Assembly (NCBI GenBank): GCA_964610875.1
Contig: CAZSWP010000003.1
Coordinates: 1 to 48,102 of the forward strand
Reading direction: 5' to 3'
Source: an uncultured archaeon
GTDB lineage: Archaea; Asgardarchaeota; Thorarchaeia; Thorarchaeales; Thorarchaeaceae
Length of the DNA: 48,102 nt
Shown: piece by piece, positions 1 through 48,102 of the stretch
Numbering within the stretch: position 1 is the first letter of the stretch
Layout of the letters: every line of letters begins with the position of its first letter
Position numbers and translations under genes: made by a program
The notes under the pieces: model-generated
What the model saw: only the letters and a program-made list of their open reading frames with translations
Told to the model about the DNA's origin: nothing
Databases searched by the model: none

Positions 1-107
1 TCTGTTTTCCAAGACCGTTTGGAGTATTAGCTGAGAAGTGGGGGATTCCTCGAGGGAATAAAACAATTAAGAATTTAGGACTCCATGAGATTATCATCAA
101 AGAAACA

Positions 108-731
108 TTGGAGATGAAGATTCTATACCTGTGTGAGATGGTCCCAGAAGATGGCTGTTTTTCAAGCGGGAAGTTTTCAATAACACGTAATGTTACTGTA
201 TACATAGGTCATGGAAACGAATCTTACAGAGAGAGAGGATTTCAAAGCATACTGACATACGAGGAAGTATGCTACATTGAGGAAACAGGAGAATCAATGG
301 CTGAGAGTCAGTCCTTGGGATATGAAGAAGGGGAGAGAATACGAATTGCATTCACTGAATTAGAGAGAAGAGCAGACAAGGGAGATAAAATAGCTGAAAT
401 GATAGCAACTAAAATAGACAATACTCCTAGTAGATTATTGAGAAATGAGGTGTTTTCCATACTAAAACCTTTAGGAATAGAGTGTTCTTTTGACCCTACA
501 GAGATTACACTATCGAGAAAAACAGGAAGTGTATCTGTCAAATGGGCTAGCTCTACTTCTACCAAAGAAGACGCAATTAGGTGGGCATTGCTTGCTCCAC
601 CAAATCATCATAGGAAATTTTCGAAGGTTTACGAGTTCATTATAAAAAACAAAGATTTCGCATTAGAAATTGCAAATGAGCTGGAGTCTGAGGGGCTTCA
701 GGTGTCGGATAGGTGGAGGGATTTGCTATAA
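108..731 (+). CDS. hypothetical protein
   Basis: 207-aa ORF, AT-rich, no motif recognised; stop abuts the next ATG at 733. Confidence 0.65.
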   Translation: MEMKILYLCEMVPEDGCFSSGKFSITRNVTVYIGHGNESYRERGFQSILTYEEVCYIEETGESMAESQSLGYEEGERIRIAFTELERRADKGDKIAEMIATKIDNTPSRLLRNEVFSILKPLGIECSFDPTEITLSRKTGSVSVKWASSTSTKEDAIRWALLAPPNHHRKFSKVYEFIIKNKDFALEIANELESEGLQVSDRWRDLL

Positions 732-732
732 T

Positions 733-1512
733 ATGACATCTGAAAGAATATTGAAAATAATTGGTAAGAAACTGAAATCGGAAATAGACCAAAAAATACC
801 CCTGAAAGTATTGAAACAGGTCATCTCTGATGAGTTTGAAGGTAAAGATATTGATGAAATAATTGATGAGGGGCTGATTGCATTTCAGTTCAATCTTGTC
901 TTCGATTATCCTCATGATAGATGGAATATGCCGAAATACACTCCTATCTGGCATCTGAAATTATTCTCACCGGAAGAGGAACAACAACTTCGTAATCTTA
1001 GTTCTGTTGATTTATCAATAATCAGGATCATACAAATGAAGCGAAGTGATGAGATGTTGGGTATGATGAAAGTTACAGAAGTTATTACTGAACTGGCAAA
1101 AATGGGATATAATACAGAGGACAAAGTTAGGATAAGTGTCCCCAACTTCATTAAGAAACACTATGAATACAATGGTGATGAACTAACCAAGTGGTGTTAC
1201 TTGATTCCTGAGTATGAGAAGACCGAAGAATACAAGCGAGCAGAAGAGGAGATGAATCGGGAGGCGGATGAGAGAGCTGCAAGAAAAGCATTCTACGCAG
1301 ATGCTTTTGACTTGGCAGATGCTATTTGTGGAATTCTACAGGAACACAAAGACGGTTTCTCAAAAGAGGAGATCAGCAAGAGACTCTCGTGGTACTATCC
1401 CAAGGCTCTCGAAAGGGCTTTTGCCATCAACTTGGAGGATGGGAACATCGAACTGGTGAAACTACCTAATGGCACCGAGGTCTATCGTATCGTGGCGAGT
1501 GAACTAGATTGA
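733..1512 (+). CDS. hypothetical protein, possibly with winged-helix-like segments
   Basis: ORF 670-1512, probable ATG at 733 (MTSERILK); its KWCYLIPEYEKTEEY segment is repeated in a fragment at 1811-1969. Confidence 0.7.
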   Translation: MTSERILKIIGKKLKSEIDQKIPLKVLKQVISDEFEGKDIDEIIDEGLIAFQFNLVFDYPHDRWNMPKYTPIWHLKLFSPEEEQQLRNLSSVDLSIIRIIQMKRSDEMLGMMKVTEVITELAKMGYNTEDKVRISVPNFIKKHYEYNGDELTKWCYLIPEYEKTEEYKRAEEEMNREADERAARKAFYADAFDLADAICGILQEHKDGFSKEEISKRLSWYYPKALERAFAINLEDGNIELVKLPNGTEVYRIVASELD

Positions 1513-1560
1513 TTGGGCTTTATTTTTGATTAAAAGCGTTATGCGTACTCAAAATTAGAA

Positions 1561-1705
1561 TGGTAGCGGGTAAAGGATTCGAACCTTTGATCTCGGGGTT
1601 TCCCGAAGCGAAGCCCGTAGGCGGAACCGCCATATGAGCCCCGCGGGATAGATTGCCATTTAGTCAAGCAATATTTTAACTAAATCCTGGCTTCCCCAAC
1701 CCGCT
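1561..1705 (-). tRNA. initiator tRNA-Met(CAT) with two introns (D-loop 1653-1685; 37/38 1600-1632), CCA encoded
   Basis: Acceptor AGCGGGT/ACCCGCT (A1-U72), D stem GGGA/TCCC, anticodon stem CGGGG/CCCCG around CT-CAT-AA, T arm AAAGG-TTCGAAT-CCTTT, ACCA end. Confidence 0.93.
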
Positions 1706-1810
1706 ATTTGAACAAACAGCTGCTTGAATAAGTCACCAAGTTCCTGTTGTGATTCAAAGACTCGCCCTCCAAGTTTTAAAGTTATTCATAAAGCTAACAG
1801 AATCAACCTG

Positions 1811-1969
1811 TCAATCCTGATCATGGGGTCGACAGATGTCTTCCAGCATCAAAGCCCCTCGTGTTTCACGTTCCGCATGGGCATCAGCTTGTGCTTTTCT
1901 GTACTCCTCTATCTTCTCATACTCGGGGATTATCCGACACCATTTCACATCAGTGGCACCATGTGACAT
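1811..1969 (-). pseudogene. 52-codon fragment paralogous to the 733-1512 protein
   Basis: Translates MSHGATDVKWCRIIPEYEKIEEYRKAQ..., matching TKWCYLIPEYEKTEEYKRAE. Confidence 0.7.
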
Positions 1970-2025
1970 AATCTATAATATATGCATTTGAGGTAAAAGA
2001 GCTATTGATTCAAGCGAGTGATAGA

Positions 2026-2538
2026 TTATACAGGTACTTCTCTAGGAGTGACTATCTGTTCTTCGTCCACCAGTTTGAACCAATCAAATGCAGAGGGATA
2101 ATCGAAATCAGTATGTCCACGATATTTGCCAATCCATCTCCAGCAGGGCACACCATCCAAAATCTCCAGTTTGTAGAGATTTGCACGCATGAAATTAAAA
2201 CGGACCTCAAGAAGAGCCCCTGGATCAAGTTGTGCTGCCAATTCATCTATTTCAGCAACAACAAGAGGTTCTCTACCATCAGAGTCAAGCGATCCACCTT
2301 GTGAGATGTATTTCCTTGATTTCTCCCCTGTGCGAGTGTCTTGGATGATGATGGCAACATATGGTCTTGTAATCGGGTCATAGTATCTAGGGATGGAAGG
2401 ATGTCGAATCAATATGTAATCGCTGATTAGCTCCATATTCGAAACTAATTCCTGTCGCAAGGCCGTTCTCTCCACCATAGAACTAGTAAAAACACCATAT
2501 AAGAGAGCGTTAGACATGTATGTGTAGCCATATTGCAC
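2026..2538 (-). CDS. hypothetical protein (start probably downstream of 2538)
   Basis: 170-aa ORF with protein-like composition, no family recognised. Confidence 0.55.
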   Translation of the reverse strand: MQYGYTYMSNALLYGVFTSSMVERTALRQELVSNMELISDYILIRHPSIPRYYDPITRPYVAIIIQDTRTGEKSRKYISQGGSLDSDGREPLVVAEIDELAAQLDPGALLEVRFNFMRANLYKLEILDGVPCWRWIGKYRGHTDFDYPSAFDWFKLVDEEQIVTPREVPV

Positions 2539-2692
2539 TCTGCCGGCGTTTTATTGAGGAAACTGGCAATCCTATTTCTCCTTTCATAGAATGGAGTATT
2601 ATGACGGATAAACAACGATTTTGTGCTTCTTTATGGCTTAACAAATGGTCATACTGGATTTGGATGTCGTATCAGCAATAATTTGAGTGAAG

Positions 2693-3004
2693 TTATTCTG
2701 CTATCTCTTCAGCAATGCCAACTATGAGTTTGCGACCTTCAAATAATGCACGCGCCATTTTAGACCTAGCACTGGATAGTAAACGCCAGATAGTTCCTCT
2801 GGATACACCCATCCTACTACCTGCTTCCTCTTGGTATAATCCCTCAATGTCAACAAGTCGTAGAACTTCAGCTTCAGCAAGATCGAGGTATATCGGTGGT
2901 TGTTTTTCGGAAGGATTTGGAATCAAACTCTCAGCTTTTGGTTTCGTATCTATATTTGGTTGAATTGGAAATCTTCCTCGACCGCCTCTTCTTCGTCTGT
3001 GCAA
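2693..3004 (-). CDS. DUF134 family predicted DNA-binding protein
   Basis: EVLRLVDIEGLYQEEAGSRMGVSRGTIWRLLSSARSKMARALFEG HTH signature. Confidence 0.9.
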   Translation of the reverse strand: MHRRRRGGRGRFPIQPNIDTKPKAESLIPNPSEKQPPIYLDLAEAEVLRLVDIEGLYQEEAGSRMGVSRGTIWRLLSSARSKMARALFEGRKLIVGIAEEIAE

Positions 3005-3179
3005 TATATATCACCATCCAGTACGTTACAAACTGAAACTATCGGTATTATCTCTTCCGTATGAAATAATAAACTTGTTTCGTAACTTTTGGTTTTGTTT
3101 TTACGTATTTCGCCAATAGGAGTGAACACTTATCTCTGAGATAATTCTATTCTTGTATTACATGTAGAGGTCGATATTG

Positions 3180-4397
3180 ATGGGGTTCAGTATTGGTATT
3201 ATCGGAAAACCTTCTTGTGGCAAGACTTCTTTCACTAATGCTGCATGCATGACCAAGTTCAAGGAGGGTAGCTATCCATTTACAACAATTGAGGCAAATG
3301 TGGGAGTGACCCATGTAAGAACTCAGTGTGCTTGTAATGATTTTGATGTAGAAGACAATCCAAAGAACTCCATCTGCATTGATGGGGTCAGACTTGTTCC
3401 AGTGAAGCTTATTGATGTTGCAGGGCTTGTACCAGGAGCACATGAGGGAAGAGGAATGGGAAACCAGTTTCTTGACGATTTGAGTCAGGCGGATGTTCTC
3501 ATTCATATTGTTGATGCCAGTGGGTCTCTTGATGCGGAAGGTCAGGAGATTGACACTGGAAGTTATGATCCAATTGACGATGTCAGATTTCTTGAAGAAG
3601 AGCTGACTGAATGGATGTTTAATATTGTGACGAAAGAGTGGCGACGAATTTCTTCACGTGTCCGTGCAGAAGGAGCAAAATTGGATGAACTTCTGCTAGC
3701 AAAGCTCTCTGGACTTCAAATCACACGTTCACACATTCTTAGAGCAATAAGAACCTCAGGTCTTACGGCTCAAGCAGCAGACAAGTGGACAGATGATGAG
3801 ATTCGAAATTTTGTATCAATCTTGCGACATGTTTCGAAACCAATCATCATTGCCGCCAACAAGATTGACCGGGCCAAGGCAGAAGACAATTACTTACGAT
3901 TACAAAAAACATTCCCCGATTATTTGGTCATCCCAGTCAGTGCATTAGCGGAAAAAGTGTTGAAAGACCTAGAGCAAAAGAAGATTATCAAATATATTCC
4001 AGGTGACGATAATTTTGAGATTCTTCAACCAGATAAGTTGAGCGAGAGCGAAATTGCGCAACTGGAAAAAATCAAGACCGATATATTGAAGAAATACAAT
4101 GGCTCCGGAGTACAGAACATTCTAAATCAAGCAGTCTTCGAGTTTCTGCATATGATTACAGTGTATCCAGTTCATGATGCAAATACATTGACTGATAGTG
4201 ATGGAAATGTCCTTCCTGATGTATTTCTTGTACCAGAAGGCACTACAGCAAAGGAGTTTGCAGGAGTGATTCATACTGATCTTATGGATTCCTTTATCCA
4301 TGCTATTGATGCCAGAACGAAGATGAAAGTATCAGAAAAGCATGAATTAAAGGACAGAGATGTCATCAAGATTGTTTCAGCAAAGGGCACCAAATAG
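3180..4397 (+). CDS. ychF: YchF/Obg-family ATPase with TGS domain
   Basis: GKPSCGKT P-loop, YPFTTI, DVAGLV, NKID, C-terminal TGS (IHTDL). Confidence 0.93.
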
Positions 4398-4545
4398 ATG
4401 GCGAAAGCATTTCTGTACCATTGTTCTGAATTTAAGCACCAACAGAAGATAGTACATAGAACTGATAGTACTATGCATGTTTCTGACAGATTTTGCCATG
4501 ATTTCGCATTGAATCTTTACATCTGAACACACAGGCTTTGACTGT

Positions 4546-5007
4546 GTGTTTATTATTGAGCAAAACACTGGAGCTGGCGAAATATTGCAGGTGTATAAGA
4601 CACTGGCAGAAGCAAAGTCTGAAGGATACCATCTTGGTAGACGAGGAGCATTTCCTACTGTCTACAGTCGCGGAAGGTCAGAATTTATTCTGGTCCCCTG
4701 TAGAGAGGTACCTCCAGCTGAATCATGGCCTGTTCTAAAGTGGGTAGGTATGTCCTCTAAAGCGGAGCTGTACAATTATGATTGGATTCCTGTGCTTTCG
4801 CGCTTGGATAGTATTCATAATGCAAAGTTAGCTTGTGGACTATTCCATCTACTAGGTTATGAGCCCGTCATTGTTGAGTACAGAAACAGAGGGGTGTTTG
4901 ATATTTTCATCAAGGAGTCATTGATTCCTGATAGCGACCATGTTGTCAAGGTAACAGCCCCGAACTGTTCTGTTCTACACCTGCATGCCACACCTAAGCA
5001 GGATTGA
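4546..5007 (+). CDS. hypothetical protein
   Basis: 153-aa ORF filling the gap, convergent with the flavin reductase. Confidence 0.6.
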   Translation: MFIIEQNTGAGEILQVYKTLAEAKSEGYHLGRRGAFPTVYSRGRSEFILVPCREVPPAESWPVLKWVGMSSKAELYNYDWIPVLSRLDSIHNAKLACGLFHLLGYEPVIVEYRNRGVFDIFIKESLIPDSDHVVKVTAPNCSVLHLHATPKQD

Positions 5008-5009
5008 GT

Positions 5010-5546
5010 TCATTCAATCTTGCTACCTAGGCTCCAATATTCACCTGTGGTTGGAAGATAGGTGAATAATGCACTCTTTTCGACATCCATCCTGTTCCGT
5101 TCATTGAGAATAGACTCATCCATATGAACTGCAAGAATCTCTGCGATGAATAAATCATGAGCACCGACATTCATAATATTGATAGTCTTACATTCAATAT
5201 TAATTGGACATTCTTCAATGAGAGGGGCATCAATCTTACTGGCTTGAATAGCAGTCAGATTACACTCTTTGAATTTATCATGGTCCTTTCCCGATTTCGT
5301 TCCACAGAATACTGCAGCATCATGTTGGTCACTACTAGGGATATTTACAACAAACACTCCAGCTTGCTTTACTAAATCATAACTATATCGTTCAGGACGA
5401 ATTCCAAGACCAATACTTGGAGGCTTACTACATATATTCGCAGCCCATGAGAGGGTGATAATATTTGGATGTTTATCGCCTTTAACGCTGAGTAGCACAA
5501 CTGGGCAAGGCACAAGAGATGTAAAGGGTTTCAATTCTTTCTTCAT
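5010..5546 (-). CDS. flavin reductase family protein
   Basis: PCPVVLLS, NIITLSW, FCGTKSGKDHDKF, GAHDLFIAEI; start placed at MKKELK. Confidence 0.92.
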   Translation of the reverse strand: MKKELKPFTSLVPCPVVLLSVKGDKHPNIITLSWAANICSKPPSIGLGIRPERYSYDLVKQAGVFVVNIPSSDQHDAAVFCGTKSGKDHDKFKECNLTAIQASKIDAPLIEECPINIECKTINIMNVGAHDLFIAEILAVHMDESILNERNRMDVEKSALFTYLPTTGEYWSLGSKIE

Positions 5547-5647
5547 GTATAACACAAGAGAAGTACTCAGATAAGAAAATGTCGCAGACATCAGATTTAA
5601 GTCGGAGCAGCATCCGATTTTGACCATAACTCAAAGAGGGTTTGACA

Positions 5648-6559
5648 ATGTCACGTGTGCTTGTAGCAGATCCAATAGCAGATTCAGCCGTAGCAAAAAT
5701 CAAAGATGCCGGAATTGAAGTTGTCCTTCGGGATGCAACTAAGGATGGGCCCATTGAAGAACATATCAAGGGTTTTGATGGTGTCATTGTGAGAAGTGCT
5801 ACTAAAATTACGAAAGAGGTAATTGAGAGTGCAGATCAACTCAAAGTCGTAGTACGAGCTGGAGTTGGTCTTGATAACGTTGACCAAGACGCAGCAAAAG
5901 AGAAAGGAGTCAAAGTGCTAAATACTCCAGAAGCACCTACAGTTTCAGTTGCTGAAATGGTATTCTCACACATGTTTGGATTAGCACGAAACATAACTCG
6001 TGCGGATAGTTCCATGAAGACTGAGAAATGGGAAAAGAAGAAACTGACTGGCACTGAACTCTGGAATAAGACGCTTGGGATTGTCGGTTTTGGTAGAATT
6101 GGCCAAGAAGTTGCAAAGAGGGCCAAAGCCTTAGAGATGGAGGTGCTGGCTTACGATGTCTTAGACATTGATGATATTTGCAAGGAGATGGGAGCTGAAC
6201 GTACAGAGCTCGACGATCTCTTGACGCGTTCTGATTATGTGACTCTTCATGTTCCACTTCTTCCACAGACCAAGAACATGATTAGTGAGAAACAGTTTGA
6301 GATGATGAAAGAAACAGCATTCCTAGTAAACACCGCCCGAGGTGGAGTTGTTGATGAGAAGGCATTAGTCAAGGCACTTGATGAAGGTAAGATTGCAGGT
6401 GCTGGTCTTGATGTGTTTGAGGAAGAACCCCCTAGTGATTGGAGTATTATCAAACATCCACTACTAATTGCAACGCCACATATTGCATCATCAACAAGGG
6501 AAGCCCAAGACCGTGTTGGTGACCTCACCGCACAGAAGATAATCGATGAACTTGCATAG
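5648..6559 (+). CDS. serA: D-3-phosphoglycerate / D-2-hydroxyacid dehydrogenase (no ACT domain)
   Basis: RAGVGLDNVD, GIVGFGRIG, NTARGGVVDE, LDVFEEEP, TPHIA. Confidence 0.85.
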   Translation: MSRVLVADPIADSAVAKIKDAGIEVVLRDATKDGPIEEHIKGFDGVIVRSATKITKEVIESADQLKVVVRAGVGLDNVDQDAAKEKGVKVLNTPEAPTVSVAEMVFSHMFGLARNITRADSSMKTEKWEKKKLTGTELWNKTLGIVGFGRIGQEVAKRAKALEMEVLAYDVLDIDDICKEMGAERTELDDLLTRSDYVTLHVPLLPQTKNMISEKQFEMMKETAFLVNTARGGVVDEKALVKALDEGKIAGAGLDVFEEEPPSDWSIIKHPLLIATPHIASSTREAQDRVGDLTAQKIIDELA

Positions 6560-6624
6560 AAACGACCTTGTATGAACAGAACGCGTGCTATCGTTACATC
6601 TTTAAGGATTCAGATATCGATTCA

Positions 6625-6723
6625 ATCGGCCTCAATAGTGTCCTGAGGCCGATACCATTTCCTTTGTGTTGGCGGATACGTCCGCAGGGATGTGGCCCTA
6701 TTTGGGCTGAACCACAAACAAAG
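6625..6723 (+). ncRNA. structured 5' leader of rpl15e, candidate ribosomal-protein leader
   Basis: Perfect 10-bp hairpin ATCGGCCTCA/TGAGGCCGAT, then a multibranch CTTTGT/ACAAAG enclosing GCGGA-TACG-TCCGC and GCCC-TATTT-GGGC; lies between a TTTAAG TATA-like box (about 6601) and the ATG. Confidence 0.65.
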
Positions 6724-6754
6724 AGAATAATTCACTACAAAGGATGGATTAGAC

Positions 6755-7336
6755 ATGTCCGCGTATAAACGAATTGATAAACAGTGGTTAGACGAACAAA
6801 AGGAGCGTTCAGAGCTCGTAAGAAGTCGATTGATTGTCTGGAGAAAACAAGGTAGTATTGTGCGCCTTGAGAAACCAACCAGATTAAGTCGTGCTCGTGC
6901 TTTAGGGTATAAGGCAAAGCAGGGTTATGTAGTAATTAGAGTAAAGACAGGACGTGGCCCACGTGAAAAGCCTCGTCCAAGAATGGGAAGAAAACCCCGT
7001 AGTCTTGGTGTAAGAAAATATACACCCCAAAAATCACGGCGATGGATTGCTGAAGAGCGTGTAGCACGAAAATATCCCAATATGCGTGTATTGAACTCAT
7101 ATTGGGTTGGCTCAGATCATAAGTGGGTATGGCATGAAGTCATACTTGTTGACCCGAACCATCCCTCAATCTATAATGATCCAAAAATAAATTGGATTTG
7201 CGATCCTGTTCAAAAAGGACGTGAGAGTCGTGGACTCACTTCAGCAGGAAAACGTAGCCGTGGACTTCGCAAGAAAGGCGAAGGCGCAGAAAAAGTCCGA
7301 CCCAGTCTAGGTGCCAAGGGCAACACTGGAAAGTAG
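6755..7336 (+). CDS. rpl15e: 50S ribosomal protein L15e
   Basis: PTRLSRARALGYKAKQG, NMRVLNSYWVG, EVILVDP, RGLTSAG. Confidence 0.98.
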   Translation: MSAYKRIDKQWLDEQKERSELVRSRLIVWRKQGSIVRLEKPTRLSRARALGYKAKQGYVVIRVKTGRGPREKPRPRMGRKPRSLGVRKYTPQKSRRWIAEERVARKYPNMRVLNSYWVGSDHKWVWHEVILVDPNHPSIYNDPKINWICDPVQKGRESRGLTSAGKRSRGLRKKGEGAEKVRPSLGAKGNTGK

Positions 7337-7341
7337 ACATT

Positions 7342-7830
7342 ATGACTGATTCCACTCTGTCATCCGAGATTTTTTTTGATAGAGTGGAAGCTCGGGCATT
7401 TTCCCGTGCAACTGAAGTAGTCGAGAGAGTAAGGATTGCATGTTTCAATCTATTCCCGGAAGAACTTCGTAAGAAAATAAAGGTTAGAATTGAAAAGACG
7501 GAGGGTCATCTACATGACCCAATCCAAGTGATTCATGCCACTCTGAGTGGAAAAAGGAATTGTGACAAAGCGTTTACTTATCTTCTGGATAATCTGTCTG
7601 AGGAGGACCAACGAAACTTGCTTCGTTCTCTTGATATTCGCTTGGATGAGAAGTGTGTGTTCTTTGTTAGAATTGATAAGCAATCAGCCTATCTGAACAA
7701 CATACATCTTGGCAATAGACCAGATTTAATCAGGATTAGCTATCATATACGTCAATACCCAAGATGTGAAAGAGATAAAGCAAAAGCGATGATTGTCGAA
7801 CGTATAAGAGATATAGGAGCGCTTGATTGA
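7342..7830 (+). CDS. DUF54/COG1325 RNA-binding protein (exosome-superoperon associated)
   Basis: RATEVVERV, EGHLHDPI, FVRIDKQSAY; conserved position after rpl15e. Confidence 0.82.
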   Translation: MTDSTLSSEIFFDRVEARAFSRATEVVERVRIACFNLFPEELRKKIKVRIEKTEGHLHDPIQVIHATLSGKRNCDKAFTYLLDNLSEEDQRNLLRSLDIRLDEKCVFFVRIDKQSAYLNNIHLGNRPDLIRISYHIRQYPRCERDKAKAMIVERIRDIGALD

Positions 7831-8522
7831 TGCAGCCCATAGATCTCAATGTATGCCCTTCAAACAAAAATGATGTTCATCTTTTCAAGGATATGGCAAA
7901 AACACTTGGTTTTACTGGAATAGCAACATCTTTTGACGTCGAACAAACGGAATCGGTTCAGGAAGAGGGTTTCTTTCTTGTTAGAAGAGAAGAGATAGCA
8001 ACAAAGCAGTTGAATCACCTAAAGAAAATTCTAAATCAAATCAGGAATAGGTCGCTTTTGATTTCTTTATCCTTGGGAGGGATTGATGGTCTTAATTGGG
8101 CAGCATCTGATGGTAGAATAGATTTAATCACACTTTACGGAACTTCAGGAAGCAAATCTCTAAGAACTACTACCGCAAAGTTAGCAGCAGAATCAGGTAC
8201 TTTTCTTGAAGTAGTGGTTGCTCCATTAATCAATGTCATAGGTCTTGTAAGATCGAAAATGCTGAAGTATTATCGAGAAGCAATCAGTATCGCAAAAGCG
8301 GTTGAAATGCCCGTTATGATATCTAGTGGTGCTAAGGAGCCTATGCATATGCGAGCACCGATGGCTCTCGTATATATTGGACAAATGTTAGGTCTTGATT
8401 TTCAATCCGCTAGAGATGCAGTGTTCAAATTGCCACATGAGTTGCTTGAGAGAAATAAAAGGAAAATCTCTCCAGATATGATTGCACCAGGTGTCGAAGT
8501 TGTGAGGAGGAGTGAGAATTGA
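7827..8522 (+). CDS. rnp3: RNase P protein Rpp30
   Basis: ISSGAKEPMHMRAP motif, PHP-like N-terminus, operon context. Confidence 0.85.
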   Translation: MMQPIDLNVCPSNKNDVHLFKDMAKTLGFTGIATSFDVEQTESVQEEGFFLVRREEIATKQLNHLKKILNQIRNRSLLISLSLGGIDGLNWAASDGRIDLITLYGTSGSKSLRTTTAKLAAESGTFLEVVVAPLINVIGLVRSKMLKYYREAISIAKAVEMPVMISSGAKEPMHMRAPMALVYIGQMLGLDFQSARDAVFKLPHELLERNKRKISPDMIAPGVEVVRRSEN

Positions 8523-8827
8523 AAAAGCTACGAAAACGATACTTGCTCTTCAAGTTACATCAGAAGGGAAACCCTGTGACTGAAAAACAGATTGCAAAAG
8601 CAATTTGGAAAAATGTTCTTTCACTCTATGGCGAGATTACTACCTCAGAGTGTAGATTGTATATTAACGAATATAACAAAGAAACAGGAATAGGTTTCCT
8701 GCAATGTACAGCTCCTCATCTTGATCATGTGATTACTGCAGCATCATTGTTGGGAACGATAGCAGATACAAAGGTTTCATTTGAGCCGAAAAAGACCTCT
8801 GGAACTCTCAAAGGTCTACACAGGTAG
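8519..8827 (+). CDS. rnp2: RNase P protein Pop5/Rpp14
   Basis: RKRYLLF, SLYGE and TSGTLK motifs. Confidence 0.88.
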   Translation: MKKLRKRYLLFKLHQKGNPVTEKQIAKAIWKNVLSLYGEITTSECRLYINEYNKETGIGFLQCTAPHLDHVITAASLLGTIADTKVSFEPKKTSGTLKGLHR

Positions 8828-8829
8828 TA

Positions 8830-9246
8830 TTATTCATGCAACTTCACAGGTACTTCTTCTAATTTCGTATCAGTCAAGTAATAGGCTTTGGACTGCCAAG
8901 ACCCAGTCTGTTTTGATGCAACTAACCATATAACGGGGTTTAGACGCATATATCTAAGGTCCCTTTCAGAAGGACGTGGGGGAGCTGGATGAGAATGAAA
9001 AATACAGACGAGTTCCTCACCCCTATTATCAGCTTCTATCAACAGACGATACTGAGTTTCTGGATTCACCATGAACTCAGTGCTTGATTGTATCTCGTTA
9101 TCCACGGGTTCAATTCTTTTCACATTGACCTCTGATTCGGTAGAATTTCCGAAGAGTAGTGCCACTGATTCGTAAGGAAGACATTTCTCTGCATGACTGT
9201 AAAGAGATTCTAGATTCTTCTTAGATATGGATAATGAGCGTTGCAA
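8830..9246 (-). CDS. JAMM/MPN+ (M67) metalloprotease
   Basis: PYE...IFHSHPAPPRPSERD JAMM motif. Confidence 0.92.
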   Translation of the reverse strand: MQRSLSISKKNLESLYSHAEKCLPYESVALLFGNSTESEVNVKRIEPVDNEIQSSTEFMVNPETQYRLLIEADNRGEELVCIFHSHPAPPRPSERDLRYMRLNPVIWLVASKQTGSWQSKAYYLTDTKLEEVPVKLHE

Positions 9247-9262
9247 TAGTTGGTCCTCAGTT

Positions 9263-9700
9263 TCAGAAAGCTGATTTTACTGTTTCAAGTACAATGCATG
9301 TTTCTACTTCCCCAACACCAGGTACTTTGCCCAGCTTTTTCTCAAGAAACAACTTTAGTTGTGTAAGATCATCTACAGTCACTTTTAGCATGACTCCACA
9401 TGCGCCATCCAAGAAATACGCTTCGTCAACCTCTTCGTATTCTTTTACCTTTTCAGCAATTATAGATGCTTGTTTCATCTGAGCTTTGACTCTGACGATG
9501 GCACCAATTTTACGTCCAATCTTAAGTGGGTCGAGTATAACAGTGAATTTCTTGATTATTCCCTCGTTTATTAGGCGTCGCACGCGTCGTCTGATTGTGA
9601 CCTCAGTACGACCGACTTCATCTGCAATCTCACTGTATGATCTTCGTCCATCTTCTTGGAGCATATCGATTATTTGTTGGTCAATCGGGTCTAGTGGCAC
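9263..9700 (-). CDS. Lrp/AsnC family transcriptional regulator
   Basis: LQEDGRRSYSEIADEVG...RRVRRL..EGIIKKF HTH plus RAM domain. Confidence 0.95.
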   Translation of the reverse strand: MPLDPIDQQIIDMLQEDGRRSYSEIADEVGRTEVTIRRRVRRLINEGIIKKFTVILDPLKIGRKIGAIVRVKAQMKQASIIAEKVKEYEEVDEAYFLDGACGVMLKVTVDDLTQLKLFLEKKLGKVPGVGEVETCIVLETVKSAF

Positions 9701-9850
9701 AATTGTTCAACCTCAAGGTATTTAGAATACAGCTCAGATTGAGCGGTAACTGTCTCTAGTCGTACATATACCTTACTAAATGGAGCTACCATAGATAAAA
9801 GAGTGTACGAACTCGAAAGTGACTATGATGTGATTTATCCCGTGTTACTG

Positions 9851-10645
9851 CTACAAGATTCTAAGCGTTTCTCCAATTATTGACTCTTCTCTATCACCCA
9901 TGATAGCAACCAGTTCTATGTGGTCTACTAGCTGTGGTGCACTTCGAATCTTTTCTTCCAGTAATTCTTGGATTTGAAATATTCCAGATGCATTATTCAT
10001 CGTGACTTCAATTCGGACTTCCCTTTCCTCGCCTTTCTTGATTTTAACACGATCAATTGACATAGCAGATGCAGAATGAATATTCACCCTACCTGCTTCA
10101 AAGGGTATTCGTGCTCGTCCTTTTGTCATGTCTAGCGCATCAGCAATACCAACGATTCCTGCCTCTATAGTCTGCGGAGTAATCATTTTGTCATGACTGT
10201 ATATTGCATGTAGTATGTGTCCTCGAACATGAACCTGTTTGTGAAAATCTTTTGGATACACCTTAGTGAGAATTCTATCTACAATTGGTGCTGCCAGAGT
10301 GACCGAGAAAATATGATGGCCCTCACGACTGACTGTCATGCCGATGTCATGCAGATAGCATGCCATTAGAATGATTAGCTGTGCATCCTCCAATGTACCA
10401 GTTTCTTCTTGTACGATTGATGGGTGAATACTATCCTTTACTGCATTAAACAACTGGATACCACTTTTAGTTACAATCAGTGAGTGAGTGTGGCCATGAT
10501 CCGAGTATCCCATCCTGTCAATAGCCATACGATTTGTATCTTCAAGTATAGTCTGTACTTCAACATCTCTCTCAAGGGCGTCAAATGCAATCGTACAGAG
10601 TTTATTGCCCTTGAACATTCTTCTTACTCTATCTTTCAATGTCAT
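9851..10645 (-). CDS. HD-domain phosphohydrolase
   Basis: GYSDHGHTH, YLHDIG, HAIYSHD, ADALDM.KGRARIP. Confidence 0.9.
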   Translation of the reverse strand: MTLKDRVRRMFKGNKLCTIAFDALERDVEVQTILEDTNRMAIDRMGYSDHGHTHSLIVTKSGIQLFNAVKDSIHPSIVQEETGTLEDAQLIILMACYLHDIGMTVSREGHHIFSVTLAAPIVDRILTKVYPKDFHKQVHVRGHILHAIYSHDKMITPQTIEAGIVGIADALDMTKGRARIPFEAGRVNIHSASAMSIDRVKIKKGEEREVRIEVTMNNASGIFQIQELLEEKIRSAPQLVDHIELVAIMGDREESIIGETLRIL

Positions 10646-10887
10646 TCTTGCTTTGTGGCCTTTATACAATGAACTAGGCCCCCTTTTCTTTTTCTTTTCT
10701 TTCTACTCTTATTATCAAGATTGGATTGTCCAGTTAAGGTAGTTTCTATATGTCGTTTTCATTTCAAATGCTTATCAGAAGATTCTATTCCATTAGTGAC
10801 TATGAAACTACAAATTCAAAACAAATGATACTTTTTGGTTGTGTTTCAGTAACTTCCTTATTTTGTAGGGTTCAACGCGTTTTTAGT

Positions 10888-11769
10888 CTAGGACCTAGCT
10901 GATGAAACAAGTTGTTCTTCTGGACTAGACTTTTCTTTTTCCATACCTTTCTTTATTCTCAAATATATAATAGATACAACCACTAGATAACCTACATATC
11001 CAGCCACTTCAAGTGCCGAGGGATTTCCATTATAACCAAATAGACTCTTTGCAAGACTTCCAATCAGTCCATTCTCATGAAGCAGAGGATAAGACCCATC
11101 AGGGAGTAATGGAGGATTAATATTCCAAATCTCCACCGGACCAATCAGGAGTAGTCCTGCTTCTTGGAGTTCATGAATACCATAGGCAATCATTCCTGCT
11201 GCAAATAATACCAAGAGAATGGAGGTCCATTTGAATACAGTGCCAAGACTAAGTCGCATGGAACCGGTATAAAATCCAACTCCAAGGACAATGGCAATTC
11301 CGAAACCCAGTGCGATTCCAAGATATGTGATGACACCATCTTGTATCACAAGGGCTATCGTGAAAAGCACAATCTCTACACCCTCTCGTAAAATGAGGGC
11401 AAAGGTCAGCATGAGTAGTCCTATTCCCTGTTTCACTCCAACCTCTCGTTCCACGGACTCCTCAATCTCAGTTGCTATTCTTGAACCAGTCTTCCACATC
11501 CACAGAATCATGGTAGTTAGAAGAAAAGCAGCTACGAGAACTACAGTCCCTTCAAATATTGCTACAGCTGGCCCTTCAAGAATTCCCCAGACCAGGTACA
11601 TTACAAATCCAATTCCAAGACTTGTCAGTATAGCAAATATGACTCCAAATAGAACGTATCTCTTCAACTCCATCCGTGATGTCTGACGGAGATAAGTCAG
11701 GATTATTGCCAGAATAAGGGCAATCTCTATCCCTTCTCGTAATGAAACAAGTATTGGAGTGATTATCAT
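10888..11769 (-). CDS. FTR1/EfeU-type iron permease
   Basis: Two REGxE motifs (REGIE, REGVE) and multiple TM segments. Confidence 0.93.
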   Translation of the reverse strand: MIITPILVSLREGIEIALILAIILTYLRQTSRMELKRYVLFGVIFAILTSLGIGFVMYLVWGILEGPAVAIFEGTVVLVAAFLLTTMILWMWKTGSRIATEIEESVEREVGVKQGIGLLMLTFALILREGVEIVLFTIALVIQDGVITYLGIALGFGIAIVLGVGFYTGSMRLSLGTVFKWTSILLVLFAAGMIAYGIHELQEAGLLLIGPVEIWNINPPLLPDGSYPLLHENGLIGSLAKSLFGYNGNPSALEVAGYVGYLVVVSIIYLRIKKGMEKEKSSPEEQLVSSARS

Positions 11770-11883
11770 ATCTAAAAAATTAGTAAACTATAGTTAATAA
11801 TCTTTGGATATGTCCTGCTTTTAGTATACGGAGATGGTTCGGACAGATAAAATTCTGAGATTGTGTACATCATTTGTCCTTCT

Positions 11884-12318
11884 CTACCACTTCAATATCT
11901 TGTACTGATGTTTCTCAAAGCAATCTGAACATACTCGGAACCATAGATCACTCTCTTTATTCTCTATCTTCTTGGCAATAATTTCTCCGTTCTTTATTGG
12001 AAGGTTATTCCCACAGAGATTGCATCTATAGACAGCCTCAACACGAAACTGAATCACTCTTGAGGGGCACGTGTAAATTCGTTCATTGCGTTTGGAACTA
12101 CCCAACTCTCGCATGTCGCCAAGTACTCGTAGAGATTGCAAAAGTGGATACATGCCTACAAAACTCTCCCCACATAATCCTTCAGGTGTGTGCCAGTCAA
12201 ATGTGAAGACTTTGCCTTTCTTATGATCAGCTCTGCAGTTGCCATCCTTGATGACTTCTACCTTGAAACTGACAGGTTCATGCCATGACTCAAGAAGATG
12301 AAGGACTTCATTATTCAT
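11884..12318 (-). CDS. TIGR04076 family protein with C-terminal CxxC...CxxC extension
   Basis: GNCRADHKKG, TPEGLC, YTCP; CNLC and CSDC. Confidence 0.75.
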   Translation of the reverse strand: MNNEVLHLLESWHEPVSFKVEVIKDGNCRADHKKGKVFTFDWHTPEGLCGESFVGMYPLLQSLRVLGDMRELGSSKRNERIYTCPSRVIQFRVEAVYRCNLCGNNLPIKNGEIIAKKIENKESDLWFRVCSDCFEKHQYKILKW

Positions 12319-12418
12319 TTGTTCAGGGCACCCATATTCAATACAACAGGTTCGCTATTTACTTTACTCATGGTATCGAGTGTATAGAAACCCCGTTCTT
12401 GCACTGTTTGTAGGCACA

Positions 12419-12454
12419 TCACAATCGAATCGGATTCGTTCCAATCCTCTTGAT
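12419..12454 (-). repeat. displaced copy of the mvhD 3' end
   Basis: Reads ATC AAG AGG ATT GGA ACG AAT CCG ATT CGA TTG TGA = IKRIGTNPIRL*. Confidence 0.8.
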
Positions 12455-12533
12455 ATTGTTCACTAAATAATTGCTCTACTGCAGTCTAATGTCTTCTATG
12501 AGTAGGATTGTTGTGCGCATACAATATTGGAGT

Positions 12534-13055
12534 CTATATGTTATCACTAATACCTCTCGCTATTTTCAAGACTTGCCCGTATACCTTGGAGTCCAATCGA
12601 AATCCCAAATCAATCATTTGATCAAGAGTTGCAATGAAATCAGAAAAGTTCAGATTCGAATTTGATAAGGCTTGAAGTAGAACTCCTAAAGTACCCAGGC
12701 ATCGTACGCCTAGGATTTCTGCTGCACTCCGTCCCATTTTATCATCGATAAGAAGAAGGGCATTCTTCTCTTTTGCAAGAAGAATGGCTGTGGCTTCTCC
12801 AAAATCAATCCCAGAGCTCTTTGCAATGAGAGCTGCGTCTTTGTTTGTAATATCTATACTTTGAATCCATCCCTCTTTAACAGCTGAGGAAATAACAATT
12901 GCATCTGGTGAGTCCTGAAGCCCACAGGTCTCATTGAGGACTTCATGGGGTATCATTATCTCTTGGAACAGTTCCTTTAGAATGGAAATTCTCCCGACCT
13001 TTGCTAGATAGATTAGTGGACTTGCATTGCTGACCACTCTATTGCTCCCTGACAA
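12534..13055 (-). CDS. PIN-domain toxin, DUF3368 family
   Basis: VVSNASPLIYL, IDFGEATAI, LLIDDKMGR, GTLGVL; start approximate, overlaps the antitoxin. Confidence 0.9.
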   Translation of the reverse strand: MSGSNRVVSNASPLIYLAKVGRISILKELFQEIMIPHEVLNETCGLQDSPDAIVISSAVKEGWIQSIDITNKDAALIAKSSGIDFGEATAILLAKEKNALLLIDDKMGRSAAEILGVRCLGTLGVLLQALSNSNLNFSDFIATLDQMIDLGFRLDSKVYGQVLKIARGISDNI

Positions 13056-13344
13056 ATGCAAGATCACGCTCCAGGTCATCCACATCATACGCGATGGAAA
13101 TAGATGCTTTGTCAGCCTCCTTCATCATTACTCTTAGTGGTACACCTGCCATAGAGGCAGCCTTCCAGAGAGAAACTCGTTTCTCTCTATATGCCTTCAG
13201 TGCCCTCTCCAATAGGAATTGCTGTATTCCGATGGCCAGAGCTCTCCTGATCAACTCCGACCGATCAATATGTTCTTCTTTGGCAATGAGCTCCAGTTTC
13301 TTAATCATGTCTTCTGGTAGTCTTGCAGTTACAGTTTCCATCAT
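13039..13344 (-). CDS. UPF0175 / ribbon-helix-helix antitoxin
   Basis: TVTARLP...DRSELIRRAL (RHH) and VSLWKAASMAGV; directly upstream of the PIN gene. Confidence 0.88.
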   Translation of the reverse strand: MMETVTARLPEDMIKKLELIAKEEHIDRSELIRRALAIGIQQFLLERALKAYREKRVSLWKAASMAGVPLRVMMKEADKASISIAYDVDDLERDLAFVREQ

Positions 13345-13402
13345 ACGTCGTGTGCATTATATTATTTTGTACACATAAGCCTTTCCTTATTCCGCTCATA
13401 CT

Positions 13403-13438
13403 CTATAGTCGTATTGGAGTCTGGTCAATCTTCCCAAT
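13403..13438 (-). repeat. degenerate displaced copy of the mvhD 3' end
   Basis: Reads ATT GGG AAG ATT GAC CAG ACT CCA ATA CGA CTA TAG = IGKIDQTPIRL*. Confidence 0.65.
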
Positions 13439-13514
13439 CTACTATTTTGTTAGTCATGGCAAAAAGAATGTTCTTTGCCTGGAGAATAATCCAAATTTTC
13501 CTCGGCGTGATATT

Positions 13515-13544
13515 TTACAATCGAATCGGGTTCGGACCAATCTT
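13515..13544 (-). repeat. displaced copy of the mvhD 3' end
   Basis: AAG ATT GGT CCG AAC CCG ATT CGA TTG TAA = KIGPNPIRL*, four differences from 15331-15360, all synonymous. Confidence 0.9.
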
Positions 13545-13549
13545 TGTAT

Positions 13550-13960
13550 TTATGTCATATACAGGAGTTTGGAGATACTCTGTTTCTCAGCAATAGATAG
13601 CTGTTCAGGTAGATATCGTTCTTTTGGAATAAGTTTCAGCCGGATGGTATCAAGTTCATGGACGTTTGGATTCTGTATTCGAATGATAGCTGCATTGCTT
13701 TCGATAATTCTGTATTCAGATAATGTTTCTTGAACTCTATGAACCACATCCAGAACGCGCTCAACCGTCCGAGGGTTGAGATTGGTCCTCTTGAAAACCT
13801 CTAGGACTGAGAGTTCATCCTCAAGAATGAGAGCTTGGGTGACTTCTTCTCATAGACTCCTCAAGAGTTGTACGTCGTTTAGACTTCTCCGCAACATGAA
13901 GCAGCTCTCTGACCTGCATCCTCTACTGAAGTCCGCTTTCTCGGGGTCATGGTCTGTCAT
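13550..13960 (-). pseudogene. frameshifted paralog of the tandem-wHTH protein at 14017-14709
   Basis: KRRTTLEESMRR / VTQALILEDELSVLEVFKRTNLNPRTVERVLDVVHRVQE...ERYLPEQ aligns with RTSVEEVIER..LEIEDDLTVAELARRAGVNRKTVDRALD...KWYFPDE across a frame change. Confidence 0.75.
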
Positions 13961-14016
13961 TCCTTTATCGATTTGACATATACTAGTCTGGACTATCCAA
14001 AATAAACTCACAAAGA

Positions 14017-14709
14017 CTATGAAGTCAGTAAGAGGGCTTTCTCTTGTTCCTCTGGAAGCTCTTCTACTTCATCAGGAAAGTACCATTTCTTCAGCAGATA
14101 TTTGATTATTGTAGAGTCAAGGTCATATATCTCAGGACGCAGTCGCCAGATTATCATATCCTTCTTTGAGATGATGCCTTTAGCTATCTGCTCTTGGAAC
14201 TTAGTTATGATGTCCAGAGCTCTATCAACCGTCTTCCTGTTCACACCAGCACGTCGAGCCAGTTCTGCCACTGTGAGATCATCTTCAATCTCTAATACGA
14301 TAAACAAGCGTTCTATCACTTCTTCCACTGAGGTTCGAGATGCTGACTCAAACCTGGCGCTTATCTGTTCAGCACTCATGTCTGGTTCTTTTTTCTTGAA
14401 GAACCGTTTCTTGATGTACCACTCACGTATTTCCTCAGGCAGTCTTATCTTATCCAGCCGGTCTCTCATCCAGACAATCTTACCCGCTTTACTCTTCATG
14501 ACTCTGATCTCATGTGCTGCAAATATCTCTTGCGTATTCATCAAGAAGTCAATCACACGTTCTACTGCACGCCAGTCCACATTTGTGCTATCTGCAATAG
14601 CCATGATGGTTATTGGTGACTCTACCACTACTGTATCTAGTATGGACTCAACAGCCTCTTCGAATGTCGTTCTCTTATCATCTGTCATATCCGTCACCAT
14701 GTCGTTCAT
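14017..14709 (-). CDS. tandem (internally duplicated) winged-helix DNA-binding protein
   Basis: Two homologous halves, RTTFEEAVE..ITIMAIADSTNVDWRAVERVID and RTSVEEVIE..LTVAELARRAGVNRKTVDRALD. Confidence 0.8.
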   Translation of the reverse strand: MNDMVTDMTDDKRTTFEEAVESILDTVVVESPITIMAIADSTNVDWRAVERVIDFLMNTQEIFAAHEIRVMKSKAGKIVWMRDRLDKIRLPEEIREWYIKKRFFKKKEPDMSAEQISARFESASRTSVEEVIERLFIVLEIEDDLTVAELARRAGVNRKTVDRALDIITKFQEQIAKGIISKKDMIIWRLRPEIYDLDSTIIKYLLKKWYFPDEVEELPEEQEKALLLTS

Positions 14710-14717
14710 TTCCTACT

Positions 14718-14958
14718 ATAACTGTGACACTCTCACTCACTGTCGTAACTGTTAGTCGGTTGACTCGATTTTGGACCACGTGTCTAGCCACATCATTTCT
14801 AGCGGAGTTGATTGTACTGACGTGTAGCAGTCTGTCGCGTTCTTATACTCGCTTTAACGTATATATATCTTATCACTACTAATTTTGTTTATATTTTCGC
14901 TTATTATATCATTATATTTCTTTATTACGGCAAATATATATAAGGATGTGACAGTTAT
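14718..14958. promoter_or_regulatory. divergent promoter with matched TGT(C/G)ACAGTTAT sites before both start codons
   Basis: ATAACTGTGACA at 14718-14729 and TGTGACAGTTAT at 14947-14958; AT-rich TATA-like core between them. Confidence 0.55.
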
Positions 14959-14965
14959 CATCTTT

Positions 14966-15277
14966 ATGCAACTATCTGAGATTGACCTCATCATCATGGC
15001 GTGCATGTACGATGAGGACCGGATAGGTGCACATCATGGCAATGTAGAGAACATCCTTAAATTCTGTACACCGAAAGAGTACCGTGACAGGTACAGAGTC
15101 AGTATACTCAAAAAACGTCTTAGAAGACTGGCACGTGCAGGGTATCTTCGTATGAAGAAGGGAAGATTCGAAGCGTATTCTCTGACACAACGGGGAGTCA
15201 ATATTGCAGAACGCTGGAAACAGGGCTGGACTGTTGATCAAATTAACGATGCCGAGAGGAAAGAGGGTTTTCTCTAG
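14966..15277 (+). CDS. small winged-helix protein
   Basis: ATG at 14966; LKKRLRRLARAGYL...YSLTQRG wHTH pattern. Confidence 0.78.
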   Translation: MQLSEIDLIIMACMYDEDRIGAHHGNVENILKFCTPKEYRDRYRVSILKKRLRRLARAGYLRMKKGRFEAYSLTQRGVNIAERWKQGWTVDQINDAERKEGFL

Positions 15278-15330
15278 AAATATGGATTTCTGTTTATTCT
15301 ATACCTGTACTGCATGTGCAATTTGGTCTT

Positions 15331-15741
15331 TTACAATCTTATCGGGTTTGGGCCAATCTTCCTGATTTCTTCCGCGAACTTGTTGACCTCAGCGGCAAAC
15401 TTGTCACCCTCAGCCGCACTCACGAAGACCATCTTCACCCTGTCCTTGTTCAGGCCCACCTGGCCAACTAACTCCCTCGCAAACCTCACCCTTCGCTCAG
15501 CCCCCAAATTTCCGGTCTTATATGCGCAGTCACCAGGATGGCAACCCACCACCAGCACTCCGTCGGCACCTTCCTGCAGCGCCTTCAAGATGAAGTTGAT
15601 GTCCAGCCTCGCGGTACACGGCATTCTGATTATCCGCGACGTGATGTCGTACTGTAACTTCATGGTCCCTGCAAGGTCGGATGCTGCGTACATGCATTGC
15701 ATGCACCCGAAAACTATGATGTTCATGTCTTTAGGAGGCAT
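15331..15741 (-). CDS. mvhD: hydrogenase/Hdr-associated 2Fe-2S subunit MvhD (FlpD), Cys form
   Basis: FGCMQCMYAASDLAG, RMPCTAR, GADGVLVVGCHPGDCAY, VSAAEG, IGPNP. Confidence 0.95.
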   Translation of the reverse strand: MPPKDMNIIVFGCMQCMYAASDLAGTMKLQYDITSRIIRMPCTARLDINFILKALQEGADGVLVVGCHPGDCAYKTGNLGAERRVRFARELVGQVGLNKDRVKMVFVSAAEGDKFAAEVNKFAEEIRKIGPNPIRL

Positions 15742-15804
15742 TTAGAGTTCCACCGCATTCTAGTTTTCGGAGAAGTAACGGCAATATATTCTTTGATGTA
15801 TGGA

Positions 15805-17721
15805 TAGGGTCGCTGGGAGATTGTACTCCCAGCGCATGCAGTGCCCGACCAGTTCAGGGATTGTGAGATGTTGAGTGAACCTCGCAATCTTTCTGCAACC
15901 TCTGCGTTCCACCAGACCCGTGACAGCCATCGCTGGACTCAGGACCATTCACACGTTCCTGATTGACACGAGCCTTGTCAGACTTCATTTGAACATGGTC
16001 CATCTGCCTGAACGTGGCTTCTTTCCTCTGCTCAAGTACATCGGACCCACCAGACCTTGGGCTGTCAAGGTGTCCGACGGCAGGAGGTGATTCCGCAGCA
16101 CTTTCCACGACTGGATCTTTATCACTCATTTTACCCTTGTCGCCAAGAATAAGAAGGTCTTGTTGGACATGGTGAACAGTCGCGGACTCCCCTTCAAGCA
16201 AGGCTGGTGACCTCTGAGGGAGTGAGGACTTCTGCTTAGAAACTTCGGCGGTTTTCCTTGCAGCTTTTGGACGTGGCTTCTGCTTAGAAGCATGTAACCA
16301 ACGCCCTAGTCCTTTGAGCTCATCCTGCAATGCAGGAGTAAGCTTTATTCTTCGTATTGCAATGTTAATGGCGCCATTTCGGTCAGCATTCGTTCGATAA
16401 CCACAGGTTGGACAGACAAAGAGGTCCTGTTTAGGTCGAGTTCCTCTTCGTCCACATTGACTACATGTAATGCTAGTCCTTCCTTCATACACCGCAAGAA
16501 AACGACTCTCGAATCTACCAACGCTCCATCCAAGTTGGGAGAAGTGGTGTTCGAGTTTCTGGATTACCCTGAAGAAAGCCCACCTATGTATCATCTTACG
16601 ATACTTACGACCACAGCTATACTGTTTGGATGCAATATTCCGAATTCCTTTGGGATTGCCAACAGCAACATAGAGATTGTACTTTTGACTGAGTTCTGTC
16701 ACATAATCGATAAGATTTGCAACTAGAACACGGTCCCACTCTTCGTTGATGTTAGCCTGTTTGTGTCGTAATATTCGGAGTTTCTTTGCAAGTTTGTCAT
16801 ATGGCAGTCTTTGCTCTCTACGGATTCGCATATCTCTCTGAAGTGAAGAGATACGCTGTTCACATCTCTTGAGATATTCTATCTTCTCTTTCTGATAGAA
16901 ATACCTGACATGCTGAACACGGTCTTTGGTGAGTGTCACAGCACATGCGGCTTTGCTGATTCCAAGATCAATGCCTACCACAGCTAAGGGTCTTTCCTTC
17001 TGGAAACTTTTCTTTGACTCGTTGATTCCTATTGAGAAGACGACCCACCAGCGACATTCATCATCCTTGACTATCTTACATGAATTCATAGTCCCTCTCT
17101 CTATCTGTGATAGATGGAAAGGAGAGACCTTGAGAGGAACGGTCAGCTTGTCATGAACTCTTCGACCCTGTCTGACAGAGTCAAGCGAGTCCCTGATTTC
17201 AAGCCAGTGTTTGATAGTCAAATCTGGACGATAAACAAGCTGGAACAGCTTTGGAAAGATGTTTCGAGGAATCTTCCGTTTTCGCTTTCCTTCCATATGC
17301 AGTGGCGGACTACCACCTTTTCGTAGATAGCTAGTCCACATATTGACTGCAACGTCTCGACATTCTTGTAGTTCATTCACAGAGATATTGGGAAACCTCG
17401 CTTTGAAATCATGCGGGACTTCAAGACGACGTCTCTTAGGGTCTTTGTGTCTTAGAGCTGTAAGAGTAAGTCTGTCAAGCTGTACAATATCGATTCGTTT
17501 CCACTTATCGCCTTTAACAAGTTGCTTTTGATGTCGTTCAATGACACCAAGATACGCTCTTATGACTCTGGTATCCCGACCTGTGATATGAGAGAGTCTG
17601 GTACGCTGTCGTTTTGTCATTCTTTCCCAGTTGATGGGAACCTTGACACTGACAATTGTACCCGAAGAGCGACGCATTCTAAATACACCGAATATAAATT
17701 TCCGACCTGTTGCAGGTTCGG
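15805..17721 (-). mobile_element. non-autonomous IS200/IS605/IS607-superfamily element (tnpB only); ends approximate
   Basis: tnpB flanked by hairpins CCGACCTG-TTG-CAGGTTCGG (17702-17721) and CGCTGGGAG-N6-CTCCCAGCG (15811-15834); no tnpA nearby. Confidence 0.6.
15854..17677 (-). CDS. tnpB: TnpB/Cas12f-like RNA-guided endonuclease with long C-terminal tail
   Basis: RuvC-I VVGIDLG (D237), zinc ribbon CSQC..CPTC, RuvC-III NADRNGAINI (D432). Confidence 0.92.
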   Translation of the reverse strand: MRRSSGTIVSVKVPINWERMTKRQRTRLSHITGRDTRVIRAYLGVIERHQKQLVKGDKWKRIDIVQLDRLTLTALRHKDPKRRRLEVPHDFKARFPNISVNELQECRDVAVNMWTSYLRKGGSPPLHMEGKRKRKIPRNIFPKLFQLVYRPDLTIKHWLEIRDSLDSVRQGRRVHDKLTVPLKVSPFHLSQIERGTMNSCKIVKDDECRWWVVFSIGINESKKSFQKERPLAVVGIDLGISKAACAVTLTKDRVQHVRYFYQKEKIEYLKRCEQRISSLQRDMRIRREQRLPYDKLAKKLRILRHKQANINEEWDRVLVANLIDYVTELSQKYNLYVAVGNPKGIRNIASKQYSCGRKYRKMIHRWAFFRVIQKLEHHFSQLGWSVGRFESRFLAVYEGRTSITCSQCGRRGTRPKQDLFVCPTCGYRTNADRNGAINIAIRRIKLTPALQDELKGLGRWLHASKQKPRPKAARKTAEVSKQKSSLPQRSPALLEGESATVHHVQQDLLILGDKGKMSDKDPVVESAAESPPAVGHLDSPRSGGSDVLEQRKEATFRQMDHVQMKSDKARVNQERVNGPESSDGCHGSGGTQRLQKDCEVHSTSHNP

Positions 17722-17864
17722 TTATAGAGATTCACTCGTTCTATTGTAATGTAGAACAAGTGAAATACTCCACACTATTCTTTCCTGACGGAAAGAATAT
17801 AAATTTATGACTAAGGGGAACATGGGTAAAGTAATGCGAGCCACTAAAGCTGCATCAGAACTGG

Positions 17865-18173
17865 TTGCGACCGCTCAAAGAGTCCCTACAAAGTTTCCTG
17901 ACAAATGAAGAGTTGGCGTACTTGAAGATTAATGAAGCGGATTTGATTCTTGTCGTTTTAGTAATCACTATATTTACTGTACAATTTGTCAATACAATTT
18001 ATCAAGTATCTCTTGCCTACTTTTTCTTTGCTCTACTATTCTACTCTGTTGGTATTGTGCTAATCATTATGAGTGCATTGAGTGAGGATGAAACAAGAAC
18101 AAGTTCTGACAATGAGAAATCAGAAATCTTTGAAGAGCCTGACGAACTTAAATCTAAGGAAGTAATAGTGTAG
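17865..18173 (+). CDS. small membrane protein (2 TM)
   Basis: Two hydrophobic stretches, acidic tail, adjacent to the next gene. Confidence 0.6.
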   Translation: MRPLKESLQSFLTNEELAYLKINEADLILVVLVITIFTVQFVNTIYQVSLAYFFFALLFYSVGIVLIIMSALSEDETRTSSDNEKSEIFEEPDELKSKEVIV

Positions 18174-18177
18174 GTCT

Positions 18178-19266
18178 ATGGATACTCTAAAAACTGAGAT
18201 ATGCGATATACTTGGAATTAAACACCCAATTCTACAAGGGGGGATGGGCCCATACAAAACTGAATCACTAGCAACTGCAGTATCCAATGCGGGAGCTCTT
18301 GGGATTATCAGTAGTATTGGGATGGCAGCAACACTCTTACCAGATGCAGCACCAGTTGATCCAATTCGTCTTTTCGGCTCTACAGACCCACCTAAAGTAC
18401 TACTCCAAAGGTCAATAGAAAGAGTTGCCACAGATACAAGGAAATCAAGAGGAATCTTTGGAATCAATATTCCTGTAGCTTCTGAATTTATTCTTGCATC
18501 AAAGATGTTCTTTGAGCAGACTGTGGAATCCTGTATAAGTGACTCGGATATTGAGCGAAGGCTAAGAGTCATTGTAACTTCAGCAGGTAATCCAACTCCA
18601 TGGGCGGAGATCAAAAAACATGGGTTCATCTGGATTCATGTAGTGCCTTCAGTGTACCATGCGAAAAAGGCAGAGAAAGCAGGTGCGGATATTATAGTTG
18701 CATCTGGACACGAAGGCGGAGCACATGTTTCCTGGGAACCGGTGCATTCTATGGTTCTGACACCAGCTGTTGTTAATGCTGTCAAAACTCCGGTAGTAGC
18801 AGCAGGTGGGTTCTGTGATGGTGCATCATTAGCTGCAGCACTTTGCTTGGGCGCAAAAGGGATCCAAATGGGAACGAGGTTCATTGCAACCAAGGAGAGT
18901 GATTTTGAGCCCATCTGGAAAAATGCAATTATCGAGAAAGGAGAACGTCAGACAATTACAGGAAGAGGTCTTTTTGGTCCAATGCGTTTCCTTTTCAATA
19001 AGAGAGCTGAATGGATTGTAGAAAGAACACTGGAAGATATGCCAAGGTTCTATCTAGGAGAACCAGTTGAATCCAACGAAGAAGTCTTGGAACTTGAACG
19101 CTCTGGGTTTGATGACTTGGTAGATGAGAAAAGTGACACTGCTCTAATGTTTGGTGGAGAATGTGTAGGAAGAATAAATGATATGCCAACAGTTGATGAA
19201 CTGATCTCAGAGATAGTCAGGGATGCAATTGCAGTCCTTAAAGAAACAAAAAATCAGTACACCTGA
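18178..19266 (+). CDS. nitronate monooxygenase / FabK-like flavin oxidoreductase
   Basis: PILQGGMG, GHEGGAH, AAGGF.DG, QMGTRF. Confidence 0.92.
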   Translation: MDTLKTEICDILGIKHPILQGGMGPYKTESLATAVSNAGALGIISSIGMAATLLPDAAPVDPIRLFGSTDPPKVLLQRSIERVATDTRKSRGIFGINIPVASEFILASKMFFEQTVESCISDSDIERRLRVIVTSAGNPTPWAEIKKHGFIWIHVVPSVYHAKKAEKAGADIIVASGHEGGAHVSWEPVHSMVLTPAVVNAVKTPVVAAGGFCDGASLAAALCLGAKGIQMGTRFIATKESDFEPIWKNAIIEKGERQTITGRGLFGPMRFLFNKRAEWIVERTLEDMPRFYLGEPVESNEEVLELERSGFDDLVDEKSDTALMFGGECVGRINDMPTVDELISEIVRDAIAVLKETKNQYT

Positions 19267-19275
19267 TGCTAAATA

Positions 19276-20109
19276 TCAACGACCAAGTAGTTCCCCAATT
19301 GCACCCATTACAGATTTGATTACTTGCCATTGGAACAGGACAATCAATGGATTCCTGATAAGTAAGCCCCATGGTTTTTGTGATTTGGTAAAAGAACCAA
19401 AAACTGCAATGCTTTCCATATTGTCAATTACAATTATTGACATTTGATCAGGATTCCATCCAACAGAAGGTAGGTTGGGTTTTGATAGCACCTCAACCAT
19501 TCTTTCAAGCAGTACTTCAGAAGTTGGTACCTCATCATTGATAGTCAAGTAATGCTGAAATTCTTGAAACCTTGCGGCATCGAATTTCGTTGTGTACAGT
19601 TCTATAAGGACACTGCGTTTCTTTGCAGCTGCGAATGTTGTCCTAAGAGGACTGAGAAGTTTTGGAGACCTTGTTGCAATAAAGACGGATTCCTTTGCCG
19701 TACTGATTGCATTAATCAATTCTAGTGTAATTTGGTCAGTTCCCTGAACAGTCCATACTAGTTCTTCGTGAATGCCTTCCCGATCTTCTTCCAAGGTTTC
19801 TAGAGCAATCTGAGCCGACCTGCTAGAATGTTCAATTTTCTCAAGTAGGTAAGGAATAGCAATTTTTGGCGGAGAGGGTTTGAACTCAGTAGGGTCGGTA
19901 CCTTGAATTCTTCTAGCGATTCCTCTTTTCTCCAGTAAGTCAAGGGTCTCATAGACCTTACTTCGTGGCACACCTGATTGTTCTGCAATCTTTCTAGCAG
20001 GAGACTGCCCTAGTGCCACAAGAGCTTTGTAAGCTTTTGATTCATTTAGGGTTAGACCAAGGTTAAGTAAATCTACTACTACTGTATCGCTTGCCAATTT
20101 TGACACCAC
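19276..20109 (-). CDS. TrmB family transcriptional regulator
   Basis: LGLTLNESKAY...SGVPRSKVYETLDLLEKRG. Confidence 0.92.
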   Translation of the reverse strand: MVSKLASDTVVVDLLNLGLTLNESKAYKALVALGQSPARKIAEQSGVPRSKVYETLDLLEKRGIARRIQGTDPTEFKPSPPKIAIPYLLEKIEHSSRSAQIALETLEEDREGIHEELVWTVQGTDQITLELINAISTAKESVFIATRSPKLLSPLRTTFAAAKKRSVLIELYTTKFDAARFQEFQHYLTINDEVPTSEVLLERMVEVLSKPNLPSVGWNPDQMSIIVIDNMESIAVFGSFTKSQKPWGLLIRNPLIVLFQWQVIKSVMGAIGELLGR

Positions 20110-20141
20110 ATTACCTACAGCTCAATAACTTATGAGTCAAT

Positions 20142-20253
20142 TGTCACTTTAGGAGTAACACAAATAGTTGTTACTTGTTCTTTTGATATCCTTGAGTCTG
20201 GATAAAATGGAGAATCAAACTGCGGAATAGCGATTGTCACTACAAAGGTGACA
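20142..20253. promoter_or_regulatory. two palindromic operators TGTCAC-N7-GT(G/A)ACA
   Basis: TGTCAC tttagga GTAACA (20142-20160) and TGTCAC tacaaag GTGACA (20235-20253) between the divergent trmB and ABC genes. Confidence 0.7.
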
Positions 20254-20291
20254 TCAAGCCTATATCGGAGTTCACCTATAACTAATCAAAG

Positions 20292-21254
20292 GTGTTCTAC
20301 CTGATTGAAATTAAGAACCTCACACACGTCTATGATGGAAAACACAAAGCAGTTGATGACCTATCATTCACTGTAGAAAAAGGTCAGATTGTTGGACTTC
20401 TCGGGCCAAATGGTGCAGGCAAATCCACTGTTGTGAAATTGGTTACTGGAATTCTGAAACCAACTGAAGGAAACGTGACTGTTGATTCCCTTGAAGTAAC
20501 AAAGAATCTACAAGATGTTCGGAAACGATTGGGATTAATGCCTCAAGAAACTGCGCTCTATGAAGATCTGACTGCTCAAGAGACCTTAGAATATCATGCA
20601 GTCCTTTATGGTGTAGATAAAGAAATTGCACAGCAGAAGATTTCAGAGATGCTTGAACTCGCAGGTTTAACACATCGAAAAGATGATTTAGTCAAGACAT
20701 ACTCAGGCGGAATGAAACGCAGACTCGCACTTGTAAGGTCAATCCTCCATGATTCGGATTTTCTTATTCTTGATGAAATGAGTTTGGGTGTAGATGTCCA
20801 GAGTCGAAACCTAATCTGGGAACAGGTAAAGAAACTCAAGAGTGAAGGGAAAACGATTCTGTTCTGCACTAACTACATGGAAGAAGCCGAAGCCATTGCT
20901 GATTACTTATTCATCATCGATCAAGGAAAACTTGTTGCCCAAGGAACACCAAACGAATTGAAACAAGAGTACATTGGAGAATATTTGATCGAGGTCAGCG
21001 TTGAAGGATTTCAAGACACTCATGACAAAGACTGGTTAACAAAGAATCTGAGTATGCGTATAAAAAGTCTAACGGAAGAAGAAGGCGGAAGTGTAAAAAC
21101 AGCATGGATTTGGAGTGAGAAGGGGTATGATGACCTTCCTAGAGCAATAACAAAGTTAACAGATTTAGGACTCGTGGTGAAGCAGGCATCGATGCGGGAG
21201 CCGTCTCTTGGTGATGTCTTTCTGACAATTACAGGTTCAAAACTGAGGGATTAG
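20292..21254 (+). CDS. ABC exporter ATP-binding protein (DrrA-like)
   Basis: GPNGAGKS, YSGGMKRR, LILDE; true start may be CTG at 20301. Confidence 0.95.
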   Translation: MFYLIEIKNLTHVYDGKHKAVDDLSFTVEKGQIVGLLGPNGAGKSTVVKLVTGILKPTEGNVTVDSLEVTKNLQDVRKRLGLMPQETALYEDLTAQETLEYHAVLYGVDKEIAQQKISEMLELAGLTHRKDDLVKTYSGGMKRRLALVRSILHDSDFLILDEMSLGVDVQSRNLIWEQVKKLKSEGKTILFCTNYMEEAEAIADYLFIIDQGKLVAQGTPNELKQEYIGEYLIEVSVEGFQDTHDKDWLTKNLSMRIKSLTEEEGGSVKTAWIWSEKGYDDLPRAITKLTDLGLVVKQASMREPSLGDVFLTITGSKLRD

Positions 21255-21255
21255 T

Positions 21256-22392
21256 ATGCGTAGAGAGATAGCAGCAGTAGTCAAGAAAGACCTGATACTG
21301 GCAAAACGCGATCCACGTTTCATGGGGCCTTCATTTATTGTACCAATAGTTTTTCTTTCCGTTTTCGTTATTATGTCGAGTTCTGTTGGTTCTGGTGGAG
21401 AAGCTTTCACGTGTGGACTGGTTGTTGAGGACGATACAGCTTTTGGTGAAGAGATGGCCGGAATAATAGAAAATATGAGGTCAACAACAAATCACACATG
21501 GTTCACTACTACACGATACACTCCTGAACAAGCATCACAACTTTTTCAAAATGGTGATCTTATCGCGTATATTTTGATACCAGAAGATTTCGGAGCAAAT
21601 ATATCTGCAGGTCTAGGTGCAAACATTGTGTTGTATGTAAACAATGTGAATGATGATGTTGTGAAGAACTATGTCCACAGAGTAGAAAATGCTGTTTTGT
21701 TGTATAATCAAGGAGCAACTTCACCAGATTTCGATCAATCAGAGGCAAAGGTCGCATTAGAAGAAACATTGGTACTTCACGAAACGCCGGGTATACTTGA
21801 ATACTCTGGAGCGGCCGCAGTGATGCTCTCCCTGATGGCATGCATTTTGACAGGACAAGCGATGAGTACGGCAACTGATTTTGAAACAAAAGCAATCTAT
21901 GACACAATCAACTCACCAACTTCAAGGATAGCATTGGTTCTTGGAGCGACAATTGCAGCGATTCCCAGAACTCTCGCGGTGCTGATGATAACAATACCAA
22001 TTATTACAATCATGACAGGGATGACCCCAGTAGGCAATATTTTCATCCTATTTGGCATCCTCATTCTGACTATTATAGGACTAGTACCTATCGGAGAATT
22101 AATCGGTCTCATCACAAAGAAACGTGAAACTGCATTACTGTCTGGTGTTTTACTATCTGTAGTAGGTTTCTTTGTTGGAGGAGGACTTGCGCCAGTAGCT
22201 CTGATTCCGATAAATTTCAGGGTTTTCTCATTGCTATTTCCCACAACGTACGGACTTGGGATGTGGACACGTATTTTCTTCTATGATACTTTTACAGGTC
22301 TTTTAGGAGGGACACTTGCACTTCTTGGGATTTGGATTGTTGGGTCATTTATTGTGGTCCAGCTTATGAAAAGGGAGGTCGAACGAACATGA
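21256..22392 (+). CDS. ABC-2 type permease
   Basis: N-terminal TM, extracellular domain, C-terminal TM bundle; operon context. Confidence 0.9.
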   Translation: MRREIAAVVKKDLILAKRDPRFMGPSFIVPIVFLSVFVIMSSSVGSGGEAFTCGLVVEDDTAFGEEMAGIIENMRSTTNHTWFTTTRYTPEQASQLFQNGDLIAYILIPEDFGANISAGLGANIVLYVNNVNDDVVKNYVHRVENAVLLYNQGATSPDFDQSEAKVALEETLVLHETPGILEYSGAAAVMLSLMACILTGQAMSTATDFETKAIYDTINSPTSRIALVLGATIAAIPRTLAVLMITIPIITIMTGMTPVGNIFILFGILILTIIGLVPIGELIGLITKKRETALLSGVLLSVVGFFVGGGLAPVALIPINFRVFSLLFPTTYGLGMWTRIFFYDTFTGLLGGTLALLGIWIVGSFIVVQLMKREVERT

Positions 22393-23570
22393 GTAGCTTT
22401 GCTAGAGTGTTATTCTCCTCCTTTATTAAAGAGATGAGAGTATGGAGAAGAAATCCACCCAAGTTAATGTTGGTGGTCCTCTTACCAATAATGTTCTGGA
22501 TAGGATTCAATGTTATGATGGGAGGAGTATATTCAACTGGTATAGAAGCAGCATTAGTGGTTGAGGAAGATAGTCCAGGATATTACACAAATGGACTAAT
22601 TGGAGTGCTTGGAGAGCCAGATCCCATCCCACCGAGTCTTCAATTATTCAGGATGGATACAGACCAAGCAAATACGATGTTTGAGAATGGTGATATCCAA
22701 CTCGTAATCACGATACCTCAAGGTTTCGAGCAAGCCCTGGAGAACAATGAGGCGACATTTATCCACATTCAAGTTGGTAATCTGCATGAGGATATGACTA
22801 AAAATCTGCGGATGCCCGTCATTAGAAAACTTGACATCTTTTATCAGACATATCTGGAAAATGATAGTATAGTTGATTTTGATTACGAAACACTCCGTAT
22901 ATACACATATCCTAGATTGGCATACATGTCATGGACTATCGCAATCTATAGCATAATGTTCAGTGCTATGTATATTGCAGGTTCCTCTATGACACAAGAA
23001 TTTGAACAGAATACGTTTGCAGAAATTGAGATGTCGAACCAATCCCCGACTTCAATCTATACTGGTAAGTTACTAAGTGGATTAACGCTTAGCTACTTAG
23101 CTGCACCTGTATTATTGCTCCTTTCGTGGCTTTTAAATGGGACTTGGCCAAATGGTGAATTTCTCATCTTCTTAGCTTTAACGATTCCATTAGCATTATT
23201 ATCAGCATGTCTTGGTATTATTTTTGGTACGGTCTTCAGAAACTCTGTTTATCTAGTCCCGATAGCAGCATTCGCTTCAATGTTCTATTGGATTATCGCT
23301 GGAGGAATCGCACCAGTAAGCATGGTAGGCATAAGTTTTGATATTATAGACTCGTATTCACCGTTTTCAAATGTATACAGATCGCTAGTTCTAATGTTTA
23401 TCGAATCAGCATACACCTATCTCTTAATGGATTTAGGAGTGATACTCAGCTTTGCATTTGTATTCATGGTTGTATCACCAAGAATTGCTGATAGATTATC
23501 AAAGATTGATTTTGCATCTATAATTCAGCGAAGGCGAGAGATGAGAAAAAGTGAAGCAAAATCACAGTGA
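22389..23570 (+). CDS. ABC-2 type permease
   Basis: ATGA overlap with the previous stop; same architecture. Confidence 0.9.
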   Translation: MSSFARVLFSSFIKEMRVWRRNPPKLMLVVLLPIMFWIGFNVMMGGVYSTGIEAALVVEEDSPGYYTNGLIGVLGEPDPIPPSLQLFRMDTDQANTMFENGDIQLVITIPQGFEQALENNEATFIHIQVGNLHEDMTKNLRMPVIRKLDIFYQTYLENDSIVDFDYETLRIYTYPRLAYMSWTIAIYSIMFSAMYIAGSSMTQEFEQNTFAEIEMSNQSPTSIYTGKLLSGLTLSYLAAPVLLLLSWLLNGTWPNGEFLIFLALTIPLALLSACLGIIFGTVFRNSVYLVPIAAFASMFYWIIAGGIAPVSMVGISFDIIDSYSPFSNVYRSLVLMFIESAYTYLLMDLGVILSFAFVFMVVSPRIADRLSKIDFASIIQRRREMRKSEAKSQ

Positions 23571-23656
23571 GAATTTGATAAGTCAAATGAGTTCCTAGGC
23601 ATTTTTATGTAATCCAGACCTCGGACTATTGAGGTTATCTAAGTAGTACGTGGTCT

Positions 23657-24928
23657 GTGATTACCGTGATGCGAGATTCACTAGTGGGCTTTGTTACCAG
23701 TCCATGGAACAGGATTTCAACCAAAGCTACAGATACTTTTGGGCTGAACCCTGTACCCTGTCCAACTGAGATTGATTATACAACAAAGACAAAGATAGAA
23801 TCATTTGGAGGATGGATTGAGGGTTCCAAATTCATTTTTACAAAGGAGAGCCTGCGTCGAAGAGTAATACATACTGGTGTTCTTGCAAGAGAGTATATGC
23901 ACATCCCATTATCAAAGGAAGGATTTGAAAATTCTGTAAAAGAAGACTTTGCTTTTGCTTATGGAGCACTCTGGTTGCCTTTTAGAATGCAAAAGGAATG
24001 GTACAAGAAATGGGAGGAATACTGCAAATTTAGAGGTTCCCCAACAACAGGTTTCTTTTCACCATGCGCTGCGTTTCAAATGTTCCAGAGTTTCTCAAGT
24101 TCAGCGTATTTCGACAAGTTGCTAACCGAATATATCTTGATGAAGAAGATTGGACTTGTTCTCTCCGAGAATGATTATGTCCTTCACATGCTTGAGCGGA
24201 TACGAAGATTTTCTGTGCAATTGAATAAGACAGATTTCGGTTTAATTCGACGATTAATTGCAGATCCCGGTGTAAAAAGATCTGAACTTGCAAAGGAAAC
24301 AAATATATCAACACATTGGGTTTCTCGCAGACTATCATCGCTTCAAAAACACGGTGTTCTGCAGAAGTATTCCGATATCTTCTATCCAGGGATTGGAATG
24401 AAACAGTTCATTTTATTGATCAATTCAGAAAAGGAGGATTCAGTTTTTGATTATATCAAGGATTTACCATTCCTTTATTCAGCAAACCGTGTCATTTCTG
24501 GTGACTATGATTTAGCTGCAGTTGTTCAAATCCCGGATAATTCTAAGAATCTGACACTAGTACAGTCGTATCTGAAAATCCTTAGCGATCAGGATTTCAC
24601 TGTACAGACTCATGAAATCAAAGCGGGATTTGGAAATCGATGTTTCGACCATTATTCTACTCAAAGAAATTCATGGGAACTCCCTTGGGAATTATTTGGA
24701 CCCCATTTGAAAAAAATCTTCGATGAAGGACTCAGCAAAGTAATGACGCCGTATATGAGACCTCATAAACGGGCAGGTTTCAAAATGGAGAGATTAGACC
24801 TCCGGATCATCGAAGAATATAATATTGATCACCCCTTAAGGAACATCCGAGAAAAACTTGGCATTAAGTATCAGAATCTCGTACATAGGATAAATCGATT
24901 GAAAAAAGAAGGCATAATTCATTCCTAG
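23657..24928 (+). CDS. multidomain wHTH / Lrp-RAM-like regulator, C-terminus possibly truncated
   Basis: RSELAKETNISTHWVSRRLSSLQKHG HTH, RAM-like segment, second HTH at the C-terminus. Confidence 0.7.
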   Translation: MITVMRDSLVGFVTSPWNRISTKATDTFGLNPVPCPTEIDYTTKTKIESFGGWIEGSKFIFTKESLRRRVIHTGVLAREYMHIPLSKEGFENSVKEDFAFAYGALWLPFRMQKEWYKKWEEYCKFRGSPTTGFFSPCAAFQMFQSFSSSAYFDKLLTEYILMKKIGLVLSENDYVLHMLERIRRFSVQLNKTDFGLIRRLIADPGVKRSELAKETNISTHWVSRRLSSLQKHGVLQKYSDIFYPGIGMKQFILLINSEKEDSVFDYIKDLPFLYSANRVISGDYDLAAVVQIPDNSKNLTLVQSYLKILSDQDFTVQTHEIKAGFGNRCFDHYSTQRNSWELPWELFGPHLKKIFDEGLSKVMTPYMRPHKRAGFKMERLDLRIIEEYNIDHPLRNIREKLGIKYQNLVHRINRLKKEGIIHS

Positions 24929-25081
24929 ACTTCTAAAAAATTGTGGACTATAAGTAGTGACTTTCGGTATTTGAGCTTGTGACCTTTGAAGAAAGAAACG
25001 CCAGTAGTGATTCTACCAGAATTGGTTGTTATCAATCACAAGAATCTGAGGTTTTGTGGTCACGAAAGCTCGTCGGGAGGA

Positions 25082-25369
25082 CTGACGATTATAGATAATA
25101 CATTGTATGTTGTGACACAAGCAAATTGTATCAACTGCCCTGTGGCTAAGGTAGTGGTACAGGAAGCCATCGAAGGAAGTCCTATACAATTGGAGATAGT
25201 AGATTTGCTTGATATGGACCCTAATTTTGAGTTCGGACTTCTTGAAAATCAAGTGTTCATCTCTTCAACACCAAGCGTCATACTGGAGAATAACGGTGCA
25301 CTAAGGATGCTCTATTCTGGAACGGTACCTTCTGTTGAAGAACTACGAAAACGGATAGGGGTGAGCTAG
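25082..25369 (+). CDS. thioredoxin/glutaredoxin-like protein (NrdH-like)
   Basis: CINCP redox motif and cis-Pro loop STPSV; start uncertain (CTG 25082 or ATT 25088 after GGAGG). Confidence 0.82.
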   Translation: MTIIDNTLYVVTQANCINCPVAKVVVQEAIEGSPIQLEIVDLLDMDPNFEFGLLENQVFISSTPSVILENNGALRMLYSGTVPSVEELRKRIGVS

Positions 25370-25371
25370 AT

Positions 25372-27516
25372 TTGACTGATATTCGACCATCAATCACTGA
25401 CGAAAGTGAAGATATTCGTGCACGAGAAGGGAAGCTACCAAAGGTTCGCTCAACAGCAGGGACCATGATGTCCTTTGAAGCAGACAGGATAATCACTAGT
25501 CTTCTACAGGAAGCTGGACTCTCTGATTCAGATGCCCAGCTTATAGCTATCCGAGTCATGGATCGAATTGTAGCCTCTGGAATCAAGTTTCTATCGGGCC
25601 CATTGATTCGTGAGATGTGTAATAGTGTCCTTGCAGAGATGGGACTAGAGAAAGAACGTATCAGGTATACTCGTGTTGGCGTCCCCATGTATGACCTTGA
25701 TCAGTTAATCAATGCTCCTGCTAATCATACTTCTAATGCTAATCTCATGAGAAATCCAGAAACCATCGCCAAGCTCGTTCATGACCAGGTCATGGAACAA
25801 CATACCTTTCTATCAATCCCCCCACATCTTGCAGATGCCCATCTTCGTGGTGATATCTACATCAAAGACCGGGAGTATTTTTCTACAAGAGATTATTGTG
25901 CTACATGGGACCTCAGACAGGTCCTTAAACTTGGCATCGCGCCTGACGGTCTCGGAGGAATCCATTCAAGCGCAGCAGGTCCTGCAAGACACCTTCATGT
26001 CGCAGTGAATCACTCTGCTATCTGGCTTGCTGCAGCTCAGAGCTCCTTTGCTGGTGGCCAGGGATTTTTCTTCTACAACACATTTCTGGCACCTTTCCTC
26101 AAAGGACAGCCCTACAAAAAAATCAAACAGGCTGCACAGCAACTCATATTCACACTTACACAACAATATGTTGCTCGAGGTGGACAGGTCATCTTCTCCA
26201 GTGTGGATCTTACTCCAGGTATTCCGAAAATCATGAAAAATGTTTCCGCAGTGCTCCCAGGTGGACAAGAAACTGAGGTTACTTATGGGGACTATGAGGA
26301 CGAGGCTAATCAGTTCTTCAATGCCTTTATGGAAGTGATGCTCGAAGGAGATGCGAAAGGTAAAGGTTTCAACTTTCCAAAGCCTAACATTGTCCTCAGA
26401 GAGGAGTTTATGAAACCTGAGTTTGATGAGTCGTGGCATAAAGTTGCCGAACTCACAGCAAAGTTCAGTTCTCCCTATTTTGAGAACTACCTCAACTGGC
26501 GTTCTTCAATCGAAGCTGGTTGTAGTAGTTGCTGTTCTCACTTGTGGACTGCTAGCTCTGAAGAAGAGTTGGAGGAGTTTCTGTCAGGCAATATGGTATT
26601 TGGCGCATCACAGATGGTGACCCCTAACTTTGGTCGTGCTGCATACATTGGTCGTTCAGACGAGGACCGGTTCTTTGCAAAGCTGGATGATTACATCAGG
26701 CTATGTAAAGAGGTTGTCATTGAGAAAAAACATTTCATGGACAAACTCATTGCTTCAGGCTCAGTCCCTTTCTATACACAGCCAAAGCCAAATGGTGATC
26801 CACTCATTGAGATGAATAAACGTGAGTTCTTGCTCGGAACCGTTGGCTTTGATGAGATGTGTCAGATCATAACAGGAAATTCTCTTCATGAGAGAGAGGG
26901 AACACGTTTTGGCATCAAGGTCCTTAAGCATTTGAAGGAAAGATCTTTGGAGTTTCAAGACGAGACCGGTCTGCACTTTGGTGTGACTCGTACTCCTGCC
27001 GAGAGTGCTGCTGGTAGACTTGCTGCTAAGGATTATCGTGCATATTCTGGCATTAGGAAATACCTCAAAGGTACGTTTCCCAATATTTACTATACGAACA
27101 GCACAGCAATTGATGTTGGTGCGGCCCTCTCATTGAGTGACCGCATTAGGACTGAGGGTATGTTCCATCCCTACATGGATGGTGGAGCTCTGACCCACAT
27201 CTTTTTGGGTGAGGCGAATCCTGACCCAGATGCCCTCTGGAATCTGACCTTGAAAATTGCAAAAGAAACTCTCTCATCATATTGGGCATTCACAAAGGAT
27301 ATACTTGTATGTGGAAAGTGTGGATACCAAGCCGGCATAGATTGGAGACGTGCCTGTTTTGCATCGATTGAAGATTTAGATAGTATTCGGTGTCCTAAAT
27401 GTGGTTTCGTAGGATGTGACATTGTGAGTCGGATTACAGGTTATGCCCAGTCAATCCAGAGTTTCAATAAAGCTAAACGTCAGGAGTTCTTAGATAGGCA
27501 TCGTTATTCTATATGA
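25372..27516 (+). CDS. nrdD: class III anaerobic ribonucleoside-triphosphate reductase with ATP cone
   Basis: ATP cone, AHLRGDIYI, FAGGQG, TPAES, YYTNS, CGKC..CPKC, glycyl-radical SRITGY. Confidence 0.95.
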   Translation: MTDIRPSITDESEDIRAREGKLPKVRSTAGTMMSFEADRIITSLLQEAGLSDSDAQLIAIRVMDRIVASGIKFLSGPLIREMCNSVLAEMGLEKERIRYTRVGVPMYDLDQLINAPANHTSNANLMRNPETIAKLVHDQVMEQHTFLSIPPHLADAHLRGDIYIKDREYFSTRDYCATWDLRQVLKLGIAPDGLGGIHSSAAGPARHLHVAVNHSAIWLAAAQSSFAGGQGFFFYNTFLAPFLKGQPYKKIKQAAQQLIFTLTQQYVARGGQVIFSSVDLTPGIPKIMKNVSAVLPGGQETEVTYGDYEDEANQFFNAFMEVMLEGDAKGKGFNFPKPNIVLREEFMKPEFDESWHKVAELTAKFSSPYFENYLNWRSSIEAGCSSCCSHLWTASSEEELEEFLSGNMVFGASQMVTPNFGRAAYIGRSDEDRFFAKLDDYIRLCKEVVIEKKHFMDKLIASGSVPFYTQPKPNGDPLIEMNKREFLLGTVGFDEMCQIITGNSLHEREGTRFGIKVLKHLKERSLEFQDETGLHFGVTRTPAESAAGRLAAKDYRAYSGIRKYLKGTFPNIYYTNSTAIDVGAALSLSDRIRTEGMFHPYMDGGALTHIFLGEANPDPDALWNLTLKIAKETLSSYWAFTKDILVCGKCGYQAGIDWRRACFASIEDLDSIRCPKCGFVGCDIVSRITGYAQSIQSFNKAKRQEFLDRHRYSI

Positions 27517-27610
27517 GAACAGGAGAATATATCTTCATTTGAAACTACTTTTGGAACCTTGAGGACTATGGGAAGTTTTCTTTTTCATCGGTCTAATAAT
27601 TTCCCATACT

Positions 27611-27841
27611 TCATTTGGTTTTATATTGTAGCCAGAGATGGTAGAAGTTGAAAATGATGCCAATTGGGACTAACAGTAGAAACAGTGTGCCTGCAATAGG
27701 CGGTCCGCTATGAGTTGGCTCACCAGGGATTACAGGATCCATCAGAAGTGTGAGCCATATTGTGATTGCATTCAGAGCAATACCCAAGACTACGAAACTG
27801 ATACCAGAATAGAGATACTTTTGATCCATTCCACCCACCAA
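27611..27841 (-). CDS. small membrane protein
   Basis: Two TM segments. Confidence 0.55.
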   Translation of the reverse strand: MVGGMDQKYLYSGISFVVLGIALNAITIWLTLLMDPVIPGEPTHSGPPIAGTLFLLLVPIGIIFNFYHLWLQYKTK

Positions 27842-27886
27842 ATCTATGTATACGTGCGGCAGAATATAGAATATTTCATTATAGCA

Positions 27887-28636
27887 TTAGAGTTGACGAA
27901 TAGGAAGGTCAATGTAGCTTCGGATGTTGTAGATATGCTCACGTTCATGCTCCAAGAAACGTCTGAGTATCTTATAGACTGTCCAGGTTTCATTAGGATG
28001 ATTTGTGTAATCGCTTCTCTTGAGAAGTATACCATTCTTTTGGGGGACAAGTTCCGTTAATACTGCGATACAGGCATCACGTACGATACTGAGACGTTCA
28101 ATGATATGCAATGAGTCGGCTTCATCCACCGACATGCCTAGTTTCTGTTCATAAAGATCGTCAGCTTCTCTACCGAGGCGAGAGATATAGAACTCTTCAG
28201 CATTGCAAATATGGCTCAGAATATCTATGATGTTTCTTTTTTTTCCAAGAGGAATGTGTTTCAACTGTGTGGGTGAGAGACCTTTCATCAGTGACAGTAG
28301 ATCCATTCGATTGTAGCTCATCAACTGAACAATCTGTTTTAGTGCTTCATTAGAAATAAGTTGGTGGTCAAAACTGAATGTCGCTACTTCACCACCAGAT
28401 TCTCCTAGTTTCGATACATTCTCAACATGTTCTACAATCTTGATAGGAATTATTCTGAAACGGGGTGCTCTATCATCGTGATGTTGCAACCATGCGATAT
28501 GATAATTGAGTTCTTCCTTGAGTCTAGTAAGTAATGTATCCTTGTCATCGGCCCGTGCATGGGTGCCAATGAACTCTATGATTCTTCCATACCATCGACC
28601 TGTTGCTGAACTCTCAACAGCAGCATTATATCCCAT
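27887..28636 (-). CDS. DinB family protein with HicB-like N-terminus
   Basis: ILSHICNAEEFY, WT..KILRRFLEHEREH. Confidence 0.85.
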   Translation of the reverse strand: MGYNAAVESSATGRWYGRIIEFIGTHARADDKDTLLTRLKEELNYHIAWLQHHDDRAPRFRIIPIKIVEHVENVSKLGESGGEVATFSFDHQLISNEALKQIVQLMSYNRMDLLSLMKGLSPTQLKHIPLGKKRNIIDILSHICNAEEFYISRLGREADDLYEQKLGMSVDEADSLHIIERLSIVRDACIAVLTELVPQKNGILLKRSDYTNHPNETWTVYKILRRFLEHEREHIYNIRSYIDLPIRQL

Positions 28637-28733
28637 AGTATAACAAATATTCTAATCTCACTTGAATTTGTGGTATGATATTGTAATTATGTGAGTGTAC
28701 CTTTCAGGACTTTTTCTTGATTGTAAAACCAAT

Positions 28734-29660
28734 TCATGAAGTGGTCATTATCCATGTTACAAGTCCAGCACTCATTATGAGACCTATGCCATATGCTAAA
28801 TCAAAGTAGAACAATAACGCAGTTGTATCAATGAGTAGAAATACTGCGGTACTCAATCCGAGAAGAATTAACACAGCTAGCACTAGTAGACCCCGCTCAG
28901 CCTTAACCAATGGTTCATCATCGATTGTGAAGACCCTCAAAGAGAGAATGAACACAGGAAATGCAAGTGGGGGAAATATCAGAAGCATGAAACAGGTTGG
29001 GAGTAACATGATACCGCTAAGTTGCATTCGAATTCCGTTGATACGATCAGCATACTTCTGAAACTCTGCTGCATACACCTTACCATGTTCTTTGTAAATA
29101 TGTGTCTGATAACCTTTCCAGAGAGAGAATTTCAATGCGCCAAAACGTTTCTTTATTGCATCGATACGGCTCTCTTCATATTCTGGATTGTATTCACTCT
29201 TGACTACTGGAATGAGATAGACCGTAAGCAGTAATGACCAGACACCATAGAGAGTAATCAGAATCTCAAGCAGAGATAATGTACCAGTTGCAAAAAAGGC
29301 ATCATAGAGCTTCCATCCAGCATAGATGATGATTACAACGAGAGGGATTGTGAGAGCCATTTTCATTCTTTGTGCTTTTGTCTTGTTTCCGCGGATAGTA
29401 TCAGAAACCTGTCTGAACACAAACCCGCCAATGGAAGCATATGTCAGAGCGATTCCAATACCACCCATGAATTTCATGACACTGCCCGATATGGTCAAGA
29501 GTGTGATAAGAGTCGTTGAGTTGAGAATCTGAGTGAGATCCCAAGCATTGACATATAGGAGTACCAGAAAAGCAATTGTGCCAATTATGAATGATAGAAT
29601 GTAGTATGTTCTGAATCTACTGTATCTTTCTTTCTTTCCTAACCCGAGGATACCGCTCAT
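28734..29660 (-). CDS. integral membrane protein of unknown function
   Basis: Start placed at MSGILG because the longer ORF overlaps tRNA-Leu; multiple TMs. Confidence 0.75.
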   Translation of the reverse strand: MSGILGLGKKERYSRFRTYYILSFIIGTIAFLVLLYVNAWDLTQILNSTTLITLLTISGSVMKFMGGIGIALTYASIGGFVFRQVSDTIRGNKTKAQRMKMALTIPLVVIIIYAGWKLYDAFFATGTLSLLEILITLYGVWSLLLTVYLIPVVKSEYNPEYEESRIDAIKKRFGALKFSLWKGYQTHIYKEHGKVYAAEFQKYADRINGIRMQLSGIMLLPTCFMLLIFPPLAFPVFILSLRVFTIDDEPLVKAERGLLVLAVLILLGLSTAVFLLIDTTALLFYFDLAYGIGLIMSAGLVTWIMTTS

Positions 29661-29816
29661 TGTATCAAATTCCAATAACTGGATAGAGCTGTAACTGATA
29701 AACACTTCGAGAAACCATTCCAGTTGGTAAGCAATATTTTGAACACGTGTTCCAATAAATATTGGATATTCCAAAATGACTATAAAGAAAATGTGATTTT
29801 TTTGTTTCCAAGTTAT

Positions 29817-29960
29817 GCCGAGATAGCCAAGCCCGGTTAAAGGCGGTGGACTCAAGATCTACAGGCTTTGCTCCGATGAGAAATCCACTCTCGTAGGAGT
29901 CCATGGGTTCACAGCGGATGACTTCCGTCCTCTGGTCTAAGAATCCCATTCTCGGCACCA
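29817..29960 (+). tRNA. tRNA-Leu(CAA) with two introns (37/38 29857-29882; T-loop about 29911-29940), CCA encoded
   Basis: GCCGAGA/TCTCGGC acceptor, GTGGA-CTCAAG|A-TCCAC, long variable arm, ATGGG-TTC|GAAT-CCCAT; BHB helix CTCA/TGAG. Confidence 0.93.
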
Positions 29961-30048
29961 TTTTATTTTCAAAATGAATTTTAGTCAGAAATGAGAGTCA
30001 GGTAAACAAGATGAAAACTAAGAAATTTATAAAATGAAAAAGAAGTAC

Positions 30049-30171
30049 TCACGTTGCCTCTAACGCGAGTATATCTTCCACTGTCAAGCCATTACCTTTG
30101 CGAGGTTTGTATGGCTGGGTCTTTGTGTTGTCTGCAGATGAGTTGTCATCTTGGATAATCATAACAACCAT
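30049..30171 (-). CDS. micropeptide 3 (37-40 aa)
   Basis: MVVMIIQDDNSSADNTKTQPYKPRKGNGLTVEDILALEAT*; followed by a T-rich tract. Confidence 0.5.
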   Translation of the reverse strand: MVVMIIQDDNSSADNTKTQPYKPRKGNGLTVEDILALEAT

Positions 30172-30177
30172 GAGAGC

Positions 30178-30270
30178 CTATCTCCTGAAGTAGACATAAG
30201 CTAGTGCTTTGGTAGAGTCAGCACGCTTGGTGATTCTACGCTGGGTCTTGTTGTCCTTAGCTAGAGCCAT
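30178..30270 (-). CDS. micropeptide 2 (30 aa)
   Basis: MALAKDNKTQRRITKRADSTKALAYVYFRR*; GAGGTGA SD 7 nt upstream. Confidence 0.65.
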   Translation of the reverse strand: MALAKDNKTQRRITKRADSTKALAYVYFRR

Positions 30271-30277
30271 GTTCTTT

Positions 30278-30385
30278 TCACCTCACAACAGTTCTGAATG
30301 CATAAGCAAGAGCATCAGTCTTCTGAGCTTTTGCAGCTTTGTTCTGTGTTCCGTGATTCCGGGTTGTGTTCTTTGCAAACGCCAT
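30278..30385 (-). CDS. micropeptide 1 (35 aa)
   Basis: MAFAKNTTRNHGTQNKAAKAQKTDALAYAFRTVVR*; similar to micropeptide 2; TATA-like box about 35 nt upstream. Confidence 0.62.
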   Translation of the reverse strand: MAFAKNTTRNHGTQNKAAKAQKTDALAYAFRTVVR

Positions 30386-30493
30386 TGTTGTTCACAATAA
30401 TTACTACTCAGAAATAGTATATAATACGAAGCCACGATATAGGGTCACAAAAATAGGTCACAAATTGTTACTAGCTAGAGTAGAAAAATGACC

Positions 30494-32209
30494 CTATTTT
30501 TTGAGTAGTGATAGCATCTTTTTGAGGGGGTGAGCATTAACGACATCTCTCTTTTCTAGCCAGCCACGCCTTGCCTGAAATACACCAAACTTAAGATTCT
30601 CAAGCTCGTAAACGTCGTGCGCATCGGTATTGATGGCAATCTTCAGACCCATTCTTTTTGCACTCCTGAGATTCCCTGCATTGAGATCAAGACGCCTTGG
30701 ATGGGCATTCAGTTCCATGATGATGTTGTTAGTTTTTGCAGTTTCAAAAACAGCCTCCAGGTCAATATCAAACTCAGGTCGTTTGAAAATCAACCGACCG
30801 GTTGGATGTCCTAATATATGGACGTGCTTGTTTTCAAGTGCATGACAGACTCGTTCGGTCATTAATTCTTTACTGTCCTTCATTCTACTATGGATTGAAA
30901 CCGTAACAACGTCCAGTTGTTCAAGAACATCATCTGTTATGTCGAGACCGCCATCACTGAGGATATCGACTTCAGCACCTTTCAGAATCTTCATCTTCCA
31001 GCGACTGGATGCATTGAGGTCGTCTATCTCATCTATCCGTCTTAACAATCGTGTTTCATCCATTCCATTAGCGATTGTCAAACTCTGGGTATGGTCTGAT
31101 ACACAATAGTATTCATAGTTCCTCTGCGCGGCAGCATCTAGCATCTCTTCAATGGTATTGCGACCATCAGACTGGTCTGTATGACTATGTAAATCACCAT
31201 GAATGTCCTTTAATGAGATTAATTTAGGTAATTCGCCCTGTTGAGCAGCTTCTATTTCTCCCTGATTCTCCCGTAGCTCTGGAGGAATAAGGGGAAGGTC
31301 TAGTTTCTCGTAGATTCCAGCCTCATCCTTTCCAGCTATTTGTTTTTCACCTTTGTACAACCCGTATTCATTGAGCTTGTAGCCCTTCTTCTGTGCTAGT
31401 TGGCGGAGTCTTACATTATGATCTACATTACCTGTGAAGTATTGCATACCAGCCCCATAGCTCTCAGAGGGAATGATTCTAAGGTCTACTTGGAGATTGT
31501 TTTCAAGACGAATAGCGGACTTTGTTGTGCCATGAGCAATGATATCAGCAACATCATCAAGATTGACAAATGTTTCCATGACTTTGGCAGGATTATCGGC
31601 ATCTACTAGGACGTCCAAATCTCGTACTGTTTCCCTACGTCTTCTATATGACCCTGTTATTTTCAGTTCCCTGACGTTCTCTAGACTGCCTATCTTCTGC
31701 TCTATCATTTCTGCAATCGGCATCACACTTGCAAGTAGGGACCGACCAATCCCTGATTTCACAAGTTGTATTCCTTCCAGTATCTGTTCTTGTGACTTCT
31801 CACCCATACCAGGAAGAGCAGATATCTTATCCTCCTCTGCTGCCTTCTCTAATGACTCTATATCAATTACTCCAAGTTTCTCATATACAAGTTTGATGGT
31901 CTTTGGACCAATACCAGGGATTGATTGGAGCTCCATAACCTTTACTGGGATTTCCAATCGTAGTTCTTCAAGTACTGTACTTGTACCATTTTCTAAATAG
32001 TCTGTGATTACTTCTGCAATGCCCTTTCCAATACCAGAGATGTCTGTGAGTGTACCTCTTTGAGAGATTGTTTCTATATCTTCTCCAAGAGAACTAATTG
32101 TACGTACTGCACGGTTGAATGCACGTATCTTGAATACATTACTACCTTTCACATCAAGGAGGAGTGCAATCTCTTTGAGAATCTCTGCTACCTCTTTATT
32201 TCTGGTCAT
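30494..32209 (-). CDS. polX: DNA polymerase X with PHP domain
   Basis: GSYRRRRETVRDLD, YFTG, LNEYGL, PPELRE, DLHSHT..SDG, INTDAH. Confidence 0.96.
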   Translation of the reverse strand: MTRNKEVAEILKEIALLLDVKGSNVFKIRAFNRAVRTISSLGEDIETISQRGTLTDISGIGKGIAEVITDYLENGTSTVLEELRLEIPVKVMELQSIPGIGPKTIKLVYEKLGVIDIESLEKAAEEDKISALPGMGEKSQEQILEGIQLVKSGIGRSLLASVMPIAEMIEQKIGSLENVRELKITGSYRRRRETVRDLDVLVDADNPAKVMETFVNLDDVADIIAHGTTKSAIRLENNLQVDLRIIPSESYGAGMQYFTGNVDHNVRLRQLAQKKGYKLNEYGLYKGEKQIAGKDEAGIYEKLDLPLIPPELRENQGEIEAAQQGELPKLISLKDIHGDLHSHTDQSDGRNTIEEMLDAAAQRNYEYYCVSDHTQSLTIANGMDETRLLRRIDEIDDLNASSRWKMKILKGAEVDILSDGGLDITDDVLEQLDVVTVSIHSRMKDSKELMTERVCHALENKHVHILGHPTGRLIFKRPEFDIDLEAVFETAKTNNIIMELNAHPRRLDLNAGNLRSAKRMGLKIAINTDAHDVYELENLKFGVFQARRGWLEKRDVVNAHPLKKMLSLLKK

Positions 32210-32220
32210 TCCAAAGCCTC

Positions 32221-33234
32221 CTACTCATCCTCGAATGGATCTATACCTCGTACAGCTTCCACAACTGATTGAATGTTCTCTTCAGGAGTGTCTTGCGTAA
32301 TGACACAACCAGGGGCAATTACAAGTTTCTTGTATCCAGCATCTTTTGCAGCCTTGAGAATTTGTTCTGCTGCTTCATCAGGGTTACCAGTTCTGAACAT
32401 CCCATTATGGTCAATAGCGCCCAATACAGTCTTCCTTGAGAGCTTCTTACCTTGTCTTAGAGTGTGTGATGAAGTTTGGTCCTCCCAGTTGATTCCACTT
32501 AGCCCGGGAGTACGAGATATTTTGTCGAAGCGGATTTGTTCGCCTTCTTCTCGTGCATGAAGATGCATCACAATGAATTTTGCTTTTCCTCGTAATTTCG
32601 AGATTAAACGTAAGTCTTGAGGGTAGATATACTTCTTATAGTGTTCATCACTAATTGCTGCATGTGTAGAATGCTGTGATGCAATAAAGAGACCATCTGC
32701 ACCTGCTTCAAGAGTAGCACGAGCAAAGTCAACCATTACATCAGTGATGAGTTCTAATGCAGACTCCATGATTTCTGGTGATTCATCTAGATACTTTGAT
32801 AGCTCCTTCCCGCATATTTTGTCTGCTACCATTGGACCATCAAAAATGGTAGCCATTGTAGGTACTCGTCCATGGGTATAGTTGTGAATTAACTCCACAG
32901 CACGTACTTGGTTGCCAAACTCACCAGTGTTGACATCTAGAGGTTCAAAGGTTTCCCAGTCACTAATTTTGGTTACAGCGGCTTCAACTAGGGTGGTTGA
33001 CCCTGTGTTTGCACCATCATATTCTGCCACACATCCGAAATCAATACATGGATAGTGACCGAAAAAGGATACCTTGAGAATATCATGGTTGAATTTCGTG
33101 TGGAATCTAATTTCCGCCCGTGAGAGTCCTTCAGGAGTACGATCATCTTCAGGATGATGTTTCCAGAGAGTTATAGGAATTCTATCTTCGATGTTGCCTA
33201 GGAAAGTCTGTTGTATGAGTTCATATTTAGACAT
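32221..33234 (-). CDS. uroporphyrinogen decarboxylase (URO-D/MtaA) family protein
   Basis: EAGADGLF, MHLH, IAPGCVI..DTPEENI. Confidence 0.85.
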   Translation of the reverse strand: MSKYELIQQTFLGNIEDRIPITLWKHHPEDDRTPEGLSRAEIRFHTKFNHDILKVSFFGHYPCIDFGCVAEYDGANTGSTTLVEAAVTKISDWETFEPLDVNTGEFGNQVRAVELIHNYTHGRVPTMATIFDGPMVADKICGKELSKYLDESPEIMESALELITDVMVDFARATLEAGADGLFIASQHSTHAAISDEHYKKYIYPQDLRLISKLRGKAKFIVMHLHAREEGEQIRFDKISRTPGLSGINWEDQTSSHTLRQGKKLSRKTVLGAIDHNGMFRTGNPDEAAEQILKAAKDAGYKKLVIAPGCVITQDTPEENIQSVVEAVRGIDPFEDE

Positions 33235-33282
33235 TGCATTCTTTGAAGACTAACAAAGAATAATGAGGCTTTCGAAGCAGCC

Positions 33283-33960
33283 TTAGTATGCAACTGTTTC
33301 AATTGCCTCTTTGGGTTTTGTCTGCTCTTTCTTATACCAAGGATTGACCAAAGCTATACTGACCATAATAATCATGATCATAGTCATTACAAACCCAAGC
33401 GATTCGAGTCCTGCATTCATAAGTGGCACTTTCAATGCCTGTGAGAAAAAGGCGAATACGAGAGCCACTACAAGCAAATCACTTCTCACTTCTTGTAGAC
33501 GTTTTGTTTTCCAAGTAATAACGAATGTGGCTGTAAGACCTAATGTGAATACCAGCATAATTGGTGATACCATAAGAATAATGGTTTCTTGGCTTATACC
33601 CAAAAGAACAGCGATAAACCAATAGGATATAATGGCCATCATAAAGCGAATATGCCATTTCTCGTATTTAGACATCCATATGTTAAGAACCATTACCATC
33701 ATCGGGAGTACGGTCAGTCCTATTGCTAAGGCTCTGATTTTGAATAATAATAAAGTCAGTTCGATTTGTAAAAGAATTGGAATTGCGAGAGTCAGCATGT
33801 CTGCAGTAAGACCAGTAAAGCACATACTGAACATAATTGGTAAATCAGTATACATCTTGACTGGTTGTGTATACCACAGCCTAAACAGATATATAGCGAC
33901 AAAAGCTGCAACCACTGCTGTCGACAGGCTCGGGATAAGGGTGGGATCAGTTAATTGCAT
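33283..33960 (-). CDS. multi-pass (about 7 TM) membrane protein
   Basis: Hydrophobic throughout; no retinal-binding Lys motif recognised. Confidence 0.75.
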   Translation of the reverse strand: MQLTDPTLIPSLSTAVVAAFVAIYLFRLWYTQPVKMYTDLPIMFSMCFTGLTADMLTLAIPILLQIELTLLLFKIRALAIGLTVLPMMVMVLNIWMSKYEKWHIRFMMAIISYWFIAVLLGISQETIILMVSPIMLVFTLGLTATFVITWKTKRLQEVRSDLLVVALVFAFFSQALKVPLMNAGLESLGFVMTMIMIIMVSIALVNPWYKKEQTKPKEAIETVAY

Positions 33961-34077
33961 TTCTATTATCCTCTGGATTCATTCATGAGATTAGTATGTT
34001 GTATGCAATTTAAACTACACAATAATGATGGTTTCTGATATGGAGAGGACCTTAAATGACTACATCTAGACTCTCAA

Positions 34078-35034
34078 GTGGACCACCAATTTAGAAAGGA
34101 GGCCATTATTATAACCGAATTAGAAACAATAACCGCACAGACAATTGATGATACAGATAAGAAAGCATTCTGGTCGAAACTAAGCCTGATTTCTTTAGGT
34201 ATTGTCATGATTGCAATTGGAGTTTTTCTTCGATACATTGATATCTTTGTCTTGAATTCAGATGTTTTTTGGACTAACATTCTTCTCTCCAAGTTGCTAT
34301 CATTGGTAATTCTTCTCTGGATATTTTGGAGATATCGTATTGGTCAATTGGATTCAGTGCTTGGTTTGAGTAGATATCAATTGAGAGGGAGTGTAATTAT
34401 TGGTATTATATTGGGACTCACTATAATAATGGTGAGCAATGTTCTATCACTTTTTGTCTACTCACTCTTCGATCCAAGTATTCCCATCGTGTTCTCGGTA
34501 TTACTTGGTCCACCCATGCTTGTTTATACCTTTGCCTTCTTCTTCATTAATGCAGTGTATGAAGAAACCTTGTTCAGAGGGCTTTTGCAGAATGGAATTC
34601 GAGAGAGATTTGGTCCATCTATTAGTATATTCCTTTCAGCTGTTATTTTTGGTTTGTGGCATATAATATGGCCAATACAGGATGCCATTGAAACAGGTAT
34701 TTTTCCATGGACTGATGCCATCGTGAAGGTTGTTTTTTCAGGTATTATGGGCGGAGTCTTTGGCATATATTACGAGAAGTTTGCAAGTAGAAAGACCCTA
34801 GTTGCAACAATCACTGCACACACCTTGATTAACTATGTCAATGAGGGGTTCAAATTCGCTTTTGATACAGCAACAGAGGGACCAGACTTGTCATTCTTGA
34901 ACCCAGTTCATATGACAATTGGCTTAATGTTAGCCTTGGGTACTTTCATCATGCTCTCAATATTCTTCTGGAAGTACAAATACGAACAAGTGATTGATAG
35001 AATGCGAGGAGCATTGCAAAGATTTCACAAATGA
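34078..35034 (+). CDS. CPBP (CAAX/Abi) intramembrane metalloprotease
   Basis: EETLFRG, FGLWH, AHTLIN. Confidence 0.92.
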   Translation: MDHQFRKEAIIITELETITAQTIDDTDKKAFWSKLSLISLGIVMIAIGVFLRYIDIFVLNSDVFWTNILLSKLLSLVILLWIFWRYRIGQLDSVLGLSRYQLRGSVIIGIILGLTIIMVSNVLSLFVYSLFDPSIPIVFSVLLGPPMLVYTFAFFFINAVYEETLFRGLLQNGIRERFGPSISIFLSAVIFGLWHIIWPIQDAIETGIFPWTDAIVKVVFSGIMGGVFGIYYEKFASRKTLVATITAHTLINYVNEGFKFAFDTATEGPDLSFLNPVHMTIGLMLALGTFIMLSIFFWKYKYEQVIDRMRGALQRFHK

Positions 35035-35140
35035 CTATATTCGAAGATACGATGGAATATGATTTCATTGTCATAGGACTATCTCTAAATAGAGATGTTT
35101 TGTCTGATACTATAGACATAGCAGAAGAGTATCTTCTGTT

Positions 35141-36352
35141 ATGATTACAAGAAGAGGTGCCATAGTGTCAGGTAGAACTGCTCTCTTTGATCCGATTGAT
35201 TTTCTTGCTATGGATGGAATTGACCATCTCCAAAGATTGAGAGCAGAACCAAATCCATTTTGGAACCGTGCACGGTTTGAAGTGACTTGGAATCTTCCAT
35301 TGCTTGCAGGTATGACCGAGAATGATGCAATTGCACTTGAGCCAATGCGTATGGCAACCAGAGATGAACTCTCACTATTCCACGACCCCTCCTATATTGA
35401 AACCTTGGAACTTTTTGGAAATAGTGGTGTTGCATTCTCTTCGAGATTTGGTTTGGATACTGATGAGTGTCCTGTGTTCGAAAATGTGCACAAATATGCT
35501 GCATTTCCAGTTGGTGCAGCAGTTGATGCAATCCTTAAAGTGGCTAGTGGAAAATACAATAGTGCCATGTCTTTCTTTGGTGGACTACATCATGCGTTTG
35601 AATCCCAAGCTGCTGGGTTCTGTTATTATAATGACTGTGTGATAGCTATCAAAAAGTATAGAGAGATGCATCCAAACAAACATGTTCTCTATCTGGACAC
35701 TGATGTCCATCATGGAGATGGAACTCAAGCCGCTTTCTATGCAGACCCCAATGTTCTGACTATTTCAATGCATGAGCATAGTATGGGATTCTTTCCTGGC
35801 ACGGGAGTACCCGAGGAAATTGGAATTGGAGAGGGAAAAGGGCATTCTGTAAATATTCCTCTTCCACCACTTACTGATGATGTTGAGTTTTGGAAAGCAT
35901 TTGAGGATGTAGTAGTACCCCTATGGACAACCTATAAACCTGATATGGTGTTTTGGGATGTAGGTGCCGATGCTCATATTGGGGACCCACTAGCTGATAT
36001 GATGCTAACATATGATACGTACCATCGCCTCTCAATGACAATACGACAACTTGTCCATCTTGGTAAAAGAAAACTGGTTGTGGTGGGAGGCGGTGGGTAC
36101 AACCCCGTAGCAGCAGCAAAAATCTGGACCATGGTACTTGCAGATATTGCAGGTGTCGCTCTGCCTGCAGTTTTGCCTATTGAATGGCTTAAACTCTGTC
36201 ACAAATATGGATTGACTATGACACGTAGTGGTTGGACTGACCGACCTACTAGAATGGCAGAAGATCATTATCCAAATGTGAGTCGTGCGGTTGATGATAC
36301 CATTTCCAAAGTGAAGAATCTTATTTTCCCAATATTCGGTCTTGAAAAATAA
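35141..36352 (+). CDS. histone deacetylase / AcuC family deacetylase
   Basis: GGLHHA, GFCYYND, DTDVHHGDG, FPGTG, GADAH.GDP, GGGGY. Confidence 0.94.
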   Translation: MITRRGAIVSGRTALFDPIDFLAMDGIDHLQRLRAEPNPFWNRARFEVTWNLPLLAGMTENDAIALEPMRMATRDELSLFHDPSYIETLELFGNSGVAFSSRFGLDTDECPVFENVHKYAAFPVGAAVDAILKVASGKYNSAMSFFGGLHHAFESQAAGFCYYNDCVIAIKKYREMHPNKHVLYLDTDVHHGDGTQAAFYADPNVLTISMHEHSMGFFPGTGVPEEIGIGEGKGHSVNIPLPPLTDDVEFWKAFEDVVVPLWTTYKPDMVFWDVGADAHIGDPLADMMLTYDTYHRLSMTIRQLVHLGKRKLVVVGGGGYNPVAAAKIWTMVLADIAGVALPAVLPIEWLKLCHKYGLTMTRSGWTDRPTRMAEDHYPNVSRAVDDTISKVKNLIFPIFGLEK

Positions 36353-36424
36353 TCGAATTTCTTCTTTCAATAGGAAATAAAAGTAAGAGGGATATTATTC
36401 ATTATCGTGTTTAGGTGATTCGAT

Positions 36425-38134
36425 TTGAAAAAACCATCCCTTCGGTACATAATTCTCTTTATCAGCTTGGTGTTGATGATGAGTGGTGTCGCTATTTCAT
36501 CTCTGGTACAGAACAATTTTGGACAGGTCATTGTAACAGAAGTTGATTTATTGGCTGCGGATGGTTCTAATATTCATAGTACTCTTCAGAAACCATACTA
36601 TGCTGATGCTGGAAATCCCTTACCTGCAGTGATTGTAATCCATGGTTCAATGCAAAGCAAAGAGTGGTTGATGGCATTTGGAATAGAACTTGCAAGACGC
36701 GGGTTCGTTGTACTTACAATAGATGTAAATGGGCATGGAAACTCAGATGATGGGACAGGTAGTGGTATTGCCGCTCTTGATTACATCACAAATCTTGATT
36801 ATGTTGATGAGAGTCAGATAGGTTTGATTGGGCACAGTATGGGAGGGGGCATTGCAATGTCAGCAATAATTAACAGTGATACACCTGTGAGAGCATTAGT
36901 ATTGGTTGGCTCAGGTGTTTCTTCCTCTATAGCAAATTCATCATACCCACAAAACTTGTTGATTGCAGTAGGCTCTTTTGATTCGCTCTCTAGGTATTCA
37001 AATAATCTATCATCACTAGAAGCCATTTTTGGTGTAACAAATATTGAACCACATGTGACCTATGGGAATTTTACCGATGGAACAGCTAGACGTATTGTAT
37101 TTGGACCTACAAATCATCTTCTGGAAACAATAGAACCAACACTTGTCAGTGAGAGTGTTGAGTGGATGAAATCTAGTTTAAAGGGCGGTATGGAAGATGA
37201 TAGATGGGTACCTGCAGACCAATTGTTATACGGATGGTGGCTTGTGGGTGGGCTCATCTCCACATTTTTCGCAGTCTTTACTATTTTCCCAGTTATTACG
37301 ATTCTTTTGGACATTCCGTTCTTCTCACAAGTGAAGAAGCAACCAATATCGGAACATGCTGCAGATAATTCTCAATTTTTAGGCTATGGTCTGCTCTATG
37401 GTCTGGTTGGTGTGATTTTATTCTATCCAATGTTAGGTGTCGGTTTATTCATTGACTTCCCACAAAACTGGGGATCTTCAGTTATGGCATGGATACTTGG
37501 CACTGGGTTAGTCTTAATCCTGTTAGCTTGGTATCTTTTAAAGACTGAGAAGGTGAAACTCGATTGGACTGAGATATGGAAGACAACTTATGATTCAAGA
37601 CGAATCAAGACGGTACTAGTCAGAACCTTCATTTTGGCATTGCTTGTCATATTTTGGCTTTATTTGTGGTCATGGATTGTTGATATCGGATTTGCACTTG
37701 ACTTACGTTGTTTCCTTCCCGGCATGAATGATTTGACTTTATCCAGAGCTCTATTTGTGCCCCTATATACAGTGTTCTTCTTTGTATACTTCTTTGCAGA
37801 TGGTCTGTGGCTCACTGGGGTATTACGAAGAAAAAATATGGGCTCTTGGATGGAAGGACAAATAAAATGGTCAGCGGAGTCAGTATTTATCAAGTGTCTA
37901 CCGTATGTCATTCTAATTGCTCTTGAATATGGAATAGGACTGTTGACAGGTATTACATTGTTTCCAGGACTAATTGGCTATAGTTTTCTATTCTTCTACG
38001 CGTTTCTACCTTGGTTTGCAGTTTCCGCAGTGATAACAGTGTGGGGATATAGATCTACGGATAATTACTATCTTGGTGCATTCATAAATGCACTATTGTG
38101 TGCATGGTTACTAGCAACAATACTCTCGTTCTAG
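36425..38134 (+). CDS. membrane-anchored alpha/beta hydrolase
   Basis: IHG oxyanion motif, GHSMGG nucleophile elbow, multi-TM C-terminal half. Confidence 0.9.
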   Translation: MKKPSLRYIILFISLVLMMSGVAISSLVQNNFGQVIVTEVDLLAADGSNIHSTLQKPYYADAGNPLPAVIVIHGSMQSKEWLMAFGIELARRGFVVLTIDVNGHGNSDDGTGSGIAALDYITNLDYVDESQIGLIGHSMGGGIAMSAIINSDTPVRALVLVGSGVSSSIANSSYPQNLLIAVGSFDSLSRYSNNLSSLEAIFGVTNIEPHVTYGNFTDGTARRIVFGPTNHLLETIEPTLVSESVEWMKSSLKGGMEDDRWVPADQLLYGWWLVGGLISTFFAVFTIFPVITILLDIPFFSQVKKQPISEHAADNSQFLGYGLLYGLVGVILFYPMLGVGLFIDFPQNWGSSVMAWILGTGLVLILLAWYLLKTEKVKLDWTEIWKTTYDSRRIKTVLVRTFILALLVIFWLYLWSWIVDIGFALDLRCFLPGMNDLTLSRALFVPLYTVFFFVYFFADGLWLTGVLRRKNMGSWMEGQIKWSAESVFIKCLPYVILIALEYGIGLLTGITLFPGLIGYSFLFFYAFLPWFAVSAVITVWGYRSTDNYYLGAFINALLCAWLLATILSF

Positions 38135-38164
38135 TTGAAATCATGTTCCATGAATGAAAGTTTC

Positions 38165-38452
38165 TTACGGAGACCGCATGACGTAGAGAGAGTCACCGGG
38201 TTTCACGGTTATGGCTTGTTCGGGACAGACTTCAACACACGCCATGCATCCTGTACACATAGATGGCCATACTGCGGTAATCATCCATCTTTCAGGGTTA
38301 TAGGGATCTTTGTGCTCTTCTAATGTTGGATGCATTAGAAATACGGCAGGGTCACAAATATTGAGACACTTTCTGCACTCACGAGGATCTACTTTTACAT
38401 CTTCTTCATACCCACAAATGGAATAATCAATCGTGATTTTTGTCTTGGCCAA
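38165..38452 (-). CDS. 4Fe-4S ferredoxin
   Basis: CRKCLNIC and CTGCMACVEVCP. Confidence 0.9.
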   Translation of the reverse strand: MAKTKITIDYSICGYEEDVKVDPRECRKCLNICDPAVFLMHPTLEEHKDPYNPERWMITAVWPSMCTGCMACVEVCPEQAITVKPGDSLYVMRSP

Positions 38453-38464
38453 CTCATGATCCTC

Positions 38465-39334
38465 CTAATATTTTCCAGCCTGCCCTGGAACTTCTTCGCG
38501 TGGTACTAATTCTAGTGCATCATGTTTACAGGCATGTCTACAAACACCACACCCGAAGCATTTGTCAAGGTCTACAATGACTCTGTCAATTGATGGTAGA
38601 TACCTTATTGCGTTGAACTGACACATTCTAACGCATGCCTTACATCCCTGACAATTGTCAGGATTTACTTTGATGACATATTCTGCTTTATATACAGTCT
38701 TAAGACCAAAATCGTTTCTGAGACGGAGACCTCCACATTCAGGACTCTCGCAGGAGCAAATGGCATTTATGTAGGGGACCGGTTGGAACCAGACTGATGC
38801 AACATATCCTTTCTTATTTTGTTCTTCTAGAGCTGCAATTGCTTCTTCACGGTCAAGTTTGTATTTCACATCTTTTGGAATGTATCTGTCAAGTTTTTCA
38901 ATGACCCCTGATAATTGTCCAAAATTGATGCATACTGCATCTTTAACGCCTCTTTGCATCCATCTACATACACAATAATTCTTGATTATTGGTTCAGCTG
39001 CAAGATTACCAAGTATATGTTGTGCATCCTCCATGGGAATGACCTGTCCAAAATGGCCATCAGCACGAATAGGATTTCTTCCATGACCCTCACTATGTAT
39101 CTGTCTTTCAGCAGCAGTACGAATCACACGTCCAACAATGGGCATCTGCATTTTGTAACCAAGTCCAATTGAACTGAAACCCATTATCTTACGTATGAAT
39201 AGTGTTTCCATTGCCTTCCATTGTTCTTCAAGGTATTCTCGCAGGTTGTATTGGTCAGCAAGCTCATCTGAGTAAAGCCGAGCATTTTCGTACCACTTTC
39301 CACCATCGCCGTGTTTTAGACACCATTCACACAT
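38465..39334 (-). CDS. 4Fe-4S dicluster protein with Cys-rich N-terminal domain
   Basis: MCEWCLKHG.GGKWY, CVCR, ICSC; CQGCKACVRMC and CFGCGVCRHAC. Confidence 0.9.
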   Translation of the reverse strand: MCEWCLKHGDGGKWYENARLYSDELADQYNLREYLEEQWKAMETLFIRKIMGFSSIGLGYKMQMPIVGRVIRTAAERQIHSEGHGRNPIRADGHFGQVIPMEDAQHILGNLAAEPIIKNYCVCRWMQRGVKDAVCINFGQLSGVIEKLDRYIPKDVKYKLDREEAIAALEEQNKKGYVASVWFQPVPYINAICSCESPECGGLRLRNDFGLKTVYKAEYVIKVNPDNCQGCKACVRMCQFNAIRYLPSIDRVIVDLDKCFGCGVCRHACKHDALELVPREEVPGQAGKY

Positions 39335-39531
39335 AGGTTGCACCTACTTGGAAGATTACACCAAAAGAAGCAATATTTAAGACTGGTTGGTATACGAGGC
39401 CAAAATTTCGGCAATTCCAGAACTCAATAGGGTTTGTGTTTTGATTAACACAATTTATTGATTACGTCTTTCTTTTCGTATTTGATGTATGATTTCACGA
39501 GTGCCAACGTCCTACAATTTTCTATACAACT

Positions 39532-40158
39532 ATGAAAAATGGTCATCTTGAAATAGCCACAAAAAGTCATTCTGTGTGTGACTTTAAATTCAAAGCTCCA
39601 AACTCATCACAGATGACCTCTACGCTGCGCTTGGTTGCTTCTGCATCTCGACCTTCCACCCCACTCTTTACTGATATGGATCGTATTGATCATATACATG
39701 CAGGTACTGAGCGTAGCTCTCTTTTTTCTATAGCAACTGATGATAGTCTTTCGTGGGTAGTACGAGAACCAGCTATTCTACAACTTGCAAGAAGAAAAGA
39801 CAATGATATTCTGGACGTCATCGAGTCCTTTTTGAATTCGGATGAAGAGAGAGAAAGAAGGACGGCAATTACTGCATTAACGTTACTCGGATCCGATGAT
39901 GCTCTAAATCGTTTGATTATGTTGTGCGCATGTTCTGTTTCAGAAGAGAGATTACTAATTCTGAATGCTCTTGCAAGTTGTCTAACTGCAGAGTTCATGC
40001 AACCGTTTAGTATTCTTGTTAGAGATTTGTTGAATTTGAAGAAAGTTGATGTGACTGGTTGGACTTCTACTGCAGTAAAGGTGCTTCGAGACACCTGTAG
40101 ACGTTTTGGAGTAAAGATACTCTCTAGTAAGAAGACTTTGGCCAGATTAGTAAAGTAA
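39532..40158 (+). CDS. hypothetical protein with HEAT-like helical repeats
   Basis: ERERRTAITALTLLGSDDALNRLI. Confidence 0.6.
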   Translation: MKNGHLEIATKSHSVCDFKFKAPNSSQMTSTLRLVASASRPSTPLFTDMDRIDHIHAGTERSSLFSIATDDSLSWVVREPAILQLARRKDNDILDVIESFLNSDEERERRTAITALTLLGSDDALNRLIMLCACSVSEERLLILNALASCLTAEFMQPFSILVRDLLNLKKVDVTGWTSTAVKVLRDTCRRFGVKILSSKKTLARLVK

Positions 40159-40231
40159 TGAATGATGGTAATGTTGATTTGTTGTGTTCATACCACATCG
40201 TACATATTTCAAACAGTACGTGTTACAGATA

Positions 40232-41833
40232 ATGCCTGAAAAAGTGACTGACTACAAATTGCATAGAGAGATAATTGACGCACTATTATCTTCGGAAAAA
40301 CCACTTGATAAAAGAACAATAAACCGTTTGAAAAACAGAATCTGTGGAAGATACCATGTATCGAGAATTCCATCAAATGCGGATGTTTTACAAGCTGCTA
40401 TACCAGAAGAAGTTGAGTTGCTACGTCCATTTCTTCTGAAACGTCCAGTTAGAACGATATCTGGTGTTGCGGTAATAGCAGCCATGACAAGACCTCATGA
40501 GTGCCCACATGGAAAATGTGCATACTGTCCAGGAGGTCCTGATCAAGGAGTGCCTCAAAGTTATACGGGACATGAACCGGCAACTATGCGTGGTATTCAA
40601 CATGATTTCGATTCATATAATCAGGTGTTAAGTCGACTAAATCAGTTGAAAACGATTGGACATAGTATCGGAAAAATAGAATTGATAGTCATGGGTGGTG
40701 ACTGGTGTTCGAAACCATCAGAATACCGAATAGGGTTTGTGAAAGGCTGTCTTGATGCAATGAATGGGTTTGTGGCAGATAATATAGAAAAGGCGCAAAA
40801 GTATAATGAAACTGCAAATATACGAAATACCGGGATTACCTTTGAAACAAGACCAGATCAGATAACAACTGAAAATATCGATGATATGCTACAGAAAGGA
40901 GCAACTCGCATTGAAATCGGAGTACAAACACTTTCTGATGATATACTTGAGTATGTAGAGCGTGGACATGACTCTCAATGTAGTGCTGATGCAACAAAAT
41001 TGATTCGTGACAGTGGATTGAAAATCTGCTATCATATCATGCCAGGACTTCCAAACAGTTCCATTGAAAAGGACCTTGAAACCTTCGATGAATTGTTTTC
41101 AGACTCTAGATTTCGTCCTGATATGCTCAAGATTTATCCCACTATTGTAGTTAAGAATACAAAACTTTACGATTGGTGGAAGAAGGGTATATACCAACCA
41201 TACAACACATCAGAGATAGTATCACTTGTTGCAGATGCAGTTAGTGAAATGCCGGAATATGTTAGAATACAAAGGATGCAAAGAGATATCCCACTTCATC
41301 AAATTGAAGCTGGCTTGGATAAGGGCAATCTAAGGGAACTTGTACAACAAGAATTAGATTTACGAGGCTTAAGAAATCCAACAATTAGGCATCGGGAAGT
41401 TGGACATTATATGTTGCGGAATGACCTCGATTTTGGTACACTGAACTTCATTTCTATGCATAGAAAATACGAGGCATCGAATGGCGAGGAGGTGTTCCTT
41501 TCTGTTGAAGATGATGAATTGGACGTGATAATTGGTTTTTTGCGGTTACGCTATCCAGGTGATAAAGCTCATAGAGCAGAGGTACAAGAGAAGCCGTGTA
41601 TGATTATTCGCGAACTTCGGGTGCATGGACCAGCAGTAAAAGTTGGAACTAGAGCACCTGATACTTTTCAGCACTTGGGGATAGGAGAAAAGTTAGTTGA
41701 AGAAGCCCTTAGAGTTGCGAGGGAAGATTATCAAGCGAAAAGAGTACTTGTAAATTCAGGGATCGGAGTAAAAGAATATTATAGGTCCCTTGGATTTGAG
41801 GACATTGGACCATATCTGAAAAGGAATCTGTGA
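40232..41833 (+). CDS. elp3: tRNA U34 carboxymethylation enzyme Elp3 (radical SAM plus KAT)
   Basis: RTISGVA, CPHGKCAYCPGG, QSYTGHEP, ETRPD, LKIYP, RELRVHG, QHLGIG. Confidence 0.97.
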   Translation: MPEKVTDYKLHREIIDALLSSEKPLDKRTINRLKNRICGRYHVSRIPSNADVLQAAIPEEVELLRPFLLKRPVRTISGVAVIAAMTRPHECPHGKCAYCPGGPDQGVPQSYTGHEPATMRGIQHDFDSYNQVLSRLNQLKTIGHSIGKIELIVMGGDWCSKPSEYRIGFVKGCLDAMNGFVADNIEKAQKYNETANIRNTGITFETRPDQITTENIDDMLQKGATRIEIGVQTLSDDILEYVERGHDSQCSADATKLIRDSGLKICYHIMPGLPNSSIEKDLETFDELFSDSRFRPDMLKIYPTIVVKNTKLYDWWKKGIYQPYNTSEIVSLVADAVSEMPEYVRIQRMQRDIPLHQIEAGLDKGNLRELVQQELDLRGLRNPTIRHREVGHYMLRNDLDFGTLNFISMHRKYEASNGEEVFLSVEDDELDVIIGFLRLRYPGDKAHRAEVQEKPCMIIRELRVHGPAVKVGTRAPDTFQHLGIGEKLVEEALRVAREDYQAKRVLVNSGIGVKEYYRSLGFEDIGPYLKRNL

Positions 41834-41860
41834 AATTATCGATTTTGGAACGAAAGGATT

Positions 41861-41978
41861 TGGCGCCAGGGAGGAGATATATTCGATTCGGACGTAGTGT
41901 CTGAATCATTGAACTCCTGCGTGCTAAGCACACCGGTTTTCAAGACCGGCGCCTTAATCCGGGCTTGGCTACCCTGGC
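41861..41978 (-). tRNA. tRNA-Ser(TGA) with T-loop intron (41879-41908), CCA encoded
   Basis: GCCAGGG/CCCTGGC acceptor, CCGGT-CTTGAAA-ACCGG, variable arm GTGC-TTA-GCAC, AGGAG-TTCAA|AT-CTCCT, discriminator G. Confidence 0.93.
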
Positions 41979-42057
41979 TTGATTTCAAACAGTCCCGGTC
42001 ATTGAAGGCAGACAATTGGAACTCCTTTTAAGCTTCCTGTAGAGCTAAAGCATTGAG

Positions 42058-42501
42058 GTGGAAAAGATTCCTGATTGTGGTTTCAAATTTCATGACCACA
42101 CTGCGGATATCACAGTTCAAGCATGGGCACCAAGTTTAGAGGACGCTTTTTCACAATGTGCACTTGCCACATTTGAGGTCATTCTAGATACTGCAACTAT
42201 AAGCCCTGAAGAGTCACTCAATGTATCAGTCAGCGGTGTTGATTTGAAAGAGCTTCTAGTTGAATGGATAGGATACCTTCTTTCTTTGATTGATATCAAT
42301 TATCAATTCTATTCACGATTTGATGTGGACAGTATTGAAAAGACAGATAATGACTACACTCTCACTGCCACTATCTGGGGAGAGGATATTAGTCACGAAA
42401 AACATGATACGAGAACCGAGGTCAAGGCAATTACGTATGCAGACATGAAAATAGAGAGAACAACGGATAAGATTACAATCTGGTTCACACTGGATCTATG
42501 A
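42058..42501 (+). CDS. archease (RtcB cofactor)
   Basis: DHTADI and EVKAITY motifs. Confidence 0.95.
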   Translation: MEKIPDCGFKFHDHTADITVQAWAPSLEDAFSQCALATFEVILDTATISPEESLNVSVSGVDLKELLVEWIGYLLSLIDINYQFYSRFDVDSIEKTDNDYTLTATIWGEDISHEKHDTRTEVKAITYADMKIERTTDKITIWFTLDL

Positions 42502-42513
42502 AGAGGATTAGTT

Positions 42514-43371
42514 ATGACCCTCAGATTGGCATTACCGGACACTGCGCTAATTGATTGTACAGACTTGAAACAAAAGACTATCAAGATTGGCCAAATAGCA
42601 AGGTCTGCAGCTGTGTTTAGAGTTGAAGAGATTGTCATTTATTCAACTGAAGTGGACCATCAAGAGAGAGAGGCGGATATTGCATTGTTTTCAACAGTGC
42701 TAAGGTATATGGACACACCCCAGTATCTTAGAAAAGCTGTCTTCCCGAGAATGCCCATTCTCAGGTATGCAGGAATTCTTCCCCCATTGAGAACAAAAAG
42801 TCATCCATTGAATTTGAAAATTGATAGGGTTGTGGATAATGAAGTAAGATGGGGAACATCAGTTGGAAAAGATTTGGTCGATATTGGCCTCGAAAAAAGA
42901 ATACCATATAGCGGCCTATTAAAAAAGAGGGGTCCTACTCTATTTAGAACTAGAAGAACAGATTCTACAATCAAATTAGAGAGAATCGAGAGGAAAGATG
43001 TAGAGACCTATTTTGGTTTCGCAGTAACTACTACCAATGATCTGGTAGGGTATCTCAATGATTCTATGATAGGGACGAGGGTTGCTTTTTCAAGGAAGGG
43101 AATTCCATTCAAGAGTGTTGAAGTAGATTTGGCAGCGAGTGTAGATTCAACAAAATCGATAATTGCAATATTTGGAGGGCCACAAAGAGGCCTTAGAGAA
43201 CTTTTCCCTGACAATGAGAGTGTGAAGATTTCTATTGATTTTTGGATTAATTCCATTCCTGATCAAGGAACAGAAACTGTAAGACTTGAAGAAGCCGTTA
43301 ATGCTTCGTTGGCATTGATAAATATCAAAATGGGCGATGTTATTGCCAAATCAGGATACTATCCAGCATAG
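42514..43371 (+). CDS. SPOUT RNA methyltransferase (DUF171 / C9orf114-like)
   Basis: IARSAAVFRV, TPQYLRK, AGILPPL, FGGP, PDQGTETVRLEEA. Confidence 0.92.
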   Translation: MTLRLALPDTALIDCTDLKQKTIKIGQIARSAAVFRVEEIVIYSTEVDHQEREADIALFSTVLRYMDTPQYLRKAVFPRMPILRYAGILPPLRTKSHPLNLKIDRVVDNEVRWGTSVGKDLVDIGLEKRIPYSGLLKKRGPTLFRTRRTDSTIKLERIERKDVETYFGFAVTTTNDLVGYLNDSMIGTRVAFSRKGIPFKSVEVDLAASVDSTKSIIAIFGGPQRGLRELFPDNESVKISIDFWINSIPDQGTETVRLEEAVNASLALINIKMGDVIAKSGYYPA

Positions 43372-43388
43372 TCAAAAGGAACTCTAAA

Positions 43389-45407
43389 TTATCGTTCTAT
43401 TTCTCGTTGATATTTTTCAACTAATTCAACAAGTTGGTCTTCACTCTTTTGTCGTGCTTTTTCTTTCACTTCCTTTATGAAATCTTGAAGTTGTTGCTCG
43501 AACTTTTTGCGGTCGATAAAAGCGAATTCGTCTATTCTTTGTAAATCAACGATATCAGCTTTGATAACAGGGATTGAAAATTTTACTAGTTCATCAACAG
43601 CCAAATGTGATAATGGTGTATCTACAACCACAGCTCTAATTCTACGATTTATAAGGAGGTGTGCTGTTTGAGGGCCTCCACCGGATGCATCCTCAAATAG
43701 TACAATATCACCCTCTTTGAAACCAATTCTGCATTCGTACTCTTCAATTGATTCTCTTGAAAAATGAGGGACAGACTTGATTGCAATCATATCGCCACGC
43801 ATTTCAAGACGCTTTACTCCCTTTAACTTCTCAAGGCGCCCTCGTAATTTCTTAATTCGCTTACGTAGCTTGCTACTTTCCTTTCTAGCCTTTCTCAACT
43901 GGACATCCTTGTTAGCAACCTCTCTATCTCGTTTTACTTTCCAGTAATTTTCCTTTTTTATAATTTCAAGGCTATGAGTGAGTTCACTCTCCCTAAAACG
44001 TGAATATTCAACAAGCCGTTGCATGTCCTCAAGCTTCGTTTCCAAAATGATATTTTCCTCTTCAATGCCAACTAACTTTTCTCTTAGGGAGTCAAATGTT
44101 TCTTGGGTCAGAGGTTCTTCTTTGTCTTTTGGAGTAGGTAATACTTCAGGGACTTGTGATTCTTCACGGGTGATTTCTGCTATTGCTTCATTAATGGGCA
44201 TCCCTTTAATCACCAGTGCTTTGAGATGATTCCTGTCCAGTTGCAGCTCTTCGTCTCTGACTTTCTTGTCAATTTGTTCCAACTTTGGAAGAAGACTTCT
44301 GTATGCATAAACTGCAGCGGTGAGAGCATCACGCTCATGAGCATTTCGAAGCTTTATTTCTTCGGCATATTCCCTAGCAATCTCATTCTTCTCTGCCACA
44401 GGTATGGGTTTGTTGGGAGTATACACATCTGCATTGACAGTACTAGCAATCTTTTCCACAAAATGAGGTGTCTTAGGTACATCTGAAGCAAGTAGAACAG
44501 GAATACCATGTTCGTATACTATACGCAGAATATCAGCACGAACCATACGTTTCCTACTTTTTACAAAATGTATTTTTCCTGACAATGTCAGAAGACATAT
44601 GGCAGCAGTTGTTCCAGGGTCAACTCCGAGGATGAAGTACTTTGGTGCTATTCTTGTTGGTACAGGTTTGGGTTCTAAAGGAAGAAACTCCACCCTTTTT
44701 CGAACTGGAGAAACTAGAATATTGAAATCCCCACCTCTTTTCGATTCGATTAGTCCTTTTATTACGGGAAAAGGAGCATAGCTGACAATTCTGGCACTTG
44801 CATATCCAAAGTCCGATGAACGGACATCTATGTCATATTTGATCTCAGCAGTCTTTAGTTCGTGTTCAATATGACGTGTCATCTGTTGTATTAGAGACTG
44901 GATTTTTCGGCGGTATCTATTTGCACTCTGGCCGCCCCTACCCATCTTTCGTCCTCTTGTGACTTTAATTTCAGTCTGTTCGCTAAAACATTCTAATGTA
45001 TAACCAACACCCCTTGATGCTAACTCGGCTGCCAATAATGCTGACTCTAGAGGATTTGGTTTTCCTTTTATTTTGAAACCATGTCTTCGTGCAAGGGTTT
45101 TGAGAGGTATCTGTTTTGGAGGGACACCTGTCACTTGTATTATCTTTGTGTTTAAGGGGATTCTATCAACAAGCTTGAATAGAGATTTGCTATCTGACAC
45201 TATTTCAAATATGTTATCCGTCGCAAGGTAGTCGGGTTCCAATTCTCTTACTGTCCTAAGTAATCCACCTCTGGATATCTCTGATTTTTCAGATAGAATA
45301 GTACCGTTTCTAAAAACAACATAAGCGAATTTAGGAGCAGTTTTTGACCTGGGGCTGTATGAAGGGAGAATGTCAAATCCAATGATTAATTCATTGCCTT
45401 CGCCCAT
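43389..45407 (-). CDS. DUF460 domain protein (RNase H-like fold, coiled coil)
   Basis: GRGGQSANRYRR, LGVDPGTT, HERDALTAA. Confidence 0.92.
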   Translation of the reverse strand: MGEGNELIIGFDILPSYSPRSKTAPKFAYVVFRNGTILSEKSEISRGGLLRTVRELEPDYLATDNIFEIVSDSKSLFKLVDRIPLNTKIIQVTGVPPKQIPLKTLARRHGFKIKGKPNPLESALLAAELASRGVGYTLECFSEQTEIKVTRGRKMGRGGQSANRYRRKIQSLIQQMTRHIEHELKTAEIKYDIDVRSSDFGYASARIVSYAPFPVIKGLIESKRGGDFNILVSPVRKRVEFLPLEPKPVPTRIAPKYFILGVDPGTTAAICLLTLSGKIHFVKSRKRMVRADILRIVYEHGIPVLLASDVPKTPHFVEKIASTVNADVYTPNKPIPVAEKNEIAREYAEEIKLRNAHERDALTAAVYAYRSLLPKLEQIDKKVRDEELQLDRNHLKALVIKGMPINEAIAEITREESQVPEVLPTPKDKEEPLTQETFDSLREKLVGIEEENIILETKLEDMQRLVEYSRFRESELTHSLEIIKKENYWKVKRDREVANKDVQLRKARKESSKLRKRIKKLRGRLEKLKGVKRLEMRGDMIAIKSVPHFSRESIEEYECRIGFKEGDIVLFEDASGGGPQTAHLLINRRIRAVVVDTPLSHLAVDELVKFSIPVIKADIVDLQRIDEFAFIDRKKFEQQLQDFIKEVKEKARQKSEDQLVELVEKYQREIER

Positions 45408-45552
45408 ATGTCAAACACTAGTATTTTTTTCATTAGTGATGCTATAAGCATTGACATCAAACCATACTATTCGTTTTGTTCCTTTTCCTTAACAACAACT
45501 ATATTAAACCCGTTTTTTTAAGAAATATCACACTGATGCGAGGTGCAAGAAA

Positions 45553-45831
45553 CTGTCAGAAACTCTTGAAATTAGCAGTGAGAATGATATACTACGAATA
45601 GGACGTGCACTTTCATCGGGCACTCGCCTGAAAATTCTTCATCTACTCCTTGAAGGAGAACGTGATGTCACTAGGGTTGCGCGTCATCTTGGTGGTACAG
45701 AAGCAAATGCTAGTGCTCAAATCAAAATTTTGTCAGAAGCAGGCCTGCTTGATTGTCGTTATGAACCAGGACAACATGGCTTGAAGAAGATATCCAAGAC
45801 AAAAGTTAAACGTATCATAATAGACATTTAA
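45553..45831 (+). CDS. ArsR family regulator with CTG start (absent from the ORF track)
   Basis: ALSSGTRLKILHLLLEGERDVTRVARHLGGTEANASAQIKILSEAGLL; GAGGTG SD upstream; in-frame TAA at 45505 with no ATG/GTG/TTG between it and the domain. Confidence 0.88.
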   Translation: MSETLEISSENDILRIGRALSSGTRLKILHLLLEGERDVTRVARHLGGTEANASAQIKILSEAGLLDCRYEPGQHGLKKISKTKVKRIIIDI

Positions 45832-45862
45832 GAATTCAAATTGCGGGTTATATCTTTTAGAA

Positions 45863-46435
45863 TCAATCTGAAATGAGATATGCACGCCATCGTTCGATCC
45901 TACGTAAGATATTACTTCTTTCTTCGTCTCTTATTCCTCGAGAGCCTCGTGCTCTCAGGAATTTGAGGACAATATCCATATCACGCGAAACCTTCACATT
46001 TGGACGGTCTTTGGTTATGAGGGAGGTTTTTGCAGCTTGAAGGTACTCAGCCAGTACTTCTGCTGGGGACTCACCTGTCTTAATTTCATGCACTATTGGA
46101 TCAAGATGGCGAGATACTGTTGCCAAGGTCAATATTTCTGGTACTGTTTCATCAGGTGAGGTCATCTCTATACTTAAAGGGGGGACATGATCAATAGGTT
46201 CGGATTTTGTTTCTTCAGACTCCACATCTGAGTGCGTTTCCACTGATAATCTGCTTGTTTCTTTTTCGATACGAGAGAAAATGGTTGCCGAGGGAATACT
46301 AGAAGTGTCATCCATTGGAAGGATTCTGCTAACACGTACCCTGAGTTCATGAAACTCTTCAAAGAGCTCGGTCAGTTTTGACTGTATTTTATCAATCATT
46401 ATTTTTAATTCTTCAATTTCTTGTTCTTCTGTCAA
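45863..46435 (-). CDS. hypothetical protein with N-terminal coiled coil
   Basis: 190-aa ORF, GAGGT SD before the TTG. Confidence 0.72.
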   Translation of the reverse strand: MTEEQEIEELKIMIDKIQSKLTELFEEFHELRVRVSRILPMDDTSSIPSATIFSRIEKETSRLSVETHSDVESEETKSEPIDHVPPLSIEMTSPDETVPEILTLATVSRHLDPIVHEIKTGESPAEVLAEYLQAAKTSLITKDRPNVKVSRDMDIVLKFLRARGSRGIRDEERSNILRRIERWRAYLISD

Positions 46436-46517
46436 CCATTGTAACCTCGATTAAGATACATGACTTGTAATGGATTCAACCGGATTGACTTATCAGAGTT
46501 GTGTGGTCAAAGGTTCA

Positions 46518-48032
46518 TTAACGGTCAGCTTTTCTTATAGCCTCCAACAGTGAGTCACTACTATCTTGAGGGTCATATTTTCTTCGACGTATTTTAACAA
46601 ATGTTGGTACAGCAACAGTTTCACCTACAAAGAGTGCTTCGCCAACCTCTAATGTTGTTATTGTATCAAGTGCGGGTCTGTCTATTCCTTCACTTGACCG
46701 ACCTACATGGTCAAGGTCATATGGATTGGTCATTTTTAGGATGACTTGATTACTGCATTGACTAAGGACGGTAGTGGATAGTCTTACAGGTCGTTGGGTA
46801 ATTAGACATAAGAGTGCATGAAACTTTCTACCTTCACGTGCTATAGTTTCAATTCTTGATTTAGGCAAAGCAAGTTCTTTTCTGCTTTCTGGACAGAATT
46901 GATGAGCTTCCTCTAGAACTAATAAGAACGGAGGAATCTTTCCTTGTCTTCGATGATAAAGAAGTTCACCAATAATGTGAGATACCACGATTTGTTTTTT
47001 CTTAAGACTGATGAAATCACTAAGGTCAATGAGGGTGATTTTTCCTGGCCTCACGATGTTTTTTACTTCAGGGACTGCATCCTTTCCAAAGAGACCAGTA
47101 TCATCGAGAGTAGCAATCCAACCGATCAACGCCTCTCTGGTATTCTTACTTATTGTTTCGTCATCTTTGATATGATTTATCACGTCCGCTAGTGTGTAAG
47201 AAGAGATTCCCATGGCCTTCATTTCAGAGATGGAACGTCGAAGGTCTCGGACTTGCACGCCACTCATTCCTGCAACAAGAGAGGCAATAGCTTCAGCAGA
47301 GAGTGTACTCACTGGGATCTGTATATGACTGCCGCGTAGATGTTCTATTTCAAAATTGTCTGAACTACGATTTAGTAACTCTGGTTTGATTTTTGTGAGG
47401 TAGGTATATTCACCATGAGTGTCGATTACAATTGTTGCAAGTCGTCCTTGCTCTTTGGACCGTGAGAGTATTTCCTCAAGGAGAACAGACACAAAATAGG
47501 ATTTTCCTGCACCACTCATAGCAAGTACTGCAAGATGTTTTGAAAGTAATCTAGTAACGGACGGTTTGAATCTAAGCTCATGATATGCAATAGTACCAAT
47601 ATCTAATCCTTCTGTTGTATCCAGTTTTAGGAACTTAGCCAGCAGTTCTGGTTCAGCTTTTCTAACTGTAGCCCCAGGAGATACTGCCATATATGGGCGA
47701 ATGGACCGCCCTTCAGCCCACACCCCCATGACTCGTGCCTGTGCTACGGTATATTGCCAACGGTCTGTTGGAAAAATCGCTCGTAGAGGCTCTCCTCTTG
47801 ATTGATACTCTCGGACAGCTTCAGCTTGCTGGAAGTATCGGTTTGTTCTGGTTAAATCCTGAACCCTAGCAATTACTATACCATCAGACATGACAACAAT
47901 GACAAATTCACCCCTACGAACAATTGTTGATTCAATATTTCCTTCAACGACAAAAGAAAAATTCATGACATTGGGGTCCTTGTCCGTACAGACTACAGTC
48001 CCAATTCTTTGTGTATAATCACTATCAGTCAT
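46518..48032 (-). CDS. herA: HerA bipolar helicase/ATPase
   Basis: HAS barrel, AMSGAGKS, IDTHGEY, LEEAH, EGRKF, TQRP. Confidence 0.93.
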   Translation of the reverse strand: MTDSDYTQRIGTVVCTDKDPNVMNFSFVVEGNIESTIVRRGEFVIVVMSDGIVIARVQDLTRTNRYFQQAEAVREYQSRGEPLRAIFPTDRWQYTVAQARVMGVWAEGRSIRPYMAVSPGATVRKAEPELLAKFLKLDTTEGLDIGTIAYHELRFKPSVTRLLSKHLAVLAMSGAGKSYFVSVLLEEILSRSKEQGRLATIVIDTHGEYTYLTKIKPELLNRSSDNFEIEHLRGSHIQIPVSTLSAEAIASLVAGMSGVQVRDLRRSISEMKAMGISSYTLADVINHIKDDETISKNTREALIGWIATLDDTGLFGKDAVPEVKNIVRPGKITLIDLSDFISLKKKQIVVSHIIGELLYHRRQGKIPPFLLVLEEAHQFCPESRKELALPKSRIETIAREGRKFHALLCLITQRPVRLSTTVLSQCSNQVILKMTNPYDLDHVGRSSEGIDRPALDTITTLEVGEALFVGETVAVPTFVKIRRRKYDPQDSSDSLLEAIRKADR

Positions 48033-48036
48033 ATTA

Positions 48037-48102
48037 TCAACCTCCAAAGGGATTCCTCGATCGCCTTTTTTCCAGCAGCGAAAGACGCGCCCCCCTTTCC
48101 CT
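48037..48102 (-). CDS. 3' end of the upstream gene, plausibly NurA (partial)
   Basis: Open frame ...RLSLLEKRRSRNPFGG* ends just before herA; nurA identity inferred from usual synteny only. Confidence 0.5.
   Translation of the reverse strand, partial: RERGARLSLLEKRRSRNPFGG

Follow-up and report, generated by a model that had tools for sequence, protein, structure and literature searches.

Chromosomal superintegrons are integron cassette arrays rich in toxin-antitoxin cassettes, and archaeal integrons were reportedly described in 2022. A displaced part of a target gene can also be replaced by an integrative element, as with e14 and phage 21 in icd. Tandem tRNA/tmRNA islands likewise carry a replacement for the displaced part of their target gene (Williams 2002, cited in PMC8813620). 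Intronless homing has been described for free-standing homing endonucleases of T-even phages, SegF and others (PMC13565253, PMC2988022); here polymorphisms in a nearby conserved gene separate self from non-self (PMC13565253), and the homing nuclease SegB drives tandem amplification (PMC13096335). Nuclease-dead TldR repressors, in turn, derive from TnpB of IS200/IS605 and IS607 (10.1101/2023.11.30.569447).

In this study, we relate to these systems a cassette array behind mvhD, a conserved redox gene, in a Thorarchaeota (Asgard) genome of 3.75 Mb. The window, by which we mean the whole stretch of 48,102 nucleotides that was analysed, contains an intact mvhD whose product ends in IRKIGPNPIRL before the stop codon, as the preliminary description had it, and the array occupies 3.5 kb between this gene and an FTR1 gene:

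15331..15741, minus strand: intact mvhD (MvhD/FlpD, 136 aa), the target gene; PF02662, E = 7e-46; NF045873 VhuD-like
14885..15277, plus strand: cargo, small wHTH-like protein, paired divergently with the 230-aa gene; no Pfam match
14017..14709, minus strand: cargo, double winged-helix DNA-binding protein, 230 aa; HTH_11, DUF977 and others
13577..13852, minus strand: second, decayed copy of the wHTH gene (230 aa); 31% identical across residues 132-223, with one TGA
13039..13344, minus strand: cargo, RHH/UPF0175 antitoxin; PF03683 and PF01402
12534..13088, minus strand: cargo, PIN-DUF3368 toxin; PF11848 and PF20698
11884..12318, minus strand: cargo or old resident, TIGR04076 family gene; TIGR04076, 34 bits
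10888..11769, minus strand: FTR1 permease, conserved distal flank of the array; PF03239

The wHTH pair, the UPF0175/PIN pair and the TIGR04076 gene are as originally described, the supposed pseudogene being the decayed second wHTH copy. The small wHTH-like protein has homologues at the same array position in five relatives, and about half of 20 family homologues of the 230-aa protein, which has TrmB/MarR-like Atlas matches, sit in mvhD arrays. The antitoxin recurs as 70-91% identical copies in the arrays of more than 10 relatives, and an mvhD copy always lies immediately downstream of the PIN-DUF3368 toxin gene there. Adjacent small antitoxin and toxin genes, the arrangement of type II toxin-antitoxin systems, are found both in the window (UPF0175/RHH with PIN-DUF3368) and in relatives' arrays (VapB with PIN, and GNAT). 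The TIGR04076 gene also follows the last copy at five related loci, G079 and G088 among them, and FTR1 and an HD gene (9851-10669) lie 100-300 nt behind mvhD in cargo-free genomes.

A 48-nt profile of the mvhD end, built from 94 copies of relatives only with the window left out, was scanned over the 3.75 Mb genome. The intact gene ranked first genome-wide (E = 4e-11), and three displaced copies were recovered in the array:

13515..13544, minus strand: c1, left over from a displaced mvhD 3′ segment (KIGPNPIRL and stop); rank 2, 27.3 bits, genome-wide E = 8e-6
13404..13440, minus strand: c2, a more decayed remnant (IGKIDQTPIRL and stop); rank 12, 8.7 bits
12420..12482, minus strand: c3, remnant of the copy after the PIN gene; nhmmer profile positions 346-410; rank 3 with the mvhD-end profile

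With this profile c3 (12420-12448) reached 18.4 bits (E = 0.005, rank 3 genome-wide), and c1 differs from the last 30 nt of mvhD at 4 positions, all of them synonymous. The 3.75 Mb genome has no further 30-mer that comes within 7 mismatches of the mvhD end, c1 or c3, and a degenerate pattern matched these three only, with 0 matches in 100 shuffles. By comparison, c2 is significant only within the array, its E value being 4.9 genome-wide and about 0.002 when scaled to the same strand of the 3.5 kb. The weakest proposed copy, c4 (11825..11848, minus strand), gave zero matches to the 48-nt profile in the genome-wide scan and aligned no better than chance with the remnants that G088 and G079 do carry at this position, behind the TIGR04076 gene. 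Of the four copies in the preliminary description, c1 and c3 are thus upheld, with mvhD and these two in the top three places genome-wide and no profile matches elsewhere of the kind that would have refuted the description, c2 stands inside the array and fails genome-wide, and c4 is not supported. Decay does not strictly follow the distance from mvhD, c3 being better kept than c2.

Our family sample comprised 86 genomes and 67 metagenome loci, with mvhD orthologues in 68 of the 86 genomes (84-96% amino acid identity). The intact gene is often trailed by same-strand copies running exactly from codon 14 to the stop codon (372 nt), and such tandem partial copies were found in at least 14 of the 68 genomes and on many metagenome contigs. 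In three clades they have a sharp left edge at nt 40 (window position 15702), the first nucleotide of the partial copies, and a right edge at the stop codon. A unit is made up of cargo and one such copy, and the cargo set off by these copies, or by remnants of them with internal deletions, is variable (VapBC, UPF0175-PIN, GNAT, AbiV, a deaminase, wHTH pairs). The cassette types, mostly toxin-antitoxin and defence-type, recur in differing order across genera, and at least 8 genomes have an empty site with no cargo behind mvhD. A full codon-14-to-stop copy begins 5-9 nt past the PIN stop codon in six genomes, and G079 has the cassette order of the window with longer copies.

In these arrays the promoter-proximal mvhD stays whole, with the older 372-nt segments behind it in the same orientation; the segments differ from the live gene almost entirely at synonymous sites. 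The dN/dS of partial versus full copies is 0.005-0.1, at dS of 0.45 to more than 2; young copies have intact reading frames, and distal ones carry frameshifts, radical changes and internal deletions. The copies of one array differ by 11-24% in DNA, and partial copies cluster with the mvhD of their own host lineage. Judged by sequence, internal deletions have reduced the window's short copies to remnants of 30-65 nt: these arrays show older segments later losing their interior to give such ends, and the window's 3.5 kb is best read as the decayed remnant of a cassette array of this type.

Part of the earlier interpretation survives this comparison. Repeated use of mvhD as an insertion site is borne out by cargo that varies between relatives, with breakpoints at the copies and no identical gene order, and the copies' low dN/dS and intact young frames support the view that they were once real mvhD sequence. 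The repeat unit, however, is codon 14 to stop (372 nt) rather than the last 36 nt, and insertion takes place not at the 3′ end but near the 5′ end. As for an integron-like polarised array, IntI and attC are absent, and the rule that the newest cassette lies next to the gene fits only G001 versus its congener G016, a single comparison in which G001 has one extra cassette adjoining intact mvhD and the difference may instead reflect a deletion in G016. Overall, the observation is partly confirmed and its interpretation partly supported.

The edges of the partial copies converge on one short segment of the target gene:

15691..15714, minus strand: breakpoint region X, mvhD nt 28-51; edges of partial copies and displaced 5′ fragments in relatives

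This region holds an 8-nt perfect palindrome, TGCATGCA, at mvhD nt 37-44 and a 13-nt palindrome, CATGCA-R-TGCATG, at nt 39-51, and a pattern search of the whole genome found TGCATGCANCCRA nowhere else. Displaced 5′ fragments of mvhD end at nt 36 in G022 and at nt 33 in G069. Together, the edges indicate that mvhD is a reused insertion site with its junction at nt 36-40 (codons 13/14), not at the 3′ end.

Directly upstream of mvhD lies a gene that may account for this fixed point:

15854..17677, minus strand: TnpB-like protein, 607 aa; PF07282 and PF01385
15847..16000, minus strand: omega-RNA-like conserved structured element over the tnpB-like 3′ end, terminal GGTC; consensus fold
15826..15846, minus strand: guide-like flank, here diverged from the 17-nt antisense match to mvhD nt 28-44

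The TnpB-like gene occupies this position in at least 20 loci and is syntenic over many genera. Its product has the TnpB domain set (WED/RuvC/TNB zinc ribbon) and PDB matches to TnpB/Cas12f (E = 5e-9), and scores 84 bits with NF040570, below the cut-off of 100. The Asp residues of GIDLG and NADxNGAxNI are invariant; where the canonical RuvC-II Glu would be expected, G-N/R/K is found instead, while 14 sequences share an invariant Glu elsewhere (PESWTS). Because the canonical residue is missing, nuclease activity is only putative. The genome has no PF01797 match for a TnpA partner, and no TAM could be derived for the protein. The omega-RNA-like element is predicted to form 30 consensus pairs, 16 with compensatory changes (10 loci), and its DNA conservation far exceeds the protein level; in paralogues the scaffold stops at GGTC with variable sequence beyond, and their flanks match tRNA genes. 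A structured RNA with a flank in guide position, as in TnpB/omega-RNA, is thereby predicted.

At the mvhD locus this 3′ flank reproduces mvhD nt 28-44 in antisense over 17 nt; the match spans the breakpoint and was found in 43 distinct loci. Its variation is confined to mvhD wobble positions, and in 0 of 43 is it identical to the resident allele. Mean flank mismatches are 4.21 in own pairs versus 3.68 in non-self pairs, which none of 10000 permutations reached among these related genomes, and with phylogenetic independence self-avoidance comes down to 3 well-supported contrasts and is not significant. The flank would thus have the signature of a homing nuclease, namely a target in a neighbouring conserved gene from which the resident allele deviates. 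Partial copies are commoner with the upstream motif (20/29 loci) than without it (8/27), as counted by hand from the per-genome table; 8 genomes have copies without a detectable motif and 9 the motif without copies.

Our leading explanation, to which we give about an even chance, is that the array grows at mvhD nt 36-40 through recombination and a break triggered by the putative TnpB-like nuclease. A unit of one mvhD segment plus cargo would leave or enter by recombination through the 372-nt homology, making an element-borne integrase unnecessary, and the fixed breakpoint would stem from a double-strand break by the neighbouring RNA-guided nuclease, with the flank antisense to nt 28-44 as guide. 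Alleles of mvhD that match the guide would be cut and the resident allele spared by mismatching it at wobble positions; with incoming or sister DNA as repair template, the resistant allele would then be copied together with linked cargo, and the cut resident segment would sometimes stay behind the new allele. The overall process would amount to RNA-guided "intronless homing", and such a homing-like, nuclease-triggered mechanism is plausible for the patterns described. Identity between copies is indeed mosaic, with 137 identical nt followed by about 20% divergence in G022 and the reverse in G049, which shows that homologous recombination exchanges sequence blocks among copies; these conversion tracts are no proof of a nuclease. 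Several points count against this explanation. Copies and upstream motif do not always go together, the canonical Glu is missing, no TAM could be derived, the independent contrasts on self-avoidance are few and not significant, and no free circular unit or excision junction was seen. Known TnpB enzymes, as in ISDra2, cut 15-21 nt from their TAM, so that a cut at about nt 24-30 of mvhD would be expected instead of 36-40, and homologous recombination could also have produced the uniform nt-40 edge by spreading a single founding duplication. Since flank and copies have both diverged in the window genome, the system there is probably inactive.

A conventional site-specific recombinase acting in trans on TGCATGCA could have built the same array, the likeness of the TnpB flank reflecting an IS that once landed in the hotspot, and we regard this as rather unlikely. 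The genome offers candidates in two small serine recombinases (PF00239, both on contig C18) and a single XerA-like tyrosine recombinase (PF00589, contig C52), and the copies' left edge, identical across three clades, lies at most 1 nt from the centre of the 8-nt palindrome, as for a crossover dinucleotide. Yet the displaced 5′ fragments stop off that centre (nt 33 and 36), the cargo-side half of the junction differs between cassette types, so that a second half-site is not visible, and the wobble-only variation and self-mismatch of the flank would be left unexplained. Nor does a recombinase lie in or adjoining any array: a Pfam scan of more than 12 arrays, covering about 40 cargo ORFs, found none, no array ORF matches PF00589, our test for IntI, and the reported lack of an integrase in the window extends to more than 20 arrays. 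We saw no viral contigs carrying mvhD.

It is also unlikely that dedicated machinery is absent, with one ancient partial mvhD duplication reshuffled by homologous recombination, unequal crossing-over and lateral transfer beside an unrelated TnpB-like gene. Mosaic blocks running in both directions, the grouping of copies with the host lineage's own mvhD and the 8 genomes with arrays but no upstream motif are in keeping with it, and a circle with one 372-nt segment would recreate the same edges at each integration. Against this, the breaks of independent displaced 5′ fragments all fall within 4-7 nt of one point, the 17-nt TnpB flank spans the breakpoint (chance about 5e-6, estimated on the 13-nt core from pattern counts), and 11-24% divergence within an array makes a poor substrate for frequent homologous recombination. 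Selection on the long copies as working short mvhD paralogues starting at Met14 would suit the intact frames and very low dN/dS of most of them and the ATG or GTG at codon 14 in several, but is very improbable: other copies have ATA, CTG, ATC or TCG there, the conserved Cys13 is missing, copies abut the stop of the preceding PIN gene and have no conserved upstream signal, distal ones carry frameshifts, radical changes and internal deletions, and merely 30-65 nt are left in the window. That the window's repeats arose by chance, or represent a regulatory or terminator motif with no relation to mvhD, is hardly credible despite the individual weakness of c2 and c4, and is rejected for c1 and c3, which rank straight after mvhD genome-wide with a profile built without the window and lie on the same strand at sites of longer copies in relatives.

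Returning to nuclease-triggered growth, we tentatively suggest a broader possibility, that domesticated or locus-bound TnpB-like proteins act as free-standing homing nucleases in Asgard archaea, with a fixed guide against foreign mvhD alleles (tRNA genes in paralogues), a wobble-immune resident allele and a repair-driven, integrase-free array. If true, break repair would spread the gene for the nuclease through a population along with the toxin-antitoxin and defence cassettes linked to it, and displaced gene segments would stack into a cassette array without an integrase.

Compared with known systems, the array resembles integrons in its single fixed insertion point adjoining a conserved platform, its small units of one to three genes with a repeated boundary element between them, its plentiful toxin-antitoxin cargo and the varying order of the same cassettes across genomes. 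Unlike integrons, it has neither IntI nor attC: the boundary is a 372-nt piece of a protein gene, seen as mvhD nt 40-to-stop segments or remnants, cargo genes occupy either strand and have promoters of their own, and the insertion point falls within a coding sequence that is restored every time. With gene-restoring integrative elements it shares an intact target, direct repeats of the target segment flanking the units, old segments lying distally, tandem arrays on reuse and mostly synonymous differences. Those elements, in contrast, bring an integrase of their own and exchange a short 3′ end; in mvhD the replaced part amounts to 90% of the gene, with the junction at codon 13/14, and the units, 0.7-4 kb in size, carry no integrase.

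The likeness to TnpB/omega-RNA lies in the same protein domains, a structured RNA over the gene's 3′ end and a flank in guide position, and that to TldR in a fixed locus matching a nearby host gene. It differs from TnpB of IS200/IS605 and IS607 in having no TnpA partner and in being syntenic over many genera rather than mobile, and from both TnpB and TldR in a flank that is antisense to coding sequence 100-700 nt downstream and mismatches the resident allele, a point against its serving to repress that allele. Relative to phage homing, the nuclease would be RNA-guided (TnpB-like) and its host a cellular Asgard archaeon, and cleavage here is putative. As in intronless homing, a nuclease gene sits between conserved genes with its presumed target in a conserved neighbour, silent changes set the resident allele apart from the recognised sequence, linked genes hitch-hike, and tandem repeats can form at the cut.

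In the source genome (3.75 Mb in 124 contigs, of which contig C3 begins with the 48-kb window), we found the intact redox gene mvhD to be accompanied by displaced segments of itself, which are interspersed with cargo:

15331-15741, minus strand: mvhD, 136 aa, PF02662
15854-17677, same strand as mvhD and directly upstream of it: TnpB-like gene, 607 aa
13515-13544, minus strand: c1, non-genic mvhD C-terminus-like stretch, profile rank 2
13404-13440, minus strand: c2, non-genic mvhD C-terminus-like stretch, profile rank 12
12420-12482, minus strand: c3, non-genic mvhD C-terminus-like stretch, profile rank 3
Between copies: divergent winged-helix gene pair
Between copies: decayed second copy of the larger winged-helix gene
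Between copies: RHH/UPF0175 antitoxin and PIN-DUF3368 toxin
Within the same array: TIGR04076 gene

The whole genome was scanned with a 48-nt profile made from 94 copies in other genomes, the window being excluded. The top hit was the gene itself, followed by c1 (E = 8e-6) and then by c3 (E = 0.005), so that the proposal of the preliminary description that both are copies of the mvhD end is borne out. All four positions at which c1 differs from the gene are synonymous, and no further 30-mer anywhere in the genome resembles the gene end, c1 or c3 at seven mismatches or fewer. The case for c2 is divided, as its genome-wide E value is 4.9, but about 0.002 when scaled to the 3.5 kb array. A fourth proposed copy, c4 (11825-11848), gave no profile match and could not be aligned convincingly to the remnants at the same place in two family genomes (G088 and G079), and is not retained. 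No Rfam family matched within 11500-18000.

An mvhD orthologue is present in 68 of 86 family genomes, with protein identities of 84-96%, and at least 14 of these 68, together with many metagenome contigs, carry one to four long partial copies behind the intact gene and on its strand. Every long copy runs from nt 40 of the coding sequence (codon 14, ATGCAR...) to the stop codon, with flanks on both sides unrelated to mvhD. The shorter copies derive from this unit by internal or 5′ deletion, as in G011 (profile positions 38-103 and 319-408) and G079 (39-180 and 301-410). The order in G079 (wHTH pair, copy, UPF0175-PIN, copy, copy, TIGR04076) is that of the window with much longer copies, and in relatives a full copy begins 5-9 nt past the PIN stop codon, which is the place of c3; the window array is therefore an old, eroded version. 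All genomes are metagenome assemblies, and many contigs stop inside the mvhD locus, as expected for repeats and strain variation; the repeated mvhD segments account for many of these breaks.

In at least eight genomes, the FTR1 or HD genes bordering the window array lie within 100-300 nt behind mvhD, while in the remainder the gap measures 1.5-11.5 kb and its contents vary. Compared with its congener G016, G001 has one extra cassette (cargo plus one mvhD segment) adjoining the intact gene, and the sequence past its first partial copy is that found past the intact mvhD of G016. Identical cassette types with identical junction sequences were found again in differing positions and genera. The earlier idea of a redox gene serving as a reused insertion site, with displaced segments at the cassette borders, thus holds. 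Attachment had been placed at the 3′ end of the gene; the junction lies instead at codon 13/14. Displaced 5′ fragments end at nt 36 in G022, where the upstream region is included, and at nt 33 in G069, adjoining a scaffold gap, which together with copies starting at nt 40 sets the breakpoint at nt 33-40. Two palindromes, TGCATGCA (nt 37-44) and CATGCA-R-TGCATG (nt 39-51), are situated here, and the cargo-side half of the junction is not conserved between cassette types. A AAAGATTATAT-like box of the archaeal TATA/BRE type is conserved in most family genomes, some 54-64 nt before the start of mvhD, and it accompanies the displaced 5′ fragment of G022. An HTH-like ORF of about 100-150 aa (L039 15719-16024, with equivalents at L053 and L056) occurs between TnpB flank and mvhD promoter in G016, G014 and G011, with stop codons in G011; this stretch is thus variable too.

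Partial copies differ from the intact mvhD of the same genome by 11-24% at the DNA level, almost only at synonymous sites (dN/dS = 0.005-0.1; dS from 0.45 to saturation), and distal copies have more replacements, a frameshift or deletions. Such divergence would fit segments of a working gene until displacement, and it upholds the suggestion that the copies were once real mvhD sequence. Identity can be mosaic: in G022 the initial 137 nt are identical and about 20% divergence follows, and G049 has the reverse pattern. Judged from these alignments, homologous recombination or gene conversion among copies is shown. One ancient duplication spread by plain homologous recombination is a main rival to the account that we favor, and beside this mosaicism stands the grouping of copies with their host lineage's own mvhD. 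Repair of a break from the next copy was rejected, as identity was not always highest beside the breakpoint in seven pairs of gene and first partial copy (88, 91, 102 and 102 mismatches per quarter). That the long copies are working short mvhD paralogues is unlikely, since many have no start codon at codon 14.

The other main rival is a trans-acting site-specific recombinase on the palindrome. The source genome encodes one PF00589 protein (C52) and two small serine recombinases (C18), and it lacks a Y1 transposase. Among approximately 40 cargo ORFs from more than 12 arrays, Pfam searches found no recombinase. A PHROGs search gave no phage-like match, and an IMG/VR scan of viral contigs found no virus carrying mvhD. 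The array had been described as integron-like, but it lacks the classical components of integrons and of integrase-borne islands. Cargo types in relatives' arrays include VapB-PIN and UPF0175-PIN pairs, GNAT, an AbiV-type HEPN protein, a deaminase, wHTH pairs, a methyltransferase, prenyltransferase-like proteins and CHAT proteins. The 230-aa winged-helix protein wHTH230 is not a hidden recombinase, resembling only winged-helix regulators. A wHTH130/wHTH230 pair is also found immediately behind a further TnpB-like paralogue, without an intervening mvhD (L075, G023:C123, 195-3187), and more distant wHTH pairs occupy unrelated chromosomal places (L061-L065). Big cargo blocks at L155 2935-8322, L161 1975-4332 and L151 1322-2680 hold repeated prenyltransferase-like (alpha-alpha toroid) proteins beside a CHAT-like protease, and may represent an undescribed defence-type module.

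Homologues of the TnpB-like gene are found in the same place across many genera. Their protein identity is only 42-62%, and the DNA at their 3′ ends is much better conserved than the protein. A consensus fold over these ends comprises 30 pairs, compensatory changes being present at 16, and eight paralogues in the source genome have a common scaffold ending GGTC, followed by variable sequence. In mvhD-linked genes GGTC is followed by GG and then by TGCATGCA-K-CC-R-AA-R-AC, a guide-position flank that covers the breakpoint and reads as mvhD nt 44-28 in antisense; its 13-nt core occurs once in the source genome, at the mvhD site. Across 43 distinct loci, flank variation is confined to mvhD wobble positions, and no flank is identical to the resident mvhD, each having at least two mismatches in 17 nt, which makes a TldR-like repressor of mvhD unlikely. 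Own pairs have a mean of 4.21 mismatches versus 3.68 for non-self pairs, a difference matched by 0 of 10000 permutations among these related genomes, and at one flank position 6 of the 43 own pairs agree, against about 17 expected from state counts. Given this relatedness, and independent contrasts that offer only three well-supported pairs and are not significant, avoidance of the resident allele by the flank is rated as suggestive only.

Partial copies are commoner at loci with the upstream motif (20/29) than at those without (8/27; counts from the per-genome table), with 8 and 9 exceptions in the two directions that reject strict coupling. The window's own flank has diverged, which would be in keeping with an eroded array. 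Comparison of three target kinds (mvhD and two tRNAs) revealed no common TAM. Throughout the TnpB-like clade the canonical RuvC-II glutamate is absent (the position reads G-N/R/K) and an invariant Glu precedes a WTS motif, which may reflect a rearranged active site; a low-complexity C-terminal tail of 150 aa is a further feature of the clade. At L022 (G018), L051 (G002), L066 (G098) and L088 (G056), the final ~22 nt of scaffold together with the mvhD-like flank occur as tandem duplicates 55-70 nt apart. Two TnpB-like paralogues of the source genome (G000) have flanks matching tRNA genes elsewhere (places C3:148725-148795, L179, outside the window; C47:23255-23361, L177; C37:32941; C24:1-71, L178), one agreeing at 17/18 positions with a C47 tRNA (Rfam 49.8 bits) and the second at 16/18 with the antisense of a C24 tRNA (42.3 bits). 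In the C3 paralogue, scaffold end and tRNA-like flank are present as two tandem copies. Conserved genes may be the general target of this TnpB clade.

In the account we favor, a unit of one mvhD segment plus cargo would move by recombination through 372 nt of homology, and the fixed breakpoint would arise where the TnpB-like ribonucleoprotein breaks alleles that match its flank. We consider the array and hotspot part very probable and the TnpB part tentative and somewhat less likely than not, and taken whole the account is evenly balanced between being right and wrong. It would describe, in the prokaryotes most closely related to eukaryotes, a cassette-accumulating platform that operates with neither an integron integrase nor an integrase borne by the element; no earlier description of an mvhD cassette array was found in the literature searched. 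If the TnpB link holds, a natural RNA-guided nuclease would behave like a free-standing homing endonuclease, which would be a kind of gene drive on a cellular chromosome and would give toxin-antitoxin and defence genes a way to spread from one Asgard lineage to another. From an unstudied TnpB clade, the locus supplies a defined pair of candidate guide and target.

The proposed TnpB-driven process at mvhD would resemble intronless homing by free-standing phage endonucleases, in which polymorphisms in a nearby conserved gene separate self from non-self (PMC13565253); a homing nuclease can also drive tandem amplification (PMC13096335). In contrast to integrons, whose classical parts the mvhD array does not have, its boundary element is the greater part of a conserved metabolic gene.

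Follow-up and report, generated by a model that had tools for sequence, protein, structure and literature searches.

TnpB proteins with a relocated catalytic glutamate have been published before. RuvC-II sites rearranged around an alternative glutamate occur in two major clades and in eight large TnpB branches, some of them almost confined to archaea, and a rearranged enzyme of archaeal origin, TvTnpB of Thermoplasma volcanium, was shown to be active (PMC10691335, PMC10530073). In TvTnpB, 'TnpB2' and RIIr proteins a glycine replaces the RuvC-II glutamate and the alternative glutamate follows about 45-58 residues on, before the zinc finger; they moreover have the NADxN motif at RuvC-III, archaeal hosts and an omega-RNA at the 3' end, and in all these features they resemble the locus described here. 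The shift of the glutamate from strand beta-4 to beta-5 in rearranged TnpBs (PMC10691335) is matched by the geometry of our AF2 model. Because such sites have been published for many TnpB branches, including archaeal ones and the active TvTnpB, the relocated glutamate is not new, contrary to what the initial annotation implied, and the TnpB studied here is a further Asgard example of this class. In the Fanzor2 of Acanthamoeba polyphaga mimivirus (ApmFanzor2), the glutamate E467 was shown to be catalytic (PDB 9B0L; PMC11832414). Asgard hosts also carry the aCas1-associated TnpB loci Cas1H-Asgard-1/-2, in which a variable stretch and then GTTCACTCA follow downstream of RuvC (PMC10691335).

The window, i.e., the whole stretch of 48,102 nt that was analysed, carries a transposase-less TnpB/omega-RNA element of 1.93 kb at positions 15847-17776 of the minus strand (Table 1). 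The explanation that best accounts for the data jointly, to which we assign a probability of roughly 0.7, is a Thorarchaeota element without a transposase residing at the flpD site, which would combine an Asgard TnpB that is probably a nuclease with a rearranged site, an omega-RNA located within the gene, a guide taken from the flank and the loss of a giant partner gene.

Table 1. Features of the element and its surroundings (positions in the window)
Feature	Position	Strand	Evidence or remark
tnpB ORF, 607 aa (P0001)	15854..17677	-	intact; every family-invariant residue present
Folded core, aa 1-470 (WED/REC, RuvC, zinc finger)	16268..17677	-	AF2 pLDDT mostly >90; Foldseek
RuvC-I Asp D237	16967..16969	-	invariant in 92/92; last residues of strand 231-238
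G340 in place of the canonical RuvC-II Glu	16658..16660	-	AsCas12f alignment; invariant Gly; end of strand 334-341
E398, alternative RuvC-II Glu in ExxTS motif	16484..16486	-	invariant; covaries with G340; directly after strand 393-397
C4 zinc finger C405/C408/C422/C425	16403..16465	-	four Cys invariant; PF07282 at 388-439
RuvC-III Asp D432 in NADRN	16382..16384	-	invariant
Disordered ORF tail, aa 473-607, from omega-RNA region	15857..16261	-	pLDDT <50; codon-position divergence; open frame
Omega-RNA scaffold, ~360 nt, 14 helices	15902..16263	-	RNAalifold covariation
Terminal hairpin with conserved GTTCACTCA at its apex (15872-15880)	15861..15896	-	pairing in 21/24 homologs
Right-end motif CCCTGAACTGGTC, containing the ORF stop TGA (15854-15856)	15847..15859	-	in paralogs, conserved unit terminates in an (A)ACAGGTC-type motif
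Left end: AGTGTGGAGTATTTCACT, hairpin, inverted GAGTGAA copy, AACAGGTCGG	17690..17776	-	conserved among orthologs
TATA-like box in left end	17690-17701	-	part of left-end layout
Candidate guide, first ~20 nt past right end	15826..15846	-	by analogy with TnpB omega-RNAs
8-bp hairpin with covariation, overlapping candidate guide or directly behind it	15812..15833	-	stem differs in every ortholog, complementarity kept
flpD/mvhD-like host gene, conserved downstream neighbour	15331..15741	-	PF02662 in orthologs

By its profile matches, the product of the uninterrupted ORF is a TnpB-family protein: PF07282 matched residues 388-439 above the cut-off (6.6e-13), NCBIfam guided_TnpB matched at 1.1e-23, which is under that model's own cut-off, and IS607_TnpB at 2.3e-10. 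The sequence and structural traits of the superfamily are present, namely both aspartates, a C4 zinc finger located after RuvC-II and before RuvC-III, a WED-REC-RuvC fold of the core (AF2 model and Foldseek) and a structured guide RNA that overlaps tnpB at its 3' end. Foldseek matched the core to AsCas12f at 2e-17 (TM 0.60-0.63 by target length), to ISFba1 TnpB at 1e-13 and to ISDra2 TnpB at 3e-11. The N-terminal 230 aa had been regarded as unlike typical TnpB; this impression has to be abandoned, as the sequence aligns with the WED/REC of AsCas12f from about residue 86 onward and the entire core superposes on Cas12f. Unlike TvTnpB, which is about 400 aa long and has a Y1 TnpA partner in its IS605 element, the present protein is much larger, has an RNA scaffold of about 360 nt inside its ORF and belongs to an Asgard clade without a Y1 partner. 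The divergence of the core at codon positions 1/2/3 was 0.29/0.22/0.59, and the value of 0.59 at the third position vs 0.22 at the second indicates purifying selection. The host is an Asgard archaeon, as was previously thought probable, since the relatives bear the names Thorarchaeota, Heimdallarchaeota or 'Asgard group'. The protein is a member of an Asgard-wide TnpB clade.

The initial annotation had described intact aspartates in GIDLG and NADRN, a glycine in YVAVGNP in place of the RuvC-II glutamate, and a glutamate before the zinc finger; all of this was borne out. This glutamate takes the position reported for Fanzor and 'TnpB2'. In line with the active nuclease inferred in that annotation, the protein appears selected and intact, not dead in the manner of a TldR. 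The motifs begin at residues 235 (GIDLG, D237), 336 (YVAVGNP, G340), 394 (LAVYEGRTSITCSQC, E398), 405 (CSQC), 422 (CPTC) and 430 (NADRN, D432). In HMMER alignments, G340 corresponds to the canonical RuvC-II glutamate of AsCas12f ('tiqmEdl') and E398 to the proline of 'idPqyTS', ahead of TSxxC. D237, G239, G340, E398, T401, S402, the four cysteines and D432 were invariant in 92 of 92 family members. The pattern is not a chance one: columns 340 and 398 switch together in an alignment of 200 homologs, where 186 sequences have the pair G,E and nine, which are distant canonical TnpBs, have E,P. Cleaner evolutionary evidence for a site of this kind than such natural covariation can hardly be expected. 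In the confident AF2 core, G340 ends beta-4, the place of the glutamate in canonical TnpB and Cas12f sites, and E398 lies at or just after the end of beta-5. The two residues are 58 positions apart, and by its active-site residues we count the protein among the RuvC-II-rearranged TnpBs, defined by Gly or Pro in place of the canonical glutamate and a conserved alternative glutamate about 45-50 residues downstream. The distance of 34 residues between E398 and D432 equals that between E467 and D501 of ApmFanzor2. Alignments and model together indicate that the catalytic glutamate is no longer on RuvC beta-4 and that the invariant E398 by beta-5 stands in its place. Since G340 and E398 are invariant, switch together, align with AsCas12f as described and show the Fanzor2-like spacing, a rearranged but complete site is much likelier than a dead one. 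E398 would thus complete a D237/E398/D432 triad, and on this prediction we regard the enzyme as a probably active, RNA-guided DNA endonuclease belonging to the published 'RuvC-II rearranged' class.

The element lies upstream of flpD, as do five orthologs (59-63% identity). Across 41 family genomes this site holds an intact element, a truncated one, an RNA remnant or nothing, and in many Thorarchaeota genera the very same site is occupied by a whole or eroded element. The flpD-linked TnpB copies cluster on the tree in two clades, and the occupancy of the site may reflect vertical descent or repeated site-specific insertion, with a single origin or not. With states that range from the full element through solo tnpB and an RNA stump to the empty site, the locus is a natural series for studying the persistence and decay of TnpB without a transposase. 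GGCACTGCAT with its hairpin was considered as an ancestral upstream element of flpD and rejected, because empty flpD sites have neither. Where the element is complete, it includes a divergent giant gene of 1,500-1,800 aa, and a giant Pfam-less ORF flanks three paralogs in the same genome and six flpD-linked copies. The giant neighbour of the paralogs had no match in Pfam, NCBIfam and PDB sequence searches. The gene is absent from the window, whose copy has lost it. The Cas1H-Asgard-1/-2 loci resemble this family in their Asgard host and in the variable stretch between a conserved T and GTTCACTCA downstream of tnpB, and the giant divergent gene of the full elements may correspond to their adjacent Cas1 gene; they differ from the window copy, which has no partner gene.

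The loss of the canonical RuvC-II glutamate could also be expected of a nuclease-dead, TldR-like RNA-guided DNA binder that was domesticated to regulate flpD, with a guide that would pair with DNA 30-60 nt ahead of the flpD TATA box. Such a role would fit a gene that is immobile, occurs once at the locus and is conserved beside flpD across genera, and it would fit the strong conservation, among orthologs, of the sequence past the right end. TldRs are, however, marked by catalytic loss without compensation, whereas here the invariant E398 switches together with the missing canonical glutamate, both aspartates and the zinc finger are preserved, and ApmFanzor2 and TvTnpB are active nucleases with the same substitution pattern. 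Regulation of flpD is also hard to reconcile with paralogs that have the same active site at unrelated loci and with several lineages that lost the gene at flpD and kept flpD unchanged (84-96% identity). We thus consider a dead regulator very unlikely. Even less probable, in our judgement, is a specific relationship in which this Asgard clade would be the prokaryotic sister group of eukaryotic Fanzors, or their ancestor, with the rearranged site inherited and not convergent; the initial annotation had named relevance to Fanzor origins as one option and a convergent rearrangement as the other. The Asgard host and the same G/P substitution with an alternative glutamate 34 residues before RuvC-III would fit such a descent, and ApmFanzor2 shares with the present protein a D/E/D triad (predicted here) with the glutamate about 50 residues C-terminal, a compact TnpB-like core and a C4 zinc finger. 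Nevertheless, the family profile matched Cas12f-like TnpB and Cas12f at 3.6e-27 to 1e-25 and Fanzor2 at only 6e-12, with Fanzor1 unmatched at E<=1 and ISDra2 TnpB at 6.6e-4, and Foldseek ranked Cas12f first and Fanzor2 (9B0L) 21st; Fanzor2 was compared by match ranges and residue spacing. In a set of 1.8 billion representatives, the nearest relatives outside the family have E/P, the canonical state, and a sub-query of residues 340-404 returned weak Cas12k matches only. Fanzors are characterised by eukaryotic or eukaryotic-virus origin and by an NLS and/or introns, whereas this genome and all close relatives are Asgard archaea and the ORF is uninterrupted; ApmFanzor2 is of eukaryotic-virus origin with an NLS, and no common N-terminal extension was seen. 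In the literature, the rearrangement is reported from multiple branches and Fanzors are traced to bacterial or IS607-type clades. The similarity ranks favour the Cas12f-like branch: we found no special link of this clade to Fanzor in these comparisons, its nearest sequences and modelled folds being Cas12f-like, and the present evidence has no bearing on Fanzor origins. The best matches in sequence and fold, AsCas12f (8J12/8DZJ) and a Cas12f-like TnpB (9NZP), share WED, REC, RuvC and zinc finger with our protein but keep the canonical RuvC-II glutamate where it has G340/E398, and Cas12f uses CRISPR arrays, in contrast to the transposon-type RNA found here.

The element could be a currently mobile IS, mobilised in trans by the product of the giant gene or by the IS607 serine recombinase of this genome, and its place upstream of flpD would reflect site-specific, recurrent insertion. 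The family indeed consists of discrete units of about 1.9 kb with defined ends, the genome holds giant-gene homologs and two serine recombinase genes, the flpD site is occupied by two separate clades, and other copies abut different flanks. On the other hand, all other copies in the same genome have at most 58% protein identity to the window copy, the orthologs have diverged to 59-63% and share synteny on the flpD side, and the graded decay seen at this one site suggests long-resident elements. The Y1 TnpA that characterises IS200/IS605 elements (PF01797) had no match in the 95%-complete genome, in a search whose controls responded; none of the Pfam Cas1 matches of this genome and 40 relatives lay near any TnpB copy (41 genomes), and Pfam searches for Cas1, Y1 transposase and resolvase returned no partner near the window copy. 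Current mobility is therefore unlikely, and a resident element without its own transposase remains our preferred reading. For such an element, we propose that the ribonucleoprotein would cut its own insertion sites that lack the element, guided by the right-end flank, and that cutting of element-free sites would favour retention or homing. We hypothesize, rather tentatively, that the partnerless TnpB/omega-RNA module survives upstream of flpD as a free-standing homing-endonuclease-like element, or as a nuclease recruited by the host, under purifying selection across Thorarchaeota genera; the intact, eroded and empty alleles would then represent a transposase-free homing cycle, a possibility that we consider doubtful.

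The guide-RNA scaffold, comprising about 360 nt and a GTTCACTCA-capped hairpin, lies within the last 135 codons of tnpB, and the peptide translated from them is disordered. The RNAalifold consensus contains 62 pairs, 50 of them with compensatory changes, and 96.1% of its cells are paired vs 35-46% in slid controls, a level that none of 500 shuffles reached; Rfam has no family for it. Divergence by codon position is 0.26/0.29/0.31 in the tail, unlike the core pattern given above, and the tnpB frame stays open here while the other frames have 2-19 stops. The C-terminal 135 aa, which overlap this RNA, were not part of the earlier finding. A scaffold that overlaps the 3' end of tnpB and a disordered C-terminal tail are also known from ISDra2, which likewise takes its guide from the flank past the right end and for which cutting of empty sites and element retention were proposed (PMC10055086); it differs in its canonical triad, its TnpA partner and the weak profile match given above. 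With its covariation support, the very large in-ORF scaffold supplies RNA boundaries for reconstituting this clade. The ISDra2 scaffold has about 130 nt.

The single exact copy of GTTCACTCA in the window is conserved across 29 homologs. In 21 of 24 homologs the variable 12-16 nt before it form base pairs with the stretch on its other side, and because of this pairing the variable region was rejected as a guide. The published 'hypervariable region + GTTCACTCA' of the Cas1H-Asgard loci thus reads as a hairpin, with the hypervariable region as one arm and not a guide, which would alter guide design for these enzymes. By analogy with TnpB omega-RNAs, the guide would instead comprise about 16-20 nt past the right end, from 15846 downward. 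The left-end layout also delimits the ~1.9-kb unit in paralog pairs, and the right-end flank differs between copies in the same genome and is conserved among orthologs at the flpD locus. Three candidate guides, namely the internal variable 16-mer, the stretch past GTTCACTCA and the right-end flank, had no second target with up to two mismatches in the 3.75-Mb genome. There was no similarity to the 3' end of flpD, and a match of 13 nt at 29343-29355 is no better than expected by chance. A tRNA scan of the window found none, so this copy does not follow the tRNA-flank pattern reported for others. The candidate guide shares bases with the covarying hairpin and varies unusually little from ortholog to ortholog, and it could have another role.

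The residues that the initial annotation had named in the window TnpB are all found in position, i.e., D237 (GIDLG), G340 (YVAVGNP) and E398 (YEGRTS), together with CSQC405, CPTC422 and D432 (NADRN). When the window protein and a 92-sequence family profile were aligned with AsCas12f using HMMER, the canonical RuvC-II Glu ('tiqmEdl') paired with G340, while the Pro of the 'idPqyTSqrC' motif paired with E398. Across 200 homologs, each of at least 330 aa, these two columns read Gly and Glu in 186/200 and the canonical Glu and Pro in 9/200, the latter nine being canonical TnpBs and the remotest in the match list. Far from lacking conservation, E398 is invariant in 92/92 family sequences, and so are D237, G239, G340, R360, T401, S402, the four Cys, R414, D432 and N438. 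AlphaFold2 modelled residues 1-470 confidently; strand 334-341 has G340 at its end, and E398 comes immediately past strand 393-397. These strands are β-4 and β-5 of the RNase H fold, respectively, the geometry given for rearranged TnpBs (PMC10691335). The triad of mimivirus Fanzor2 is D324/E467/D501, with E467 lying 34 residues ahead of the RuvC-III Asp, and the spacing between E398 and D432 is likewise 34. The HMMER ranges (window TnpB 345-440 with Fanzor2 420-509) place D432 on D501, and E398 on E467 provided that there is no gap in the zinc-finger stretch. With E398 the triad would be complete though rearranged, a reading that has good support, and the nuclease most likely works with the relocated Glu.

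The protein matches PF07282 (Cas12f1-like TNB domain) in Pfam at 6.6e-13, and its NCBIfam matches rank guided_TnpB (1.1e-23, under the strict NCBIfam cut-off), Cas12f2, IS607_TnpB and IS200_TnpB. The N-terminus, previously described as looking unlike that of typical short TnpB, proved ordinary, as the AsCas12f WED/REC region aligned from residue ~86 on, and Cas12f superposes on the window TnpB over about 470 columns. Novelty of the site is not supported, and neither is the bearing on Fanzor origins that was suggested with the original observation. Jiang et al. defined 'TnpB2' with exactly this substitution, found the alternative Glu of a Fanzor to be indispensable, and demonstrated DNA cleavage by the archaeal TvTnpB, whose site is likewise rearranged (PMC10530073). 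Altae-Tran et al. described Asgard-linked TnpB groups and found RuvC-II to be rearranged in two major clades and in eight large branches, with several of the branches confined almost entirely to archaea (PMC10691335). The best matches of the family profile were the Cas12f-like TnpB 9NZP (3.6e-27) and AsCas12f (1.4e-25), far ahead of Fanzor2 (6.3e-12) and ISDra2 (6.6e-4), Fanzor1 was absent among the matches, and Foldseek gave the same order, with Cas12f-like proteins above Fanzor2. Among 1.8 billion representatives, the nearest relatives outside the family have the canonical site, and remote members with the rearranged site are labelled Heimdallarchaeota or 'Asgard group', the near ones Thorarchaeota. 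The clade is therefore Asgard-wide, and its rearrangement may well be independent of that in Fanzors. What the window element adds is useful extra anatomy, the site type itself being already published.

One addition is an ω-RNA scaffold within the ORF tail. Residues 473-607 are predicted to be disordered, and their DNA is conserved even between paralogs with just ~45% protein identity. In six orthologs, divergence at the three codon positions was 0.26/0.29/0.31 in the tail vs 0.29/0.22/0.59 in the core, which argues for nucleotide-level constraint on the tail. The consensus structure of 29 aligned tails has 62 pairs in 14 helices, with compensatory double changes at 50/62 pairs; paired cells amounted to 96.1% vs 35-46% with the partners slid, and 0/500 shuffles matched the observed values. 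No such RNA family was found in Rfam. In all homologs, the tnpB frame remains open for 360-540 nt into the structured RNA, including 15857-16261(-) in the window, while the two alternative frames hold 2-19 stops. The homologs fall into two classes, with the stop either ~100 nt ahead of GTTCACTCA or 14-35 nt past it; in the window's clade it is the TGA within the conserved CCCTGAA end motif.

Features of the window element and of a canonical TnpB locus in the same genome
Feature	Position	Strand	Remark
Whole element	15847-17776	-	ends by paralog/ortholog comparison
tnpB ORF, 607 aa	15854-17677	-	ORF translation
ω-RNA scaffold	15902-16263	-	consensus structure mapped onto window
GTTCACTCA	15872-15880	-	sole exact copy in window
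CCCTGAACTGGTC	15847-15859	-	includes tnpB stop codon
8-bp hairpin	15812-15833	-	between right end of element and TATA box of flpD
102-aa ORF, TTG start	17865-18173	+	resembles small membrane protein; within gap 17777-18177
TnpB, 731-735 aa, canonical site	C18:22497-24701	+	RuvC-II Glu in YFENL; Pro ahead of TSQKC

The scaffold is followed on its 3' side by GGAACGCAG-AGGTT, 16 variable nt, GTTCACTCA, further variable nt and CCCTGAACTGGTC. This layout fits the published 'hypervariable region flanked by T and GTTCACTCA', which had been put forward tentatively as the guide (PMC10691335). We rejected the variable stretch as a guide and read it as scaffold, since in 21/24 homologs the bases 5' of GTTCACTCA are complementary to those 3' of it and the motif therefore caps a hairpin. 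Paralog pairs with 82-88% identity bounded a ~1.9-kb unit, ending on the right immediately past an ACAGGTY motif and on the left ~100-115 nt 5' of the ATG (in the window, about 100 nt); the left end combines a TATA-like box and a second ACAGGT motif with TTCAC motifs in direct and inverted orientation. Because the own-genome copies have differing flanks past the right end, the candidate guide would, if other TnpBs are a model, comprise the ~20 nt running from 15846 downward. Conservation of these nucleotides among orthologs is unusually high, and they continue into a covarying hairpin; a second match to them was not found in the own genome. The 8-bp stem of the hairpin differs in sequence in each ortholog with complementarity kept, and it is restricted to one ortholog group (G000, G008 and metagenome orthologs). 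The terminal motif CTGAAAYRGGTCGGTGCATRCATCC is doubled, 29-41 nt apart, upstream of flpD at loci L087, L090 and L084 (genomes G018, G028 and G002), and its equivalent is likewise doubled past the right end of L002; the arrangement looks like repeat-spacer-repeat and could have been left by a second insertion or by duplication of an attachment site.

The own genome carries about ten paralogous tnpB loci, which have 41-58% identity to the window copy, and none nearer. It has no Y1 transposase, its Pfam Cas1 genes all lie elsewhere, and no Pfam Cas1 is close to any family copy in the 41 genomes. Two serine recombinases on contig C18 adjoin a different TnpB of 731 aa. Three own-genome paralogs have a giant Pfam-less ORF (1,498-1,838 aa) divergently upstream of them, and it is also present upstream of flpD-linked copies from six further genomes, the nearest genomic ortholog of the window copy among them; no trace of it was found in the window. 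Sequence searches of Pfam, NCBIfam and PDB with the giant neighbour of the paralogs gave no match, to Cas1 or otherwise. Since the C18 canonical-site TnpB, which has no GTTCACTCA downstream, adjoins both a serine recombinase and a giant ORF, the giant partner is shared by two distinct TnpB families within this genome. Also in the own genome, a 1.3-kb sequence recurs with 92% identity in L002:3255-4547 (C3:150781 onward) and L004:3130-4425 (C37:34996 onward), where it precedes tnpB paralogs with just about 45-50% mutual identity; it forms the 5' portion of a giant ORF, which extends past both contig ends, and is homologous (25-38%) to the 1,498-1,838-aa Pfam-less ORFs on C78 and C18.

In our reading, the window element stands solo but derives from a composite Asgard element made up of the giant gene and tnpB/ω-RNA; it has apparently long resided upstream of flpD and is still under purifying selection. 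Five orthologs in separate assemblies (59-63% identity) all lie directly upstream of the flpD/mvhD-like gene, in a common block with flpD to FTR1-HD-AsnC on one side and usually a cupin gene a few genes off on the other, which is also the arrangement in the window. FlpD is 84-96% identical in 37/41 family genomes. Upstream of it, nine of the 41 have a full tnpB, G063 a truncated one, G022, G027 and G023 just the final 70-190 nt of the RNA, and at least 10 nothing of the element. On the tree, copies linked to flpD fall into two clades with good support, and the flpD link requires 2 changes vs 8.6 with labels shuffled; a single origin is possible. The series of intact, eroded and empty sites fits a homing-endonuclease-like cycle, and plain decay after vertical inheritance fits it equally well. 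With the known cutting of element-free sites by TnpB as a model (PMC10055086), the most economical function for the window element would be the same: its RNP would cut element-free copies of its own site, whereby the element would be retained or copied. Between flpD and the FTR1/HD/AsnC genes (window 11800-15330), the content differs in each orthologous locus, and on the other side a 400-nt gap (17777-18177) separates the left end of the element from the next gene (18178-19266, +).

Follow-up and report, generated by a model that had tools for sequence, protein, structure and literature searches.

A multicopy mini-operon predicted to encode three microproteins in Thorarchaeota

The psm-alpha operon of Staphylococcus aureus, with its Pmt exporter, encodes tandem, tiny, leaderless helical peptides and was long missed by annotation. 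Other described systems come close in one respect or another. Firmicutes carry leaderless bacteriocin operons, such as those for aureocin A70, enterocin L50 and garvicin KS; the alpha/beta-type SASP of Bacillus and Clostridium are 60-75 aa long, are encoded monocistronically and have a Pfam family of their own; and leader or arrest peptides, among them ermCL, the mef/mel leader and TnaC, precede genes for resistance and efflux. Of all known organisms, Asgard archaea are those most closely related to eukaryotes. Gene callers pass over ORFs as short as these, and for that reason the small proteins of Asgard archaea are still almost entirely unexplored.

We analysed 48,102 nucleotides from an uncultured member of the Thorarchaeaceae (the window; contig CAZSWP010000003.1, positions 1 to 48,102). 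A first reading, made from the letters of this DNA (the sequence-only reading), had proposed a regulated, unannotated cassette of three small proteins on the minus strand. The three ORFs and their translations were re-derived and matched exactly, the gaps, given as 6-7 nt, measured 7 nt between ORF1 and ORF2 and 6 nt between ORF2 and ORF3, and the exact sequences were missing from a collection of 15 billion proteins. The idea of a regulated cassette also held up, in that the unit is self-contained, with an operator, a TATA box, and a hairpin plus T-run (Table 1).

Table 1. Positions, in the window, of the features of the cassette and its flanking genes.
Feature	Position	Strand	Remarks
polX gene	30494..32209	minus	directly upstream; syntenic anchor, outside the operon; name from the first sequence reading
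Palindromic operator TAGTAACAATTTGTGACC	30456..30473	minus	18 nt; 20 nt past the polX stop codon
Second half-site TTTGTGACC	30443..30451	minus	direct repeat, 13 nt after the first
GTGGCTT box	30429..30435	minus	third, degenerate half-site; conserved, abuts BRE/TATA region
TATA box TTATATA	30418..30424	minus	32 nt between box and ORF1 ATG
Conserved TTGTGAAC	30390..30397	minus	at the predicted transcription start and short leader
ORF1 (pep1)	30278..30385	minus	35 aa, net charge +6
Shine-Dalgarno of ORF2, GAGGTGA	30284-30278	minus	overlaps final ORF1 codons and stop
ORF2 (pep2)	30178..30270	minus	30 aa, net charge +7; pep1 paralog (supported)
Shine-Dalgarno of ORF3, AGGAGA	30186-30181	minus	the terminal Arg codons of ORF2
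ORF3 (pep3)	30049..30171	minus	40 aa, net charge -2
3' stem-loop	30042..30075	minus	core arms 30071-30064 and 30053-30046
T-rich tract (CTTCTTTTTCATTTTAT)	30029..30045	minus	likely archaeal terminator
tRNA-Leu(CAA)	29817..29960	plus	two introns; convergent, 88 nt beyond the ORF3 stop

In alignments of related copies, each of the three ORFs shows the behaviour of coding sequence. Variation is highest at third codon positions (nucleotide diversity per codon position in pep1 of.33/.36/.49), and dN/dS, proposed earlier as a check, is of the coding type, with a median of 0.41 for pep1 and a value of 0.33 for pep2. The pep3 frame is open in 22/22 copies, with 0 in-ORF stops vs 71 and 43 in the other frames. 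The same architecture, namely the order pep1-pep2-pep3, stop junctions that contain Shine-Dalgarno sequences, and a 3' hairpin that takes in the (E/D)VLALEAT tail, is seen in 41 of 113 units. A pep1 profile run across Asgard genomes, as the sequence-only reading had advised, found the family in 73 of the 76 genomes of its own lineage family (Thorarchaeota). Because of this recurrence and the coding-type substitution patterns the unit is beyond chance, and we are nearly certain that it is a real, translated operon. We give next to no credence to the view that the region is untranslated and conserved as an RNA or DNA element. It is true that, at the DNA level, nothing in the unit is better conserved than the promoter and the 3' hairpin, and that synonymous variation is lowered over the hairpin (pS 0.21 vs 0.35). 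However, the codon-position pattern, dN/dS and the upkeep of the frame across indels are all coding-type, start codons and Shine-Dalgarno spacing are conserved, and neither the region nor 12 related loci gave an Rfam match.

The conserved hairpin around the ORF3 stop was absent from the earlier reading. Its folding energy is -18.9 kcal/mol (z = -4.0), and in its stem the E/D-V/I-L-A codons are paired to the stop and to the untranslated bases after it, so that the ORF3 stop codon is enclosed. Pairing holds in 87.5% of alignment cells vs 27-52% when the partner is slid, and double-sided changes occur in 29 cells vs 8.4 in shuffles (0/500 shuffles). The T-rich terminator that had been placed past 30049 corresponds to the T-run at 30045-30029 behind the hairpin, and it is at this tract that homology between copies stops.

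The junctions between the ORFs are equally distinctive. GAGGTGA, CGGAGGT and AGGAGRT are kept in all copies, and in aligned copies the start codons of the downstream ORFs have a fixed short spacing, 5-6 nt past the preceding stop. The GAGGTGA Shine-Dalgarno sequence reported ahead of pep2 was located; what had escaped attention is that the terminal Arg codons double as Shine-Dalgarno sites. Because the Shine-Dalgarno sequence of ORF2 and of ORF3 is embedded in the Arg codons and stop that end the ORF ahead of it, we take the operon to be translated as a chain, and therefore the products should come in a fixed ratio.

The ORFs could instead act in cis, as leader or arrest peptides whose translation, perhaps in response to a drug or metabolite sensed at the ribosome, controls either the gene that follows or the hairpin and terminator at the 3' end. 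Most of the conservation falls at the C-termini beside the stop codons, ORF lengths of 27-40 aa about match the ribosomal exit tunnel, the next start lies within the ribosome footprint of each stop, a ribosome terminating at the ORF3 stop would melt the hairpin, and many units stand ahead of efflux pumps. Nevertheless, we regard this explanation as very improbable. The window copy and 52/113 units have no gene to regulate, the former being followed by the hairpin, the T-run and a convergent tRNA; the N-terminus and middle of pep1 are also conserved (M1, A2, N6, KKN), unlike those of pure arrest peptides; multicopy homogenisation would be senseless for a cis element of single genes; and the terminal Arg-Arg is accounted for by the overlapping Shine-Dalgarno sequence.

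Conserved residues of pep1 follow the pattern MAL(A/T)xN..R, KKN and S-T-x-A-[LI]-x-Y-A-[YF]....R, and those of pep2 the pattern MALAK...S-T-K-A-[IL]-x-x-A-Y-F-R-R; the reading frames and the 'ALAY'-type motif are thus kept in relatives. A comparison of the two with hhalign (probability 97.6%, E = 3.6e-12) supports their being paralogs that arose by duplication. The tandem duplication put forward by the sequence-only reading therefore stands for pep1 and pep2; it does not extend to pep3, for which we found no evidence of a relation to pep2. A 'DN(T)KTQ' motif had been taken to link pep2 and pep3, but it is present in the window copy (30255-41 and 30132-15), and because it is missing from the paralogous copy on C47 and from other species, the match is not evidence of homology. 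The pep3 protein instead combines a variable body, almost free to vary (pN/pS 0.59), with a conserved tail, (E/D)(V/I)LALEAT (pN/pS 0.36). We also considered pep3 as a remnant or mimic of the N-terminal tail of MFS_3 and rejected this (hhalign probability 0.3%).

AlphaFold predicts a helix over residues 10-34 of pep1, and disorder plus a helix at residues 31-38 for pep3; the models are moderate only (pLDDT 63-67), and the predicted helix has good confidence over just ~12 residues. Among family members, pep1 and pep2 have median GRAVY values of -0.53 and -0.56 and charges of +5/+6, with a composition of 0.1-0.3% Trp, ~1% Gly and 0.1% Cys. The peptides have no signal peptide or TM-grade stretch (maximum 19-residue Kyte-Doolittle mean <1.0), and we propose that they are intracellular and soluble. 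A modified-peptide precursor, one of the roles first suggested, is unlikely, since pep1 and pep2 are almost free of Cys, which the core of Cys-dependent classes (lanthipeptides, sactipeptides) contains, and the recurrent neighbours are non-RiPP: no RiPP-type modifying enzyme is found among the annotated recurrent neighbour clusters, where a GNAT acetyltransferase does recur.

Searches of Pfam, NCBIfam, PADLOC and PHROGs gave 0 matches for all three peptides, and Pfam gave no family match at E up to 10. In a PDB profile search the best matches were the N-termini of uS11 and eS1 (E = 0.32 and 0.74); these are noise, and with no Pfam match either, membership among ribosomal proteins was rejected. 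The ESM Atlas held no usable match to pep1, and a search for homologous proteins with pep3 returned no candidates. A representative library of 1.84 billion proteins yielded 40 matches, mostly family members of ~35 aa. There was no informative fusion among the long matches inspected, P0001 being a repeat artefact and P0017, P0030 and P0007 mis-called starts or read-throughs. We found no published description of the family in the literature. The pep1 profile was found in 0/224 of the other Asgard genomes sampled, and by this measure the family is restricted to Thorarchaeota. On sequence grounds, then, we take it to be a genuine, undescribed family of protein-coding mini-operons confined to that lineage.

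Within genomes the family is multicopy, which the earlier reading missed. There are 1 to 11 profile matches per genome, and this genome has at least five cassette loci. Copies C3 and C47 share ~250 nt at 100% identity between unrelated flanks, which points to gene conversion. Synteny is kept at three positions, across genera. In 27 loci a polX-family gene precedes the cassette in the same orientation, with a median distance of 50 nt, and an orthologous tRNA-Leu(CAA) lies downstream of 13 units, the window copy having been aligned to its orthologs by eye; the polX/tRNA-Leu neighbourhood singled out at the start is therefore syntenic as polX-cassette-tRNA-Leu(CAA). Adjacency to the tRNA was rejected as a sign of integration or of a functional link, since the single polX locus is syntenic, which accounts for the adjacency, and the copies cease to be homologous at the terminator. 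Recurrent neighbours comprise polX, tRNA-Leu, MFS, EamA and ECF membrane proteins, and housekeeping or small regulatory genes. No family match was found on the viral contigs searched, and the cassette appears not to be mobile.

This distribution bears on the proposal that the operon is a selfish or defence-type module, for example one or more small basic toxins with an acidic antidote. Basic and acidic partners are indeed tightly coupled within a single operon, the family is confined to one lineage and present in multiple copies, and the acidic partner evolves fast. However, PADLOC, PHROGs and Pfam have nothing resembling it, the copies occupy conserved syntenic positions (polX, 27 loci) rather than islands, none lies on a viral contig, and presence is near-universal in the family, as opposed to the patchy spread typical of addiction modules. 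We find such a module scarcely credible.

The direct repeat reported as GGTCACAAA is real and reads TTTGTGACC on the coding strand (30464-30456 and 30451-30443). Its first copy is half of the 18-nt palindrome at 30473-30456, so the repeat belongs to a palindromic operator common to MFS pumps and a bactofilin gene, a feature that the earlier reading did not recognise. The family consensus of the operator is AGTCACAA-n-TTGTGACT, and it is kept in all 28 first copies and in ~134 units; the only perfect palindromes in this genome are those of the three canonical cassettes. The TATA-like box expected at ~30417-30426 proved to be TTATATA at 30424-30418. A fixed-spacing pattern, TGTGAC-N8-GTG-N10-GTGGCT-N6-TATATA, is present in 28/28 copies and at >115 places; the window copy matches it exactly, with the palindrome upstream, and every unit recovered with the pattern leads a pep1-type ORF. 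A weak look-alike of the promoter on C27 precedes a 154-aa protein without a significant Pfam match.

Archaeal transcription starts lie at a standard spacing from the TATA box, and by this spacing we predict a nearly leaderless transcript, its 5' leader just ~8-10 nt long and lacking a Shine-Dalgarno sequence. The TTGTGAAC element also terminates a second, GGTCAC-rich promoter type. It is to this second type that the '45-codon ORF' of long arrays belongs: considered as a fourth peptide, it is really a DNA element full of GGTCAC half-sites.

Stand-alone units ending in pep3 account for 52/113, and a further 32/113 run on, behind the same promoter, into an ORF of 300 aa or more, among which MFS_1 and MFS_3 are those that recur; MFS_3 ('transmembrane secretion effector') begins exactly at the pep3 position. 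Ahead of the bactofilin gene, a cytoskeleton-type gene located at C17:3273-4535, the palindrome and TATA box were found by regex in 11/20 family loci, or in ~14/20 when three one-mismatch sites read by eye are included, and the promoter of that gene is a shortened form of the cassette promoter. An HTH_45 winged-helix gene at C17:4647-4958, compared by phyletic profile as a candidate regulator, adjoins the operator in the Thorarchaeota family, and it is also present in Asgard families that have neither operator nor peptides. That MFS efflux pumps and a bactofilin gene come under the same switch suggests a programme for stress or a change of state. We suggest that a candidate regulator, probably a winged-helix protein, could act at the operator to set off bulk production of the peptides.

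What the peptides would then do is a matter on which we can offer only a tentative preference. In the mechanism that we favour, pep1 and pep2 would each be a hydrophilic, strongly basic, predicted single helix with a conserved small-and-aromatic face (S-T-x-A-[LI]-x-x-A-Y), and pep3 their acidic partner, largely disordered and with a short, conserved helix at its C-terminus. Together the three may form an abundant intracellular hetero-oligomer that binds a polyanionic or helical target; candidates are nucleic acid or ribosome, the inner face of the membrane or a transporter, and the bactofilin scaffold. Taken together the three peptides are not neutral in net charge, and therefore an 'acidic chaperone' role for pep3 is a guess.

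Co-transcription with exporters fits about as well with export of the peptides, as signals, surfactant-like modulins or antimicrobials, with the MFS protein as exporter or immunity pump and the stand-alone cassettes as extra precursor copies of the kind known from PSM or leaderless multi-peptide bacteriocin systems. The operons are small, leaderless, multi-peptide and multicopy, their run-on into MFS genes under the same promoter and the start of MFS_3 at the pep3 position are as this model would have it, and the family is lineage-specific with fairly variable sequences. We still think export unlikely. Membrane-active peptides need a hydrophobic face, and pep1 and pep2, being hydrophilic (GRAVY ~-0.5) and nearly without Trp or Gly, have none. 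MFS pumps are not known to export peptides of ~30 residues. No ABC transporter is found among the annotated recurrent neighbour clusters, nor does any immunity or processing gene recur beside the cassettes; acidic pep3 has no counterpart in PSM or bacteriocin systems; and the transcription unit in the window includes no transporter.

Alternatively, the microproteins could be regulators or accessory subunits of co-regulated MFS or other membrane proteins, by analogy with bacterial MntS, SgrT and AcrZ. Co-transcription with two MFS families is recurrent, and a conserved A-x-x-x-A plus aromatic helix face would suit helix packing. Copies in this genome also adjoin membrane proteins: an EamA-family protein upstream at C47 (family Pfam-confirmed on an ortholog), a 215-aa membrane protein without a Pfam match downstream of that copy, and a 308-aa membrane protein beyond the tRNA in the window. 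However, plain synteny seems to account for the neighbours of C47 and of the window copy, 52/113 units stand alone and end in pep3, several homogenised copies argue for a bulk product rather than a sub-stoichiometric regulator, and the peptides have no TM segment. This makes an accessory role, in our judgement, rather improbable.

Returning to an intracellular complex, we can sketch an inducible 'microprotein regulon', a speculation that is probably wrong as a whole. Here one lineage-specific operator and its regulator would co-switch several homogenised copies of a stoichiometric three-microprotein complex, the MFS efflux pumps and bactofilin; during a stress or dormancy transition the basic pair would act on a cellular polyanion, or on the interface between bactofilin and membrane, by coating or remodelling it. 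If true, this would be a new archaeal class of bulk small-protein effector without a bacterial or eukaryotic homolog. Were the mechanism worked out, it would define both a protein family and a regulon that are new, and probably also a stress or cell-state programme peculiar to the lineage; the operator is a concrete sequence with which to fish out the regulator. In practice, annotation pipelines overlook conserved, highly constrained genes in the 'empty' intergenic gaps of these genomes, in this case the gap between polX and the tRNA.

How, then, does the operon compare with the described systems? Like leader peptides, it has short ORFs with conserved C-termini upstream of efflux genes, and stops near the next start or in an RNA structure. 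In contrast to leader peptides, most units, including the window copy, are stand-alone and terminated, pep1 is conserved over its full length, and the family is multicopy and homogenised. With SASP it shares multicopy, dispersed, small helical proteins, one dedicated promoter type and a presumed developmental or stress programme. SASP act in bulk on DNA; pep1 and pep2, with a charge of +5 to +7 and a predicted helix, are hypothetical DNA binders. However, the SASP Pfam family has no match here, and the coupling of three ORFs and the acidic partner are without a SASP counterpart.

Leaderless bacteriocin operons likewise encode two to four paralogous cationic peptides of ~30-45 aa in tandem, without leaders. 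Those peptides are rich in Trp, Gly and Lys and hydrophobic, whereas here Trp is ~0.1-0.3% and GRAVY is negative, and they come with an ABC transporter and immunity genes, whereas here there are no such neighbours and chromosomal synteny is conserved. Membership among the PSMs finds no Pfam or NCBIfam match and no hydrophobic peptide character. The psm-alpha system resembles the cassette in having paralogs within one operon, a dedicated regulator and a transporter in the regulon. There is no sequence similarity between the two, and PSMs are amphipathic or hydrophobic whereas pep1 and pep2 are hydrophilic and strongly basic. The cassette differs further in its acidic partner, in an MFS rather than an ABC transporter, in being archaeal, and in occupying several loci with gene conversion between them.

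Three short ORFs, encoding pep1, pep2 and pep3, lie in the gap that separates polX (30494-32209) from a convergent tRNA gene. The sequence-only reading had quoted their minus-strand translations, with gaps of 6-7 nt, a GAGGTGA Shine-Dalgarno sequence before the second, a TATA-like box, a direct repeat at about 30443-30464 and a T-rich terminator. All were recovered: the translations are identical, the gaps measure 7 nt (ORF1/ORF2) and 6 nt (ORF2/ORF3), and a T-run follows a stem-loop downstream of ORF3; the other elements are listed in the table. GAGGTGA and AGGAGA each overlap the preceding ORF, so each ORF would carry the Shine-Dalgarno sequence of the next. As judged from sequence, the three-gene operon is genuine and translationally coupled, and fixed-ratio synthesis of the three peptides would suggest a complex.

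Features of the cassette and of related or neighbouring loci (window coordinates unless a contig is named; G000 is the window's own genome)
Feature	Location	Strand	Remark
18-nt palindrome TAGTAACAATTTGTGACC	30473-56	minus	upstream of ORF1; putative operator
Second TTTGTGACC	30451-43	minus	3' of palindrome
GTGGCTT box	30435-29	minus	between second TTTGTGACC and TATA box
TATA box TTATATA	30424-18	minus	
Conserved TTGTGAAC	30397-90	minus	between TATA box and ORF1 ATG
ORF1 (pep1)	30385-30278	minus	translation, 35 aa
GAGGTGA	30284-78	minus	overlaps ORF1 final codons and stop
ORF2 (pep2)	30270-30178	minus	translation, 30 aa
AGGAGA	30186-81	minus	both Arg codons of ORF2
ORF3 (pep3)	30171-30049	minus	translation, 40 aa
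tRNA-Leu(CAA)	29817-29960	+	encoded CCA, two insertions
its anticodon-loop intron	~29858-29882		25 nt
its second intron, T-loop	~29912-29941		~30 nt
308-aa multi-pass membrane protein	28737-29660	minus	no Pfam match; cassette strand, just past convergent tRNA
eL15-Euryarchaeota ribosomal-protein leader	6672-6718	+	Rfam, 49.9 bits, above gathering score; in an Asgard genome
Full pep1-pep2-pep3 cassette	G000:C9:72377-72708	+	fourth in genome; other AT-rich promoter
Decayed cassette	G000:C35:27540-27835	+	behind GGTCAC-rich type 2 promoter
HTH_45 winged-helix gene, palindrome, TATA, bactofilin	G000:C17:3270-4958 (L144)		HTH_45 104 aa, poly-Lys N-terminus; bactofilin 421 aa

Across 28 copies, ORF1 and ORF2 showed a coding-type pattern, with nucleotide diversity by codon position of.33/.36/.49 and.35/.29/.52 and median dN/dS of 0.41 and 0.33, respectively. 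The ORF3 body is highly variable, yet the frame is open in 22 of 22 copies retaining the 3' motif, with no in-ORF stops versus 71 and 43 in the other two frames. These copies start with ATG (19), TTG (2) or GTG (1), 5-6 nt past the ORF2 stop; in close pairs, pN/pS falls from 0.59 in the body to 0.36 over the final 12 codons. Set beside these codon patterns, the view that the region is untranslated is scarcely credible. Comparison of pep1 with pep2 (hhalign 97.6%, E = 3.6e-12) identifies them as paralogs. The earlier proposal of a tandem duplication giving all three peptides thus stands for this pair; the DN(T)KTQ motif said to link pep2 with pep3 is lost in the copy on contig C47 and in other species, and we therefore treat that match as chance.

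The 12-bp stem of the 3' hairpin (-18.9 kcal/mol, z = -4.0) base-pairs the E-V-L-A codons with the stop codon plus untranslated sequence downstream of it. In a gapless alignment of 46 copies, pairing was seen in 87.5% of cells, versus 27-52% with the partner slid, and double-sided changes in 29 cells, versus 8.4 ± 2.4 in shuffles (0 of 500 reached the observed value). Third-position synonymous changes covary with non-coding bases (GTG...GCAC vs GTA...GTAC) and with the stop codon (CTC...TGA vs CTT...TAA), and the reduced synonymous diversity over the pep3 tail (pS 0.21 vs 0.35) matches the expectation for an overlapping RNA constraint. The predicted hairpin is conserved, and it probably sets or stabilises the transcript 3' end.

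The fixed-spacing promoter pattern was present in 28 of 28 copies, a pep1-type ORF heads every unit found with it, and within the window's genome the perfect palindrome is confined to the three canonical cassettes. The cassette has a dedicated putative operator and promoter. The TATA box lies 32 nt from the ORF1 ATG, which argues for a very short predicted leader without a Shine-Dalgarno sequence; the transcription start would be placed by usual archaeal spacing. On contig C17, a one-mismatch palindrome and then a TATA box come directly past the HTH_45 stop, preceding the bactofilin gene. This layout recurs at 11 of 20 family loci by palindrome regex (about 14 of 20 including three one-mismatch sites judged by eye) and at none of 10 orthologous loci of other Asgard families. 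Since those families, lacking the palindrome layout, also have the winged-helix ortholog, we regard HTH_45 only as a candidate regulator. MFS pump genes share the predicted cassette promoter, and a bactofilin gene has a shortened form of it. A second, GGTCAC-rich promoter type heads further pep1 genes in long arrays. Between the first and second pep1 at L048, L049, L074, L101 and 12 other loci there is a conserved element of ~130 nt. It can be read as a 45-codon ORF (...GHRTGQLVSETAYHVTNL), but is better explained as DNA, given its several GGTCAC/GTGACC half-sites, CTATAG box and main-promoter start region TTGTGAA..AT.ATGG; it resembles a second, internal promoter with its operator.

When 40 relatives were searched at the DNA level, the ~440-nt unit proved to be repeated. 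Most genomes within the family carry several copies, and the window's genome has a second full one on C47 (85% identity) plus a partial one on C8. Homology between copies begins at the palindrome and ends past the T-run. The window and C47 copies are 100% identical from ~30478 to ~30225 (promoter, ORF1 and half of ORF2); identity is 37-67% across the body of ORF3 and 87% across the hairpin, and the flanks are unrelated. This pattern suggests that gene conversion recently covered the identical tract and that the pep1-pep2 module is under selection. At the level of sequence, the cassette is multicopy with gene conversion, and many homogenised copies would suggest a bulk product. In the C9 cassette, pep2 lacks ATG, GTG or TTG and has an apparent CTG start 8 nt past AGGAGGT; on C35, pep1 has an in-frame TAA at the onset of the conserved Q/S-S-T motif, and a pep2-like ORF comes next.

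In a species-representative genome collection, the promoter pattern occurred at more than 115 places among the matches listed; all those named were Thorarchaeota MAGs except a few whose label was Promethearchaeota, Hermodarchaeota or 'uncultured archaeon'. A search of viral contigs gave no match to the pattern. Of 76 genomes in the window's family, 73 matched a pep1 profile in a six-frame search (1 to 11 matches each); the 224 genomes sampled from 29 further families in the phylum gave no match, confining the cassette to one lineage among the genomes covered. The exact pep1-pep3 sequences were absent from a 15-billion-protein collection; a 1.84-billion library included ~40 representative clusters of ~35-aa family members, its long hits being artefacts or mis-calls. 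The literature searched contained no description of the cassette.

The copies occupy conserved genomic positions. The polX/tRNA-Leu neighbourhood singled out earlier recurs, with polX immediately upstream at 27 loci (median distance 50 nt). An EamA transporter is upstream at 10 loci, like that of the C47 copy, and a small protein without Pfam match is divergent at 13, like that of the C8 copy; its ScpA/SMC neighbours make it putatively ScpB-like. The convergent tRNA-Leu(CAA), seen at 13 units by ARAGORN, is tied to the polX locus only, and was rejected as an integration mark. The window's tRNA is undetected by both ARAGORN and Rfam, and orthologs in other Thorarchaeota have the anticodon-loop intron only. 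Cassette read-through toward the 308-aa membrane protein would first run antisense to the window's tRNA.

When ORFs were classified by HMM, 41 of 113 units were pep1-pep2-pep3 like the window copy, 52 ended in pep3, and 32 continued into an ORF of 300 aa or more. With such downstream genes in a minority of units, a leader function in cis is a slender prospect. Recurrent large ORFs encode an MFS_1-type protein at 22 loci and an MFS_3 protein at 17, the MFS_3 start coinciding exactly with the expected pep3 position; descent of pep3 from the MFS_3 N-terminus was rejected (hhalign 0.3%). Regulation of transporters by the peptides would fit these loci, and fits less readily the units ending in pep3; we think it rather improbable. 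Extra pep1/pep2 paralogs precede pep3 or the MFS gene at L025 (G011:C21), L039, L059, L092 and L130, with up to four basic peptides per operon, so the number varies.

Median net charge is +5 for pep1 and +6 for pep2, with GRAVY of about -0.5, and Cys, His, Trp, Pro and Gly are nearly absent. From a family alignment, AlphaFold predicted a single helix at 10-34 of pep1 (mean pLDDT 67, ~80 over the conserved motif) and, for pep3, disorder plus a short helix spanning 31-38 (pLDDT 62). No TM-grade stretch is present in pep1 or pep2. Export of such small basic peptides is unlikely. Charge and hydrophilicity would instead suggest an intracellular role in binding a polyanion or scaffold, set within an inducible stress or state programme, and we tentatively favour this mechanism. 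We consider a toxin-antidote module very unlikely. Pfam, NCBIfam, PADLOC, PHROGs, PDB and the ESM Atlas gave no hit. Each known kind of system that we considered differs from the cassette in at least one tested defining feature.
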